DNA of 64,000 nucleotides from Candidatus Sericytochromatia bacterium (GCA_036676985.1 JAKFBU010000023.1:64001-128000); one strand, 5' to 3'. Positions 1 to 64,000 are shown, counted from the stretch's first letter. A program made the numbers and translations. Notes: generated from the sequence alone by a model not told the origin.

Positions 1-2567
1 CGAGCACCTTCCGCCAGTTCATGAAGAGCGCCGGGCTCGAGGCCGTGATCCGCACCCTCCTGCAGGATCTCGACTTCAAGAGCCCGGATGCCGCCCGGAC
101 CGCGAGCGAGACCATCAAGCGCCTCTTCGAGACGAGCCAGCTCCCGGACGACCTCTACCGCGGCCTCAAGCGCTACTACATGGAGCACTTCCAGCCAGGC
201 TCCTACGTCGCCGTGCGCTCGAGCGCCGTCGGCGAGGACGGCGACAAGGACTCCTTCGCCGGCCAGATGGACAGCTACCTGTTCGTGAAGGGGGCGGACT
301 CCGTCCTCAAGTCCATCAAGCGCTGCTGGGCCTCGGCCTTTTCGGACCGGGCCCTCGCCTACCGCCACATGAAGGGCGTGGACATCTTCGCGGTGGACGT
401 GGGCGTCATCGTCCAGGAGATGGTCTTCGGCGACGCCTCGGGCGTCATGTTCACGGCGGATCCGCTCTCGGGCGATCGCGACGTCGTCGTCATCAACGGC
501 ACCTTCGGCGCCGGCGAGGGCGTGGTCTCGGGGGCGCTCGACACGGACTCGTTCGTTGTCAACAAATCCACGAAGCAACTGACCACTGAGCTGGTAAACA
601 AACCAAAGCGGGTGGCGTTCAACGCGGCGCGCGGCCATGGCACCTTCGAGGCCGACGTGCCAGCAGTGCTACAAGATGTCCCGTGCCTCACCGAGGAGCA
701 AGCCAAGGAGCTCGCGGAGCTGGGCATCGCCATCGAGGCGCTGTACGGCAAGCCCCAGGACATCGAGTGGACCGTCTACGCGGGCAAGCTCCACATCTTG
801 CAGAGCCGTCCCATCACCAACCTCAAGGTGCCCCAGACCAAGATCGGCAAGGAGATCATCTGGGACAACTCGAACATCACCGAGAGCTACTCGGGCGTGA
901 CCTCGCCCTTGACCTTCTCCTTTGCGTCGCAGGCCTACAACATCGTCTACAACCAGGTGGCGCTCACGCTCGGCATCCCGGGCGACGTGGTGCGCCTCAA
1001 CGAGCAGACCTTCAAGAACCTGCTCGGCCTGGTCCGCGGCCGCGTCTTCTATAACCTCGGCAACTGGTATCAGATGACCTCCCTGTTGCCCGGCTTCAAC
1101 TTCAACAAGGGCTTCATGGACCAGATGATGGGGGTCAAGGAGCAATCCGACTTCCAGAAGGGCGAGAAGAACTACTCGGAGCTGCCCAAGCTCTTGGGCG
1201 TCGCCTGGACCATCCTCGGCCACTACCGGCGCATCGACCAGCACGTCTCGTGGTTCCAGAACAACTTCAACCAGGTCAACGGCCAATACCGGACGTACGA
1301 CTGGAAGGCCATGCGGCCCGACGAGATCAAGGAGGCCTACCACGACCTCGAGCAGCGCCTTCTGTGGCAGTGGAAGGCCCCGATCCTGACGGACATCTCG
1401 GCCATGGTCTTCTACGGCGTCCTCAAGAAGCTCTGCGTGGGCTGGTGCGGCGACGAGACCGGCTCCTTGCAGAATGACCTCTTGTGCGGCGAGGGCGAGA
1501 TCGAGTCCACCGAGCCCACCAAGGCCATCATGCGCATGGCGCTCGCCGCCAAGGCAGACCCCAAGCTCAAGACCTTTTTCGAGACGCACAAGGAGTCCGA
1601 GATCTGGAGCCTGCTCAAGCAGGACGAGAGCCTCAAGGGCATGCGGGACCTGGTCCAGGACTTCCTGGACAAGTACGGCTACCGCTGCATGAACGAGCTC
1701 AAGCTGGAGGAGAAGAACCTCAAGGAGGATCCGTCCTTCATCTTCTCGATGGTCAAGAACTACCTCAAGATGGAGAACCTGGACATCCAGGCCATGGAGG
1801 CCAACGAGAAGCGGATCCGGAACGAGGCCGAGGCCAAGATCCGGCAGAAACTGGGCGGCAACCCCTTCCGATACGGCTTCTTCATGTGGGTGGTCAAGAA
1901 CGCGCGCAAGCACGTCAAGAACCGCGAGAACATGCGCTTTGCCCGCACGAAGATCTTCGGCATCCTGCGCGACATGTTCCAGTCCATCGGCGCCACCTTC
2001 TACCAGTGGGAGCTTTTGGACGACAGCCAGGACATCTTCTACCTGAACCTCGAGGAGATCTGGGGCTTCATCCAGGGCACGGCGACGAGCACCAACCTGC
2101 GGGGCCTGGCGGCCCTGCGCAAGGCCGAGTTCGACCGCTACCGGGCCGAGGACGTGGACGATCGCTTCAAATCCTACGGCACGGTCTGGTACGCCAACCA
2201 CTTCGTGGGCGAGGTGCCCGCCGACCAGGGTCCGGTGGATCCGAACGTCCTCAAGGGCATCAGCTGCTGCCCGGGCGTGGTCAAGAACACGGTGCGCGTC
2301 ATCCGCTCGCCCGAGGACGACATGAGCCTCAACGGCCAGATCCTCGTCGCCGAGCGCACGGATCCGGGCTGGGTGCCCCTGTACCCGGCGGCCTCCGGCC
2401 TGCTCATCGAGCGCGGCAGCATCCTGAGCCACTCGGCCATCGTCGCCCGTGAGCTCGGCCTGCCCACCATCGTGGGCATCAAGAACCTGACCAAGCGCCT
2501 CAAGGACGGCCAACTCGTCGAGATGGACGCCCGCCAGGGCACGGTCCGGCTGAACCCCGACGAGTAG
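1..2567 (+). CDS. PEP-utilising phosphotransferase with RPH/PigC architecture (ATP-grasp, substrate domain, C-terminal His swivel); 5'-partial
   Basis: The frame is open to the window edge (STFRQF precedes the ATG at 21). PPDK_N motifs AVRSSAVGEDG..SFAGQ, VIVQEMV, PQDIEW and LQSRPIT are present, plus the swivel motif TDPGW..ERGSILSHSAIVARELGLP at the C-terminus. There is no pyruvate-binding barrel, so it is not a true PpsA. Confidence 0.85.
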   Translation, partial: STFRQFMKSAGLEAVIRTLLQDLDFKSPDAARTASETIKRLFETSQLPDDLYRGLKRYYMEHFQPGSYVAVRSSAVGEDGDKDSFAGQMDSYLFVKGADSVLKSIKRCWASAFSDRALAYRHMKGVDIFAVDVGVIVQEMVFGDASGVMFTADPLSGDRDVVVINGTFGAGEGVVSGALDTDSFVVNKSTKQLTTELVNKPKRVAFNAARGHGTFEADVPAVLQDVPCLTEEQAKELAELGIAIEALYGKPQDIEWTVYAGKLHILQSRPITNLKVPQTKIGKEIIWDNSNITESYSGVTSPLTFSFASQAYNIVYNQVALTLGIPGDVVRLNEQTFKNLLGLVRGRVFYNLGNWYQMTSLLPGFNFNKGFMDQMMGVKEQSDFQKGEKNYSELPKLLGVAWTILGHYRRIDQHVSWFQNNFNQVNGQYRTYDWKAMRPDEIKEAYHDLEQRLLWQWKAPILTDISAMVFYGVLKKLCVGWCGDETGSLQNDLLCGEGEIESTEPTKAIMRMALAAKADPKLKTFFETHKESEIWSLLKQDESLKGMRDLVQDFLDKYGYRCMNELKLEEKNLKEDPSFIFSMVKNYLKMENLDIQAMEANEKRIRNEAEAKIRQKLGGNPFRYGFFMWVVKNARKHVKNRENMRFARTKIFGILRDMFQSIGATFYQWELLDDSQDIFYLNLEEIWGFIQGTATSTNLRGLAALRKAEFDRYRAEDVDDRFKSYGTVWYANHFVGEVPADQGPVDPNVLKGISCCPGVVKNTVRVIRSPEDDMSLNGQILVAERTDPGWVPLYPAASGLLIERGSILSHSAIVARELGLPTIVGIKNLTKRLKDGQLVEMDARQGTVRLNPDE

Positions 2568-2582
2568 CAACGGAGTTCGACT

Positions 2583-2617
2583 CGAGGGCCTCCTCCCGAT
2601 GCGGGAGGAGGCCCTCG
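2583..2617 (+). terminator. Strong hairpin, probable terminator or processing stem
   Basis: Perfect 16-bp stem CGAGGGCCTCCTCCCG-atg-CGGGAGGAGGCCCTCG just after the stop codon; no clear U-tract. Confidence 0.6.
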
Positions 2618-2698
2618 CCGTCTGTTGCGGACGGCGTTCCCAATCGATCCCGTCGGGTATATAGAGCGTGTTTGCCCCTCGAGAAAGGCCCCCTCGCC

Positions 2699-3682
2699 AT
2701 GAAGCTCCGCCCGGCCCTCGCCGCCCTCCTCTTCGTCACGCTCGCGGCCACGCCCGGCGCCCTAGCTGCCGTCGAGCCGACCGAGACCGCCATCCGTGCC
2801 TCCTTCGAGCGACTGCAGTCGGCCATGGACCGTAACAACAACAAGGTCGCCCTGCCGCTCGCGGGCGAGATCCTAGAGGCCGCCCGAAAGTCAGGTAGCC
2901 TGGCGCTCGTGGCCGAGGCCCTCCTGATGCACGGTGAGGTCTACCTGGGGCTCGACAAGATGCAGGAAGCCAAGAGCTACCTATTGAACGCGCTGGGGCT
3001 CGCCGTCGAGGTCGGGGACAAGCGAGTCCACGCCAACGCCCTCAACGACCTGGGCATCGTCGCCGAGCGGGCCGGTCGGGTCAACGGGGCCGAGAGCTAC
3101 TACCGCCAGTCCCTCGCCATCGCGGAGACCCTGGACGACCCGCTCCTCCTGGATGCAGCGACCTTCGACCTGGGCGCCATCGAGTGCGAGAAGGGGGACT
3201 ACGACAGCGGCTACCCGCGCCTCAAGTCGGTCCTCGATCGCTCGAAGAAGCGCAAGGACGACCTCAGCGCCGCCAGGGTCCTGGTGAAGATCGCAAGCGT
3301 AGAGCGCGAGATGAAGAAGCCCGATCAGGCCGCCGCCAGCGCCGCCGAGGCCCTGGGGCTGGGTCGCGCCGTCGGCTACTATCCCACCCAGCATGGAGCC
3401 CTCCGGGTGCTCGCCATGCTCGCCATGGACAAGAATGACTTCACCGAAGCCGAGTCCAAGCTGAGAGAGGCGCTCGGCGTCGCCCGGGAGAGCGAGGACG
3501 ACTGGGCGCTCGCCCATGCCTCCCTGGATCTGGGCCAGTTCTATGCCGCCAAGCAGCGCCACAAGGAGGCCGTCACCCAGCTCATCACGGCCCAGCGCAC
3601 GTTCCGCAAGCTCGGTGAGAAAGACGCGGTCGAGAACATCCGCAAGCTGCTCAACCAGCTCGAAGGCGGCAAGGCGCTCTAG
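2699..3682 (+). CDS. Secreted tetratricopeptide-repeat protein
   Basis: RBS GAGAAAGG before ATG 2699; signal peptide MKLRPALAALLFVTLAATPGALA; repeated TPR helices (ANALNDLGIV..AESYYRQSLAI, AHASLDLGQFY). Confidence 0.8.
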   Translation: MKLRPALAALLFVTLAATPGALAAVEPTETAIRASFERLQSAMDRNNNKVALPLAGEILEAARKSGSLALVAEALLMHGEVYLGLDKMQEAKSYLLNALGLAVEVGDKRVHANALNDLGIVAERAGRVNGAESYYRQSLAIAETLDDPLLLDAATFDLGAIECEKGDYDSGYPRLKSVLDRSKKRKDDLSAARVLVKIASVEREMKKPDQAAASAAEALGLGRAVGYYPTQHGALRVLAMLAMDKNDFTEAESKLREALGVARESEDDWALAHASLDLGQFYAAKQRHKEAVTQLITAQRTFRKLGEKDAVENIRKLLNQLEGGKAL

Positions 3683-3694
3683 AGGAGTCCCACC

Positions 3695-5380
3695 ATGCGC
3701 CCCGCCGACAAGATCCTCGCCCCGCAGGACAACGTCTTCCGGTACCTGAGCCATTGGGCCGCCACGTCCCCCGACCAGCCCGCCGTGGTCATGCCGGGCA
3801 AGCCCAGAGCCGACGGCAGCGTGCCCTACGAGCAGCTCTCGTTCGCCGAGCTGGAGGGCCGGGTCAACCGGCTGGCGGCGGCCCTCAAGGCCCGGGGCAT
3901 CGAGCGCGGCGATCGCATCGTCGTCATGATCCCCATGAGCATGGAGCTCTACACGCTCTTGCTCGCCTGTCTCAAGATCGCGGCCGTCATCGTCTTCATC
4001 GACCCCTGGGTGGGGCTCGACCAGATCCGGCGCTGCATCGAGCTGACCCAGCCCAAGGCCTTCGCGGGCATCCCGCTCATCCAGCTCTTGGCCCGGTCCA
4101 TGGGCATCCTCAAGCCCATCCCCCTGCGCCTCACGGCCAGGGGCCGCGCCCGCTTCGGCGAGCTCCAGCTCGAGAAGCTGATGGACGAGCAAGCCCCTCC
4201 GGTCGAGACAGAGCGGGTGGAGCCCGACACCACGGCCCTCATCACCTTCACCACGGGCAGCACGGGCACTCCCAAGGGCGCGAATCGCACGCACGGCTTT
4301 CTCGTGGCCCAGCACCTGGCCCTCTCGCGCGAGATGGGGCTGAGGCCCGGTGAGGCGGACCTCACGACCCTGCCCATCTTCGTCCTCAACAACCTGGCCT
4401 CGGGCGTGACGAGCATCCTGCCCCTGTCGTCCAAGCCGGGCGCCGTCGATCCGGCCGTCATCTTCCGGCAGATCCAGGACTTCGAGCCCCGCACCGCCGT
4501 GGGCTCGCCCGCCTACTGGCTGCCCATCGCCGACCACTGCCTCGAAATGGGTCTGACGCTGCCCACCATCCGCTCGGTCTTCACGGGCGGCGGCCCGGTA
4601 CCCCCCGGGCTCCTGGGCAAGCTGCGGCGCATCCTGCCGCACGGTGAGGCCTTCATCGGCTACGGCTCCACCGAGGCCGAGCCCATCGCCATCATCGGCG
4701 CGGACGAGGTCTGCGACGAGACGGGGCCCCGGACCGAGGCGGGCGACGGCAACTGCGTGGGGCATCTCGCGCCGGGCATCGACCTCAAGGTCATCCGCGT
4801 CATCCCCGGTCCCGTGACGCTCGGCCCCGAGGGCTGGAGCGACCTGGAGCTGCCGCATGGGGCCATCGGCGAGCTCGTCGTGACGGGCGACCACGTGGGC
4901 AAGGACTACTACCGCAACCCCGAGGCGGTCAAGGAGAACAAGATCAAGGCCCCCGACGGCCGTATCTGGCATCGCCTGGGAGACGTGGGCTACCTGGACG
5001 ACCAGCAGCGCATCTGGCTGGTGGGCCGGGTCAACAACGTCGTGACCCGCGGTCCCAAGGCCATCTACCCCATCCAGGCCGAGGCGATCGCCCACCAGCT
5101 CCCCTTCGTCGAGAAGGCGGCGCTCGTGGGCCTGGACGATCCTGAGCTCGGCCACCGGGTGGCGTTCGTCGTGATCCCCCACGAGAAGCACCCCGTCCAG
5201 TGGATTCGCAAGCGCCACGAGTGGGAGCTGAGGATCCGCGACCACCTGGAGCGCCATGGCATCCCCCTGGATGCCATCCTCTTCACGCGTCGCCTGCCTC
5301 TGGACCCTCGGCACCAGACCAAGATCGACTACGGCAAGCTCCAGCGCCTTATCGCCAAGCAAGCGAAGCCTCGCCCCTGA
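3695..5380 (+). CDS. AMP-binding (ANL) ligase, OleC/fatty-acyl-CoA ligase-like
   Basis: P-loop ITFTTGSTGTPKG, YGSTEAEPI, WHRLGDVGYLD and C-terminal LPLDPRHQTKIDY, which resembles OleC PVDIRHNAKI. Confidence 0.85.
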   Translation: MRPADKILAPQDNVFRYLSHWAATSPDQPAVVMPGKPRADGSVPYEQLSFAELEGRVNRLAAALKARGIERGDRIVVMIPMSMELYTLLLACLKIAAVIVFIDPWVGLDQIRRCIELTQPKAFAGIPLIQLLARSMGILKPIPLRLTARGRARFGELQLEKLMDEQAPPVETERVEPDTTALITFTTGSTGTPKGANRTHGFLVAQHLALSREMGLRPGEADLTTLPIFVLNNLASGVTSILPLSSKPGAVDPAVIFRQIQDFEPRTAVGSPAYWLPIADHCLEMGLTLPTIRSVFTGGGPVPPGLLGKLRRILPHGEAFIGYGSTEAEPIAIIGADEVCDETGPRTEAGDGNCVGHLAPGIDLKVIRVIPGPVTLGPEGWSDLELPHGAIGELVVTGDHVGKDYYRNPEAVKENKIKAPDGRIWHRLGDVGYLDDQQRIWLVGRVNNVVTRGPKAIYPIQAEAIAHQLPFVEKAALVGLDDPELGHRVAFVVIPHEKHPVQWIRKRHEWELRIRDHLERHGIPLDAILFTRRLPLDPRHQTKIDYGKLQRLIAKQAKPRP

Positions 5381-5474
5381 GTGCCCTCGATCGAGGAAAT
5401 GGTGACGGGTCGCATATTTCAGGGGCCTATGTTAGGTTTAGGATCGAACCATCCCACCTAGCACTGGAGCAATC

Positions 5475-5672
5475 ATGGAACTGGACATCGCCACCATCCG
5501 CGAATTCCTCGAGCAGAACAGCTTCGAAACCACCGACTGGTTCCGCGGCTTCACCCAGGGCCTGATCCTGGCCGAGGTCATGGACACCTACGAAGTCGAG
5601 CGCCTGGAGGACTACTGGAACGACCTGCGCGGCTTCGAGGGCGAAGAGGAAGAAGAAGAGGAAGAACAGTAA
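5475..5672 (+). CDS. Small very acidic hypothetical protein (65 aa)
   Basis: RBS GGAG, host-like codon usage, poly-Glu tail. Confidence 0.7.
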   Translation: MELDIATIREFLEQNSFETTDWFRGFTQGLILAEVMDTYEVERLEDYWNDLRGFEGEEEEEEEEQ

Positions 5673-5765
5673 AACGCACGCGGCGGGCCATCCGGGGCTT
5701 GCCCGGTCGGCTGGTCAACATGTAGACTGGTATTATGTTCGACCGCTGCTGCCCCTTCCACCCGC

Positions 5766-7784
5766 ATGCCTAGCCCCGCCGAGGCCGCCTTAGAGCGGCA
5801 CTTCGGCCACACCGCCTTCCGCAACGGGCAACAGCCCGTCATCGAGGCGGTGCTCGCCGGCCGCGACACCGTCGCCCTCATGCCCACCGGCCAGGGAAAG
5901 TCCCTGTGCTACCAGCTTCCCGCCGTCATGCTCGACGGCGTGACGCTCGTGGTCTCGCCGCTCATCGCCCTCATGAAGGACCAGGTCGACGGCCTGCTCG
6001 AGAAGGGCATCGCCGCAACCTTCATCAACAGCAGCCTGGACCCCGAGGAGGCGACGCATCGCCTGGAGGCGCTCGCCCGAGGCGAGTACAAGCTCGTCTA
6101 CGTGGCTCCCGAGCGCTTCCGCAACCAGTCCTTCCTCAAGGCCCTGCAGGGCGTGACGATCGCGCGCTTCGCCGTGGACGAGGCCCACTGCGTCAGCCAG
6201 TGGGGGCACGACTTCCGGCCCGACTACCTGCGCCTCAAGCATGCCATCGACAAGCTCGGTCGCCCGCCGGTCCTGGCCGCCACGGCGACCGCCACGCCGG
6301 ACGTCCGCGAGGACATCGTCACCCAGCTCGGCCTCAAGGACGCGGCGGTCTTCGTCACGGGTTTCGATCGGCCCAACTTGCGCTACGTGGTCCGGCCGGC
6401 GTCGGGCGAGCAGGCCAAGCTCTCCAAGGCCCTCGAGATCGTCCAGAAGGTCCAGGGCTCGGGCATCGTCTACGCCGCCACCCGCAAGAACGTCGAGACC
6501 ATCACCGAGCACCTGCAAGCAGCGGGCATCTCGTCGGTGGCCTACCACGGGGGCCTCGGCGACATGGAGCGCGAGGTCGCGCAGGACACCTGGATGGACG
6601 GCCGCGCGCGCGTGGTGGTCGCGACCAACGCCTTCGGCATGGGCGTGGACAAGCCCAACGTGCGCTTCGTGGTCCATTACGACCAGCCGGGCACGCTCGA
6701 GGCCTATTACCAGGAGGCCGGCCGCGCGGGCCGCGACGGCAAGGCCGCTTACTGCGTCCTCATCTTCTCGCCCGCCGACCGCTACCTGCAGGAGTTCTTC
6801 ATCGAGGGCAGTTGCCCGTCGGTCTCGACCCTCGCCGACGTCTACCACGTCCTGTGCGAGCAGGGGCCGGACGAGTTCGTCATGACCCACGAGGCCATCG
6901 GCCGCCTCTTGCCGGGCAAGGTCAACGACATGGCCATCGGCACCTGCCTCAACCTCCTGGAGCGCAACGGCGTCATCGAGCGAGCACCCCGCGGCGCCAA
7001 CCACGCCTACGTCCGGCATGCCAACGCCCTGATGCCCCTGGACTCGCGCGCCAAGCAGCAACGAGCCGTCTACCAATGCCTCAAGGCGGTGCTGGGCGAT
7101 CGCCTCGACGAGGGCAGCTCCTTGGACCTCACGGCCTTCGTGTCGTACGTGGGCGAGAGCCGCGACTCGGTGCTCTCGGCGCTGCGTAGCCTGCACGAGC
7201 GCGGCCTCATCCACTACACGCCCCCGCAGCACGGGCGCTCCATGCGCATCCTCAAGCGCGCGAGCCACTTCTCGGAGCTGGGTCTCGACGTCTCGCACAT
7301 GGTGGGCAAGCAGGGCCGCGAGCTCGCCAAGCTCGACCAGATGGTGAACTACGGCTACACCGAGGGCTGCCGCCGGGCCTACATCCTGGACTACTTCGGA
7401 GACCAAACCTCGGCGAAGTGCGGCGCGTGCGATCGCTGCCTCGAAGCCGCCGCCGCCCCGACCGCGCCGACCCCGCGCAAGGTCACGATCCGGGCCAAGG
7501 CAGAGCCGACGCCCGCTCCCGCCGTGCCCAAGCCCGACGCCGCGAACGCCGAGCTGCATGCGGCCCTGCGCGAGCTGCGGACGCGACTTGCGCGCGATCG
7601 GGGCCTTCCGGCATACTGCATCGTGCACGACAAGGTCCTCCTGGAGCTTGCCACCGTGCGTCCCCGCACCCACGAGGCCCTCATGGCCGTCAAGGGGATC
7701 GGCGAGGAGAAGGCCCGCCAGTACGGCGAGGCGATGCTGGAAACCATCGCGGCCTTCGACAGCGAGCTCGTCCCCACTGGTTGA
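5766..7784 (+). CDS. recQ: ATP-dependent DNA helicase RecQ
   Basis: MPTGQGKSLCYQLP, VDEAHCVSQWGHDFRPDY, YYQEAGRAGRDG; Zn motif CRR..CGACDRC; C-terminal HRDC domain. Confidence 0.95.
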   Translation: MPSPAEAALERHFGHTAFRNGQQPVIEAVLAGRDTVALMPTGQGKSLCYQLPAVMLDGVTLVVSPLIALMKDQVDGLLEKGIAATFINSSLDPEEATHRLEALARGEYKLVYVAPERFRNQSFLKALQGVTIARFAVDEAHCVSQWGHDFRPDYLRLKHAIDKLGRPPVLAATATATPDVREDIVTQLGLKDAAVFVTGFDRPNLRYVVRPASGEQAKLSKALEIVQKVQGSGIVYAATRKNVETITEHLQAAGISSVAYHGGLGDMEREVAQDTWMDGRARVVVATNAFGMGVDKPNVRFVVHYDQPGTLEAYYQEAGRAGRDGKAAYCVLIFSPADRYLQEFFIEGSCPSVSTLADVYHVLCEQGPDEFVMTHEAIGRLLPGKVNDMAIGTCLNLLERNGVIERAPRGANHAYVRHANALMPLDSRAKQQRAVYQCLKAVLGDRLDEGSSLDLTAFVSYVGESRDSVLSALRSLHERGLIHYTPPQHGRSMRILKRASHFSELGLDVSHMVGKQGRELAKLDQMVNYGYTEGCRRAYILDYFGDQTSAKCGACDRCLEAAAAPTAPTPRKVTIRAKAEPTPAPAVPKPDAANAELHAALRELRTRLARDRGLPAYCIVHDKVLLELATVRPRTHEALMAVKGIGEEKARQYGEAMLETIAAFDSELVPTG

Positions 7785-7791
7785 AGCCCCC

Positions 7792-9060
7792 ATGACCCAC
7801 GAACCCACCCTGCTCGAATCGGCGCTCCGGCATGGCATCCGCCCGGGGCTTGAGCGCATCACCGCGCTCCTGGACATGCTCGGACGCCCCCAGGACCGGC
7901 ACCCGGTGGTGCACGTGGCGGGCACCAACGGCAAGGGTTCGGTCTGCGCGCTTCTGGCCTCGATGCTCGAGGCCGCGGGGTACACGGTCGGGCGCTTCAC
8001 GAGCCCCCATCTCGTGTCCTACCGCGAGCGCTTCAGCCTCGGCGGCATCCTCATCTCTCAGGCGGAGCTGGACGCCGAGCTCAAGACGGTGGCGGACCTG
8101 GCGGAGACGCTGGACCCGGCGCTCGGTCCGGTCACGGAGTTCGAGCTCCTGACGGCGGTCGCGTTCAACTGGTTCGCCAAGCAACCCATGGACCTCTTGA
8201 TCCTCGAGGTCGGCCTGGGCGGGCGACTCGACTCGACCAACGTCGTCGACCGCCCGGTGATGTCGGCCATCACCCGAATTGCGCTCGACCACACGGCCCT
8301 TTTGGGGAACACGGTCGAGGCGATCGCGCGCGAGAAGGCGGGCATCCTCAAGGCCGGCGTCCCGGTCGTCACGGGGGCCGAAGGCAGCGCCCTGGACGAG
8401 ATCCGGGCGATCGCAGCCTCCCTCGGCGCCCCGGTCCAAGTCGCCCCGGCCGCCGACTGGCTCTCCGCGGGTCCCTGCGCGGATCGGGTCCGGGTGGCGG
8501 GCGTCGATTACGACCTGGGGCTCCTGGGGGCGTACCAGGCGCGAAACGCGGCGATCGCCCTGGAGCTCGTCGCGGGGCTGCGCGCGCGGGGCTACGCCGT
8601 GAGCGACGAGGCGGTCCGTCAGGGGCTCGCCGTCGCGTGCTGGCCCGGCCGGATGGATCGCCGGACGACCCCGGACGGGCAGGTCTACTGGCTGGACGGC
8701 GCCCACAACATGGACGGGGTCGCGGCCCTCGCCGCCGCCCTCGGCGACCGGCCCATGCCGGACGGGCGCGTGCTGCTGATGGGCGTGCTCGCCGACAAGG
8801 AGCCCAAGGAGATGATCGCGGGCCTGGCGCCACAGGCCCGGACCCTGGTGCTCACGATGCCGCCCCATGACCGCGGGCTCGATCCGCGAAAGCTCGCTCA
8901 CGAGCTGGATCATCCGGACCTTCACGTGGTGCCCGATTGGGAAGAAGCCCTGGCGGCAGCCCGCACGCTGGCTGCGGGGCGGGAAATCGTAGTGGCGGGC
9001 TCGCTGTACCTGGTGGGGGCCGTCTACGGCGCCCTCGGCGTTGCCGGGCGGCTCTCCTAA
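7792..9060 (+). CDS. folC: Bifunctional folylpolyglutamate synthase/dihydrofolate synthase
   Basis: HVAGTNGKGS, FTSPHL, EVGLGGRLDSTN, WPGR, LDGAHN, GSLYLVG; start taken at ATG 7792, after the recQ stop. Confidence 0.95.
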   Translation: MTHEPTLLESALRHGIRPGLERITALLDMLGRPQDRHPVVHVAGTNGKGSVCALLASMLEAAGYTVGRFTSPHLVSYRERFSLGGILISQAELDAELKTVADLAETLDPALGPVTEFELLTAVAFNWFAKQPMDLLILEVGLGGRLDSTNVVDRPVMSAITRIALDHTALLGNTVEAIAREKAGILKAGVPVVTGAEGSALDEIRAIAASLGAPVQVAPAADWLSAGPCADRVRVAGVDYDLGLLGAYQARNAAIALELVAGLRARGYAVSDEAVRQGLAVACWPGRMDRRTTPDGQVYWLDGAHNMDGVAALAAALGDRPMPDGRVLLMGVLADKEPKEMIAGLAPQARTLVLTMPPHDRGLDPRKLAHELDHPDLHVVPDWEEALAAARTLAAGREIVVAGSLYLVGAVYGALGVAGRLS

Positions 9061-9217
9061 AGCTAATCCGCCACGAGCCGGACGCTTCCACCCTCCTCAT
9101 GCCCTAGACGCGGGATGTCACACGGATCCGACCGCAAGTGACGGATGTCTGCGGTTGTCGCCTGGAGAGAGGGGTGGTACGATCCATGCGACCGAAGCGC
9201 TTGGAGACCTCAGTAAC

Positions 9218-10180
9218 GTGACGAGCCAAACACTGCCCAAAATCGGTGATCGTCTCACCGACTACGTCGCCCGGGTCTCGCAGCTGCGCGAGTTCAAGAA
9301 GAAGGACGGCGACGGCGGCTTCCACATCTTTCGCGCGACCAACGCGCAGGGCTCCATCGGCTGCATCATCTGGAGCGGCCGGGTCGACTTCAAGAACGGC
9401 GATTTCGTCCGCCTCTCCGGCGAGGTCAAGCTCCACAAGGACACTCCCCAGTTCGTCGTGACCCGCTACGAGATCCTGCCCCGGGAGCAGTTCGCAGCCG
9501 AGACCTTCCTGCCGGTCTCCAAGCGGCCGCTCGACGAGATGCTCCACGAGCTCAAGGGCTACATCTCGATGGTCAACGACCCCGGGCTGGCACGGATGCT
9601 GACCCGGATCCTGCTCGAGGATCCCGTGACAGCGCCGGCCTATCAGCGGGCTCCGGCGGCCAAGACCCACCACCATCCCTTCCTCTCCGGCCTCCTGGAG
9701 CACAACCTGACGGTCGCGCGCCGCGCGCTCGGGCTGTGCCTGGACGAGGACGGCGTGGACCGCGACGTGGTACTTGCCGGGGCGTTGCTGCACGACATCG
9801 GCAAGATCGAGGAGTACACCTTCGACGCCGAGGAGATCGGCTTCACGGAGGTGGGGAACCTGCTCGGTCACGTGTCCTTGGGCTATGCGCTGGTGCGCAA
9901 GGCTATCGCCGAGCAGGGCGACATCCCGGCGGCGACGTCCACCAACCTCCTGCACGTCATCCTGAGCCACCAGGGGCGCCTCGAGTACGGCTCGCCCGTC
10001 GAGCCGCGCACGGCCGAGGCGTTCATCGTGCACCACGCCGACACGGTCGACGCGCACCTCTTCCAGCTGCGCCGCACGGGAGACGAGTTCCCGGATTCGC
10101 GGCTGGGCTTCGCCAAGAGCCTCAACCGCATGGTGCTGGGGAACCCGCGCTTGCCCTACGAAGAGGGCTATCAGCACTAA
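9218..10180 (+). CDS. yhaM: YhaM/Cbf1-like 3'-5' exonuclease (OB fold + HD domain)
   Basis: GTG start after GGAG; N-terminal OB fold; PAAKTHHH, GLLEH, LLHDIGK, ILSHQG..EYGSP, HHAD. Confidence 0.85.
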   Translation: MTSQTLPKIGDRLTDYVARVSQLREFKKKDGDGGFHIFRATNAQGSIGCIIWSGRVDFKNGDFVRLSGEVKLHKDTPQFVVTRYEILPREQFAAETFLPVSKRPLDEMLHELKGYISMVNDPGLARMLTRILLEDPVTAPAYQRAPAAKTHHHPFLSGLLEHNLTVARRALGLCLDEDGVDRDVVLAGALLHDIGKIEEYTFDAEEIGFTEVGNLLGHVSLGYALVRKAIAEQGDIPAATSTNLLHVILSHQGRLEYGSPVEPRTAEAFIVHHADTVDAHLFQLRRTGDEFPDSRLGFAKSLNRMVLGNPRLPYEEGYQH

Positions 10181-10404
10181 GCCAGCTGGCAGCTGCCCGC
10201 CGCAGAGAGCGGCTCGAAAGCGACCATGGCCCGTCTGGACGCAGAGGGCGCAAGGTGTCTCTCGGCAACCGCTGCAGGATAGGCAACCAACTGACGCCAG
10301 CCTTCTTTGGTCATAACGGCACACCCGTCCGTTGCCGCCCCCGCTACGATGGCGCATGAACCCTTCAAGCGACGTCGTCCCGCATCCACCAGGGGGATCT
10401 TGCC

Positions 10405-11118
10405 ATGACCACGAAACTCACCGTCTCAGCCGATTGGATGGCACGTGTCACGTCGGCTGCCGCTCTCGTCCTGGGCGCCTTGAGTCTGGCCGCACATCCG
10501 ATCGGGCTCACGCTCTTCCAGCTCGACGCCGAGGCGAACGTGCCATCTTGGTACACATCGCTCCTGCTGCTGCTCTGTGCGGCGACGCTCGGCGTGATCG
10601 GCCAGGGCAAGCGTGTCGCACGTGCGCCCCATGCGCGGCACTGGGGGGCTCTGGCGCTGCTCTTTAGCTTCTTGTCGCTAGACGAGATCGCGAGATTCCA
10701 CGATAAGCTCAACTATCTGTTGTCGATCACCTTCCAACCCAGCGGGTTCCTTTACTTTCCGTGGGTCGTGCCAGCAGCTCTCTTGGTAATGGGCCTGGCG
10801 GTAGCGTATGCGCGCTGGCTACTCGAGCTTCCCGGCTGGGTCCGGGCTCGATTCCTCGTTGCCGCGTTCCTCTACGTCGGGGGCGCCGTGGGGTTGGAAA
10901 CCCTCTCGGCGGGATACTCGGCGGTGCACGGTCTGGAATCCTGGGGTTACGTCTTGCTGAGCCACTGCGAAGAACTGCTCGAGATGCTGGGCTTGGCGGT
11001 CTTCCTACCTACCCTGATCCGTTATGCCGGGACCCTGCAGCTGGATGTACGGCTTGAGGTCGCCGAGAGCACTAACGCGCGAGTCTTGGCAACGAAGGCT
11101 GCGCCCGTCGATGCCTAA
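10405..11118 (+). CDS. Multi-pass membrane protein of unknown function, atypical codon usage
   Basis: About 6-7 hydrophobic segments; polar motifs DAEANVPSWY, LSLDE..RFHD and EELLEMLG; many A/T-ending codons. Confidence 0.7.
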   Translation: MTTKLTVSADWMARVTSAAALVLGALSLAAHPIGLTLFQLDAEANVPSWYTSLLLLLCAATLGVIGQGKRVARAPHARHWGALALLFSFLSLDEIARFHDKLNYLLSITFQPSGFLYFPWVVPAALLVMGLAVAYARWLLELPGWVRARFLVAAFLYVGGAVGLETLSAGYSAVHGLESWGYVLLSHCEELLEMLGLAVFLPTLIRYAGTLQLDVRLEVAESTNARVLATKAAPVDA

Positions 11119-11288
11119 GCTATCAACGTTTCTCCATGCTGACTTAACACCAAAAACCATACGGTGTTAGACCGATAGATCAGCAAATTGCAGGCATGCC
11201 TTTGCCGTGACGCAGTTCCCCTCAGGGGAATGACACTACGTTTCCAACGTGACGCCGCCCAGGGAGTTAGGTACCCCGATGGGTCGGG

Positions 11289-12269
11289 CTAGAACGCTTC
11301 GACGGCGATCGCCCGCATCTCCGCCGCCTTCTCTTCGGGCAGCGTGTCGTTGATGAACGTCCCCGCCCCCGACTCGCAGCCTGCCAGGAACTTGAGCTTC
11401 TGGGCCGTGCGGTTGGGGGGGTAGAACTCCACGTGGAAGTGGCTCCCCGGGTGCTCCTTGCCGTCCGTCGGCTGCTGGTGCATCACCATCATGTAGGGCA
11501 GCGAGAAGCCGAATAGCCCGTCGTACTTCTTCATCACCGTCTTGAGCATCCGCGCGAAATCCCTCCGCTCCGGCGCCCCGAACTCCATGAGGGACGGCAG
11601 GTGGGCCTTGGGATAGAGGTGGAGCTCGTAGGGATACCGCGCGTAGAACGGAATCACGGCCACGAAGTGCTCGTTCTCGGCCACGATCCGGCGCCCGTCG
11701 CGCAGCTCCTCGGCGAGCACGTCGCAGTGCAGGCACCGCCCCGTCTTCGCGTGGTGCTTGGCCTGGCTGGAAAGCTCCTTCTCCACCTTGGGCGGGATGA
11801 AGCTGAAGGCATAGATCTGGCCGTGCGGGTGGTGCAGCGTCACCCCGATGGCCTCGCCCTTGTTCTCGAAGATGAAGACGTAGTCGATCTCGGGGCGGTT
11901 GCCGAGCTCTTGGTACCGGTCCGTCCATACCCTCACCAGGCGCTCGATCTCGGTCACCGTACGGTCGGCCAGCGTGGTGTTGTGTACCGGAGAGTAGAGC
12001 ACGACCTCGCATATGCCCGTGGATGGCCGAACCGGAAAGAGGTCCGTGCCCTCGACCGCGGGCTCACCCGCCTCCCGCTTGAACGACGGGAACTTGTTCT
12101 CGAAGACCACGTACTCGTAGGTCTCGGCCGGAACCTCGGTGGGAAAGCCGCCCGGCTTGGTGGGGCAGATGGGGCAGTAGTTCGCGGGCGGCATGAAGGT
12201 CCGGTCCTGGCGATGGGTAGCCGTCGCGACCCACTCCTCGGCGATGGGGTTCCAGCGTAGCTCGGACAT
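11289..12269 (-). CDS. galT: Galactose-1-phosphate uridylyltransferase
   Basis: MSELRWNP, RQDRT, CPICP, FENKFP, catalytic HPHGQ. True start is ATG 12269, downstream of the ORF-track start. Confidence 0.93.
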   Translation of the reverse strand: MSELRWNPIAEEWVATATHRQDRTFMPPANYCPICPTKPGGFPTEVPAETYEYVVFENKFPSFKREAGEPAVEGTDLFPVRPSTGICEVVLYSPVHNTTLADRTVTEIERLVRVWTDRYQELGNRPEIDYVFIFENKGEAIGVTLHHPHGQIYAFSFIPPKVEKELSSQAKHHAKTGRCLHCDVLAEELRDGRRIVAENEHFVAVIPFYARYPYELHLYPKAHLPSLMEFGAPERRDFARMLKTVMKKYDGLFGFSLPYMMVMHQQPTDGKEHPGSHFHVEFYPPNRTAQKLKFLAGCESGAGTFINDTLPEEKAAEMRAIAVEAF

Positions 12270-12271
12270 GG

Positions 12272-12406
12272 CTACTTCGCCTCCGCCGTCTCGTCCGTCG
12301 CGGCCCGGCCGTCGGGGGTCGACTCGAAGCGGTAGTAGATGAGGTATCGGCCGTCTTCCTTGACGATCGCCTCCTTGCGCATGGGGGCCTGGTCCGTGGG
12401 TTCCAT
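12272..12406 (-). CDS. 44-aa small protein coupled to galT (not in the ORF track)
   Basis: Strong RBS AGGAGGAG, then MEPTDQAPMRKEAIVKEDGRYLIYYRFESTPDGRAATDETAEAK*; the stop is 2 nt before the galT ATG. Confidence 0.65.
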   Translation of the reverse strand: MEPTDQAPMRKEAIVKEDGRYLIYYRFESTPDGRAATDETAEAK

Positions 12407-12453
12407 CGCTCCTCCTACTGGGCCGGGACGACGCGAGCCCGCCGGCCACGGCC

Positions 12454-12483
12454 ATTCTCACGGGTTCGGGATCCGCATGTCAA
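12454..12483 (-). promoter_or_regulatory. Sigma70-type promoter for small ORF-galT
   Basis: Minus strand TTGACA-N18-GAGAAT, about 50 nt upstream of the ATG at 12406. Confidence 0.5.
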
Positions 12484-12591
12484 GCACACCTCTCACACCC
12501 GCCGCGCCGGAGGGCCGGACCGGGGTCGGGCCGCGCCATCGAGCGGCCGGAATCCGCTCGCATCGCTGCTTCCGGCCTTCTTGACCCACCC

Positions 12592-12618
12592 TCAAGTCAG
12601 CCCATGAAAGGTCGACCA
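12592..12618 (+). promoter_or_regulatory. Possible sigma28 (FliA/SigD)-type promoter
   Basis: TCAA-N15-GTCGACCA compared with the consensus TAAA-N15-GCCGATAA; lies upstream of ORF 12656. Confidence 0.35.
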
Positions 12619-12655
12619 TGAAAGGGTCGCTCGCTTCGTCAGAGGGAGGGTCCCC

Positions 12656-13237
12656 ATGCCGACCGATACGCTGTCCACCCGCACCCGAGCCGAGCTCCCC
12701 GTTCACCGCCCCCGGCGCTCCCTGGCAAGCCTGACGACCTTCGATACCGCCCTCCGCAAAGCCGACTCCACGCTCCGGGAGCAACACGGCAAGACCAGGA
12801 CCCTGTTCAGGCCTGCGAGCAATGGCGCCGTGACCCTCCTCGACCTCGATGCGGAGCTGACCGAGGCTCGGCGCCGCCTCCAAGGACGGCTGAACGCTGC
12901 CCTCCAGGCGGCGGGGGTCGACGCGCGCCGGTCCCTCGCGTTTCAGGCCGCGCATAGCGACGGCCTGCCCGCCCTCATCGGCGACCACGCCGACAAGGCC
13001 TCGATCGAGGCGCTGTTCGAACAGGATCCCGACCTGGTTGGCGACCTTCACCGCGTGGGCTCCCTGTCGCGCGTGATCCGGGCCGGAGCGGATGCCGTGG
13101 AGTTCCAGGCGGCCTTCCGGACCGACCCGGAGACGGCGGTGGTACGCTACGCGCACCTCTTTTCCAGCCGGTACGTGGCGACCCTGACGCTGGCGGACGG
13201 CCTGCTGGACGTGACGACCGAGCGGATTCCCGCCTGA
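12656..13237 (+). CDS. Hypothetical protein (193 aa)
   Basis: RBS GAGGGAGG; host-like codon usage; no recognisable motif. Confidence 0.65.
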   Translation: MPTDTLSTRTRAELPVHRPRRSLASLTTFDTALRKADSTLREQHGKTRTLFRPASNGAVTLLDLDAELTEARRRLQGRLNAALQAAGVDARRSLAFQAAHSDGLPALIGDHADKASIEALFEQDPDLVGDLHRVGSLSRVIRAGADAVEFQAAFRTDPETAVVRYAHLFSSRYVATLTLADGLLDVTTERIPA

Positions 13238-13346
13238 GCCGGGGGCATCCATCATCCCTGCGTCCCTTTACATCTTGCCTTCCTTTCGTGATAGCGTCGC
13301 GACATCGCTCCCATGACGTGACCGATTCCGAACGAGGAGGCAGCTC

Positions 13347-14195
13347 ATGCTCAGACGGCTTCAGGACATGCCTACCTTCCGGGTGGCGGAGGGCAGCCCG
13401 GACATCTGTGGCTGGAAGGTGACGGACCGCGATGGCGGCGTCGTCGGCAAGGTCGACAGCCTGCTCGTCGAGACCGACGAGAAAGGCCCCGAGGGGATGG
13501 TGCCCGTGCGCTACATGACCGTGGCGTCCCGCGGTCGGACCTTCCTGGTCCCGATCGGAACCGTCAACCTGCGCGATTCCGATCAAGTCGTCGAGCTACA
13601 GGCCTCCTTTGACGAGATCGAGCGCATGCCCGATTACCAGGCGGCAGAAACCACGGCCGAACGCGAACGGCACTACTTCACGACCTTCTTCCCCCATGAA
13701 AAGGAGCCCAACTACCAGCGTCCGGAGTTCGAGCACCGGAGCAATCGTCTGAAGCAGATGGTCGAGAGCTTCCGCGAAGGGCGGGAGCATCGGACAGAGG
13801 CGCATGAAGGCCCGCGGGCCCAGCCGCGCGGCCGGGCGGAGGCCGTCGAGCGGGGACGGCGCAGCGACGTCGAGTTCGAGCGGCGCCCCGTCCACAAGCC
13901 GCTCGCCGAGACCGAGTTCGGGGAGACGGGGGGACGGGCCATCGAGGACGAGGACACCCTCCGCGTGCCCATCATCGGTGAGGAGACGGTGGTCCACAAG
14001 GTGCCGTTCGTGGAAGAGGAGATCGTCCTCCACACCAGGGACCGGAAGCCCCGGGAGCACGCCCGCCAGGAGGCCGAGTTCGTGAGCGCGGAGCCCAGTG
14101 AATCCGAACGCATGCGCCGACCGACGCAGGCGACTCCAGAGGGACTACTGGGTCGGAACGACCCGCTGAATCGGCCGCGCCGCGGCGAGGAGTGA
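13347..14195 (+). CDS. PRC-barrel + YsnF/AvaK (DUF2382)-like stress protein
   Basis: PDICGWKVTDRDGGVVGKVDSLLV..LVPIG (PRC barrel); VPIIGEETVVHKVPFVEEEIV (DUF2382-like); RBS GAGGAGG. Confidence 0.8.
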   Translation: MLRRLQDMPTFRVAEGSPDICGWKVTDRDGGVVGKVDSLLVETDEKGPEGMVPVRYMTVASRGRTFLVPIGTVNLRDSDQVVELQASFDEIERMPDYQAAETTAERERHYFTTFFPHEKEPNYQRPEFEHRSNRLKQMVESFREGREHRTEAHEGPRAQPRGRAEAVERGRRSDVEFERRPVHKPLAETEFGETGGRAIEDEDTLRVPIIGEETVVHKVPFVEEEIVLHTRDRKPREHARQEAEFVSAEPSESERMRRPTQATPEGLLGRNDPLNRPRRGEE

Positions 14196-14355
14196 CGCCC
14201 CCCTTCAAACACGTGGTTGCTGGCTGACCCCTCTCATCCAGCGCTCGGCCTCCCGTTCCTTCCGGAATCCGACGCGTCTCGTCCGGACATCCGCCATGGA
14301 TGCGTTCGCGGCGCGGCGCTGGTAGACTCCTGGAGGAACGGGAAAGGGGTGAGCC

Positions 14356-15219
14356 ATGGCAACCCTCCAGAAACGGCTGCCCGAGAACGTCGCGGGCGAG
14401 TTCTTCGTGGACGCCACCTGCATCGACTGCGGGACGTGTCGGCTGCTCGCACCGGCCTCCTTCGCCGAGTCGGCGGACTCCTCGTACGTCCACGCCCAGC
14501 CGACCACCCCGGAGGCCGAACGCAAGGCCCTCCAGGCCCTCTTGGCCTGCCCGACGGGCTCCATCGGGACGATGCACCCCAATCAGGCGCGCGACGTGCT
14601 ACAGGACTTCCCCATGCCGCTGGACGAGGGCATTTACTACAACGGCTTCAACTCACCCAAGTCCTACGGGGGGCACAGCTACTTCGTCCATGACCCTGCG
14701 GGCAACTGGCTCATCGACTCGCCCAAGTACCTGCCCCACCTCATCCGGCACTACGAGGCCTCGGGGGGGCTTCGCTACATCTTCCTGAGCCACCAGGACG
14801 ACGTGGCCGAGGCCGCCCGCTTCGCCGAGCACTTCGGCAGCCGGCGCATCATCCACGAGGCCGACCGGGCGGCCCAGCCGGACGCCGAGATCATCGTGTC
14901 GGGGGACGATCCGGTCGAGATCGAGCCGGGCTACCTCGTCATCCCGACGCCCGGGCACACGCGGGGGAGCATGGTGCTGTTGGTGCGCGATCGCTTCCTC
15001 TTCACGGGCGATCACCTGTGGGGCCACGCGGGACGGCTCGGGGCCTCGCGGGGCGTGTGCTGGTACTCGTGGCCCGACCAGACCCGGTCCATGGAGCGCC
15101 TCGAGGCCTATACCTTCGAGTGGGTGTTGCCGGGGCACGGCGACTGGCTGCACCTGCCCGCCGACGAGATGCGCTCGGCCCTCATGCACCTCGTGGACCG
15201 GCTGAAGCAGCGCGCCTGA
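14356..15219 (+). CDS. Ferredoxin-fused metallo-beta-lactamase-fold hydrolase
   Basis: N-terminal CIDCGTC..CPTGSIG; MBL motifs LSHQDDV, TPGHTRGS, FTGDH and LPGHG. Confidence 0.88.
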   Translation: MATLQKRLPENVAGEFFVDATCIDCGTCRLLAPASFAESADSSYVHAQPTTPEAERKALQALLACPTGSIGTMHPNQARDVLQDFPMPLDEGIYYNGFNSPKSYGGHSYFVHDPAGNWLIDSPKYLPHLIRHYEASGGLRYIFLSHQDDVAEAARFAEHFGSRRIIHEADRAAQPDAEIIVSGDDPVEIEPGYLVIPTPGHTRGSMVLLVRDRFLFTGDHLWGHAGRLGASRGVCWYSWPDQTRSMERLEAYTFEWVLPGHGDWLHLPADEMRSALMHLVDRLKQRA

Positions 15220-15244
15220 AGCGACTCGGGACCTCTAGCAACGA

Positions 15245-15278
15245 ACATCGCCCCCGGCCGCTTGGCCGGGGGCGATGT
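15245..15278. terminator. Hairpin between convergent genes
   Basis: 15-bp perfect stem ACATCGCCCCCGGCC-gctt-GGCCGGGGGCGATGT. Confidence 0.7.
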
Positions 15279-15287
15279 GCGAAGGGT

Positions 15288-15776
15288 TTAGAGCTTGACC
15301 AGGGTGCCGTCGGGGCGCTTGATGGCGTCGACGTGGACGCGGGTGTTCGTGTTGCCGCTCTTGAGGGTGAAGTAGACGGTCGAGGTGCCCTTCATGTCGC
15401 CGCCGACCTTCTTGATGAAGTTCTCGGCCGCGCTGCGAAGGATGTGGCGCTCGCGGTGGATGTAGGCGTAGTGGCCGTCCTCCGTGAGGGTCAGCGTCAC
15501 GTCGTTGGCGTCGACGAGTTGCATGTCACCGACCGAGTAGCCCAGGTCGCCCGAGACGACGAACTTCTTGCCGGCGTTCTCCTTGTTGGAGGCCTCGTCG
15601 TAGACGAGCTTGTGGATGTCCACGACGGCGATCTTGTTCGCGTAGTCCGCTTCCTTGAAGAACAAGCCGTTGGCCTCGGCCTGCGAGCCCTGGGTGCTCA
15701 CCTTGGTGGCCACCGGGGACGACCCGCAGCCCGCGAGGAGCACGACCGACAACGCCAAGGTCCAAACTGCTTTCAC
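15288..15776 (-). CDS. Lipoprotein of unknown function
   Basis: GTG start after RBS GGAGG; signal peptide with lipobox LLAG-C; Lys-rich mature domain. Confidence 0.8.
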   Translation of the reverse strand: MKAVWTLALSVVLLAGCGSSPVATKVSTQGSQAEANGLFFKEADYANKIAVVDIHKLVYDEASNKENAGKKFVVSGDLGYSVGDMQLVDANDVTLTLTEDGHYAYIHRERHILRSAAENFIKKVGGDMKGTSTVYFTLKSGNTNTRVHVDAIKRPDGTLVKL

Positions 15777-15984
15777 GTTGATATCCTCCGCTTGAATTGC
15801 GTTACGTCCTTCCGGTGTTAGTGTTATCGGGCCGTTCAGGGTCAACATTCTTAAGAAGCGGATAAGACTAAAGAAACCTTTATTTAACAAAGCGCCACGG
15901 AACCACGGTCGACGGCCCAGCCGGCTTCCCGTCAAACGCCCCATGGCGCGCGGTTGGATCCAAGATTCGGGTGGCCGTCCGGAA

Positions 15985-16033
15985 AATATTACCCGGGTAA
16001 TATTGACAGTCGGAATATTACCCGGGTAATATC
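15985..16033 (+). promoter_or_regulatory. Sigma70 promoter overlapped by a double palindromic operator
   Basis: AATATTACCCGGGTAATATT (15985-16004) and AATATTACCCGGGTAATATC (16014-16033); TTGACA at 16003-16008 and TAATAT at 16027-16032. Confidence 0.85.
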
Positions 16034-16055
16034 TTCGTAAGAGAGGAGACATCCC

Positions 16056-16658
16056 ATGGAACGGCACACCTACACGGCATTTTCCGAGCAGCGACGCGTG
16101 GCGAGTGGTCCCATCGAGGACGTGGCCCTCAAGGTCAAGCAGTGGATCGAGCGGGGCGGGGCCCAGGTGCTCATCTTCGAGGACCTGAGCGGCCAGCAGA
16201 TCGACCTGGACCTCCGGGGCACGGACGAGGACGCCCTTGCGCGGTTGGGCGAGCATCCCTGGCTCCAGCACCGGGCCGATGACAAGCGCTCCGGTCCCGG
16301 CCGCCCGAAGCTCGGGGTGGTCTCGCGCGAGGTCTCGCTCTTGCCGCGCCACTGGGAGTGGCTCAATGCGCAACGGGGCGGCGCGTCGGTGACCCTGCGC
16401 AGGCTCGTCGAGGAGAGCATGAAGGGGAGCGAGGGCCAGGATCGAGCCCGCAAGGCCGGCGAGGCCGTCTCCAAGTTCATGTGGGCGCTGGGCGGAAACC
16501 TGCCCGGCTTCGAGGAGGCGTCGCGCGCGCTCAGCCGCAAGGAGTATGAGCGCCTCGAGGGCGAGATCGCCGGGTGGCCGGCGGACATCCGCGACCACGT
16601 GCGCCGGCTCGCAAAGACGGCCCAGCAGGCCGAAGCGGAGGCCCACCGTGAATCGTAA
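16056..16658 (+). CDS. DUF2239 family protein (putative ribbon-helix-helix repressor)
   Basis: YTAF..LIFEDLSGQQIDLDLRG and GRPKLGVVSREVSLLPRHWEWLNAQRGGASVTLRRLVE are the DUF2239 signature; GGNLPGFEEASRAL. Confidence 0.88.
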   Translation: MERHTYTAFSEQRRVASGPIEDVALKVKQWIERGGAQVLIFEDLSGQQIDLDLRGTDEDALARLGEHPWLQHRADDKRSGPGRPKLGVVSREVSLLPRHWEWLNAQRGGASVTLRRLVEESMKGSEGQDRARKAGEAVSKFMWALGGNLPGFEEASRALSRKEYERLEGEIAGWPADIRDHVRRLAKTAQQAEAEAHRES

Positions 16659-17019
16659 GGCCGAGTTGAAGGCGGACTACAAGCACAACGGCCACAAGCT
16701 GCGGAAGATGGGCGTTTACGCCATCCGGAACATGGCCAACGGCAAGGTCTTCCTGGACAAGAGCAGCAACCTCGAGAGCGCCATCGAGCGGGACCGCTTG
16801 TGGCTCGCGCGGGGTGGGCACATGAACGCGAAGCTCCAGCAGGACTGGAACCTCCACGGCGCCGCAGCCTTCACCTTCGAGATCCTGGAAGCCATCGACT
16901 CGACGGACGAGCCCAAGAACGTCAGCGAGGAGATCGCCGTCATGCTGGAGGTCTGGCTGGACGAGCTACAGCCCTACGGCGACAAGGGCTACCTGCCGGT
17001 GCCCCGCCCGTCGCGCTGA
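16648..17019 (+). CDS. Small GIY-YIG nuclease-family protein (LuxR-associated-like subgroup)
   Basis: GTG start overlaps the DUF2239 stop, RBS GGAGG; MGVYAIRN..NGKVFL, H.NAKLQQDWNLHG..AFTFEILE. Confidence 0.82.
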   Translation: MNRKAELKADYKHNGHKLRKMGVYAIRNMANGKVFLDKSSNLESAIERDRLWLARGGHMNAKLQQDWNLHGAAAFTFEILEAIDSTDEPKNVSEEIAVMLEVWLDELQPYGDKGYLPVPRPSR

Positions 17020-17033
17020 GAGGAACCGTTCGC

Positions 17034-19598
17034 CTAAACCGTCGGCCTCATCGTGCTGAACAGCGGCAGCTGGCTAATCTCCGTCGCCCCCTCGTCCAGC
17101 GCCGCCTGACGCAAGGACAGGGAGATGCGGTTCCTGCGCTCGATCTCCGTCAGCACCTGACGCGCCCGGTCGATGACGGGCGCCGGCAGGCCGGCCAGGC
17201 GCGCCACCTCGATGCCGTACGAGCGGTCTGCCCCACCGGGCACCACCCGCCGCAAGAAGATGACCTCGTCCGCCGTCTCCTCCACGAGCACCTTGTAGTT
17301 GCGCACGCTCGGCTGGCTCGCGGCCAGCGCCGTGAGCTCGTGGTAGTGGGTGGCGAACAGGGTGCGGGCCTGGACGTGGGTCGCCAGGTATTCGCTCACC
17401 GACCATGCGATCGAGATGCCGTCGAAGGTCGAGGTCCCGCGCCCGATCTCGTCGAGCAGGATGAGCGCCCGCGGGCTCGCGTTGTTGAGGATGTTCGCCG
17501 TCTCGTTCATCTCGACCATGAACGTCGACTGGCCCGTCGCCAGGTCGTCCACCGCCCCCACGCGCGTGAAGATGCGATCCACCAGGCCCACCCGGGCCCG
17601 CCGCGCCGGAACGAACGAGCCCACCTGCGCCATGAGCACGATGAGCGCGATCTGGCGCATGTAGGTGCTCTTGCCCGCCATGTTGGGGCCCGTCAGGATG
17701 ATGAGCTGGCTCGCCTCCGTGTCGAGACGGGTGTCGTTCGGGACGAAGGTGCCCGGCGGCAGGAGCTGCTCGATGACCGGATGGCGCCCGCCCTCGATCT
17801 CGAGCACCGTCGAGTCGTCCACCGCGGGGCAGACGAAGTGCTGGCGCACGGCCACCTCGGCGAACGAGACGAAGACGTCCAGGGCCGCCACGTGGCCCGC
17901 GATCGCCTGCAGCTCCGCCGTCCAGGGCTGCAGCGCGGCGCGCAGGGCGCCGAAGATCTCGTACTCCATGGAGCCGATGCGCTCCTGGGCCGTTAGGATG
18001 GCGCTCTCGCGCTCCTTGAGGACCGGGGTGATGTAGCGCTCGGCGTTGACGAGCGTCTGCTTGCGCTGGTAATCCGCGGGCACCAGGTCCCGGTTGGCGT
18101 GCGTGACCTCGATGAAGTACCCGAAGGTCTTGGAGTAGCTGACCTTCAGGCTCTTGATGCCCGTGCGCTCCTTCTCGGAGGCCTCGAAGGCGGCGAGCCA
18201 GTCCTTGCTGTCCCCGAGCAGCGAGCGGGTCTCGTCCAGCTCGGGGCTGAAGCCGTCCCGCACCAGGCCGCCCTCGGTCAGCGAGATGGGCGGGTGATCG
18301 ATGAGCGTCAGGCGGATCCGGGCCGTCAGCTCGGCGATCTCGGGGGGGATGCCCTCCAGCGCCCGGAGGGCGGGCGCATGACACCCCTGCACCGTCTCCA
18401 CCAGGCCCGGCAGGGCCTCCAGGCTGTCGCGCAGGGCGATGAGGTCTCGGGCGTTGGCCGTGTTGGCCGCAACCCGGCTCGTCAGGCGCTCCAGGTCCCG
18501 GATGGAGCCCAGCAGTTCGCCGAGGCGCATGCGCAGGCCCGGCATGGCCACGAGCTCCTGGACCGCCTGGTGGCGGGCGGCGATCGCATAGGAGTCGAGC
18601 AAAGGATGCAGCAGCCACTGGCGCAGCTTGCGACCGCCCATGGCCGTCTGCGTGTGGTCGAGCACCGAGAGCAAAGAGCCCTTCCAGGCGCCGTCGCGGG
18701 CGGTCTGCGTCAGCTCGAGGTTGCGACGGGTCGCGGGGTCGAGCAGCATGTACTCGGCCAGTCGATAGGTCTGGATGGTCGAGAAGAGGGCGAGCTGCGC
18801 CTTCTGGGTCTCGGCCACGTAGCCCAGCATCGCCCCCGCCGCCATGGTCGCGAGCGGGAACTCGGGCAGGCCGAACCCTTCCAGGCTCCGGACCTTGAAG
18901 TGCTCCGCGATGAGCGCCTTGGCCTTCTCGTGGTTGAAGGTGTAGTCCGGCCGCGGCGTGAGGTTCAGGTGCTCCGGGAAGACGCCGTCCCACGAGGGAT
19001 CCAGCTGGACCGCCTTGAGGCGGCCAGGCGTGCGGCCCCAGGCCATGTTCTGCCAGATGGCCGGGTTGACCGGCACCAGGAGCTCCGCCGGCTGGATGCG
19101 GGCGAGCTCGCCGGCGAGCTGCTGCGCGTCCGAGAGCTGGGTGGCGCGGAACTCGCCCGTGGACATGTCGCAGTAGGCGAGGCCATAGCCTGCGGGCCCC
19201 TTGGCGATCGCCGCCAGGTAGTTGTTCTGCTTCTCGCTCAAGAGGCTGCTCTCGAGCAGGGTGCCCGGCGTGACGAAGCGGACGATCTCGCGCTTGACGA
19301 GGCCCTTGGCGAGCTTGGGGTCCTCCATCTGCTCGCAGATGGCCGCGCGGTAGCCGCGCTCGATGAGCCGGCCCATGTAGTTGTCTAGCGCGTGGTGCGG
19401 CACGCCCGCCATGGGGATGCGATCGCCGCCGCCGCCCTCGCGGCTCGTCAGGGTCAGCTCGAGCTCCCGGCTCGCCAGCACCGCGTCGTCGAAGAACAGC
19501 TCGTAGAAGTCCCCCATGCGGTAGAAGAGCAGCACGTCGGGATGCTGCTGCTTCAAGGACAGGTAATGGGTCATCATGGGCGAGTACTGGGGCTGCAC
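17034..19598 (-). CDS. mutS: DNA mismatch repair protein MutS
   Basis: LFYRMGDFYELF, LTGPNMAGKSTYMRQ, STFMVEM, LDEIGRGTST, FATHYHEL, SYGIEVARLAG. Confidence 0.97.
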   Translation of the reverse strand: MQPQYSPMMTHYLSLKQQHPDVLLFYRMGDFYELFFDDAVLASRELELTLTSREGGGGDRIPMAGVPHHALDNYMGRLIERGYRAAICEQMEDPKLAKGLVKREIVRFVTPGTLLESSLLSEKQNNYLAAIAKGPAGYGLAYCDMSTGEFRATQLSDAQQLAGELARIQPAELLVPVNPAIWQNMAWGRTPGRLKAVQLDPSWDGVFPEHLNLTPRPDYTFNHEKAKALIAEHFKVRSLEGFGLPEFPLATMAAGAMLGYVAETQKAQLALFSTIQTYRLAEYMLLDPATRRNLELTQTARDGAWKGSLLSVLDHTQTAMGGRKLRQWLLHPLLDSYAIAARHQAVQELVAMPGLRMRLGELLGSIRDLERLTSRVAANTANARDLIALRDSLEALPGLVETVQGCHAPALRALEGIPPEIAELTARIRLTLIDHPPISLTEGGLVRDGFSPELDETRSLLGDSKDWLAAFEASEKERTGIKSLKVSYSKTFGYFIEVTHANRDLVPADYQRKQTLVNAERYITPVLKERESAILTAQERIGSMEYEIFGALRAALQPWTAELQAIAGHVAALDVFVSFAEVAVRQHFVCPAVDDSTVLEIEGGRHPVIEQLLPPGTFVPNDTRLDTEASQLIILTGPNMAGKSTYMRQIALIVLMAQVGSFVPARRARVGLVDRIFTRVGAVDDLATGQSTFMVEMNETANILNNASPRALILLDEIGRGTSTFDGISIAWSVSEYLATHVQARTLFATHYHELTALAASQPSVRNYKVLVEETADEVIFLRRVVPGGADRSYGIEVARLAGLPAPVIDRARQVLTEIERRNRISLSLRQAALDEGATEISQLPLFSTMRPTV

Positions 19599-19742
19599 GA
19601 AATCCTCCGAAGGGCGCGATTCATGACCATCGAGCCACCATTCTAACTCCCCGAGCGGCCGAGGAGGGGCTCTTTGGGGGTTTCAAGCAGGGCGTTGTCG
19701 GGTTATGGTGAGGTAGGAACACCCCAGACCAAAGGGCCCACG

Positions 19743-19955
19743 ATGACCACGAAGCAATCACTCGGAAACATGCTCTGGATGGCGACCTTCCTGGCCGCCC
19801 TCACGTCGCCCTTCTGGGGCAGCTGGCACTTCGGGCTGGGCGTGCTGCTCATGGCCATCGCCGCCGAGCTGCGCAAGGAAGTCCATGTGGCCGGACCGGC
19901 CAAGGCCGCCCCCCGCGTCCGCTGGAAGGAGCCCGACGAGGCCGCTAAGGACTAG
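19743..19955 (+). CDS. Small membrane protein (70 aa)
   Basis: Two short hydrophobic helices followed by a charged tail; stop overlaps the stop of the convergent gene. Confidence 0.55.
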   Translation: MTTKQSLGNMLWMATFLAALTSPFWGSWHFGLGVLLMAIAAELRKEVHVAGPAKAAPRVRWKEPDEAAKD

Positions 19956-20929
19956 CCGCCCATCCGCTTCTGGACGGCCAGCGCCTCCTGGACCTGGCTC
20001 GGACGAGCGTAGTTGAGCTCGATGAGGATCTCGCCCAGCCACATGTAGCGGCCGCGCCGCGCCAGCTCCTGCTGACGGCGCAGGGCCGCCTCGAGCTGGA
20101 CCTCCGTGATGATCCCCTTGGCCACCATGTACTCGCCGAACCGGAACTTGGTCTCAGTGCGCTTGGCGAGGTTCTCCAGGCCCGGGTCATGGGCCTGGAA
20201 GCGGATGTAGCCCTCCGTCTGCAGCTGCTCGACGGCCTGGGTGAAGCGTTCGCCCAGGATGTTGAGCATGCCGCTGATGTGGAACAGGCTGCTGTTGCCG
20301 TCCACCTTGCCGAGGATGCGCCAGTTGTCCGCGTCCACCTGCACCCCGCGCAGCGCGGCGTTGGTCTGGATGGAGCGGATGGTGACCTTGCCCTTGTCCG
20401 TGAGCTCGGGAACCCGGCCCATGGGGCCGGCCGGCACCGGGGCCTTGGGCTTGGCGGGAACGGCGGCCTGGGCGGCGGGAGCCCGATTCGGAGCGGCGGC
20501 GGGAACCGCCTGGGCGGCCGCGGCGGGAGGCATCTGGGGAGTGGCGGCCGGCTGCGGGGCGGCAGCCTGCGGGGCGGCAGCCTGCGGAGCGGGCGCCATG
20601 CGGCCCTGGCCCGCAAGGGCCGCCACCTGGCGGAAGACTCCGGCGTTGTCGGGCAGGGCCACCAGGTCGGGATGGCGCATGACCTCGTCGGCAGAGGTCT
20701 GGCGCACGGAGAAGGTGCCGGCGCGCTGCGGCGCGACCTGAACCAGGGCGGGCAGTCCCTGATCCATGGCGCTCCGGGCGCCCACGATCTTGCCCTGCAG
20801 CATGAAGATCTGGCCCCGCTCGATGGCCTCGATGGAGACCTCGCCGTCGAACTTCACGGCCTCCAGGATCCGCACCACCATCTCGATGCGGAAGAAGCTG
20901 AGGTCCCCGGAGAGGATGAGTTTCGCCAT
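19952..20929 (-). CDS. DUF4388/PatA_N + Pro/Ala linker + winged helix + MshEN-like domain protein
   Basis: LSGDLSFF..G.IF..GKIVGA (DUF4388); NWRILGKVDGNSSL..L.QLQTEGYI (wHTH-like); RFGEYMVAKGIITEVQLEAALRRQ..WLGEILIEL (MshEN-like). Confidence 0.8.
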   Translation of the reverse strand: MAKLILSGDLSFFRIEMVVRILEAVKFDGEVSIEAIERGQIFMLQGKIVGARSAMDQGLPALVQVAPQRAGTFSVRQTSADEVMRHPDLVALPDNAGVFRQVAALAGQGRMAPAPQAAAPQAAAPQPAATPQMPPAAAAQAVPAAAPNRAPAAQAAVPAKPKAPVPAGPMGRVPELTDKGKVTIRSIQTNAALRGVQVDADNWRILGKVDGNSSLFHISGMLNILGERFTQAVEQLQTEGYIRFQAHDPGLENLAKRTETKFRFGEYMVAKGIITEVQLEAALRRQQELARRGRYMWLGEILIELNYARPSQVQEALAVQKRMGG

Positions 20930-21262
20930 TGTCTCCTCGTTTCCCTACTCCATCGCTTGCCCGAGCGACGACTACTGGTTGCTTGGACTGGAGAAGCGCG
21001 CGACAAGTTCCCCAGGTCGCGACCCGGTGCCGACGGGGACGGCATCCGGCCATGTGATTATACACCAAACGACCCATCATTACCCATGAGGCCGCACCGC
21101 GTGCCTTTCCGAGGTTCAAAGGGGTCAAGGCGTAAAAATTGTTATCTTCGACACGGAAACTCGTTATGTAAATGTTAGAATGTGCGATGGTTCGCCCGCT
21201 CCTCGGGACCTTCCAGGCCGCGCCCTGCTAGGTTCTCCGGGTTGCGCCGAAGCCAGGATCAA

Positions 21263-22132
21263 ATGGCCACCAAGTACGAGAAACAACTAGAGAAGCTGCT
21301 GGCGCACGTCAAGAGCCTCCACGCGCTCATCGACGAGCGTAGCCAGCAGCTCAAGTACTGGCAAGGCTACGCCGGCAAGCTCCGCGAAGAACGTCAGCGG
21401 CTCGCCAGCGTGATGATCGCGGCTGCGCGCAAGGTCCTCTCGGACGTCGCCCTCAAGTATCGGGCCCTGCGCGAGGAGAACCAGAAGCTCAAGACCTACG
21501 TCGAGCATCAGGAGCAACTGCACCAGAAGTCCCTCTTCCAGCTCAAGAACCAGCTGCAATACGCCCTGTCGCGCATCGACGACCTCTCCCTGGAGCGCAA
21601 GCAGTGGCGGGTCGGCATGCAGCAGCGCCAGCAGCAGATCTGGAAGACGCAGGAGCAGCTGGAGTCGACGCAGCAGGACCTCAGCTCCAAGATCGTCGAC
21701 CTCGAAAAAGCCCTCGAAGCCGAGCGTCTGCGCACGCGCAGCCTCACGGACCGGATCGAGACGGCCGAGCGCCAGATCGAGATCCAGCAGGAGCAGTGGC
21801 AGGACCTCCTCGGCCAAAAGGACGGCCTCGCCGCGCGCCTCCAGGAGACCGAGCACGCCCTCGAAATCGCCCAGCGCACGCTCTCCGAGACCCTGGCAAG
21901 CCAGCAATCGTCGATGGGCCGCGACGTGGACAACCTCCGCGCCCTGGTCATCTCGCTGCAGCGCCAGACGGAGTCCCTGCACGCCGAGATCGCCTCGAAC
22001 CAGGAGACGATCGAGAAGCAGGAGCGTTTCATCGCGGTGCTTAAGGGGGACAAGAACCCTAACATCCGATCCATGACGGACCGGAAGAAAGACCCCCCCC
22101 CTGCAGCGGAGGACCAGACGCAAAGTGGCTAG
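21263..22132 (+). CDS. Long coiled-coil protein
   Basis: Almost entirely Q/E/L/K heptad-like; its end overlaps the pdp start. Confidence 0.75.
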   Translation: MATKYEKQLEKLLAHVKSLHALIDERSQQLKYWQGYAGKLREERQRLASVMIAAARKVLSDVALKYRALREENQKLKTYVEHQEQLHQKSLFQLKNQLQYALSRIDDLSLERKQWRVGMQQRQQQIWKTQEQLESTQQDLSSKIVDLEKALEAERLRTRSLTDRIETAERQIEIQQEQWQDLLGQKDGLAARLQETEHALEIAQRTLSETLASQQSSMGRDVDNLRALVISLQRQTESLHAEIASNQETIEKQERFIAVLKGDKNPNIRSMTDRKKDPPPAAEDQTQSG

Positions 22133-23456
22133 CAACATGACGATCCTGAAGATGATCAAGGACAAGCGCGACGGCCTCGCGCACAGCGCCGAGGAGATCC
22201 GGTGGCTGGTCCAGAACGTGGGCAGCCTTCCCGACTACCAGCTCGCCTCCTGGCTCATGGCCGTCGTCTGCCGGGGCATGACCCTGGACGAGACCACGAC
22301 CCTGACCGAGGCCATGGCCAAGTCGGGCGAGATCATGGACCTCTCCGACGTGCCCGGCGCCAAGGTCGACAAGCACTCGACGGGTGGGGTCGGCGACAAG
22401 GTGACGCTCGTCCTGGCTCCTCTGGCCGCCGCCGCCGGCCTCACGGTCGCCAAGCTCTCCGGCCGCGGCCTCGGCCACACGGGCGGCACCATCGACAAGA
22501 TCGAGGCCATCCCGGGCGCCCACTGCGAGCTGTCCATCGAGCGCTTCAAGCAGCAGCTGCGCGACATCGGCGCGGCGGTGGCCTCCCAGACGGGCGAGCT
22601 GGCCCCGGCGGACGGCGTCCTCTACGCCCTGCGCGACGTGACGGGCACCGTCGAGAGCATCCCCCTCATCGCGGCCTCGGTCCTCTCCAAGAAGATCGCC
22701 GCGGGCGCGGACGTCATCCTCCTGGACGTCAAGACCGGCGCCGGCGCCTTCATGCGCGACGACGCGAGCGCCCGTGAGCTCGCCACCACGATGATGGAAG
22801 TCGGCAAGCGTCTCGGCAAGCACGTCACCTGCGTCGTCAGCGAGATGGGCCAGCCCCTCGGCTCGGCCGTCGGCCATGCCAACGAGGTGGCCGAGGCGAT
22901 CGCCACCCTCAAGGGCGAAGGCCCCAAGGACCTCACGGACCTCTCCGTCTCCCTGGGCGCCCTCCTGCTCGTCGGCGGCGGACTCGCCAAGGACCAGGCG
23001 GAAGGCGAGGCCAAGATGCGCGCGGTCATCGCGGACGGCACCGCCCTCGAGAAGCTGCGCTGCCTGATCCAGGCGCAGGACGGCGACCCGAGCGTCATCG
23101 AGCACCCCGAGAAGATGCCCCAGCCCAAGCTCCGGGTGCCCGTCGAGGCCACCACGGCGGGCTACGTCCAGAACCTCGACGCCCTGTCGGTGGGCCTCGC
23201 GGGCAAGGAGATCGGTGCCGGCCGCCTGGTCAAGGGCGCTCCCATCGACCTGGCCGTCGGCGTGATGCTGCACAAGAAGGTCGGCGACAAGGTCGAGAAG
23301 GGCGAGACGCTCGCCCACCTGCTCGTCAACGACGAGTCCAAGGTGCCGCATGCGTCTGAGGCCCTGCTCAAGGCCTATACCATCGGCCCCGAGCCCACCC
23401 AGGCCGCGCCGCTCATCAAGGCGGTCTACGCCGTGGAGACGGCAGCCGCCAAGTAG
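22125..23456 (+). CDS. pdp: Pyrimidine-nucleoside (thymidine) phosphorylase
   Basis: DKHSTGGVGDK, SGRGLGHTGGTIDK, YALRDVTGTVESIPLIAASVLSKK, LDVKTGAGAFM. Confidence 0.95.
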   Translation: MASNMTILKMIKDKRDGLAHSAEEIRWLVQNVGSLPDYQLASWLMAVVCRGMTLDETTTLTEAMAKSGEIMDLSDVPGAKVDKHSTGGVGDKVTLVLAPLAAAAGLTVAKLSGRGLGHTGGTIDKIEAIPGAHCELSIERFKQQLRDIGAAVASQTGELAPADGVLYALRDVTGTVESIPLIAASVLSKKIAAGADVILLDVKTGAGAFMRDDASARELATTMMEVGKRLGKHVTCVVSEMGQPLGSAVGHANEVAEAIATLKGEGPKDLTDLSVSLGALLLVGGGLAKDQAEGEAKMRAVIADGTALEKLRCLIQAQDGDPSVIEHPEKMPQPKLRVPVEATTAGYVQNLDALSVGLAGKEIGAGRLVKGAPIDLAVGVMLHKKVGDKVEKGETLAHLLVNDESKVPHASEALLKAYTIGPEPTQAAPLIKAVYAVETAAAK

Positions 23457-23480
23457 TCGTACGCCTTTCGGACCCGGCTT

Positions 23481-23513
23481 GCGGGCCCCTCCGTCTGAGA
23501 CGGAGGGGCCCGC
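23481..23513 (+). terminator. Terminator-like hairpin after pdp
   Basis: 15-bp perfect stem GCGGGCCCCTCCGTC-tga-GACGGAGGGGCCCGC, then TTC. Confidence 0.7.
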
Positions 23514-23652
23514 TTCGGCTTGGAGGCCCCGGCGTTAAGAAGCTGTACAGCGGCATCGCAGCCAAGCTTAATGGAACCTTGCCTGGCATTTAACCCGGTC
23601 GGCAGGTCGAGCAACGGATAAGGATCCTGGACCGCCTCGGAGGGATCTTGCC

Positions 23653-24933
23653 ATGACCATCGCCGACAACTCCTACGCCAACGTCCTGCGCCAGCTCCAC
23701 GCGACGCTGGGCGTCGTGCCGCCGGCCTCGTACGTGCCCGTGCAGCCCCCCATGCCGGTCCCCCCGTCGATGACGGGCGACACCCTGGTTCTCGGCAGCT
23801 CCCCGAACGCGGCCACCCTGCGCTCGGGCTACCAGAACCTCTTGAGCCAGTTCTCGACCGTCCTTCACCAGCCGGCGGTCGTAGCTCCCGCCGTCGTGCC
23901 GCCTCCGGCCGTCGAGCCCCCGAAGGCCGAGCCTCCCAAGCCCGAGGCCCCCAAGCCCGAAGCTCCCAAGCCTGAGCCCCCCAAGCCAGAGGCCAAGAAG
24001 GAGGAGCCGGCCAAGGCCGAGGCTCCAAAGCCCGCGCCTCCCGCCCCTGCGCCCGCTCCCACGTACACGGTGCAGTCGGGAGACTCCCTCTCGCGCATCG
24101 CGCAGCGGGCGCTCGGCGACGGCAACCGCTGGCGCGAGCTCTTCGACCTCAACCGGGACCAGATCTCCAACCCCGACGTCATCCACCCGGGCCAGGTGCT
24201 CAAGCTGCCCGGCGGCTCAAGCGCTCCGGCTCCAGCAGCACCCCCTCCCCCGCCGCCCAAGCCCGCCCCCGGTCCGACGTACACCGTCGGCTCGGGCGAC
24301 ACCCTCTCGGGCATCGCCTCGCGAACGCTCGGCGACGGCAACCGCTGGCGCGAGATCTTCGACCTCAACCGCGATCAGCTCTCCAACCCCAACGTCATCC
24401 AGGCGGGTCAGGTCCTCAAGCTGCCGGGCGGCGCCAACGCGGCGGCCCCCGCACCGAGGCCGGCCTCCGGGCGCAACGACGATCGCGGCGCCATCTACGT
24501 CCAGCAGCCGAACGGATGGACCTGCGGGCCCACGAGCCTCACCATGGCGGCTGCGGCCTTCGGCGTGCGCCCGGCGAACCATGCCACGGTCAACGAGCTG
24601 GTGGGCAAGACTCGTACCAGCCCGGCCTACGGCATCCCCGACAACAACGCCATCCCGAACGCCGCCCGCCAGCTCGGCCTGCAGGTCGCCTTCCACGGCA
24701 GGTCCTCGGCGGCCTCCATCCGCGAGGCCCTGAACAAGGGCCATGGCGTGATCCTCAACGGCTCGATCAGCGGCGGAGTGGGGCACTTCATCTACATCGC
24801 CGGCCTGAATGCGGACGGCACGTTCAAGGTCTTCGACCCCTACCGGCCGGCGATCAAGGCCTGGAACGACTCCCAGCTGCATGCCTTCGCCTACGCGACC
24901 GGCCGCGGCTCCATCAGCGAGATCTGGCGCTAG
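23653..24933 (+). CDS. Double-LysM protein with Pro-rich linker and C39-like (papain-fold) peptidase domain
   Basis: Two YTV.SGD.LS.IA.R.LGDGNRWRE.FDLNRDQ LysM repeats; QQPNGWTCGPTS (Cys), GHFI (His), VFDP (Asp); no signal peptide. Confidence 0.85.
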   Translation: MTIADNSYANVLRQLHATLGVVPPASYVPVQPPMPVPPSMTGDTLVLGSSPNAATLRSGYQNLLSQFSTVLHQPAVVAPAVVPPPAVEPPKAEPPKPEAPKPEAPKPEPPKPEAKKEEPAKAEAPKPAPPAPAPAPTYTVQSGDSLSRIAQRALGDGNRWRELFDLNRDQISNPDVIHPGQVLKLPGGSSAPAPAAPPPPPPKPAPGPTYTVGSGDTLSGIASRTLGDGNRWREIFDLNRDQLSNPNVIQAGQVLKLPGGANAAAPAPRPASGRNDDRGAIYVQQPNGWTCGPTSLTMAAAAFGVRPANHATVNELVGKTRTSPAYGIPDNNAIPNAARQLGLQVAFHGRSSAASIREALNKGHGVILNGSISGGVGHFIYIAGLNADGTFKVFDPYRPAIKAWNDSQLHAFAYATGRGSISEIWR

Positions 24934-25030
24934 GCGGGCTTTCGATTAAGCCCCCGCCATCACGGGTATTGATCCTTCGCTGCATGCCGGGGGATCGACA
25001 GCCCCTGCGTGCAGCTGGAAGGGGGACCAG

Positions 25031-26674
25031 ATGGCCATTTCCGGCAACCGCATGCGGCTCGGGGAGATCCTGATCAAGGCCGGGATCCTGACCGAGGACC
25101 AGCTCAACCACGGACTCGCCAAGCAGCAGCACACCCGGGAGCCTATCGGCGAGATCCTGATCCAGCTCGGCTACGTCACCGAGTCGCAGATCAAGCACGC
25201 GCTCGAGCTGCAGTACGGCGTCAAGAGCTTCGAGTTCAAGAGCAAGGTCCCCACCGAGCTCACCCGGCTCATCCCCGAGAACATGATCAAGCAGCACAAG
25301 ATCCTGCCGGTCTCCATCTCGCAGATGACCGTCGCCATGGTCGATCCGGGCAACATCCTCGCCCTGGACGACCTGCGGCTGCGCTTCAAGGGCGTCTCCA
25401 TCCAGCCGGTCGTCATCACCGAGGCCGAGTTCCGCGAGGTGATGAAGAGCCTGCCCCACGAGCAGGTAGGCCATGCCGAAGAGGGCCCGGAGTCCACCGC
25501 CACGGCCGAAGAGCAGACGGCCTCGCAGCTCGCCATGGCCATCCTTTCCACCGCCCTGCGCCGAAAGGCCACCGAGATCATCCTGGAGCCGCACGAGTTC
25601 GAGACCTCGGTGCGGTTCCGGATCGACGGCGCCCTCGTCCAGGAGCCCTCGGTCACCACCCGCGTGGCCGCAAGCCTCGTCGCACGCTTCAAGGTGATGG
25701 CCGAGCTCGCCCTGACGGCGGGCAACGTGCCCCAGGCGGGCACCATCAAGACCCACCACGAGGGCCGTGCGGTAAACGTGTTCCTGCGATCGCTGCCGGT
25801 CCGGCACGGCCAGCTCCTGACGCTGCGCCTCTTCGACCATGCGGCGGTGAACGACGCCACCCTCGACAACCTGGTCCTGCACCCAGCAGCGGCCGCGGGC
25901 ATCCGCAAGATGCTCCACGCCTCGGCCGGCCTGATCCTCCTCAACGGCCCCAAGCACTCGGGCAAGTCCACGCTCTTCCACGCCATCCTGAAGGAGGGCC
26001 TCAAGGGCCAGCGCAGCATCCTCAGCTTCGGCCAGCTCCACCACGACCTGGACGGCATCTCCCAGGTGCCCGTGGATGCCCAGCGCCCGGACACGACCCT
26101 GACGCAGATTCTCGAACAGGCCCCGGATCTGCTCGCGTTCCCCTCCTTGACGGATGCGGGCCTCGCCAAGCACCTGGTCCACGGGGCGCTCGCGGGCAAT
26201 GCGGCGGTGGTCGGGGTGCCGACGGCTCAGCGCTTCCTCCATCAGCTCCACGACCTCAGCGAGCTGCCGGCGCGCACGGTCGCCAACGCGGTCGCGGGCG
26301 TGGTCACAGTAAGGCTGGTACGCAAGCTCTGCGACAAGTGCAAGGTCCCCTACCAGCCGGACGACCAGACGGCCGCGTACTTCAAGACCCTGAACGAGAC
26401 GGGCAGGCTGCACCGCGCGGTGGGGTGCCCCGAGTGCCACGAGACGGGCTTCAGCGGGCAGGTTGGCATCTACGGCGCGCTGCCCTTCGACGCCCAGGTC
26501 CGGACCATGGTGGCCACCAACAGCCCGCAGTCTCAGATCGAGCAGTACGGCAAGCAGAAGGGCTATTTGCCGCTTCACGACTACGCCTCATGGGTCGCCG
26601 CCCAGGGACTCACGACCCTCGAGGAGCTCGCGCGGACCGATCTCTTCGACCGGGTGGCGGACGATCCGGTCTAG
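25031..26674 (+). CDS. GspE/PilB-family protein with MshEN domain and degenerate ATPase motifs
   Basis: RLGEILIKAG..LAKQ..IGEILIQLG MshEN tandem; VAMVDP; VRFRIDG; Walker A GPKHSGKST; RLVRKLCDKC..GCPEC..GFSG. Walker B, Asp box and His boxes are lost. Confidence 0.85.
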   Translation: MAISGNRMRLGEILIKAGILTEDQLNHGLAKQQHTREPIGEILIQLGYVTESQIKHALELQYGVKSFEFKSKVPTELTRLIPENMIKQHKILPVSISQMTVAMVDPGNILALDDLRLRFKGVSIQPVVITEAEFREVMKSLPHEQVGHAEEGPESTATAEEQTASQLAMAILSTALRRKATEIILEPHEFETSVRFRIDGALVQEPSVTTRVAASLVARFKVMAELALTAGNVPQAGTIKTHHEGRAVNVFLRSLPVRHGQLLTLRLFDHAAVNDATLDNLVLHPAAAAGIRKMLHASAGLILLNGPKHSGKSTLFHAILKEGLKGQRSILSFGQLHHDLDGISQVPVDAQRPDTTLTQILEQAPDLLAFPSLTDAGLAKHLVHGALAGNAAVVGVPTAQRFLHQLHDLSELPARTVANAVAGVVTVRLVRKLCDKCKVPYQPDDQTAAYFKTLNETGRLHRAVGCPECHETGFSGQVGIYGALPFDAQVRTMVATNSPQSQIEQYGKQKGYLPLHDYASWVAAQGLTTLEELARTDLFDRVADDPV

Positions 26675-26790
26675 GGGCGAGTTTCGGCCAAAACAGCGAC
26701 CAAGCGGCACTTGGGAGCTATAATGTCAGCGGTCCCTGGCATCAGGCCGGGGCCTGCGTTTTATGGAAGACCGCTAACAAGGAGCGAGCC

Positions 26791-27984
26791 ATGGCCCATC
26801 ATCTGAACCGAGCCTTCATCGTCGTCCTCGACGGCATGGGGGTGGGTGCGCTTCCGGACGCCCACAAGTTCGGCGACGAGCACGCCAATACTTTCGCCAA
26901 CTGCGCCAAGGCCGTTGGCGGCCTCAACCTTCCCAACCTCCAGAAGCTGGGCCTGGGCAACATCATCCCCATCGAGGGCGTGTCCCCCGTCGAGCGTCCC
27001 CTGGCGAGCTTCGGCAAGATGGCCGAAAAGTCGCCCGGCAAGGACACCACCACGGGCCACTGGGAGATGTCGGGCGTCATCCTCGATCACGCCTTCCCGG
27101 TCTTCCCCAAGTTCTCCGACGAGGTCATGGAGGAGTTCTGCCGCCAGACCGGCCGCGGCTACCTCGGCAACGTGCCGGCCTCGGGCACCGAGATCCTCAA
27201 GGAGCTCGGCGAGGAGCACATGAAGACCGGCAAGTGGATCGTCTACACCAGCGGCGACAGCGTCTTCCAGATCGCGGCCCACACGGACGTCGTGCCCCTC
27301 GAGGAGCTCTACGACGCCTGCAAGAAGGCCCGCAAGATCCTCGATCCCTTGCACGTGGGCCGCGTCATCGCGCGCCCCTTCTACGGCGAGCCGGGCAACT
27401 TCGAGCGCGACCAGGGGGCGCGGCATGACTACTCGGTGCCGCCCGAGGGCAAGACCCTCCTCGACTTCGCCCAGGAGGCGGGCCGGGAGGTCATCGGCAT
27501 CGGCAAGATCTACGACATCTTCGCCGGCCACGGCGTGACGCGCAGCCTGCCCACCGCCGCCAACGCGGAAGGCATCGAGAAGACCATCCAGATGGCCCAC
27601 GAGGCGCCGGACGGCAGCCTCGTCTTCAACAACCTGGTTGATACGGATTCCAAGTACGGTCACCGCAACAACCCGCAGGGCATGGCCGAGTGCCTCGCCG
27701 AGTTCGACGCGGGCCTGGGCCGGCTCTTGGAGGCCCTCAAGCCCGGGGACCTGCTCATCCTGAGCGCGGACCACGGCAACGAGGCGACGGACGTGTCCAC
27801 CGACCACACCCGCGAGTACGTCCCGCTCCTGGCCTACCAGCCGGGGGTGCCGGGCGTCGATCTCGGCATCCGCACGGGCTTCAGCGACATTGCCCAGACC
27901 ATCGCCACCGGCTGGGGTCTCCCGGTCGAGCTGCCGGGCGAGAGCTTCTGGCACCAGATGAGCCCGTCCCCCATCACCGCCTAG
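26791..27984 (+). CDS. deoB: Phosphopentomutase
   Basis: IVVLDGMGVG, GKDTTTGHWE, YTSGDSVFQIAAH, GRVIARPF, YGHRNN, ADHGN, DHTREYVP; ATG 26791 after RBS AAGGAG. Confidence 0.95.
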   Translation: MAHHLNRAFIVVLDGMGVGALPDAHKFGDEHANTFANCAKAVGGLNLPNLQKLGLGNIIPIEGVSPVERPLASFGKMAEKSPGKDTTTGHWEMSGVILDHAFPVFPKFSDEVMEEFCRQTGRGYLGNVPASGTEILKELGEEHMKTGKWIVYTSGDSVFQIAAHTDVVPLEELYDACKKARKILDPLHVGRVIARPFYGEPGNFERDQGARHDYSVPPEGKTLLDFAQEAGREVIGIGKIYDIFAGHGVTRSLPTAANAEGIEKTIQMAHEAPDGSLVFNNLVDTDSKYGHRNNPQGMAECLAEFDAGLGRLLEALKPGDLLILSADHGNEATDVSTDHTREYVPLLAYQPGVPGVDLGIRTGFSDIAQTIATGWGLPVELPGESFWHQMSPSPITA

Positions 27985-28011
27985 TCCCTGCTATTTAGGA
28001 GTTCAAGACAC

Positions 28012-28317
28012 ATGCCCGACATCAACGACCTCAAAGTCAGCGCCGAGAAGCTCGCCAAGGCCGCGGCCGAAACCGCCGAGCTGGGCGTCCAGGTGGCCCG
28101 CGAGCAGTTCCACACCCTGATCAAGGATCCGGAAGTGCGCCGCCGGATGGAGGAGGCCGAGCAGACCTTCGACAACCAGATGAAGGAAGTCTCGCGCCGG
28201 ATCGAGGATGGTGCGAACCAGATGTTCTCGATGTTCAACAGCCTGCTGCAGCAGCAGAAGGCCTCCGAGGAGGCCAAGGCCCCCGAGAGCACCGAGGGCG
28301 AAGCCAAGAAGGACTAG
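28012..28317 (+). CDS. Small helical hypothetical protein (101 aa)
   Basis: RBS AGGAG; amphipathic E/K/A/Q-rich helices; followed by a terminator. Confidence 0.75.
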   Translation: MPDINDLKVSAEKLAKAAAETAELGVQVAREQFHTLIKDPEVRRRMEEAEQTFDNQMKEVSRRIEDGANQMFSMFNSLLQQQKASEEAKAPESTEGEAKKD

Positions 28318-28329
28318 GATTTTGGTCCC

Positions 28330-28368
28330 AAGCCCCCCGGCTGAAGCCCGGGGGGCTTTCTTTTTTTC
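28330..28368 (+). terminator. Rho-independent terminator
   Basis: AAGCCCCCCGG-loop-CCGGGGGGCTT followed by a T-tract. Confidence 0.85.
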
Positions 28369-28369
28369 T

Positions 28370-28514
28370 AAGGAGGCCCCCCCGCCCCCCCCTCTAGAGG
28401 GGGGGAGGGATCATGGGATGGTGAAAGCGGGGCTGCTCCTTAGGATCTTGGGTTTGGCTTCCCCTCCCAAGAGCTTCCCCCCCTCTAGAGGGGGGGCTAG
28501 GGGGGGTCCTCCTT
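28370..28514. repeat. REP/REPIN- or MITE-like inverted doublet of palindromes
   Basis: Two copies of CCCCCCCTCTAGAGGGGGGG in roughly 37-bp inverted arms (AAGGAGG.CCCC..GCCCCCCCTCTAGAGGGGGGGA) around a spacer of about 70 bp. Confidence 0.7.
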
Positions 28515-28519
28515 GTTCC

Positions 28520-29971
28520 TCAAACCCGCAGCGGCACTTCCGCCCAGAGCCGCGCCGCCTCGTAGAGGTCCACGTACATGCACGCCTCGCGGCCCCACGA
28601 GTAGTCCGCCGCCATGCAGTTGACCACCAACCGCTGCCACATGGGCTTGTGATCGAAGACGAAGCGCGCATGCCGGATCGCCGCGAGCATGGCGTCGCTG
28701 TCGTACCGCTCGAACGTGAAGCCCGTGCCCTCCCCGTGCCGGGGATGGAACTCCTTGACCGTGTCCGCGAGCCCGCCGGTCGCCCGCACGATGGGCACCG
28801 TGCCGTAGCGCATGGCGATGAGCTGCCCCAGCCCGCACGGCTCGAAGCGCGACGGCATCAAAAGGGCGTCCGCGCCCGCGTAAATGCGCTGCGCGAGCAT
28901 GGTGTCGAAGCCGATCTGCCCGCGCACGTCCGGACTCTCGTCGAAGATCCGCAGGAACGTCAGCTCGTGCTCCTTTTGGCCCGAGCCCGTCACGGCGAAC
29001 TGGATGTCCATGTGGCTCCAGACCTCCGCCGACTCGTCCACCAGGTCGAAGCCCTTCTGATCCACCATGCGCGAGACGATGCCGATCAGCATGGTGCTGG
29101 GAGCCACCCGCAGCCCGAGCTCCTGCTGCAGGGCCGCCTTGCAGACCGCCTTGCCCGAGCGGTTGACGATGTTGTAATTCGCCCGGATGGACGGGTCGCT
29201 CGCCGGGTCGTAGCGATCGTAGTCCACGCCGTTCAGGATGCCCCAGAGGCGTTCGCTCCGGCTCCGCAACACGCCGTCGAGCCCCTCGCCGAAGGTCGGG
29301 TTCTGGATCTCCACGGCGTAGCGGGGGCTGACGGTGTTGATCATGTCCGCGTACACGATACCCGCCTTCATGCAGTTGACCTGGCCATAGTACTCCACGC
29401 CCCGGTGATGAAAGACCCGCCGGTCGATGCGCGCGAAGTCCAGGATCTCGGGCGGCACCGCGCCCTGGTAGGCCAGGTTGTGGATGGTGAAGACCGCCGC
29501 CATGTTCCGGAAGGCGGCATGGTCTTTCAGGGTATCGTTGACGAGCACCGGCAAGAGCCCCGTGTGCCAGTCGTTGGCGTGGATCACGTCCGGCTGGAAG
29601 TCGCCCTGGATGACGAACTCGGCCACCGCGCGGCAGAAGAAGGCGAACTGGAAGGCCTCGATGGAGTGGCCGTAGATGCGGCTCCGATTGCCGAAGTAGT
29701 AGCGGTTGTCCACGAAGTAGACGGGCACGTCGTCCAGGTGCCCCTCGTAGATGCGCGCCGCCTGGTCTCCGATGCCCGCAGGCACCGGCAGGGCCTCGTG
29801 CCGCACCTGCAGGTCGTAGCGCCCGGGATCGATGAAGCCGTAGCGCGGCAGGATGACCCGGGCGTCGTGCCCGAGGCGTCGCAAGGCCTTCGGCAGGGAG
29901 GCGGCCACGTCCGCCAGCCCGCCCGCCTTCGCAAAGGGCGCCATTTCCGCTGCCGCCAACAGGATCTTCAT
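28520..29971 (-). CDS. glgA: Glycogen synthase
   Basis: PFAKAGGLADV, IHANDWHT, FTIHNLAYQG, MPSRFEPCGL, GGLADTV. Confidence 0.96.
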   Translation of the reverse strand: MKILLAAAEMAPFAKAGGLADVAASLPKALRRLGHDARVILPRYGFIDPGRYDLQVRHEALPVPAGIGDQAARIYEGHLDDVPVYFVDNRYYFGNRSRIYGHSIEAFQFAFFCRAVAEFVIQGDFQPDVIHANDWHTGLLPVLVNDTLKDHAAFRNMAAVFTIHNLAYQGAVPPEILDFARIDRRVFHHRGVEYYGQVNCMKAGIVYADMINTVSPRYAVEIQNPTFGEGLDGVLRSRSERLWGILNGVDYDRYDPASDPSIRANYNIVNRSGKAVCKAALQQELGLRVAPSTMLIGIVSRMVDQKGFDLVDESAEVWSHMDIQFAVTGSGQKEHELTFLRIFDESPDVRGQIGFDTMLAQRIYAGADALLMPSRFEPCGLGQLIAMRYGTVPIVRATGGLADTVKEFHPRHGEGTGFTFERYDSDAMLAAIRHARFVFDHKPMWQRLVVNCMAADYSWGREACMYVDLYEAARLWAEVPLRV

Positions 29972-30069
29972 GCTTGCCCCCTCGCCACCCGTGCACGGCT
30001 CATGCTAGAAGCGCGGAGCGCGGCCCCGCAACAATCGGCGGGGGGTTGCGTCGAGGGTCGCCGTGCGGG

Positions 30070-31188
30070 CTACGACGGGGCGATCAGGCCTCGGGCCACG
30101 GAGACGGCGGCCCGGGCGTGATCCGGCAACGTGTCGGGGGCGATCGCCAGCACCCCGGGCTGATGCCGGCGGCGATACAGCCAGCTGCCCACGATCTGGA
30201 CCTCGTCCAGCTCCGCGCGGCCGATCCGGGAGCCGGGGGGCGCCGCCGTCACGAAGGACTGCTTCAGGAAGGCCCGCAGCTTGGCGGACGCCGTTCGATC
30301 CGAGATCTCGGCCTCCGAGAGCGTCAGCTGGCCCACCCAGCGGGCCCGCCGGATGGCGAGAAAGGTCGCGGCCGGGCCCGGATGGGCCGGCAGCACCACC
30401 AGGTAATCGAAGCCGTCCGCGGCGCTGAGACGGGCCTGGTGCTCCATGAGGCCGGTGAGGGCGCGCAGGCGATCGCGCAGGCGGGCGGCCCGCTCGAACT
30501 CGAAGCTCTCGCTCGCCGCGGTCATCTCGGCCCGCATGCGGGTGACGAGATCGCCCGGGTCCCCCTTGAGGACCGCCTCGAGCTGCCGGACCCCGTCCGC
30601 GTAGGCGGCATCCACCCGACCGGTACACGGCCCCGCGCAGCGCGCCAGGTCGAGCTGCAGGCATGGGCGTTCCGGCAAGACTGAGCAGGTGCGCAGGCCG
30701 AAGACGGGCTGCAGGTGCTCCAGGGCTTCGGTCAGATAGCTCGCGCTGTGAAAGGGACCGAAGTAGCGGGAGCCGTCCTCTTCGAGGACGCGGGTCACCA
30801 TGAGGCGCGGATACCGCTCGGCCGTCAGCTTGAGGAAGGGATAGTGCTCGTAGCGGCGCCCGCGCACGTTGTAGATGGGCTGGCGCTCCTTGATGAGCCT
30901 AGACTCCAGCAAGAGGGCCTCGAGCTCGGAGCCCGTGTGGTATACCTCGATGTGCTGGACCTCGCGCTTGAGGCGCTCGGTGCGCCGCGTGTGGCCGCCC
31001 CCTTTGCGGAAGTAGGAGCGGACGCGATCGCGCAGGTTGACGGACTTGCCGACGTAGAGCAAATGGCCCGGCTCGTCCGAGAAGAGGTAGACGCCGGGCG
31101 AGCAAGGGAGGGTTGCGATCGCATCAGGGCCAAGCGAGACCGCCCGGCCCTGGTATCTCACCCGACGTTGACCTTGGCGCGTTGCCAC
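30070..31188 (-). CDS. UvrC-like (Cho-type) GIY-YIG endonuclease with Cys cluster and UVR domain
   Basis: PGVYLF..LYVGKSVNLRDRVRSYF, SELEALLLE, YFGPF, C..C..C..PC, FERAARLRD. Lacks the UvrC RNaseH and HhH domains. Start is uncertain (overlaps mazG). Confidence 0.82.
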   Translation of the reverse strand: MATRQGQRRVRYQGRAVSLGPDAIATLPCSPGVYLFSDEPGHLLYVGKSVNLRDRVRSYFRKGGGHTRRTERLKREVQHIEVYHTGSELEALLLESRLIKERQPIYNVRGRRYEHYPFLKLTAERYPRLMVTRVLEEDGSRYFGPFHSASYLTEALEHLQPVFGLRTCSVLPERPCLQLDLARCAGPCTGRVDAAYADGVRQLEAVLKGDPGDLVTRMRAEMTAASESFEFERAARLRDRLRALTGLMEHQARLSAADGFDYLVVLPAHPGPAATFLAIRRARWVGQLTLSEAEISDRTASAKLRAFLKQSFVTAAPPGSRIGRAELDEVQIVGSWLYRRRHQPGVLAIAPDTLPDHARAAVSVARGLIAPS

Positions 31189-32600
31189 AGCGCCTCCATC
31201 TCGTCCAGGGAAAGCTCGGGGAAGCGGCCCTCGGCGAGGTGCTCCATCTCCTCGAAGCGGCGGCGGAAGCGGTGATTGGCCTGACGCAGGGCCTCCTCCG
31301 GGTCCACCTTGAGCTTGCGACCGAGGTTCGCCAGCGCGAAGAGCATGTCGCCGAGCTCGTGGGTCACGGCGTCCTGGCCCAGGTTGTCCCGGAGGGCCTC
31401 ACGCAGCTCGCCCACTTCCTCCTCGATCTTGTCGAGGACCTGGATGGCCTCGGGCCAGTCGAACTTGACGCGCGCGGCCTTGGCCTGGATCTTCTCGGCG
31501 ACCACCAGGGCGGGAAGGGCCGTGGTGACGCCCGCGAGGGCCGACTCGACCCGCTTTTCGGTCTGCTGGGCCTTCTCCTCGGCCTTGATCTCCTCCCAGT
31601 TCTTCAGCACCTCCTCGGTGCCCGAGACCTGGACCTCGCCGAAGACGTGCGGGTGCCGGCGGACGAGCTTGTCCGAGATGGCGTTGGAGACGTCCTGGAT
31701 GTCGAAGTCGCCCTGCTCCGAGAAGATCTGGGCCTGCAGCACGACTTGCAGCAACAGGTCGCCGAGCTCCTCCTCGATGGCGCCCACGTCGCCGGAGTCG
31801 ATGGCCTCGACCGTCTCGTAGGCCTCCTCGAGGACGAACTTGCGCAGGCTCTCGGGCGTCTGCTCGCGATCCCACGGGCAGCCGTCGGGGGCCCTCAGGC
31901 GCGCGATCACCTCCACCAGGCGCGGGAAGCCGGTGGGGGGGGCGGGCGGCAGGTAGAGGGTCGTGAGGTAGTCGACCCACTCGAGGCGGTCGATCTCATA
32001 GAGGGGCACCTCCGCGAGGCGCTCCTCGCCGGGCACGCCGGCGGCGCGCACGACCTTGACCTTGAAGTCGTCCGGCCAGGCGCGCATGAGGTGGAGCTTC
32101 ACGTCGTTGGCGATTTGCGGATTGTAGAGCTGGAGCACGATGGTGTGCCAGTCGGGCCGCAGATCGCGGCCCTCCAGGTCGAGCCCGTCCACCACCTGCA
32201 TGCCGTCGTTGGGATCGATGGCCAGCCGGCCGTAGAGGGCGTCGAGGGCGCTGAGCCCTGCGACGACCTCGATCCGGACGGCTTCCTGCTTGAGCAGGTG
32301 GCTGACGGTGTCCTCGGCCACCAGGGGGTGGCCCGGCACGGCGTAGACGATGTCCTGGGTCGCGGCCTCCGCCAGGAGGCGATCCGCGATCCGGCGGTAG
32401 ACCTCGGCGAACGAGGCTCCCTGCTGGTAGAGGGGGTCGAAGGACTCCCAGCGCAGGCCCCACTTGCGCATGGCGGCGGTGGTGGGGTGGATCTCGGTGC
32501 GCAGGAAGAGGCGTTTGGCACCCTCCAGGGTCTCGCGCGCCGCGAGGGTCATCTGGCCGGGATCGCCCGGCCCCAGGCCTACTACCGTGATGGTTCCCAT
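31158..32600 (-). CDS. mazG: YabN-type tetrapyrrole-methylase/MazG nucleotide pyrophosphohydrolase fusion
   Basis: ITVVGLGPG, YAVPGHPLVAE; LRAPDGCPWDREQT, EEAYE, EELGDLLLQV, RRHPHVF. Confidence 0.92.
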   Translation of the reverse strand: MGTITVVGLGPGDPGQMTLAARETLEGAKRLFLRTEIHPTTAAMRKWGLRWESFDPLYQQGASFAEVYRRIADRLLAEAATQDIVYAVPGHPLVAEDTVSHLLKQEAVRIEVVAGLSALDALYGRLAIDPNDGMQVVDGLDLEGRDLRPDWHTIVLQLYNPQIANDVKLHLMRAWPDDFKVKVVRAAGVPGEERLAEVPLYEIDRLEWVDYLTTLYLPPAPPTGFPRLVEVIARLRAPDGCPWDREQTPESLRKFVLEEAYETVEAIDSGDVGAIEEELGDLLLQVVLQAQIFSEQGDFDIQDVSNAISDKLVRRHPHVFGEVQVSGTEEVLKNWEEIKAEEKAQQTEKRVESALAGVTTALPALVVAEKIQAKAARVKFDWPEAIQVLDKIEEEVGELREALRDNLGQDAVTHELGDMLFALANLGRKLKVDPEEALRQANHRFRRRFEEMEHLAEGRFPELSLDEMEALWQRAKVNVG

Positions 32601-32619
32601 GGTGTCGCTGTTCTCTTAC

Positions 32620-33693
32620 TTAGTGGTTCTCGTGACCGGGGTGCGGCGGGTGATCGTCGGCCGCGGCCGACCCCGTCGCCTCCTTGGGCTCGTACTCGGG
32701 CTTGACGACGATCTTGGCGTCCTTCTTGAGGCCGTCCACGTACTTCTGGAAGGCGGTACCCCGCTCCTGACCCACGAGCTGCTCGCGGATCTGGGGCGTG
32801 ACCTCGGCGAGCGTCTCGGTGCGGGCCGGGCGGCGCTCACCACGCTTGATGAGATGGTAGCCGAAGTTGGTCTTGATGGGCTCGGAGACCTGCCCCTCCT
32901 TCATGCCGAAGGCGGCCTTCTCGAACTCGGGCACCATGCGGCCCTTGCCGAAGAAGCCCAGGCTGCCGCCCATCTCCTTGCTGCCGGGGTCCTCGGAGTT
33001 GGCCTTGGCGAGCTCCGCGAAGTCGGCGCCGCCCTTGAGCTTGGCCTGAAGCTCCTTGATCTTGGCGAGCGCGCGGGCCTCGTCTTTGGCCTTGTCCTTG
33101 GCGGCCTCGTCGAACTTGATGAGGATGTGGCTCGCGCTCACCTCTTCGGTATGGGTGAATTGGGCCTTGTTCTTGTTGTAGTACTCGGCCACCTGGGCGT
33201 CCGTGACCTGGAGGTCCTTGGTGGCTTCCTTCTGGAGCTTCTCGATGGCCACACCCTTGGTGACCTGGTCCTTGAGCTCCACCTCGGAGATGCCGAAGTC
33301 CTTGAGCGTCTTCTGGAAGGTGGCGTCGTCCGGGAACTGCTTCTTGATCTCGGCGAGCTTGGCGTCGATCTCGGGCTGCGTGGCCTTGAGGCCGCGCTTG
33401 TCCGCCTCCTGCAGGAGCAGCTCGCGCTCGGTCAGCTGCTGGATCACGCTCTTCTGGAGGCCGGCGAGCATCTGCTTGCCCTGGTCCGAGTTGAAGTCCA
33501 CGCCGAAGCGGCTCGAATATTGCTTCTTGGCTTGCTCGAGGGCCTTGTCGTATTCCTTGGTCGAGACCTTTTGGCCGTTGACCGTGGCGACGTAGGCGTC
33601 CTGGCCGAAGACCAGGTAGCTGCAGCCGGCGGATGCGGTGCCGATGACCAGCGCGGCCCCGAGCCCCACCCAGGCCTTCATGGAATTCTTCAA
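32620..33693 (-). CDS. prsA: PrsA/SurA-like parvulin peptidyl-prolyl isomerase lipoprotein
   Basis: TTG start after GAGGAG; lipobox SAG-C; VATVNG; [42 protein letters not shown]. Confidence 0.85.
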
Positions 33694-33978
33694 CGTGATC
33701 TCCTCTTCTGGGGCGCTGGGGCGCCCGCTGCCAATCCCGTCATTGTACCGGATTCCCGGCCGCGGGACAAAAACCCGCCGCCCGGAGTCCCCGGCCGACA
33801 GCGCCGACGGATCCTAAACCCACGAACGACCCTTACTGTAACGAGTCACGCCTCGCCCGGAACTAGGCAAGCATGCCCAAGCCTCTTAGTGCGTTCGGCC
33901 GATGCCGGATCCGCTCAGCGCGATCGCCTGGCCCCCATGGAAATCGGGCCCGGGCGATGCCCGGGCCCGTCGGCGGTG

Positions 33979-36900
33979 CTACGCGGTGGCGAGGGCCCCG
34001 ACGGCGGCGTCGGCGAGCACGCCCAGGAGCTTTTCGACCAGGGAGAGCTGGTCCTCCGCGAGCATGCCCTCGCGGCTCGCCGAGAGCTCCGACTCCGTCC
34101 AGTGCCAGCGGGCCAAGGGCGCCTTGCCGAGGCTGAGGTCCGCCCAGCGCGAGCGCGGGATGGCGATCGCGACCCGCACCGACTTCGCATCCGAGCGCAC
34201 CGTCGGGATGCCGAGGTCCGTGGCCTTGAGGCGCAGCGCCACCACCCTCAGGAGGTTCTTGACGGGCTGGGGCGGAGGACCGAAGCGATCGCGCCACTCC
34301 TCGCCCAACAGCTCCAGCTCGCGCGCGGTCGAAACGCCCGCCAGGCGCTTGTACTGCTCCATCTTCAGGTGCGGGTCGGTCTCGAACCACTCGTCCGGCA
34401 GGTAGGCCGCGACGTTGAGGTCCACCACGGTGGGCTGGCGGTCGGTCTCGACCTCCTGACCCTGGAGCTCGGCGACGGCCTCCTCCAGGAGCTGCATGTA
34501 GAGGTCGTAGCCGACCGTGAGCATCTGGCCGTGCTGCTCGGCGCCGAGGATGTTGCCCACGCCCCGGATCTCCATGTCGCGCAGGGCGATCTGGTAGCCC
34601 GAGCCGAGGGCCGTGAACTGCTGCAAGGCTTCGAGGCGCTCGCGGCCCTCCTCAGTGAGCTGCTTGCCCGCCCGGTAGAAGCAGTAGCAGTAGGCCTTGG
34701 TGTCCGAACGGCCGACGCGCCCGCGGATCTGGTAGAGCTGCGCCAACCCCAGGCGCTCGGCGTCGTCGATGATCATGGTGTTGGCGTTGGGGATGTCGAG
34801 GCCCGACTCGATGATGGTCGTGGACACGAGTACGTCGTACTCGTGGTCCAGGAAGCTCAGCATGACGTCCTCGAGCTCGTGCTCGTTCATCTGGCCGTGG
34901 CCCACCACCACCCGCGCCTGCGGGACCAGCTCGGCGAGCTCCGCGGCGACCCGGTGGATCGAGTCGATGCGGTTGTGCAGGAAGAAGACCTGCCCGCCGC
35001 GCTCGAGCTCGTGCAGGATGGCCGTGCGGACGATCTCGGGGTCGTAGGGGCCGACCATGGTCTTGACCGGCTGCCGGTTCATGGGGGGCGTCGAGATGAG
35101 GCTCATGTCCCGGGCCCCCGACAGCGCCAGGTACAGGGTGCGGGGGATGGGCGTCGCGCTCATGGTGAGGACGTCGATGCTCGCCTTGAGGTGCTTGAGG
35201 CGCTCCTTGTGGGCCACGCCAAAGCGGTGCTCCTCGTCCACCACGAGCATGCCGAGATCCTTGAACTTCACGTCCTTGCTGAGCATGCGGTGGGTGCCGA
35301 TGACCAGGTCCACCCCGCCCGTCTCGAGCCCGCGCGTGATCTCCTTTTGCTCCTTCTGGGTCTTGAAGCGGCTCAGGAGGCCCATCTTGATGGGATAGGG
35401 CGCGAAGCGCTCGCGCAGGGTCTGGTAGTGCTGGTGCGCGAGCAGGGTGGTCGGTGCGAGCACCGCGACCTGCTTACCCGCCATGACGGCCTTGAAGACC
35501 GCGCGCAGCGCCACCTCGGTCTTGCCGAAGCCCACGTCCCCGCAGATGAGGCGGTCCATGGGGCGGCGCGACTCCATGTCGGCCTTGGTCTCGGCGATCG
35601 CCCGCAGCTGGTCGGGCGTCTCGGTGTACTGGAAGGCCTCCTCCATCTCGGACTGCCAGACGCTGTCCTCGGGATAGGCGTAGCCGGGCTGGGCCGCACG
35701 CTGGGCGTAGAGCTTGAGCAGATCCTCGGCGAGGTCCTGGACGCTCTTCTTGACGCGCTTCTTGACGTTCTCCCAGTCGGCGCCGCCCATCTTGTTGACG
35801 CGCGGCTTGGCCTCGTGGCTGCCGCGGTAGCGGTGCAGCAAGCCCAGCTGCTCGACGGGCACGTAGAGACGGTCCTCGCCCTGGTACTGGACGAGCAGGT
35901 ACTCGCGCTCCTGGTTGGAGATGCTCAGGCGCTTGAGGCCGAGGTATTGGCCGATGCCGTGCTTGGTGTGGACGACGAAGTCCCCGACCTTGAGCTCGGA
36001 CAGGTTCGCGATCTGGGGCCCGGCGTAAGGTTGGCGCTTGGGCGAGCGGGCGCCGGGGCGCTTTTGCCAGCCGAACAGCTCCGCGTCCGAGAGGACCTCG
36101 ATCCCGAGGCCGGGCCAGTTGAAGCCCGCGTTCAGGCTCTCGCGGACGATCCAGATGCCGCCCATGGGGAAGTTGGGGGTCGGCAGCCGTCCGCCGTAGC
36201 TCGCCGAGACCGAGCGCTCGTCCAGGATGGCCGCCACGCGCTGGGGCTGGGTGGAGGCGATGACGACCTTGCGGCCCTCGGCGACGGCCTCCTTGAGGGA
36301 GCTTGCGAGCTGGTCGAACTGGTTGCCGAAGCCGGGGGCCGCATGGGTCCCGAGGTCGGACTTGCCACGCTCGGAGCCGGGCGCCAGGTCGAGCTGGGCG
36401 TAGGGCTTGAGGGCGCCGGCGAGGTCGTCCCAGGAGATGTGCAGGGGGGCCGGCAGGGGCACGAGGTCGCCCGACTGGTAGCCCGCGTCGTAGCGCTGCT
36501 GGATCTCCGCGACCCAGCCCCGGTAGGCGGAGGCGATCGCCTTGTGATCCAGCCAGATCACGGGAGTCGCGCTCGGGATGTAGTCGAGGAAGGTGCCTAA
36601 TCCGCCGAAGAAGGGCGCGTAGTACTCGCAGCCCTCGAAGTACTGGAAGGTCCTGAGCTGCTCGAGGGCGGACTCGACCTTCTTCTGGAGCTTGGCGGCC
36701 TCGACGAGCTTCTTGCCGCCCATGAGCTGGTTGGCACGCTTCTGGGCGAAGCCGTACAGGCTCGCCTCGGCGTGCTGCCAGCCCTCGGTGGGCAGGATGA
36801 GCTCGCGGGTGGGCCACAGGCGCAGCACGTCCAGGTCCCCCACCGAGCGCTGGCTCGCCAGGTCGAACTCCTGAACGCGATCCACCTCGTCGCCGAACCA

Positions 36901-37476
36901 CTCGATGCGCACGGGCGTCGCGGCCTGCGGCGGGTAGACGTCGAGGATGCCGCCGCGCCGGGAGAACTCGCCCTTCTCGGTGACGCCCGGGCTCGGTCGG
37001 TAGCCGAGCTTCATGAGCTGGGCCGTGAGCTCCTGCGGGCTGATGGCGTCGCCCGCCTTGAGCGTCACGGTCGCGCTCTGCCAGCTCTCGGGCGAGGGCA
37101 GGCGCATGGCGAGCGCCCGCGGGGTGGTGATGACCCGGTGCGGCCCCGGCTCGGAGAGGGCCGCGAGCACGGCCTGACGCTCGTGCAGGAGCTCCTCTTC
37201 GGGCGAGACGCCCTCGTAGGGGGTGATCTCGACGGCCGGGAAGTAGTGGGCGTCGACGCCGTAGGCGGCGAGGTCCGCCTGGAAGCGCTTGGCGACGTCC
37301 GCGCTGGGGGCCACCACCAGGAAGCTCCGCTCTTCCAGGGACGCCGCCATGTAGGCGGCCACCGGCGTGGTCACGCCACCCGTCTGGGCGAGGCGGCCGG
37401 CCACCAGGTTCGCCTGGAGCTCGACGAAGATGGGATGCTCGGCGAGGAACGCCGTCAGATCAGCGAGATTGCTCAT
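33979..37476 (-). CDS. mfd: Transcription-repair coupling factor
   Basis: GEFSRRGGILD, VVHTKHGIG, MDRLICGDVGFGKTEVA, DEEHRFGV, SATPIPRTL, QLYQIRGRVGR, TRCF domain. Confidence 0.97.
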   Translation of the reverse strand: MSNLADLTAFLAEHPIFVELQANLVAGRLAQTGGVTTPVAAYMAASLEERSFLVVAPSADVAKRFQADLAAYGVDAHYFPAVEITPYEGVSPEEELLHERQAVLAALSEPGPHRVITTPRALAMRLPSPESWQSATVTLKAGDAISPQELTAQLMKLGYRPSPGVTEKGEFSRRGGILDVYPPQAATPVRIEWFGDEVDRVQEFDLASQRSVGDLDVLRLWPTRELILPTEGWQHAEASLYGFAQKRANQLMGGKKLVEAAKLQKKVESALEQLRTFQYFEGCEYYAPFFGGLGTFLDYIPSATPVIWLDHKAIASAYRGWVAEIQQRYDAGYQSGDLVPLPAPLHISWDDLAGALKPYAQLDLAPGSERGKSDLGTHAAPGFGNQFDQLASSLKEAVAEGRKVVIASTQPQRVAAILDERSVSASYGGRLPTPNFPMGGIWIVRESLNAGFNWPGLGIEVLSDAELFGWQKRPGARSPKRQPYAGPQIANLSELKVGDFVVHTKHGIGQYLGLKRLSISNQEREYLLVQYQGEDRLYVPVEQLGLLHRYRGSHEAKPRVNKMGGADWENVKKRVKKSVQDLAEDLLKLYAQRAAQPGYAYPEDSVWQSEMEEAFQYTETPDQLRAIAETKADMESRRPMDRLICGDVGFGKTEVALRAVFKAVMAGKQVAVLAPTTLLAHQHYQTLRERFAPYPIKMGLLSRFKTQKEQKEITRGLETGGVDLVIGTHRMLSKDVKFKDLGMLVVDEEHRFGVAHKERLKHLKASIDVLTMSATPIPRTLYLALSGARDMSLISTPPMNRQPVKTMVGPYDPEIVRTAILHELERGGQVFFLHNRIDSIHRVAAELAELVPQARVVVGHGQMNEHELEDVMLSFLDHEYDVLVSTTIIESGLDIPNANTMIIDDAERLGLAQLYQIRGRVGRSDTKAYCYCFYRAGKQLTEEGRERLEALQQFTALGSGYQIALRDMEIRGVGNILGAEQHGQMLTVGYDLYMQLLEEAVAELQGQEVETDRQPTVVDLNVAAYLPDEWFETDPHLKMEQYKRLAGVSTARELELLGEEWRDRFGPPPQPVKNLLRVVALRLKATDLGIPTVRSDAKSVRVAIAIPRSRWADLSLGKAPLARWHWTESELSASREGMLAEDQLSLVEKLLGVLADAAVGALATA

Positions 37477-37582
37477 GAAGGTCCGTTGATAGCGGTTGGA
37501 GACTCAATCGTCCCAGTGTATCACGGCCTCACCCTCCGCCGCCCGCGCCATGGGACGCCGCTTGGCGGGGTCGGGGCGATCG

Positions 37583-38806
37583 CTAGGTGCCCCCCAGCGC
37601 CTGCAGGGCCCGTTGGGCCCGCTCCTGCAGGATCGGGTTGCTCTTGGATTGGCTCTGGACCTCCTGCAGCTCGCGGATGGCGCGCGTCGGATCGCCCGCC
37701 TGCCGGTAGAGGTCGGCCATGCGGAAGTGCAGGTCCGGGTCCTCGTACCGCAGGACCGCCGCCCGCTGGAACTGAGTCAGGGCGTCCTGGATGGCGCCCC
37801 GCTCCTGGTACAGCCTGCCCAGGTGCACCATGGCCTCGCGGTGGCGCGGCTCGATGCCGAGCGCCTGCTTGTAGGTCGAGATGGCCTGGCCCGGGTCGCC
37901 CTTGAGCTGGTAGACCGTGCCCAGGTTGAAGTAGAGGTCGCTGTTGCGGGCGTCCAGGGGGATGGCCTGCTTGTAGAGGGCGATCGCCTCGTCGAAGCGC
38001 TCGGTGCGCACCATGACGTTGCCGAGGGCCACGAGCGCCCCCACGTCCTGGGGATCGATCTCGAGCGACCGGCGCAGGGCGGCCTCCGCGTCCGCGGGAC
38101 GGCCCTGGCGCATGAGGACCTTGCCCAGCAGGTAGTGGGACTTGGGCGACTCAGGGGCGATCGCGATGGCGCGCTGGTACTCGGCCACCGCCAGGTCGAA
38201 CTTCTTCTGATCCTCGTAGACCCGGCCCAGGTGGTGGTGGGCCGTGAGGTTGCGGGGCTCCTGGGCGAGCACCGCCTGGAGCTTTTCGGCCGCCACCGAG
38301 AGTTGGCCGCGCTCCTCGAGCTCGATGGCCTCCTGCAGGGGGTCGCGGCTCTGGTTCCAGAACCAGTAGCCCGTCCCGGCCGCCAAGAGCAGGATGCCCA
38401 CCAGCCCACCGGTGAGCCACTGCCAGGGCCAGCGCTTGAGCTTGGGCAAGGGAGCCGTCGGGATCTTGGGCTTGCCGATGGTCTGGCCGCACTTGCCGCA
38501 GCGCGCGATGAGGAGCTTGGTCTCCGAGCGGACGCGGTTGAAGACGCCGCAGTGGGGACAGATGGAGATGAGGATGGTGGTCGGGGCGGCCCGGCCGATC
38601 ACCCGGCGCTGGTCGTAGGCGAGGCGCTTGTCCGGATCCGAGAGGACGTGGTAGGCCTCGGTCAAGAGCTGGGTGTCGAGCTTGTTTCCCCCCAAATCCG
38701 GATGCGCCCCAGCCATGAGCAGGGTCCGGTAGGCCTTTTTGACCATCAAGGGGCTCGCCTTGGGATGGACCTGAAGCACTTCGTAGTAGTCGGGGGTGTC
38801 CGCCAT
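37583..38806 (-). CDS. J-domain, zinc-ribbon, transmembrane and TPR protein
   Basis: DYYEVLQV..HPD..EAYHVLSDP.KRLAYD (J domain); CPHC..CGKC; one TM helix; about 6 TPRs. Start taken at ATG 38806. Confidence 0.85.
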   Translation of the reverse strand: MADTPDYYEVLQVHPKASPLMVKKAYRTLLMAGAHPDLGGNKLDTQLLTEAYHVLSDPDKRLAYDQRRVIGRAAPTTILISICPHCGVFNRVRSETKLLIARCGKCGQTIGKPKIPTAPLPKLKRWPWQWLTGGLVGILLLAAGTGYWFWNQSRDPLQEAIELEERGQLSVAAEKLQAVLAQEPRNLTAHHHLGRVYEDQKKFDLAVAEYQRAIAIAPESPKSHYLLGKVLMRQGRPADAEAALRRSLEIDPQDVGALVALGNVMVRTERFDEAIALYKQAIPLDARNSDLYFNLGTVYQLKGDPGQAISTYKQALGIEPRHREAMVHLGRLYQERGAIQDALTQFQRAAVLRYEDPDLHFRMADLYRQAGDPTRAIRELQEVQSQSKSNPILQERAQRALQALGGT

Positions 38807-39127
38807 CGGAACCTCGTAAGAGCGTCGGCCGAACCGAACGCCGCAAAGGGGCGGGCTCAGCGGGCGCTCGGGCACTCCAACCCTTTACTTCCCTGACAGA
38901 CGGGCACTCAAACGCCGTATGCCAGGGAATCCCATTCTACCGCGCGCTCGACCTGGCCGCTTGACCGGAATGACGAAACCTCTAGCTCATTTCGTCGGAT
39001 TGACCATCCCCTGCTCACTACCCGGCTCGGTATCGTAGGGCTGGAGAATCCACCCTGTTTCGCGCCACATTCTCGCCTTGCAACGCCGCACCATCGTCGA
39101 ACTCCCGACTATCCAGGAGGTTGATCG

Positions 39128-39541
39128 ATGGAGAGCACGCCTAGCCCCCTCGCCAAGCCCGGACTCATGCGCCCCCTCCGGAGCCCGCGGGCCGACCTCG
39201 GCCTGTGGCGGCGCCCCCGCCCCAACGCGACGCATGACCTCGGCATCGACGCGCTCGACGAAGGCGGGCGCACCCGGATGCGACTCAAAGGCTCGCTCAC
39301 CGCCCGCACGGCGGTGCCCTTCAAGCATGCGGTCGCGCGTCTCGCTGGTCAGTCGAGCGTGCTCGCCATCGACCTCACGGAGGTCCCCAAGCTGGACCCC
39401 ACGGGCCTTGCGGCCCTCGCCGAAGCCACGGAGATCGGCCTCAAGCTGGGCTGTCGCGTGGTCATCACCCACGTGCCCGAAGGAGCCCGGCGTTGGATCG
39501 CGCAGGCTTCCCTGCACAAGGTCATCGAGCTCGGCGAGTAA
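39128..39541 (+). CDS. STAS-domain (anti-sigma antagonist-like) protein
   Basis: RLKGSLT..LAIDLTEVPKLDPTGLAAL STAS pattern; start uncertain. Confidence 0.7.
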   Translation: MESTPSPLAKPGLMRPLRSPRADLGLWRRPRPNATHDLGIDALDEGGRTRMRLKGSLTARTAVPFKHAVARLAGQSSVLAIDLTEVPKLDPTGLAALAEATEIGLKLGCRVVITHVPEGARRWIAQASLHKVIELGE

Positions 39542-39551
39542 GGAGGCAAGG

Positions 39552-41198
39552 TTGAAAGGGCTCATCCTCTCGGCGGGCTCGCACCCCGAGCTCGCCCCGA
39601 TCACCGCGACGACGCCGGTCGGCTCCTTGCCGCTCGCCGGCCGCCCCTTGCTGGCGTACCAGCTCGAGCGCATGCGCGAGGTCGGCATCCAGGAGGTGCT
39701 GGTGGTCCTGCACCACCTGCCCTTCCCCATCGAGCGCACGATCCAGGCCTACGCCCCGGAGGGCATGCACGTCCACGTGGTCCTGGATCGGGAGCTTGCG
39801 GGGACAGCAAGCGCCCTACGCCAGCACGGGGACTTCGTCACGGAGACCACGCTCGTGGTCTTGGGGGACATCGTCGAGCGCCTGGAGCTTTCGGGCGCCA
39901 TCCAGCGGCATGCCGAGACCGGATCCCTCCTGACGGCCCTGCTCACCGCCCCCAATGCCGACCGCCGCGGGGGCATCGGCACGCTCGATTCGGACGGCCG
40001 CCTCGTGAGCTTCGTCGAGGAAGCCGTGCCCTTTCCGGACGGCGCGAACGTGCTGGTGAGCCCCGGCCTCTACCTGGTGGAGCCGGCGCTGGTCACCGAC
40101 CATGCCCTCACCGGCGAGATCGGGCGCGACCTGCTTCCATGGCTTGCCGCCGAGGGGCTGGCGTTCGGCCATGTGGTCGGGGGCACCTGGCAGGATGCCG
40201 GCACGCCCCGGGGCTACGTGGCCGCGCAGTTCGAGCGGCTCGGCGAGGTCGGCTACGTGGACCCCCTCGCCCGCATCCATCCCGGCGCGAAGCTCGTTGC
40301 GCCCTACTGGATCGGCCCCGGCTGCCGCATCGAGCGCGAGACCCAGGTGGGGCCGGGGGCGGTGCTCGCCCACGACGTCCACCTGGATCGCGGGGCCAAG
40401 GTCGAACGGACCGTGGTGCTCGAAGGCACCCGGCTAGGCAAGGCGACGCGCTGGCAGGACCGGCTCATCTGGCGCCACGGCAGCTTCTGCTTGCAGGCCA
40501 AAGAGCCCTACTTCGAGCTCGCGCAGGACACCGACGAGCTCGCGCCCACCTTGCGCGAGCCCTGGAGCGATCGCCTCGCCCAGGTGCTCGACTCGCTGCT
40601 CGCGGCCGTGGGGCTGGTCCTCCTGTCGCCGCTCTTGCTCACCATCTGCCTGCTCATCTACCTGGACGATCCAGGACCGGTCATCTACACCCAGCTGCGC
40701 GTCGGCCAGGACCGGCGGGCCTTTAGGCTCGGGCGGCTGCGCGGACGGGTCTTCGAGCTCTTCAAGTTCCGGACCATGTGCGTGGACGCCGATCGCAAGC
40801 TCGAGGCGCTCAAGGCGCAGAACCAGTACGGCCAGGGGGCCTTCTTCAAGCTGGAGCAAGACCCGCGCATCACGCGCATCGGGCACTTCCTGCGCAAGAC
40901 GAGCCTCGACGAGCTGCCGCAGCTGCTCAACGTGGTGGTGGGCGATATGCGCCTGGTCGGCAACCGGCCCCTGCCCGTCTACGAGGCGGAGGCCCTGCAC
41001 GAGGACTGGCAGCGGATCCGCTTCGCATGCCCCGCCGGCATCACGGGGCTCTGGCAGATCAGCGGCCGCTCGGACCTCAGCGAGAAAGAGCGCATGGTGC
41101 TCGATTCGTACTACTCCGTCACCCGCAGCTACTGGAACGACTGGGTGATCCTGGCCAAGACCATCCCTGCTCTCTTGCTTCGCCGCGGAGCTAGATAA
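39552..41198 (+). CDS. Nucleotidyltransferase-like + left-handed beta-helix + priming phosphoglycosyl transferase fusion
   Basis: TTG start after AAGGAGG; [16 protein letters not shown], hexapeptide repeats, TM helix, then [44 protein letters not shown]. Confidence 0.88.
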
Positions 41199-41212
41199 TC
41201 ACGGAGGTACCC

Positions 41213-41899
41213 ATGACCCGCCTTTCCATCGCCCTCGCGTTGACCGCGAGCCTCATGCTCCTGGCAGGCCCGGCCGTGGCACAGGGGCTCCCCGAGCCCC
41301 CGGCGGGCCTGACGCTCGATCAAGCCATCGCCAAGGCCCTCGCCAACAACCCGACGATCAAGGCCGCCAAGGCCGAGGTCGATCGCGCCGAGGGCGAGTC
41401 CGCCACCACCAAGCTCTATCCGCTGCGCGGCGTGGCGGCGAACATCGGCATGAACACGACGGTGCCGCCCGCGGGTGCCATCCCGGCTCCGGCCGCCGGG
41501 GCCTGGGTCACGCTCAACCTGGGCGACCTCTTGAGCACCCCTGCCCAGGTGCAGGCCGCCAACGCCCGGCTCGAAGCCGCCCGCCAGAACCTCAGGGCGA
41601 CCCAGCTCGCGGTGGTGGCGGCCACCACCGAGGCCTACGCCGCCTGGATCACCCAGCAGAAGCTCCTCGCCCTGCGGAGCGACGCCATCAAGTCGAGCCA
41701 GTCGGACGTGCTCGTGGTCCAGCGCCTCTTCGGGCGCGGCACGGCGACCATCAGCGACGTCATGAAGGCCCGGCTCGCCGTCAGCCAATCCCAGGCGGAC
41801 CTGGTGCAGGCGGAGGGTGAGTACAACCGCTCGTGGGCGACTTTGGTCCAGCAGATGGGCGACACGGCTTGGCTGGCCAACTCGAAGGCCAAGCGCTAG
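41213..41899 (+). CDS. Short TolC/outer-membrane efflux family protein (single OEP repeat)
   Basis: Signal peptide; LTLDQAIAKALANNPTI, TEAY, FGRGTATISDV..ARL are OEP motifs; only 228 aa. Confidence 0.75.
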   Translation: MTRLSIALALTASLMLLAGPAVAQGLPEPPAGLTLDQAIAKALANNPTIKAAKAEVDRAEGESATTKLYPLRGVAANIGMNTTVPPAGAIPAPAAGAWVTLNLGDLLSTPAQVQAANARLEAARQNLRATQLAVVAATTEAYAAWITQQKLLALRSDAIKSSQSDVLVVQRLFGRGTATISDVMKARLAVSQSQADLVQAEGEYNRSWATLVQQMGDTAWLANSKAKR

Positions 41900-41908
41900 G
41901 GGGAAGGA

Positions 41909-43654
41909 ATGAAGGACAAGCACATGAACCTCAAGGCTGCGTACGCACGCTTTGAATCCCAGCTACCGCTGTTGAAGCTCCTGGTGGCCCGCGTGCTGCC
42001 GGGCTATCCCAACGGCGCCCATGCCCTGGTGGTCACCGGAGCCAGCGCACTCTGGCGCGCGAGCCTCGGCTCCGACGACTCGGGCTCCTTCGGCGAGGTG
42101 GCGGAGGCCGCCATCAACAGCGAGCTCTTGGGGCTCCTGCACTTCATGAAGCAGCCTCCCGAGCTGCCCGACGAGCTGGATCCCTACCTCGAGCGCCTGG
42201 ACGAGATGGCCAAGGCCCTGGGCACCCAGTCCACGAGCATGGCGATCGCCCCCTACCAGGGCGGCCTGGTGCAGCGGCCCTACGGCGTCGCGCCCTACCA
42301 GGAGTTCGTCATGCCGGTCTCGCCCGGCGGCTCCGAGGGGCGCCTGCTCGCGGCTCTCGGCGACATCGTGCGGCGCCGCTGGCCCCTCATCCTCTCGGTC
42401 GTGCTGTTGACCGAGGTGGCCGTGGGCGTCATGAGCGCCCGGGCGCCCAAGGTCTACAAGGCGACCGTCACCATCAACACGGGCATCGCCTCGGGTCAGC
42501 CCGTGAGCGGCACGCCCATCGACTGGTTCAAGGCGGGCGCCCTCATGGGCAACCTCACGGAGATGCTCCAGAGCCGCACCCTGCTCGAGCGCACCATCTC
42601 CAAGCTGAGCCTCGGGACCACCCCCGAGAAGCTCGGCAAGCGCCTGGACGTCGAGAAGGTCGGCCAGACGGACATGATGCGCATCTCGGCCGAGGCCAAG
42701 AGCCCGGACGAGGCGGCAGCCCTCGCCAACACCCACACCAACGAGTTCATCAACTACTACCGCCAGAGTCAGAACTCGGACGCCAAGAACGCCGACAGCT
42801 TCATCGCCCAGCAGCTGACGCTCAGCGAGCAGCGGCTCCGTCAGGCGGAGGATCGCTTGCGGTCCTTCAAGGCCACCTACGTGCCCGAGACCCAGGAGGG
42901 CGTCGCCGAGCAGCTCGCCGAGCTGCAGGAGCAAAGAGGCGAGGTGGAGCGGGCGCTCTTGGCGGCCAGGAGCGGGCTTGCGGCCGTCGAGGCCGAGATC
43001 TCGACCCTCAAGCGCGATCCCATGTTCGCCCGGGCCGTGCAGGACTCGACCGAGGTCGACACCGCCAACGAGCGGCTCAAGACCCTGCGCCAGAACCTGG
43101 AGGACGCGCGCGCCCTCTACGGCGAGTCGAGCCCGGTGGTCCAGGAGCTCAAGCGCCAGATTGGCAAGGCCTCGAATAACGTCCAGTCGACCACCCGCCA
43201 GGTGGCCGCGGCCGACCCCGCCCATGCGGACGTCATCGCCCGGCGCATCGAGCTCAAGGTCCAGATCGCCGAGCAGTCGGCCAAGCTCGGCAACCTCCAG
43301 AAGGCGATCGCCCAGATCGAGCCCCGGGTCAAGAACGCCTCGGTGGCGGACGTGACCTACAAGCAGCTGCAGCGCGAGGTCGCCATCCAGGAGACCGAGT
43401 ACCAGAAGCTGCAGGAGCGCGCCGGACAGACGCGCATGGCGGCCTCGGGCGCCTCCTTATTGCCCATCACCATCGTGGATTCGGCCGAGCCGCCCACCAA
43501 GCCCGAGAGCTCCAAGACCCTGGTCAAGCTCGCCCTGGGCGGCCTGATCGCGGCAGTGCTGGGGTTCGTCCTCGCCTACGTCCTCGAGGTCAAGCGCAAG
43601 GGTGAGGAGAGCATGGTGGAGGCCCAGATCGACGGGGAGCCGGCCTCTGCATGA
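41909..43654 (+). CDS. Polysaccharide co-polymerase (Wzc/GumC-like) without kinase domain
   Basis: RRRWPLI-TM-PKVYKAT; long coiled coil; IVDSAEPPTKP followed by a TM helix; no Walker A or Tyr-rich tail. Confidence 0.82.
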   Translation: MKDKHMNLKAAYARFESQLPLLKLLVARVLPGYPNGAHALVVTGASALWRASLGSDDSGSFGEVAEAAINSELLGLLHFMKQPPELPDELDPYLERLDEMAKALGTQSTSMAIAPYQGGLVQRPYGVAPYQEFVMPVSPGGSEGRLLAALGDIVRRRWPLILSVVLLTEVAVGVMSARAPKVYKATVTINTGIASGQPVSGTPIDWFKAGALMGNLTEMLQSRTLLERTISKLSLGTTPEKLGKRLDVEKVGQTDMMRISAEAKSPDEAAALANTHTNEFINYYRQSQNSDAKNADSFIAQQLTLSEQRLRQAEDRLRSFKATYVPETQEGVAEQLAELQEQRGEVERALLAARSGLAAVEAEISTLKRDPMFARAVQDSTEVDTANERLKTLRQNLEDARALYGESSPVVQELKRQIGKASNNVQSTTRQVAAADPAHADVIARRIELKVQIAEQSAKLGNLQKAIAQIEPRVKNASVADVTYKQLQREVAIQETEYQKLQERAGQTRMAASGASLLPITIVDSAEPPTKPESSKTLVKLALGGLIAAVLGFVLAYVLEVKRKGEESMVEAQIDGEPASA

Positions 43655-45123
43655 ACGCCCTACTTCGCCTCAAACGACCACCGATAGGGCTCATCAAGCC
43701 CCTCCTCGTGGTCCTGCCGTTCATCTACCTGATCGCCACGGCGGTCGCGGGCTTCGACCGGCTCAAGATGGTGCTGTTGATGGTCGCCCCCCTGATGGCT
43801 GCCATCTTCCTCAACATCGAGCTCGGCGTCTACGTCCTCTTGGGCTTCTCAACGGTGCTCATCTTCATCAAGCGCATGATGCCGAACCTGGACGCCAACC
43901 AGATCGGCCTCGCGCTGGAGGGGATGCTGCTCCTCATGGGGCTCAGGCTCCTCATCGACCTGCTCCGCGAGCAGGGCTGGGGGGCGTTCAAGACGGCCGT
44001 CACCCTGCCGCTGGTGGTGTTCGTCTGCTACCAGGTCCTCCAGGTCTTCAACCCGTTCGCGCCGAGCGTCAAGTTCGGCCTCTACGGCCTGCGCGACACG
44101 CTCCGGGTGCTCGGGGTCTTCCTCGTCCTCTACTACTTCCGGTCGAGCCTCAAGATCCGGCGCCTGACGTTCTTTTGGCTCGGGCTCTTATTGGTCGAGA
44201 GCCTCTACGGCATCTTCCAGCACCACCACGGGGTCCTCGGCCAGGAGTACAACTGGCTCATCGAGTCGGGCAGCTACCGCACGCACATCCTCAACGGCTA
44301 CATCCGGATCTTCGGCACCGTGGGGGACGCTGCGACCTACGGCTTCTTGATGATCACCGGTGCCCTGATGCTCTACGGCCTGGCGCTCTCGAGCAAGGGC
44401 TGGAAGCTGTGGGCCTTGCTCGCGCTCTCAGCACCCATGCTCTACGCCATGATCCTCAGCTACTCGCGCGGCCCCATCGTCGCGGTGGTGGCGGGGCTCG
44501 GCGCCATGCTCATCGTGAGCCGCAACTGGAAGCTCGCCATCGGCTCGGTGCTCATCGGGGCGCTGGTCGTGGGGGGGCTGGCCGCCGCCGGCAACACGCG
44601 ACTGGTCGACCGGGTCATGACGGCCACCAAGCCCGTCGAGGACGAGAGCTTCCAGGTGCGCATGGGCTACATCAACGAGTACCTGCCGCGCATCGTCGAG
44701 CGCCCCTTCGGCAGCGGCCTGTGGACGTCCGGAGCCTCGGGCCTCTCGGTCACGGGCGGCCAGCCCATCCACGGGACGACCATCGGCATCCCGACGGACA
44801 ACAACTACTTCAAGTACGGCCTCGAGATGGGCTGGGTCGGCCTCGTCCTCTTCGGATGGCTCATGGTCAGCCTGCAGGTCTCCTTGATCCGCACCTACCT
44901 GAGACTCCAGGATCCCTACCTCAAGGCCACGTGTCTGGGACTGTTCGGCGTGTTCACGGCGTACCTGATCGGGGCGTTCTCCAACGACATCTTCGTCCAG
45001 AAGCCCCTGAGCGAGTGGATGTACCTGGCCATGGGGCTGGCCCTGCTCCTGGGGCAGTCCGCCTCGCTCACCGCACCCGTGGCCTCCCGGCAGGTCTTGG
45101 AAGGAAAAGGACCGCGCCCATGA
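43651..45123 (+). CDS. O-antigen ligase/Wzy-like polymerase
   Basis: About 12 TM helices; RIFGTVG, SYSRG, S..VR, PFGSG, DNNY..LEMGWVG. Confidence 0.85.
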   Translation: MNALLRLKRPPIGLIKPLLVVLPFIYLIATAVAGFDRLKMVLLMVAPLMAAIFLNIELGVYVLLGFSTVLIFIKRMMPNLDANQIGLALEGMLLLMGLRLLIDLLREQGWGAFKTAVTLPLVVFVCYQVLQVFNPFAPSVKFGLYGLRDTLRVLGVFLVLYYFRSSLKIRRLTFFWLGLLLVESLYGIFQHHHGVLGQEYNWLIESGSYRTHILNGYIRIFGTVGDAATYGFLMITGALMLYGLALSSKGWKLWALLALSAPMLYAMILSYSRGPIVAVVAGLGAMLIVSRNWKLAIGSVLIGALVVGGLAAAGNTRLVDRVMTATKPVEDESFQVRMGYINEYLPRIVERPFGSGLWTSGASGLSVTGGQPIHGTTIGIPTDNNYFKYGLEMGWVGLVLFGWLMVSLQVSLIRTYLRLQDPYLKATCLGLFGVFTAYLIGAFSNDIFVQKPLSEWMYLAMGLALLLGQSASLTAPVASRQVLEGKGPRP

Positions 45124-46286
45124 AAGTCACGCTGATCGCCTCCGACGAAACGAGCGCTCCGCTCTACCGGGTCCGCCTGCTCGCTCGGATGCTCGCCCGG
45201 CGCTTCGAGGTGGAGGTCGTGGGCTTCCACTTCAAGCCGGACGAGATCGATCCGGTCGCCCCGCGCGACTTCCCGTATCGGGGGATCGCCGCCCGCCCGT
45301 GGCCGGGCTTCTGGGAGGACGCCCGGAAGCTCGCCCGATCCGTCACGGGCGACCTGATCTACGCCATGAAGCCCCGGCCCACCTCCTACGGCGTCTCCCT
45401 GGCGCTGCGGGCCGCCACCGGCAAGCCCGTGGTGGTGGACGTGGACGACTGGGAGCCCTACATGATCCACCCCTACTCCAAGTACGCGCTCAAGAACGCG
45501 GCCTACGCCCTGCCGCGGCTGAAGGAGCCCAACAACTACCTTGCCACCCGGCTCATGGACCTCTTGATCGGCCGGGCCGACGGCGTCACGACCGTCTCGA
45601 GCCACTTCCAGAAGCGCTACGGAGGGATCCTGGCCCCGCAGTACGTGGACACCGAGCGCTTCGACCCGGCGCGCTATGCCCGCGAGGCCCTGCGCCAGCG
45701 CTACGAGCTGGACGGCCTCATGGTCTCGGTGTTCGCGGGCATCGCCCAGCCCAACAAGGGCGTGGGCGAGATCCTGGCCGCGTTCCGGAGGCTCGGCGAT
45801 CGCCGGGACTGGCGGCTCGTCGTGGTGGGGCCCAGGACCCCTTACGCCCAGGAGCTCGCCGCCCAGGACGACCGGGTGGTCCTCCTCGGCACCCAGCCGC
45901 CCCAGGAGGCCCCGGCCTTCCTCAGCATGGCGGACCTGGTGGTGCTGCCCCAGCGCAAGGAGCCCGCCTCCGCCGGCCAGATGCCCATGAAGCTCTTCGA
46001 GGCCATGGCCATGGCGCAGCCCGTCGTCTCGACGGCCGTCTCGGACATCCCGAGCCTCTTGGCGGGCTGCGGCCACGTGGTGCCGCCGGGCGACCCGGAC
46101 GCGCTCGCCCGGGCCATCGGTGAGCTGCTCGACAACCCGGGCCATGCCAAGGAGCTCGGCGCCAGGGCGCGCCGCCGCATCCTCGAGCGCTACAGCTACG
46201 ACTGCGGCGCCCAGGAGCTCGGGGACTACTTCGAGGCCATTGCGAGCCGGGGGATGGCGCCCGCCCTGGGAGGTCGCCCATGCTGA
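45120..46286 (+). CDS. Glycosyltransferase family 4 (GT-B)
   Basis: ATG overlaps the previous stop; DVDDWE, NKGV, ADLVVLP, PMKLFEAMAMAQPVVST. Confidence 0.9.
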   Translation: MKVTLIASDETSAPLYRVRLLARMLARRFEVEVVGFHFKPDEIDPVAPRDFPYRGIAARPWPGFWEDARKLARSVTGDLIYAMKPRPTSYGVSLALRAATGKPVVVDVDDWEPYMIHPYSKYALKNAAYALPRLKEPNNYLATRLMDLLIGRADGVTTVSSHFQKRYGGILAPQYVDTERFDPARYAREALRQRYELDGLMVSVFAGIAQPNKGVGEILAAFRRLGDRRDWRLVVVGPRTPYAQELAAQDDRVVLLGTQPPQEAPAFLSMADLVVLPQRKEPASAGQMPMKLFEAMAMAQPVVSTAVSDIPSLLAGCGHVVPPGDPDALARAIGELLDNPGHAKELGARARRRILERYSYDCGAQELGDYFEAIASRGMAPALGGRPC

Positions 46287-47521
46287 GGGATCACGACATC
46301 GTCTGCCTGTCCATCACGCCCTGGGAGACCACCCTGCCCTCCTCGGGGCACTACCTGATGCGCGAGTTCGCGCGGCACAATCGGGTGCTGTTCGTGGACC
46401 ACCCGCTCACGCTCAAGGACTGCTGGACCTTTCGCAAGGACCCGGGCTCGGCCGAGCGTCTCAAGCGCACGTTCCGCCAGGCTCCGATCCTGCGCCGGGT
46501 GCCGGATGCCGAGCGCGAGATCTGGGTGCTCACGCCGCCCCCCATCCTGCCCAACGGCCTACCCACCGCCCTCTACGAGGTGGGGCTCAAGGCCTGCAGC
46601 TCGATGGTGGCGCGCTGCATCCGGCAGGCCATGCAGCGGATCGGCATGAAGCGCGTCCTGTACTGGGTCTCCTTCGACGTGCCCCTGGGCACCCGGCTGG
46701 TGGGCAAGCTCGGTGAGCGCATGGTGGTCTACCACTGCTTCGACGAGATCGCGGCCGAGCCCTACATCGCGCGGCATGGCAGCCGGCTCGAGCCCGAGCT
46801 GATGGCCAAGAGCGACGTGGTCTTCACGACGTCGCTCGGGCTGCAGCAGTCGCGGGCGGGACATCACCCGCACTGCCACTTCGTGCCGAACGGCGTGGAC
46901 TTCGGCCACTACGCCAAGGCCCTCGACCCGCACACCATGGTGCCCGACGACCTGGCGGCCATCCCGGGGCCCGTGGTGGGCTACCTCGGCAACTTCGAGA
47001 GCCGGATCGACTTCGAGCTCCTGGAGGGCATCGCGGCGGCTCGCCCGGACTGGTCCCTCGCGCTGGTGGGGCCCTCCAGGGGCATGTACACCCAGAAGCT
47101 AAGGGCGCTCGCCCGGTACCCCAACGTGCACGTGCTCGGGCCCAAGCCCGCGAGCGAGGGGCCGGGGTACCTCAAGGGCTTCGACGTGGGGCTCATCCCC
47201 TTCGTGCAGTCCGATCAGACCCGCGCCATCTATCCCTTGAAGCTCAACGAGTACCTGGCCGCCGGGCGCCCGGTGGTCAAGACGCCCTTCGCGCCGTTGC
47301 CCGAGTTCGAGGGCGTCACGTGGACCGCCGACGGGGTCTACGAGACGGTCCGCGCCATCGAGGAGGCCCTCGCCTCCCACCACCCCGAGGCGGTGCACGC
47401 GCGCCTGGAGCTCGCCAAGCACCACGACTGGGACGAGCGCGCCCAGGCCATGGGCCGCATCCTCGTCGATCGCCTGATTGCCCAGAATGCCCAGATGGTT
47501 TCAGGAGGGACTTCACGATGA
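46280..47521 (+). CDS. Glycosyltransferase, TuaH/GumK-like GT-B
   Basis: NRVLFVD, VYHCFDE, VPNGVDF, FDVGLIPF, YPLKLNEYLAAGRPVV. Confidence 0.88.
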   Translation: MLRDHDIVCLSITPWETTLPSSGHYLMREFARHNRVLFVDHPLTLKDCWTFRKDPGSAERLKRTFRQAPILRRVPDAEREIWVLTPPPILPNGLPTALYEVGLKACSSMVARCIRQAMQRIGMKRVLYWVSFDVPLGTRLVGKLGERMVVYHCFDEIAAEPYIARHGSRLEPELMAKSDVVFTTSLGLQQSRAGHHPHCHFVPNGVDFGHYAKALDPHTMVPDDLAAIPGPVVGYLGNFESRIDFELLEGIAAARPDWSLALVGPSRGMYTQKLRALARYPNVHVLGPKPASEGPGYLKGFDVGLIPFVQSDQTRAIYPLKLNEYLAAGRPVVKTPFAPLPEFEGVTWTADGVYETVRAIEEALASHHPEAVHARLELAKHHDWDERAQAMGRILVDRLIAQNAQMVSGGTSR

Positions 47522-48384
47522 GCCTGCCGTTGCTGTCCATCATCGTCGTCAACTGGAACACCCGCGAGGTGCTGCGGCGCTGCCTGGAGAGCGTCCAGCA
47601 GGAGACGCTCACGCCCTACGAGCTGTGGGTGGTCGACAACGGCTCGACCGACGGCAGCCCGGAGATGGTGGCGGCAGATTTCCCCGACGTCCACCTGATC
47701 GCCAACCACGAGAACCTGGGCTTCGCCGCGGCCAACAACCAGGCGCTCCTGCAGGCCAAGGGACGTTACCACCTCTTGCTCAACTCGGACACCGTCGTCT
47801 TGGACCATGCCCTCGATCGCATGGTCGCCTTCTTGGAGAATCGCCCCGAGGTGGGCGCCCTCGGCAGCAAGCTATTGAACGCCGACTACACGCTGCAGCC
47901 CTCGGCGCACAACTTCTACAGCACGCTGGGCTCCTTGGTCGAGAACAACCTGGTCCGGCTCTTCTGGAAGCAGAAGAAGGCCAACACCCGCTTCTTGACC
48001 TTCTGGGACCACTCGAGCACCCGTCCGGTCGACTGGGTGACGGGCGCCTGCCTCATGGTGCGGCAAGAGATCACGGAGACGGTGGGGCTCTTGGACGAGA
48101 GCTTCTTCATGTACGGCGAGGAGATCGACTGGCAGATGCGCATGGCCAAGGCCGGCTTCCCGGTCTGGTACCTGCACTCGGCCGAGATCATCCACCTGGG
48201 CGGAGCGAGCTCCGCGCGCATCCCCGAGCGCATGCGCCGCCAGGAGTACCTGAGTCGCAAGATCCTCATCGACAAGCACTACGGGCGGGTCACGCGCGCC
48301 ATCTTCCACGCCAAGACGGCGCTCGGAATCGCCTTCTGGCAGACGCTCAACGGCCTGAGGGGACGCAAGGTCTCTTGGGGCTAA
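47518..48384 (+). CDS. Glycosyltransferase family 2 (WbbL-like)
   Basis: IIVVNWN, VVDNGSTDGS, NLGFAAANN, LLLNSD, VDWVTGACLM, FFMYGEEID. Confidence 0.9.
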   Translation: MSLPLLSIIVVNWNTREVLRRCLESVQQETLTPYELWVVDNGSTDGSPEMVAADFPDVHLIANHENLGFAAANNQALLQAKGRYHLLLNSDTVVLDHALDRMVAFLENRPEVGALGSKLLNADYTLQPSAHNFYSTLGSLVENNLVRLFWKQKKANTRFLTFWDHSSTRPVDWVTGACLMVRQEITETVGLLDESFFMYGEEIDWQMRMAKAGFPVWYLHSAEIIHLGGASSARIPERMRRQEYLSRKILIDKHYGRVTRAIFHAKTALGIAFWQTLNGLRGRKVSWG

Positions 48385-48397
48385 CGCCCAGCCCTCC

Positions 48398-48424
48398 GGC
48401 CTGGCTTTTCGCCAGGCCTTTTTT
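48398..48424 (+). terminator. Rho-independent terminator ending the polysaccharide operon
   Basis: GGCCTGGC-ttttc-GCCAGGCC followed by TTTTTT. Confidence 0.85.
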
Positions 48425-48435
48425 CGTCGCCGGAG

Positions 48436-48464
48436 TTGCTAACTAACGTTCGTTAGTTTAATCT
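48436..48464 (+). promoter_or_regulatory. TetR promoter with palindromic operator in the spacer
   Basis: TTGCTA-N17-TAATCT containing AACTAACG-tt-CGTTAGTT (48441-48458). Confidence 0.8.
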
Positions 48465-48500
48465 GGCTTTCGGGTAGGCTACCCCTAGGAGGTCGTCCGC

Positions 48501-49127
48501 ATGTCCGCCGTCTCACCCCGCATCCCGACCAAGCAACGTCTCTTCGAGACGGCCGTCGAGCTCTTCTCCCGCGACGGGTACAGCGGCGTCTCCGTGCGCG
48601 ACCTGGTGGGAGCCGTCGGCATCAAGGAGAGCTCGTTCTACAACCACTTCAAGAGCAAGGACGACGTGCTGGTCGCCATCTACGACCACTTCCGGGACCA
48701 GATGGCGCAGCTGGCTCCGCCCGAGGGCCTGCAAGAGCGTCTCGCGGCGATCCCACCCGAGACCGTGCTCGCCGCCGGCCTGCAGCGCTTCATGGAGGTC
48801 GCCGACACCCCGCTCATGACCCGCATCTACCGGATCATCGTCGTCGAGCAGTTCCGGGACCCGCGGGCCCGCGACCTCATGCTCGGCCTCTACGAGGCTC
48901 CGCTCGCCCAGATGCAGGGCCTCTTCGCGGGGATGGCCGCCGGGCGCCCGGAGCTTGCCCGCCAGCTCGCCACGTCCTACCAGTACGCGCTCCACGCGCT
49001 GGTCGCCGAGTTCAGCCTGCTCAAGCAGTACGACGCCGACACCGTGCCCGTGCAGGCGCGCCTCCAGGCCCACATCAACCTCTTCGGACACCTCACGGCT
49101 GCTATCACGGGAGGAACGACCCTATGA
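48501..49127 (+). CDS. TetR/AcrR family transcriptional regulator
   Basis: ELFSRDGYSGVSVRDLVGAVGIKESSFYNHFKSKDD helix-turn-helix. Confidence 0.93.
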   Translation: MSAVSPRIPTKQRLFETAVELFSRDGYSGVSVRDLVGAVGIKESSFYNHFKSKDDVLVAIYDHFRDQMAQLAPPEGLQERLAAIPPETVLAAGLQRFMEVADTPLMTRIYRIIVVEQFRDPRARDLMLGLYEAPLAQMQGLFAGMAAGRPELARQLATSYQYALHALVAEFSLLKQYDADTVPVQARLQAHINLFGHLTAAITGGTTL

Positions 49128-50068
49128 CCCGCACGACCCGCCTGACCTCGATCGCCGTCGGTCTGGCCGCCCTGTTCGCCCAACCGGCGCGCGCCGAGGT
49201 CGCCTCCATCTACCTCACGCCCGCCAACGAGGCCAAGATCATGGCCCTCTACGACGCGAAGCTCGCCAAGTGGCCTGTCCCTTACGAGTCGGTCTCCGTG
49301 CCCACCCGATACGGCCGCACCCACGTCCTCGCGTCCGGGCCCAAGGAGGCTCCGCCCTTGCTCCTGCTCCACGCCATGGGGGTCACGGGAACCATGTGGC
49401 AGCCCAACGTCGAAGCCCTCAGCCGGGACTTCCGGGTGTACGCGGTGGACACCATCGGAGACCTGGGCAAGAGCACGCTCGACGACCTCTCCAAGTACCC
49501 CAGCGACAGCAAGGCCTATAGCGCCTGGCTCGGCGACGTCCTCGACGGGCTCGGGCTAGCCCAAGCCAACGTCGTCGGCGCCTCCATGGGGGGCTGGATC
49601 GCCATGAACCTGACGCGCGACCTGCCCCAACGCGTCCGGCGGCTGGCGCTGGTCGGCCCCATGGGGCTCAACTCCGCGTGGGACGTGCTGTTCCGCATGA
49701 GCTGGTTGGTGCTCTTCCCCACCAAGGGCAACAAGGACGGCTTCACGCGCTGGGTGCTGGGCGACAACCCGGTCGTCTACGACGCCTTCGGCGAATACAT
49801 GAACACGGCCCTCGATTGCCGGATGAAGCTCGGCACCCCCACGGTCCTCAAGGACGAGGAGCTGGCCCAGGTCAGGGTCCCGACGCTCGTCTTGCTGGGG
49901 GGCAAGGATTCGACCATCGGCGACGCCCAAAAGGCCGCCGAGCGCGCCAAGCGCCACATGCCCCAGGCCGAGACGGAGATCTTTCCCGCGTCGGGGCACC
50001 TGATCAACACCGAGCACCCGGCAGAGGTCAGCGAGCGCCTCCGGGGCTTCTTCCGGGCGGGATCCTAG
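49124..50068 (+). CDS. Secreted alpha/beta hydrolase (carboxylesterase-like)
   Basis: Signal peptide ..PARA; LLLLH, nucleophile GASMGG, GKD acid, SGH. Confidence 0.88.
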   Translation: MTRTTRLTSIAVGLAALFAQPARAEVASIYLTPANEAKIMALYDAKLAKWPVPYESVSVPTRYGRTHVLASGPKEAPPLLLLHAMGVTGTMWQPNVEALSRDFRVYAVDTIGDLGKSTLDDLSKYPSDSKAYSAWLGDVLDGLGLAQANVVGASMGGWIAMNLTRDLPQRVRRLALVGPMGLNSAWDVLFRMSWLVLFPTKGNKDGFTRWVLGDNPVVYDAFGEYMNTALDCRMKLGTPTVLKDEELAQVRVPTLVLLGGKDSTIGDAQKAAERAKRHMPQAETEIFPASGHLINTEHPAEVSERLRGFFRAGS

Positions 50069-50192
50069 GCCGGAGCGAGTCCGCGGGCGCTTGCGGCCCG
50101 CGGGCTCCAATAAGCAGGCGAGCATGAAGCGGCAAGACGGTGTAAACTAAAGGGGTTTGCCCTGATGCGACCCCAACAAGGAGGGCTCCGCC

Positions 50193-51983
50193 TTGACCCA
50201 GACCGTTCAGAAGCCTTCGGCTCGCGCCAACGCCGGCGCGACCTTCGATTTGACCGCGCTCGAGACGTCCATCCGCGAGTTCAACCAGCGCGGCCAGGTG
50301 GGCGCCGATCCCGTGACCGCCCTGTACCAGAGCCGCCGCAGCGCCTGGTCGCTGTTCTCGCTCGGCCTGCGCGACGAGGAGATCGAGGCGCTTCGCTCCT
50401 ACCTCTTCCCCTACACCAAGCTGCCCGCGAGCACCGCGGACGCGCCCATCCCGACCCGCAACTTCATCGCGGGCGAGTGGCGCCTGCCCTCCAACGGCAA
50501 GCTCGTCACGCTGAACACCCTGTGGGACGACCGGATCCCCTTCGCCCAGGTGCCCGACAGCCAGCCCGAGGACGTGGAGCTCGCCGTCGCCTACGCCCAT
50601 GACTTCTGGAAGAGCCTGGAGTGGACCGAGGAGACGGTCCAGTACCGCAAGTTCGTCGTCAACAACTTCAGCCGCATCCTCGAGTACTACTACGAAGAGG
50701 TCATGGCCGAGATCCGGCACGAGATCCCCAAGACTCGCCTCGAGGGCGACAAGGACTACTGGGAGGCCAAGCGCGCGGCCGATCACATCGGCGGCAACGC
50801 GGACAAGGGCATGCTCGGCGAGTGGCTGCCCAACCAGGTAGACGGCCACTCCTACTGGAAGAACCCGTACCTCCCGGCGGGCGTGGTGGCGCTGGTGACG
50901 CCCATGAACTTCATCTACGGCATCCCCGTGATCCAGCTCATCGGCGCCTACATGGCCAACGCCCCGCTCATCTTCAAGGGCCACCCCTACGGAGCCGTCT
51001 CGAGCACCGTCATGATCCGCATGCTGCTCGCCGCGGGCGCCGATCCGCGCGCCGTCCAGAAGCTCGAGGGCTTCGGCGCGGGCATCTCGACCTTGGGCAC
51101 CGACGAGCGCGTCGCCGTCGTGTCGCTGACGGGCTCGGAGCACACGGCCCGCAAGATCCAGGAAGGCCGCGGCATCCGCACCCTCAAGTTCGAGGGCGGC
51201 GGCTGCAACTGGGCCTGGATCGACGACGGCTACTCGGACGAGGAGCTCCAGAAGATCGCCGTGCGGCTCACCTACAGCAAGCTCGGCTTCAGCTCGCACA
51301 AGTGCACGACCCTGCACGGCATCGCGGCCTCGCCCGCGACCCTCGCCAAGGTCATGGGCTACGTCAACGCCGAGATGGACACCTGGGAGATCCTGAACCC
51401 CGCCTTCACGGACAAGACCAAGGTGATCGGCCCCAACATGGTCCACAAGGCCCAGACCGTCACCAACATCCAGGAGGGCGCCAAGCAGGCCGGCCTCAAG
51501 ATCCTGCGCGAAGGCGGCAAGGTCTCGGGCAGCGCCTGCGGCTACAACGTGGCTTCGGACTACGCGGACCACTCCGAGGTCATCGCGCCGGTGATCGTCC
51601 AGGTCACGCCGGACGCCATGGTCACGGCGGACTGGGACGGCAAGGGCGAGCAGACGTTCCCCATCGCCACCACCGAGTTCTTCATGCCCATCCTCTGCGC
51701 CATGGAGATGGCGTCCTTCGAGGACTTCCTGCGGTTCTGCCTGATCACCAACCCGCACGACCTCGCCTGCTCCATCTGGACCCGCGACGATCGCAAGCTC
51801 CAGAAGGCCCGCAAGGTCATCGGCGGCATGCTCAAGGAGAATGACGGCACCGACTCGGCCCTCGAGTGGGAGGAGTTTGGCGCGTCGGGCATCGGCGGCT
51901 CCGGGAACACCGGCGTGGGCGATGCGGCGGCCACCATCGCCATGTTCTGCCGGCGCCAGAAGGGCCGTCACCTGGTCTTCTAG
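50193..51983 (+). CDS. Aldehyde dehydrogenase, divergent; probable P5C/glutamate-semialdehyde dehydrogenase (ALDH12-like)
   Basis: NFIAGEW, TPMNF, SLTGS, FEGGG (catalytic Glu), SHKCT (catalytic Cys), TEFFMP, FGASGIGGSG. Confidence 0.8.
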   Translation: MTQTVQKPSARANAGATFDLTALETSIREFNQRGQVGADPVTALYQSRRSAWSLFSLGLRDEEIEALRSYLFPYTKLPASTADAPIPTRNFIAGEWRLPSNGKLVTLNTLWDDRIPFAQVPDSQPEDVELAVAYAHDFWKSLEWTEETVQYRKFVVNNFSRILEYYYEEVMAEIRHEIPKTRLEGDKDYWEAKRAADHIGGNADKGMLGEWLPNQVDGHSYWKNPYLPAGVVALVTPMNFIYGIPVIQLIGAYMANAPLIFKGHPYGAVSSTVMIRMLLAAGADPRAVQKLEGFGAGISTLGTDERVAVVSLTGSEHTARKIQEGRGIRTLKFEGGGCNWAWIDDGYSDEELQKIAVRLTYSKLGFSSHKCTTLHGIAASPATLAKVMGYVNAEMDTWEILNPAFTDKTKVIGPNMVHKAQTVTNIQEGAKQAGLKILREGGKVSGSACGYNVASDYADHSEVIAPVIVQVTPDAMVTADWDGKGEQTFPIATTEFFMPILCAMEMASFEDFLRFCLITNPHDLACSIWTRDDRKLQKARKVIGGMLKENDGTDSALEWEEFGASGIGGSGNTGVGDAAATIAMFCRRQKGRHLVF

Positions 51984-51998
51984 GCCCGAGACCTCGCG

Positions 51999-52025
51999 AG
52001 GGGGCGCCCGATGGGCGCCCCCTTC
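51999..52025 (+). terminator. Terminator-like hairpin
   Basis: AGGGGGCGCCC-gat-GGGCGCCCCCT followed by TCTG. Confidence 0.65.
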
Positions 52026-52109
52026 TGCTGTCGGTGGGCGATCGCTCGGAACCCGACAGCGATCGCATCTTCATAGAACTTAACGTAGTTTCGTGATACA
52101 CTGACGCCC

Positions 52110-52496
52110 ATGAAGCCACTCAAGATTCTCGTCGCCGATGACGTCACGGACAACGCCGAAATCCTGAACATCATGCTGGGCCGCCTGGGCCACCAGGTCG
52201 TGACGGCCTCGGATGCCCCCACCGCCGAGCAACTGGCCCTGGAGCACGCCCCGGACGTCGTGTTCATGGACATCGTCATGCCCGGGGCCTTCGACGGGCT
52301 CGAGGCCATCCGCCGCCTGCGCCAGCGCCATGGCTTTCGTGGTATCATCGTCTGCCAGACGGCCCAGGCGAGCCCCGGAAACGTGGCCGAGGCCCTGACG
52401 GCCGGGGCCGACACCTGCCTGACCAAGCCGTTCAAGTACAAGGACGTGCTCAGTCTGATCGAGCGCTATACGGTGAGTTTCGCCAGAGAAGGATAG
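52110..52496 (+). CDS. Single-domain response regulator (CheY-like)
   Basis: ILVADD, PDVVFMDIVMP, QTA and LTKP: all active-site residues intact. Confidence 0.9.
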   Translation: MKPLKILVADDVTDNAEILNIMLGRLGHQVVTASDAPTAEQLALEHAPDVVFMDIVMPGAFDGLEAIRRLRQRHGFRGIIVCQTAQASPGNVAEALTAGADTCLTKPFKYKDVLSLIERYTVSFAREG

Positions 52497-53189
52497 ATGT
52501 GCGGACGCTTTAGCCTGTCGGTCTCCCTCGAGCTCCTGGAAGGGGCGTTCGAGCTGACGGGCCTCCCCGAGCACTCCCCCCGCTACAACGTCGCGCCCGC
52601 GCAGCCCGTGGCCCTCATCCGCCGCCCCACCCCCACTTCCGAGCGGCAGTGGGACCGGCTCAGCTGGGGCCTCTTGCCCGCCTGGGCCAAGGACCCCAAG
52701 GTCCATCGCCCCATCAACGCCCGGACCGACACGGTCGCCGAGAAGCCGACGTTCCGGTCCGCCTTCCGCCAGCGCCGGTGCCTGGTGCCGGCGGACGCCT
52801 TCTTCGAGTGGCAGACGCAGGGCAGCAAGAAGCAGCCCTTCTGCTTCCGGATGGCGGATCACGGCCTGTTCGCCTTCGGCGGCCTCTGGGAGCGCTGGGA
52901 GGGGCCAGAGGGCCAGGTCATCGAGACCTTCAACCTCTTGACCACCGAGCCCAACGAGCTGGTCGCCACGGTCCACGATCGCATGCCCGTCATCATCCGC
53001 CCGGCGGACTACGACCGCTGGTTGGACCCCGCTGTACGCGATCCGGCGGCCATCTTCGGCATGATCGGCTCCTACCCCGCCCGCGCCATGATCGCCTATC
53101 CGGTCGATCAACGGGTCGGCTCCGTGCAGTTCGACGCTCCGGAGTGCCTCGTGCCCATCGAGGCCAAGGGCCAGCTCTCCCTGTTTTGA
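52497..53189 (+). CDS. SRAP (SOS response-associated peptidase, YedK/HMCES) abasic-site protein
   Basis: N-terminal MCGRF, RYNVAP, WGL, INAR, RCLVPADAFFEW, HDRMP. Confidence 0.93.
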   Translation: MCGRFSLSVSLELLEGAFELTGLPEHSPRYNVAPAQPVALIRRPTPTSERQWDRLSWGLLPAWAKDPKVHRPINARTDTVAEKPTFRSAFRQRRCLVPADAFFEWQTQGSKKQPFCFRMADHGLFAFGGLWERWEGPEGQVIETFNLLTTEPNELVATVHDRMPVIIRPADYDRWLDPAVRDPAAIFGMIGSYPARAMIAYPVDQRVGSVQFDAPECLVPIEAKGQLSLF

Positions 53190-53260
53190 TCGCTTGACGC
53201 TAGCTGCGGCCTCGCCGCGGCGGTTATCCTGGTCCGGGAAGCCGCCACCCCGAGGTGCCC

Positions 53261-53683
53261 ATGGCCAAGGTGTTGTGCGTCAACGACTTCAAGCTCTACT
53301 CCGAGATGGTTTCCTTGATGCTCCAGCGCAAGGGAGGCCATGTCGTCCGCACCGAGATCGTGCCCTTCGCCCTGCGCGAGATCGAGGAGTTCGAGCCGGA
53401 CGTCATCGTCCTCAACATGGTGCGCAAGATGGAGGCCCTGCGCTCTCCGTTGGCCGATTTCTACGCGGAGGTCGACGGCGCACGGGCGTTCCGGGCGCTC
53501 GCCCAGCGCGAGGACCTGCACCGATACCCGATCATCCTCACGGCGATCGCCGTCGAAGAGCGCGAGGTCCCCAAGGTCCTCCCCTACCTCGCCTTCATCG
53601 AGGTCCCCGGCAAGATCGACCAGATGCTGGACATCATCGATCGCATCGTGGCCAGTCGGGGGTCGGATCTCGCCCCGGAGTAG
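53261..53683 (+). CDS. Pseudo-receiver domain protein A
   Basis: Receiver-like pattern (KVLCVND, PDVIVLN, VDG, PIILT, FIEVP) with Asp->Asn and Lys->Val. Confidence 0.75.
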   Translation: MAKVLCVNDFKLYSEMVSLMLQRKGGHVVRTEIVPFALREIEEFEPDVIVLNMVRKMEALRSPLADFYAEVDGARAFRALAQREDLHRYPIILTAIAVEEREVPKVLPYLAFIEVPGKIDQMLDIIDRIVASRGSDLAPE

Positions 53684-53701
53684 GCCGCGCGGAGGGTGGA
53701 G

Positions 53702-54124
53702 ATGGCCAAAGTGCTCTGCATCGGCGACTTCAGGCTCTACGCCGAGATGATCGCGCTGCTGCTCGAACAACAGGGGCCGCATGAGGTCGAGGTGGAGATC
53801 GTGCCCTTCGACCTCGACGTCATCGAGCGTTTCAAACCGGACGTCCTCATCGTCAACCTGGCGCGCAAGATCGAGGCGGTTGGCGCGCCCCTGCAGGACT
53901 TCTACACGGAAGTGGACGGCGCCAAGACGCTCAAGGCGCTGCAGACCAATCCCTCCCTGCAGCAATATCCCCTGCTCATCACGGCCATCGCCGTCGAGGA
54001 GCGGGAGCTGCCGAGGGGCTTCCGCTACCTCGCCTTCCTCGAGGTTCCGAGCAAGTTCGACTACCTGCTCGAAACCATCGACCGCATCGCCGCGAGCCGC
54101 GGCCACGGCCTCGCCCGCGAGTAG
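53702..54124 (+). CDS. Pseudo-receiver domain protein B (tandem paralogue)
   Basis: KVLCIGD, PDVLIVN, DFYTEVDGA, PLLIT, FLEVP; colinear with the preceding ORF. Confidence 0.75.
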   Translation: MAKVLCIGDFRLYAEMIALLLEQQGPHEVEVEIVPFDLDVIERFKPDVLIVNLARKIEAVGAPLQDFYTEVDGAKTLKALQTNPSLQQYPLLITAIAVEERELPRGFRYLAFLEVPSKFDYLLETIDRIAASRGHGLARE

Positions 54125-54222
54125 CGCCATCGGCCCAAGGAAGTTTGGGCAGCATGGGGTTAGGCAAATCTCTCGCCCTCCCGGACGATGGTGGGGACAT
54201 CCCGACCGATCGAGGAGGAGCG

Positions 54223-54498
54223 ATGGCGTTTCTCATCCCGCACAACGAGCCCTCCATGACCTTGACCCTGGACCTGCACGAGGCCCTGCTCATCGTGGAC
54301 GCGCTCATGGAGCGGCGCAAGGAGCGATTCGGGCAGCCCTTTCCGGACGGCGCCGAGGTCACCTTCGAGGACCTCGTCGCGGCGGTCGGCACCGAGGAGG
54401 ACGCCGAGGACTTCCTGGCGATGATGGAGCTCGAGTCGGCCGTCATCGAGGCCCTCCAGATCTTCGAGGAGGAGGACGACGACGCGGACGAGGAGTAG
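54223..54498 (+). CDS. Small very acidic hypothetical protein (91 aa)
   Basis: RBS GAGGAGGAG; D/E-rich with tail EEEDDDADEE. Confidence 0.72.
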   Translation: MAFLIPHNEPSMTLTLDLHEALLIVDALMERRKERFGQPFPDGAEVTFEDLVAAVGTEEDAEDFLAMMELESAVIEALQIFEEEDDDADEE

Positions 54499-54583
54499 GC
54501 CCGTGGGGTGGCGCTCCGGCTCTGATCGCGCTATCGTAGTAGCAGCCACAGGTTGAGCGCGACGAACGCCGAAAGGACCCCCC

Positions 54584-55795
54584 ATGAACGATCTGGCCAA
54601 CGCCCTCCACACGTCCGATTACATCGCCAAGGAAGAGCGCTTCGGCGCCCACAACTACCATCCGCTGGATCTCGTCATCGAGTCCGGCCAGGGCGTGTGG
54701 CTCTACGACGTCGAGGGCCGCCGCTTCATGGACTTCCTGAGCGCCTACTCCTCGGTCAACCAGGGCCACTGCCACCCGCGCATCCTCGAGGCCCTCAAGA
54801 GCCAGGCCGAGCGCGTGACCATCACCTCGCGCGCCTTCCGCAACGACCAGCTCCCGCTCCTCTACGAGCAGCTCGTCGAGCTGTCGGGCTTCGAGCGCGT
54901 GCTGCCCATGAACACGGGCGCCGAGGCCATCGAGACGGCCATCAAGGCGGTCCGCAAGTGGGGCTACCAGGTCAAGGGCATCCCCGCGGACCAGGCCGAG
55001 ATCATCGTGTGCGCCAACAACTTCCACGGCCGCACCACCACCATCACGGGCTTCTCGACCGAGCCGAGCTACCGGGAGGGCTTCGGCCCCTTCACGCCGG
55101 GCTTCAAGATCGTGCCCTTCGGCGATCTCGCGGCGCTCGAGGCGGCCATCACGCCCAACACCTGCGCCTTCTTGACCGAGCCCATCCAGGCCGAGGCGGG
55201 CGTGCTGATTCCGACCGCCGGCTACCTCAAGGGCGTGCGCGAGCTCTGCGACAAGCACAACGTGCTGTTCATTGCCGACGAGATCCAGACGGGCCTCGGC
55301 CGCACGGGCAAGCTCTTCGCCTTCGAGCACGAGGGCGTGCGGCCCGACGTGCTGGTGCTGGGCAAGGCGCTGTCGGGCGGCTTCTACCCGGTGTCGGCCA
55401 TGCTCGCCAACAGCGCGGTCATGGACGTGTTCAAGCCGGGTCAGCACGGCTCGACCTTCGGGGGCAATCCGCTGGGGTGCGCCGTCGCGCGCGCGGCGCT
55501 GTCGGTCCTGGTCGACGAGAAGCTGGTCGAGCGCTCCGCCGAGCGTGGCGCCTACTTCATGGACAAGCTCAAGAGCCTCAAGAGCCCCCTCATCAAGGAC
55601 ATCCGCGGCCGCGGCCTCCTGTTCGGCATCGAGCTCACGGAGTCGGCTCGCCCCTACTGCGAGCGCCTGATGGCCGAGGGGCTCCTCTGCAAGGAGACCC
55701 ACGACACCGTCATCCGCCTGGCGCCTCCGCTCGTCATCGGCCAGGAGGAGATCGACTGGGCCTTCGAGCGGATCAAGAAGGTCCTCGAAGCGTAA
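54584..55795 (+). CDS. rocD: Ornithine--oxo-acid aminotransferase
   Basis: [70 protein letters not shown]. Confidence 0.96.
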
Positions 55796-55806
55796 CGCCC
55801 CACGTC

Positions 55807-55837
55807 AGCGGCCCGCCTCCAAGGGAGGCGGGCCGCT
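55807..55837. terminator. Hairpin between convergent genes
   Basis: 14-bp stem AGCGGCCCGCCTCC-aag-GGAGGCGGGCCGCT. Confidence 0.7.
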
Positions 55838-55857
55838 TTGTTCGGGCAGGCGCGGCG

Positions 55858-57015
55858 CTAGATGACCATGACCTCTTCGACGCCCATGGCCTCCTCCCCC
55901 GCGAAGCGCTCGATCGAGAGCGAGGAGACGTCGATGGCGGGCGCCTGGCCCATGGCCATGGCGGCGATGACCTCGCCGCACGCGGGCGCGTGCATGAAGC
56001 CGTGGCCGCTGAAGCCCGCCGCCACGATGGCGTTGCGGAACTGGGGCAGTGGGCCGAGGATCGGGTGGTGGTCCGGCGTGACCTCGTAGAGGCCCGCCCA
56101 GCTCGCTGCGATGGCGGACTCCTCGAGGCGCGGGATGCGCGCGATCGCCGCCTCGACGATCTCGACGGTGAAGGCCTCGTCCACGTTGGTGTTGAACGCC
56201 GGCTGCTCGGCCTTGTTGGCGAGGCCCAGGAGCATGCCGTTGGACTCGGGGTGCATGTAGATGCCCGAGCCGTTGTCGACCATCATGGGCCAGCGCATGT
56301 CCACCCAGTCCATGGGGGCGGTGGTCACGATCTGCCGGCGGATGGGGACGATGGGGATGTCCACGCCCAACAGCTTGCCGAGCTCGCCGGTCCAGGCGCC
56401 CGAGGCCAGGATGACCTGGTCGCAGGCGATGTCGCCCTGGGGCGTCTTGACGGCCAGCACGCGATCGCCCGCCACCTCGAAGCCCGTGACGGGACGCTCG
56501 GGGTGGATGGTGACGCCGAGCTGCCTGGCGACCTTGAGGTAGCCCTGGTGGAAGCCGTGCGGGTCTGCGAGGCCGTCGATGGCGCAGTAGTTGCCGCCGA
56601 GCACGTCGGAGACCTCGAGCTCGGGACAGAGGTCGCGGATCCGGTCGGGACCGAGGAGCTCGACGGGCACGCCGTGCGCGCGCTGGAAGGCCGCGGCCGC
56701 CTGCGATCGCTCCCACTGCTCGGGGCTCGTGGACATGAACAGGTAGCCCACCTGGCGGAAGTCGACCTCGACGCCCATCTCCTCGGCGAAGCGCTCGAAC
56801 TGGGGGATGGAGGCCAAGGACAGCTGGACGTTGACGGCCGTGCTGAACTGCGCCCGGATGCCGCCCGCGCACTTGGCGGTGGATTCCTTGCCGAAGAAGA
56901 GTTCCTTGTCGAGGAGGACGACCTCCTGCATGCCGCTCTTGGCGAGGTGATAGGCGATCGCCGCCCCGATGATCCCGCCGCCGATGACGACGACCTGCGC
57001 GCGCTCCATGGCCAC
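55858..57015 (-). CDS. FAD-dependent oxidoreductase, DAO/sarcosine oxidase beta/proline dehydrogenase family
   Basis: VVVIGGGIIG, STAKCAGGIRAQF, GYLF, WAGLYEVTPDHHPILG, GFSGHGFMHAP. Confidence 0.9.
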   Translation of the reverse strand: MAMERAQVVVIGGGIIGAAIAYHLAKSGMQEVVLLDKELFFGKESTAKCAGGIRAQFSTAVNVQLSLASIPQFERFAEEMGVEVDFRQVGYLFMSTSPEQWERSQAAAAFQRAHGVPVELLGPDRIRDLCPELEVSDVLGGNYCAIDGLADPHGFHQGYLKVARQLGVTIHPERPVTGFEVAGDRVLAVKTPQGDIACDQVILASGAWTGELGKLLGVDIPIVPIRRQIVTTAPMDWVDMRWPMMVDNGSGIYMHPESNGMLLGLANKAEQPAFNTNVDEAFTVEIVEAAIARIPRLEESAIAASWAGLYEVTPDHHPILGPLPQFRNAIVAAGFSGHGFMHAPACGEVIAAMAMGQAPAIDVSSLSIERFAGEEAMGVEEVMVI

Positions 57016-57159
57016 TTCATTCTCCCCCGGCTACGGGCCGGAAACAGTCCTGCGGCCCAATTGTAGCAGGGCGCGCGCCGCATGACCAGGCAATCGTAGC
57101 GCTATCGGGGCGCGAGCGCCCGCCCGCGCCGCAGCCTGGTCGCTCCACGCCCCAAACAG

Positions 57160-57192
57160 CGGGCGCCAGGCCTAAAAGCGGCCTGGCGCCCG
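57160..57192 (-). terminator. Terminator-like hairpin
   Basis: CGGGCGCCAGGCC-loop-GGCCTGGCGCCCG downstream of the LysM gene. Confidence 0.55.
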
Positions 57193-57213
57193 GGGATGGA
57201 AGGAAAGGGGGGC

Positions 57214-57912
57214 CTAGTCCTCGAGGGTCGGCCCGTACTGCCGCGAGCCGACGGTGATGCCCGTCATGTAGGTCGCGTAGGTCTCGAACAGCGTGTCCAC
57301 CTGCTGACGGTAGCGGGTGAAGGTCGAGGCCGGGAGCGTTCCCTTCGCCACCGCGCCCTCGAGGATTACGAGCGCCGCCTGGGCGGACTCCAGGGTGCGC
57401 GAGCTGGTGTCGATCCAGGTGAGGAGGCGGTTGAAGTCCGTGGGGGGCTTGGCGATCGCCGCTCCGTCGATGGTCTGACGGGCCTTGGTGATGGCGACGG
57501 CCTCCGGGCTCGGCGCGGGCGGCTTGGGGGTGACGGGCGGCTTCGGCGTGACCGGGGGCTTGGGGGTCACGGGCGGCTGGGGAGTGACCGCGCCCGTGTT
57601 CAGCTTGATGACGTCGCCGGGGTAAATCCACCAGCCGTCCGCCGCGCGGCGACGGCCCTTGGAGTCGCGGCCGTCCCGGAAGATCTCGGGGTTGAGGCGC
57701 TTGAGGGTGGCGACGGAGACGCCCGTCTTCTGCGCGATCCGCTCGATGGTGTCGCCCTTGACCACCGTGTAGGTCCGCGGGCGGGCGGCAGCCGTGGGCA
57801 CGTAGGCGTCCTGCAGGGCCGCGCTGATGATGGCCTCGGGCGTCTGGGCCAAGAAGCGCTTGGGGGAACTCGTGACCGGCAGCGGGTGGAGGTCGAACGT
57901 CGTGAGCGTCAT
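57214..57912 (-). CDS. LysM-domain protein with PPVTPK repeats
   Basis: YTVVKGDTIERIAQKTGVSVATLKRLNP..IYPGDVIKL with an insertion; (PPVTPK)x3 linker; helical C-terminus; no signal peptide. Confidence 0.8.
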   Translation of the reverse strand: MTLTTFDLHPLPVTSSPKRFLAQTPEAIISAALQDAYVPTAAARPRTYTVVKGDTIERIAQKTGVSVATLKRLNPEIFRDGRDSKGRRRAADGWWIYPGDVIKLNTGAVTPQPPVTPKPPVTPKPPVTPKPPAPSPEAVAITKARQTIDGAAIAKPPTDFNRLLTWIDTSSRTLESAQAALVILEGAVAKGTLPASTFTRYRQQVDTLFETYATYMTGITVGSRQYGPTLED

Positions 57913-58038
57913 TACGAAAAACTCCCGTCTTGGTGGCGTAGGGTTCTAGACGGGTTATGGGGCCTTAACGAGCTGTACACTCTCGCCTTGGCCAAAGCTT
58001 GACCAAGGCTTAACTGTTCGTTTACCTCTGGACGCCGC

Positions 58039-60288
<2,250 letters not shown>

Positions 60289-60603
60289 GGTGGGAAAGCT
60301 CCTTCTAGGCCTCAATTCTAGCGCGTCCCAGGGCATCTATCAAACGCAAGACGGCCAGTTGCGCGGATCTGAGACGTTTCTAACGGTGAAACGAGCCTCG
60401 CGACCGGGCGTGCGAGAGAAAATTTTCTCCCCTCTGCACAAGCCCGCAGGAATGACCGGCCCTAGAGGCGGGCGACAGGAGGCAAGACGTGACGAGCGGG
60501 CGTTTTCAACGGGCCCCATGGCCCCTAGGCTCATGCGGAAGGCGGCACCCAGGTGGGCAGCCTGGCGGCCGAGTGCGAGTGCGAGTGAAGGAGGGGAAAC
60601 CGC

Positions 60604-61095
60604 ATGAAGGCGATGGTGGGAACGGCGTTGGCACTCAGCCTGGCGCTGGTCGGATGCCAGGGCAACGAGAACCAGGGCGGTGGCGGCGGAACGACCGCCG
60701 ACAAGCAAACCCAGGCCGAACGGACTGACGAGCGCGCCGGCACGATGGGGCGCGATACGACCGAGAAGCTGCAGCAGCAGACCCACGACAACCTGCGGGA
60801 CGCCACCAAGAACGCCAGCGAGGCCCGGACCAGCGTGGCGAAGAAGGACTGGCCCGCGGCCAAGGACAACCTGGACGAGGTCCAGGACGATCTCAACAGC
60901 GTCGTCAAGGACATCCACCCGAGCAAGCAGGCCGAGGTCACCCAGATCCGGGCCATGGCGGACAAGGCGCATGCCTCCGTCAAGAACCACTCGGCCAACG
61001 CCCAGCAGGATATCGACAGGCTGGTCGCCGGCCTCAACAAGTTCACCACCTCCGAGGTCAAGGCAGGCGGCGGCAAGCCCACCCAGAAGAAGTAG
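60604..61095 (+). CDS. Helical lipoprotein of unknown function
   Basis: Lipobox LVG-C; RBS AGGAGG; helical-bundle-like mature part. Confidence 0.8.
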   Translation: MKAMVGTALALSLALVGCQGNENQGGGGGTTADKQTQAERTDERAGTMGRDTTEKLQQQTHDNLRDATKNASEARTSVAKKDWPAAKDNLDEVQDDLNSVVKDIHPSKQAEVTQIRAMADKAHASVKNHSANAQQDIDRLVAGLNKFTTSEVKAGGGKPTQKK

Positions 61096-61100
61096 CCATG

Positions 61101-61143
61101 AAAAAAGCAGGCCGCCCGGTATCGGGCGGCCTGCTCGTCTTTT
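61101..61143. terminator. Bidirectional terminator
   Basis: AAAAA-AGCAGGCCGCCCG-gtat-CGGGCGGCCTGCT-cgtcTTTT between convergent genes. Confidence 0.8.
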
Positions 61144-61150
61144 CGGGGGA

Positions 61151-61573
61151 CTAGGTCCGATAGAACCAGGCCGCCGCCTTGGTGTGGAAGAAGGCCACGA
61201 TCAGGCAGACGACGGTGATCGCGAGGCCGAAGGTCAACGCCCCCGAGATGCTCTCGGCGATGAACGGGGTGATGGCCATGCCGCCCACCACCTTGTTGGT
61301 GAGGGCCGTGGCGCCCAGGCCGTAGAGCCAGATGGGCGCGATGACGCCCAGCACGATGGTCGCCCACCACGCGACGTTCGCCTTGAAGGCGCCCATCATC
61401 CAGGACTTCATCGAGCGCTGGGGGAAGGCCAGGCCGAACCAGTACGATCCCATGAAGGTGAAGACGACGGTGAAGACGAAGAGCAGGATGAGCTGGCCCG
61501 CACCACCCGGATACCAGTAGCCGTGGTGCATGTAGCCGAGACCAGAGTTGGCGCTGGCGAGTGCGATCTGCAT
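61151..61573 (-). CDS. Small membrane protein (140 aa)
   Basis: 3-4 hydrophobic helices; RBS AAGGAGAG. Confidence 0.75.
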   Translation of the reverse strand: MQIALASANSGLGYMHHGYWYPGGAGQLILLFVFTVVFTFMGSYWFGLAFPQRSMKSWMMGAFKANVAWWATIVLGVIAPIWLYGLGATALTNKVVGGMAITPFIAESISGALTFGLAITVVCLIVAFFHTKAAAWFYRT

Positions 61574-61683
61574 GACGAGGAATCTCTCCTTGGAAGGGAT
61601 GCTGGTGCGATGAGCGGGCCCGGTCGTTGGGCTGAGCTATTTTACCACAGCTTGGCCGCTTTGATCTCCGCCCACACGATTGT

Positions 61684-62274
61684 TTACGCCAAAGGCAGGA
61701 CGGCGATCGCCCGTGGCTCGGCCGGACAGGCCGCAAGACACTGACCGCACCCCGTGCAACCCAGCGGTACCACCAGAGGACGTCCCTCCGAGAGGACGAT
61801 CCCCTGCTCGCCCACCGGACACGCGTCCACGCATGCCCGGCAATCCTGGCCCTGATGAGCCAGGCAGCGATCGGAGGCCACCTCCGCCCGACCCAGGCGG
61901 ATCGCGCGGGGGGGCGTCGGCTGGAGGGCGCCCGGCTCGCACGCGGCGATGCACGGCGTGTCGGCGCACAGGAGGCACGCCGCCGCGCCCAGGTCGTGCA
62001 TGAAGGGCGTGCCCGCGGGCGCGCCGTCGCCGCGGCCCGCGACCTTGATGGCGAAGGCGGGACAAACCCGCGCGCACGCGTCGCAGCGGGTGCAGGCCGC
62101 GAGGAACTCCGGCTCCGGGCGCGCGCCGGGCGGGCGCAGCACCGCGACCCGCCGGGGGGCGGGCGGAGGCTGCAGGCCGAGCCATGCCCCGAAGAGGCTG
62201 CCCAGCCCCTTGCCGAGGCTCGACATCCCCGCCTGGACGAAGGCCTGTCGATCGATGCGGTCGTTGGGGTCCAT
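61684..62274 (-). CDS. NapF/MauM-like polyferredoxin (4Fe-4S dicluster)
   Basis: LRPPGA..FLAACTRCDACARVCP, C.LC...PC..AC, C..CVDACP, CTGCGQCLAACP. Start taken at ATG 62274. Confidence 0.85.
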   Translation of the reverse strand: MDPNDRIDRQAFVQAGMSSLGKGLGSLFGAWLGLQPPPAPRRVAVLRPPGARPEPEFLAACTRCDACARVCPAFAIKVAGRGDGAPAGTPFMHDLGAAACLLCADTPCIAACEPGALQPTPPRAIRLGRAEVASDRCLAHQGQDCRACVDACPVGEQGIVLSEGRPLVVPLGCTGCGQCLAACPAEPRAIAVLPLA

Positions 62275-62448
62275 GCCCCACAGCATAGCAAACCCAGGCG
62301 CCACAACGCATCCCCCTGCCGCCCGGGGCTGAAGCCCCGTCGCCGCGGCCCTCACGAAGTGAGCGGAGCTTGTCAAGATTGTAAACATCTATTAAGTTAG
62401 CGCCATCGCACGCGTCTCGACCCTTTTGCCCATGGGAAGGAGGCCATC

Positions 62449-63144
62449 ATGGATCGGGAGTTCAATCGACCGGAGGTCGGCACCGCGGCTGACGTCCGGC
62501 GGAGCATGATCATGGCGCGGGACGTCGCGCCCACCCACCCCGAGCTGATCGAGAACCTCGGCATCACCCGCCTGGAGAAGGTGGAGCCCTTCGGCTCCGA
62601 CCTCATCCACTGGGGGTCCATCTGGGGCGGCTTCTTCATGTACCTCGCCCTGACGCTGATCCTGGTGGCCGCGTCCATCTCGGTCGGCGCGCTCGCCGTG
62701 ACCCCGACCGGCGCGACCCCGCCCGCCGGGCAGGTGGCGGGAACCGTCGGCGTGACGATGGGCATCATCCTGCTGCTGGCGACCTTCGCCGGCGCGGTCC
62801 TGGGGGGCTGGACCTCCAACCTACGCTCCCGCTGGCCGGCCCTGGTCAACGGCCTCGTGTACGCCGCCCTGGTCGTCTGCGCGCCGGTCCTCATGACGAT
62901 CCTGCTCGGCATCCTGAGCGCCAGCGCCACGGCCGGAGCCGTCGCCCAGGCCCAGGCCACCCAGGGCAACGTCTTCATGCCGGGCCTCACCATGAACAGC
63001 GCCCTGGTGGACGCTGTCGCGGCCAATGTCGGCTGGTTCTCCCTGGGCTCGATCCTCATGCTGGTCGTCGGCGCCGTCGGCTACTTCGTCGGCATGCGCG
63101 CCCACCTGGCGGATCTCGGCCTCAAGCGCATGAACCGCACCTAG
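62449..63144 (+). CDS. Membrane protein (WGSIWGG-type, 4 TM)
   Basis: RBS AAGGAGG; soluble N-terminus, then IHWGSIWGGFF and four hydrophobic helices. Confidence 0.78.
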   Translation: MDREFNRPEVGTAADVRRSMIMARDVAPTHPELIENLGITRLEKVEPFGSDLIHWGSIWGGFFMYLALTLILVAASISVGALAVTPTGATPPAGQVAGTVGVTMGIILLLATFAGAVLGGWTSNLRSRWPALVNGLVYAALVVCAPVLMTILLGILSASATAGAVAQAQATQGNVFMPGLTMNSALVDAVAANVGWFSLGSILMLVVGAVGYFVGMRAHLADLGLKRMNRT

Positions 63145-63152
63145 CTGCCGCC

Positions 63153-63185
63153 GCGAGGGCCCCGTCCGCTGGGCGGGGCCCTCGC
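63153..63185 (+). terminator. Terminator-like hairpin
   Basis: GCGAGGGCCCCGTCC-gct-GGGCGGGGCCCTCGC. Confidence 0.6.
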
Positions 63186-63278
63186 CCTACAGGCGTGTCA
63201 GGCTGGGATTCCACTTAATAGTTTGTTACAATCGTCGCAAAGCCGCATGGAATGGTTGCTTGGGGAGGAGGGGAAAGT

Positions 63279-64000
63279 ATGCCGTTCAACCTCTATGACG
63301 CGATCGCGGCGGGGCTCTGGGCGACCGTCGCGTTCACGGGGTTCATGACCCTCATGCTCGCGCTGGGCTTCGTCCACGTGGACTTTGCCCGCCTCTTGGG
63401 CGGCATCTTCATGCCCCGCCTCGACCGGACGGCCGCCGTGGTGGGCCTGATCGTGAACTACGTCATCGGCGTGGGGTTCGGCCTCGTCTACGCGGCCATC
63501 TTCGCCTACGTGGGGATCGGCGCCGTCCTCTGGCTCACGACGATCGTGGGGGCGGGCTTCGGCCTCTACCACTGGATCCTGTCCATGCCCCTCTTGAGCA
63601 TCGGCCGCGTCCTCAACCCGCACATCAAGCGGGGCGAGGAGCCCGACCCCGGCATCTGGGGGATCCACTACGGGCCCCAGGAAGCCTTCTTCCGGCTGAT
63701 CGGGCACGTGATCTACGGCTCGGTCTTCGGCTTCGCGTACACGGCAATCGCCCTGCTCAACGGGACGGCCACCGGAGAGACCGCCTTCGGCAACGGCACG
63801 GCCATCCTGCTCGCCTTGGTGCTCGCCGGTGCGGTCGTCTACCTCTACATCGCATGGGCGCACCCCGAGCGGAACGAGGGGGTCGTCTTCCAGGCGGGCG
63901 AGCCCTCCGCTGACGACGAGCGCTGGCAGGCGCGCCAGGACCTGCGCATGCGCTACGAGCACGGCGAGATCACCTGGGAGGAGTACCAGATCCTGCGCCG
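63279..64000 (+). CDS. Membrane protein with C-terminal SHOCT motif; 3'-partial (not in the ORF track)
   Basis: RBS GGAGGAGG, then MPFNLYDAIAAGLWATVAFTGFM..GHVIYGSVFG..; ends LRMRYEHGEITWEEYQILR (SHOCT-like); open to the window end. Confidence 0.8.
   Translation, partial: MPFNLYDAIAAGLWATVAFTGFMTLMLALGFVHVDFARLLGGIFMPRLDRTAAVVGLIVNYVIGVGFGLVYAAIFAYVGIGAVLWLTTIVGAGFGLYHWILSMPLLSIGRVLNPHIKRGEEPDPGIWGIHYGPQEAFFRLIGHVIYGSVFGFAYTAIALLNGTATGETAFGNGTAILLALVLAGAVVYLYIAWAHPERNEGVVFQAGEPSADDERWQARQDLRMRYEHGEITWEEYQILR

Follow-up and report, generated by a model that had tools for sequence, protein, structure and literature searches.

A tandem gene pair from Candidatus Sericytochromatia encodes predicted aspartate-less pseudo-receivers of an unnamed, lineage-restricted family

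Two adjacent genes in a genome of Candidatus Sericytochromatia bacterium (GCA_036676985.1), a little-studied non-photosynthetic relative of cyanobacteria, raise the question of what a receiver-like protein may do once its phospho-acceptor aspartate is gone. They lie within the window, by which we mean the whole 64,000-nucleotide stretch of DNA that was analysed. The first-pass annotation had read them as two colinear 140-aa paralogues of a new stand-alone pseudo-receiver family that might work as a heterodimer or as kinase decoys. The two genes, here called PR1 (P0001) and PR2 (P0002), are listed below with the neighbors and internal positions used in the text.

50193-51983, aldehyde dehydrogenase
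52110..52496, plus strand, intact single-domain receiver (Pfam Response_reg 78.6 bits; DD, D54, T and K106 present)
52497-53189, plus strand, SRAP gene between the receiver and PR1, abutting the stop codon of the receiver
53261..53683, plus strand, PR1, 140-aa pseudo-receiver (ORF, translation, AF2 model, Foldseek and VIA-align)
53414..53416, plus strand, AAC codon of Asn52 at the phospho-acceptor position of PR1 (profile and hhalign alignments)
53423..53461, plus strand, β3-α3 insert of PR1, RKMEALRSPLADF, residues 55–67, beginning with Arg55 (a 13-column gap in true receivers)
53702..54124, plus strand, PR2, 140-aa paralogue of PR1 (translation; 57% identity to PR1)
53864..53902, plus strand, insert of PR2, RKIEAVGAPLQDF, residues 55–67 (columns shared with PR1)
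54145-54498, acidic orphan ORF downstream of PR2

An ORF scan of the window found the plus strand open at 53255-53683 and 53696-54124, and the ATG codons at 53261 and 53702 yield products of 140 aa each. Both starts are preceded by an SD-like sequence, GAGG at 53252-53255 (5 nt before the ATG) for PR1 and GGAGG at 53691-53695 (6 nt before the ATG) for PR2. The intergenic gap is 18 nt, and 71 nt separate the SRAP stop from the start of PR1. The proteins align without gaps at 80/140 identities (57%, E 8e-61) and their DNA agrees at 295/423 positions, so that the description of two intact, colinear paralogues is upheld. Every motif quoted for them in the first-pass annotation was recovered in the translations: PDVIVLN / PDVLIVN, FIEVP / FLEVP, the insert pattern RK.EA...PL.DFY.EVDG and TAIAVEERE. 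GC3 is 0.92 and 0.91, resembling the adjacent genes and typical of the genome. A scan of 51900-54700, uninformative at 67% GC, returned no promoters and no terminators; no RNA record was listed for the pair, and three runs contained small shares (0.14–0.25) of the sampled words. Judged by their coding sequence, PR1 and PR2 appear to be genuine, expressed-type genes for aspartate-less pseudo-receivers.

The AF2 model of PR1, calculated from a 48-row family alignment, is confident (pLDDT 91.2, pTM 0.86) and follows the order β1-α1-β2-α2-β3-[insert]-α3-β4-[loop]-β5-α5. The loop spanning residues 56–72 contains a short helix, and α4 is represented by no more than a three-residue helical turn within the loop of residues 97–110. 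A Foldseek search of the PDB placed the receivers of RR468, NtrC1, PhoB and DivK on top (E 1.6e-6, TM 0.72 on target), and 206 of the best 500 matches reached E ≤ 0.001. VIA-align, run over 48,161 chains, ranked KdpE first (Z 12.9, rmsd 2.4 Å, 113 aligned residues), and its top 50 were nearly all receivers, accompanied by a few cobalamin-binding and CpaE/TadZ domains. At the profile level, the family retrieved RR468 from the PDB sequences (E 1.9e-9), and hhalign aligned it with six true receivers from the genomes studied, including the one at 52110, with a probability of 96.3% (E 1.8e-9, 126 columns). With AF2, Foldseek, VIA-align and hhalign all returning a receiver, PR1 and PR2 are predicted to retain the receiver β-α fold, as had been proposed.

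Curated family models capture little of this relationship. PR1 scores 19.4 bits against Pfam Response_reg (PF00072; E 0.0012), below the cut-off of 30.2 bits, and PR2 gave no Response_reg match at all in an hmmscan of Pfam-A at E ≤ 1; in NCBIfam, receiver matches appeared only far below threshold. Only 5/48 family members reach PF00072 at E ≤ 0.01, and the seven family copies in the window's genome all fall outside its 55 PF00072 matches. The minor pseudo-receiver families of Pfam named in a recent perspective, PF06490, PF21155, PF21194, PF21695, PF21714 and PF22368 (PMC12632262), were matched by neither PR1 nor PR2 (hmmscan, all Pfam-A, E ≤ 1), and all six were absent from the 25 families shown of the 33 matched by the 48 members. 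The nearest ESM Atlas clusters were generic Response_reg (score 0.96) and one unnamed cluster. The limited literature searched yielded general pseudo-receiver papers and no published account of this family. Because no curated Pfam or NCBIfam family claims PR1 and PR2, the proposal of a new pseudo-receiver family holds, in the sense of an unnamed, structurally distinct and lineage-restricted variant; pseudo-receivers themselves are known and common.

The family is small. Searched by word index, 5.8 billion clusters yielded 12 proteins, one of them the query; an exhaustive phmmer run with PR2 over 1.84 billion representatives found 42 relatives at E ≤ 1e-3, of which 19 passed 1e-10 and 4 passed 1e-30. 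The window's genome holds seven copies, namely the two tandem genes, one 156-aa form and four forms of 197–210 aa with a C-terminal CPxC...CPxC zinc ribbon. These three types, referred to as 140-type, 156-type and Zn-type, form separate clades (96/89, 99/96 and 95/87, respectively) in a maximum-likelihood tree of 54 domains whose bootstrap is not fully settled, and members of the two sister subfamilies are only 23–31% identical to PR1. In the model of a Zn-type copy (pLDDT 91.8), a β-rich domain comes after the same N-terminal domain, and a 733-aa protein (P0028) joins pseudo-receiver, Zn-ribbon, PAS, PAS, HisKA and HATPase in one chain. With such Zn-ribbon and PAS-kinase fusions in the family, its characterization as exclusively stand-alone does not stand.

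Scoring 10 candidates per genome at E ≤ 1e-12, we found the family in 12/401 sampled genomes of the phylum, all within its own order (12/27 inside, 0/374 outside); other phyla were covered only by a pattern scan tuned to the 140-aa type. By these sequence searches the family appears, within the sampling, confined to a single order. The named genome records with a match are MAGs, two labelled Candidatus Sericytochromatia bacterium and one Cyanobacteria bacterium. A genome of the same genus as the window's (G001, 87% complete) showed neither a 140-type copy nor a match to the window's SRAP query, which falls short of establishing absence. In the tree, PR1 groups with P0003 (96/90) and PR2 with P0004 (96/94), both metagenomic relatives; the duplication is then older than the divergence from the carriers of P0003 and P0004, and both copies have been kept since. 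PR2 sits on a longer branch than PR1 (0.38 vs 0.13). P0004 was also considered as a recombinant, being PR1-like in residues 1–75 (58 vs 45 identities) and PR2-like in residues 76–140 (43 vs 37), a signal too weak for recombination to be assigned.

The alignments place the sequence changes squarely on the receiver active site. With the family profile, N52 of PR1 falls on D53 of RR468, and a 13-residue insertion is present in the same alignment; with hhalign against the receiver at 52110, N52 corresponds to D54, V115 to K106 and P116 to P107, and RKMEALRSPLADF faces a gap. The replacement of Asp by Asn and of Lys by Val, as first described, is thus confirmed against RR468 and the six true receivers. 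Only D9 of the acidic pair is kept, position 8 being Asn in PR1 and Gly in PR2. In both alignments the canonical Thr/Ser column is occupied by Ala95, since T94 aligns one position earlier, with a one-residue register error possible at this column. This alanine adds to the changes recorded in the first-pass annotation. By alignment, one of the five catalytic residues (D9) is left, while the Asp, the Lys, the Thr and the first of the acidic pair are missing.

Receiver-like domains in which one or more of the five catalytic residues is missing are termed pseudo-receivers, and those without the Asp are termed ALRs, in the accounts we follow (PMC12632262, PMC4395418). On these residue alignments, PR1 and PR2 therefore classify as aspartate-less pseudo-receivers in the sense of those papers. 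Tabulating the alignment columns for 66 non-redundant members (24 140-type, 8 156-type and 34 Zn-type) extends the pattern to the family. The phospho-acceptor column of the 140-type contains Asn in 19, Ser in 3 and Thr in 2 of 24 members, and no Asp; in the 156-type it contains Pro in 7 and Ser in 1 of 8, and in the Zn-type mostly Gly, Ala or Val. The Lys column is hydrophobic in 66/66. The shared β3-α3 insert noted at the outset proved to be conserved in homologues, being kept in 66/66 relatives at a length identical across the three types. Several residues are near-invariant, comprising R55 (65/66), G73 (66/66), P116 (66/66), P46 (65/66), P90 (64/66) and P104 (63/66).

Compared with RR468, DivK and CheY, all members of PF00072, PR1 and PR2 share the receiver fold, a detectable sequence relationship, a stand-alone architecture of about 120–140 aa, D9, the Gly of the 'DG' that opens α3 and the Pro after the Lys position. 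Unlike these proteins, they lack the Asp, the Lys and the canonical Thr, carry the 13-residue insert and, in the model, have an unwound α4. The Arg at D+3 (Arg55), this specific insert and the lost α4 were found in no curated model. An Asn at the Asp position is shared with RitR, where it is Asn53 (PMC4395418, Maule et al. 2015). A 2025 perspective in J Bacteriol names the β3-α3 and β4-α4 regions as hot spots of pseudo-receiver divergence (PMC12632262), and it is mainly in these two regions that the PR1/PR2 family differs as well. In contrast to RitR and most studied ALRs, which have a DNA-binding output domain, members of the family are stand-alone, Zn-ribbon-fused or kinase-fused.

Complex modelling from a 20-row alignment per protein predicts that PR1 and PR2 associate. 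Three runs gave ipSAE values of 0.81, 0.71 and 0.77 (median 0.77), compared to 0.00, 0.32 and 0.00 for the controls, with at least 98% contact agreement between runs and partner pLDDT of at least 84. The pass mark is reached by 116/157 solved complexes and 2/215 mismatched pairs, rates that are only a rough guide here because we used our own alignments. The score measures model confidence, to which likeness to solved receiver dimers may contribute, and cousins of a true partner also pass. The predicted interface is symmetric, involving residues 9–13, 15–17, 19–20 and 23–24 of both chains (β1-α1 loop and α1), 54–64 (end of β3, R55 and the insert), 96–99 and 114–123 (β5-α5 loop), or, drawn more broadly, residues 9–24, 52–64, 96–99 and 114–123. 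Within the insert region, PR1 contributes residues 54–55, 57 and 59–64, and PR2 residues 54–55, 57 and 60–63.

The predicted interface corresponds to the pseudo-active-site face and not to the α4-β5-α5 face, which is used by most pseudo-receiver dimers in the survey of PMC12632262, with CsgD, FleQ, RitR and VpsT given as exceptions. Because it is symmetric and its residues are nearly identical between the paralogues, homodimers are equally plausible. The suggested heterodimer is supported by the model as a dimer, with a median of 0.77 against a best control of 0.32, whereas a preference for hetero- over homodimerization is not something this interface can discriminate. The modelling supports a symmetric PR1:PR2 dimer through the remodelled face, and homodimers may form in its place or alongside it.

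The tandem arrangement itself is not general, as a search of homologues for pairing revealed: none of the nine other 140-type loci has it in the available flanking DNA. A single copy is present at L008, L009, L010, L031, L055, L056 and L058, each flanked by 1 kb or more in either direction, and the short loci L057 and L059 contain no second copy in the available DNA. Such single-copy relatives imply that a homodimer would be the ancestral state. The neighbors of most other 140-type copies are non-signalling. Both L055 and L056 read ABC permease, Rce1-like protease, pseudo-receiver, unknown, SLT; L008 keeps this set with a C92 peptidase inserted, the truncated L057 has only the Rce1-like gene ahead of its copy, and L009, L031 and L058 have unrelated neighbors. 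L059 places a receiver, a 268-aa HisKA/HATPase core without a sensor domain and the pseudo-receiver in succession.

Two-component genes are found next to the sister subfamilies. All four genomic loci of the 156-type (4/4) are divergent from a true, orthologous receiver, and these receivers are 53–82% identical to one another and 36–42% identical to the one at 52110. A PAS-HisKA-HATPase gene is adjacent to, or one gene away from, the Zn-type copy at 8/19 loci, a lower bound given the ad hoc gene calls around relatives. Four of these eight loci come from a single Fe-ADH-kinase-pseudo-receiver clade, which leaves fewer than eight independent kinase-linked cases; locus counts in general overstate independence because related loci are kin. 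The frequency of 8/19 lies above chance, given 86 HisKA matches across the 4.68 Mb of the window's genome, or roughly one every 54 kb. Among the kinases, no particular lineage stood out: the kinase half of P0028 matches 32 contigs of that genome, and the kinase adjacent to a Zn-type copy ranks only 12th. The wider family is therefore tied in a general way to two-component genes, a context that comes mainly from the sister subfamilies.

Receivers dock on the helical bundle of histidine kinases through the face formed by α1 and the β5-α5 loop, as in HK853-RR468. In PR1 and PR2, where the lost residues would make Asp phosphorylation impossible, the remodelled active-site face (α1 together with the β1-α1, β3-α3, β4 and β5-α5 segments) could serve as a protein-protein surface. 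Symmetric dimers, PR1:PR2, homodimers or both, would form through this face, and the same face could engage a kinase. We accordingly favor, at a probability of roughly 0.5, a reading in which PR1 and PR2 are phosphorylation-independent adaptors or competitors that modulate kinase-receiver signalling, because the face in question is the kinase-docking face and because the sister subfamilies lie beside or are fused to PAS kinases, or are paired with a true single-domain receiver.

The nearest functional precedent is Caulobacter ShkA, whose pseudo-receiver is described as binding the HisKA domain of its kinase and controlling autophosphorylation (PMC12632262, PMC7010744); P0028 likewise unites a pseudo-receiver and a kinase in one chain. 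The likeness is one of proposed function. The ShkA pseudo-receiver is part of a hybrid kinase, and c-di-GMP bound at the α4-β5-α5 surface releases it, whereas PR1 and PR2 are separate polypeptides with a degenerate α4. A more specific version of the adaptor or competitor reading, which we offer tentatively and consider rather unlikely as a whole, casts the family as trans-acting 'third components' in which the insert-bearing dimer face doubles as the kinase-docking face. Access to sensor-less or orphan kinases would in that case depend on exchange between monomer and dimer, or within PR1:PR2, with the Zn-ribbon and kinase fusions acting as tethered forms of this switch. The window's genome has 86 HisKA matches against only 55 receiver matches.

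Among the alternatives, the one that survives best, although we regard it as improbable, is that PR1 and PR2 are small-molecule sensors. A pocket composed of D9, Arg55, the insert and E100, for which we infer the placement of Arg55 relative to D9 and E100, would bind a ligand, for instance a quinone or a nucleotide second messenger, and this ligand would control the protein in place of a kinase. According to PMC12632262, ligand-binding pseudo-receivers often use α2, the β3-α3 loop and α3, and the insert and Arg55 lie exactly there, in one of the two loops in which pseudo-receivers diverge most. Against this, no ligand-binding motif was identified in PR1 or PR2, the conserved residues of the insert fall inside the predicted protein-protein interface, and the loci of relatives have no conserved metabolic neighbor. 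The pseudo-receivers of KaiA and CikA are cited as quinone or redox sensors in the same source (PMC12632262). They resemble PR1 and PR2 in being receiver-fold modules that act independently of phosphorylation, as PR1 and PR2 would, and in belonging to the same phylum-level group. Neither was among the matches listed (about 43 from Foldseek, 50 from VIA-align and the Pfam hits), and the PR1/PR2 family was not found in the 374 phylum genomes outside its own order.

Competition of PR1 and PR2 with the receiver at 52110 for its own kinase, the decoy role raised in the first-pass annotation, finds little room in the genomic context. The gene order is TetR, alpha/beta hydrolase, aldehyde dehydrogenase, receiver, SRAP, PR1, PR2, acidic ORF, class-III aminotransferase and, on the strand opposite to the pair, a DAO oxidoreductase. 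Receiver, SRAP, PR1 and PR2 share the plus strand with short gaps, PMC12632262 considers competitor roles for pseudo-receivers, and the constant pairing of the 156-type with relatives of the 52110 receiver would fit such a role. However, no histidine kinase is encoded in the window at 34–64 kb, nor within about 15 kb of the pair; an unrelated SRAP gene and a 71-nt gap part the receiver from PR1; and in three family-level relatives the SRAP gene has no receiver, pseudo-receiver or other window gene beside it, so that the order receiver-SRAP-PR1-PR2 is not kept there. We consider so specific a decoy function quite unlikely. The acidic ORF at 54145-54498 was also examined and is not a conserved partner, since no Pfam family covers it and neither the other loci nor the rest of the genome contain a relative.

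Slightly less probable still is that the 140-type proteins are adaptors controlled by a Hanks-type kinase through a Ser or Thr such as T94, in place of the Asp. This residue is present in 22/24 members of the 140-type and not in the other subfamilies, and the pseudo-receiver gene at L010 starts 20 nt after that of a 1467-aa Pkinase-AAA_16-TPR-GAF protein. L010 is, however, a single locus, no such kinase adjoins the window's pair, and in the model T94 lies within strand β4. That the genes are decaying receiver relics without present function, as the loss of four of five catalytic positions and the Pfam scores under the cut-off might suggest, is the least probable reading in view of the intact ORFs, the genome-typical GC3, the near-invariance of R55, G73, P104 and P116 over three subfamilies and 66 sequences, the retention of both paralogues since before the split from the P0003 and P0004 carriers, and the confident structure models.

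The adaptor or competitor reading bears on a wider issue, as what turns bacterial pseudo-receivers on and off is described as an open question (PMC12632262). The family offers a compact test case: its proteins are small and have confident models, the lost active site is marked by a defined insert and by one Arg that hardly varies, the dimer predicted through that face is unusual, and Zn-ribbon and kinase fusions occur in nature. If the face binds kinases, phosphotransfer would prove open to regulation without phosphorylation; if it does not, the family would still provide a clean new annotation for proteins missed by curated models.

In the 156-aa subfamily of pseudo-receivers, an orthologous, true single-domain receiver is divergently paired with the subfamily gene in all four genomes (4/4).

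L007:1438-1908, − strand, and 1903-2370, + strand: divergent 156-aa pseudo-receiver and receiver pair, contig C26 of G000, the genome carrying the window
L032, L034 and L040: the same divergent pairing in other genomes

This association is tighter than any found for PR1 and PR2, the tandem 140-aa pseudo-receivers of the window. The intact receiver of the window lies in an unusual pairing (52110-53189), in which the ATG of an SOS-response-associated peptidase (SRAP) gene abuts the receiver stop codon; three relatives do not show this adjacency at their SRAP gene.

Among the other window ORFs, the 596-aa aldehyde dehydrogenase (50193-51983) matches Pfam only from residue 116 onward, leaving an N-terminal extension with no Pfam assignment. 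The small, very acidic ORF at 54145-54498 (or from the ATG at 54223) has a genome-typical GC3 of 0.90. It matches no Pfam family, and neither the other loci nor the rest of the genome contain a relative. Three further high-GC3 ORFs lack a Pfam family:

60604-61095, + strand
61151-61573, − strand
62449-63144, + strand

The Zn-ribbon-fused pseudo-receiver forms a conserved cluster with an Fe-alcohol dehydrogenase and a PAS-HisKA-HATPase kinase; four genomes within the family-level group carry it.

L005:1255-2070 and L052:4779-5594, − strand: Zn-ribbon-fused pseudo-receiver of the cluster, contig C1 of G000
L039, L047 and L048: dehydrogenase, kinase and pseudo-receiver cluster in relatives

On C1, the longest pseudo-receiver ORF (GTG at 2070) is overlapped by the kinase ORF; the family-aligned start is the ATG at 1881, which follows the stop codon of the kinase by ~100 nt.

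The metagenomic protein P0028 (733 aa) is a natural fusion: a single chain joins the pseudo-receiver to a Zn ribbon, a pair of PAS domains, HisKA and HATPase. On a metagenome contig (L059:858-2653) a receiver, a 268-aa kinase core without any sensor domain and a 140-aa-type pseudo-receiver follow one another in one direction with short gaps. The G000 genome as a whole is markedly richer in kinases than in receivers, with 86 HisKA versus 55 Response_reg matches.
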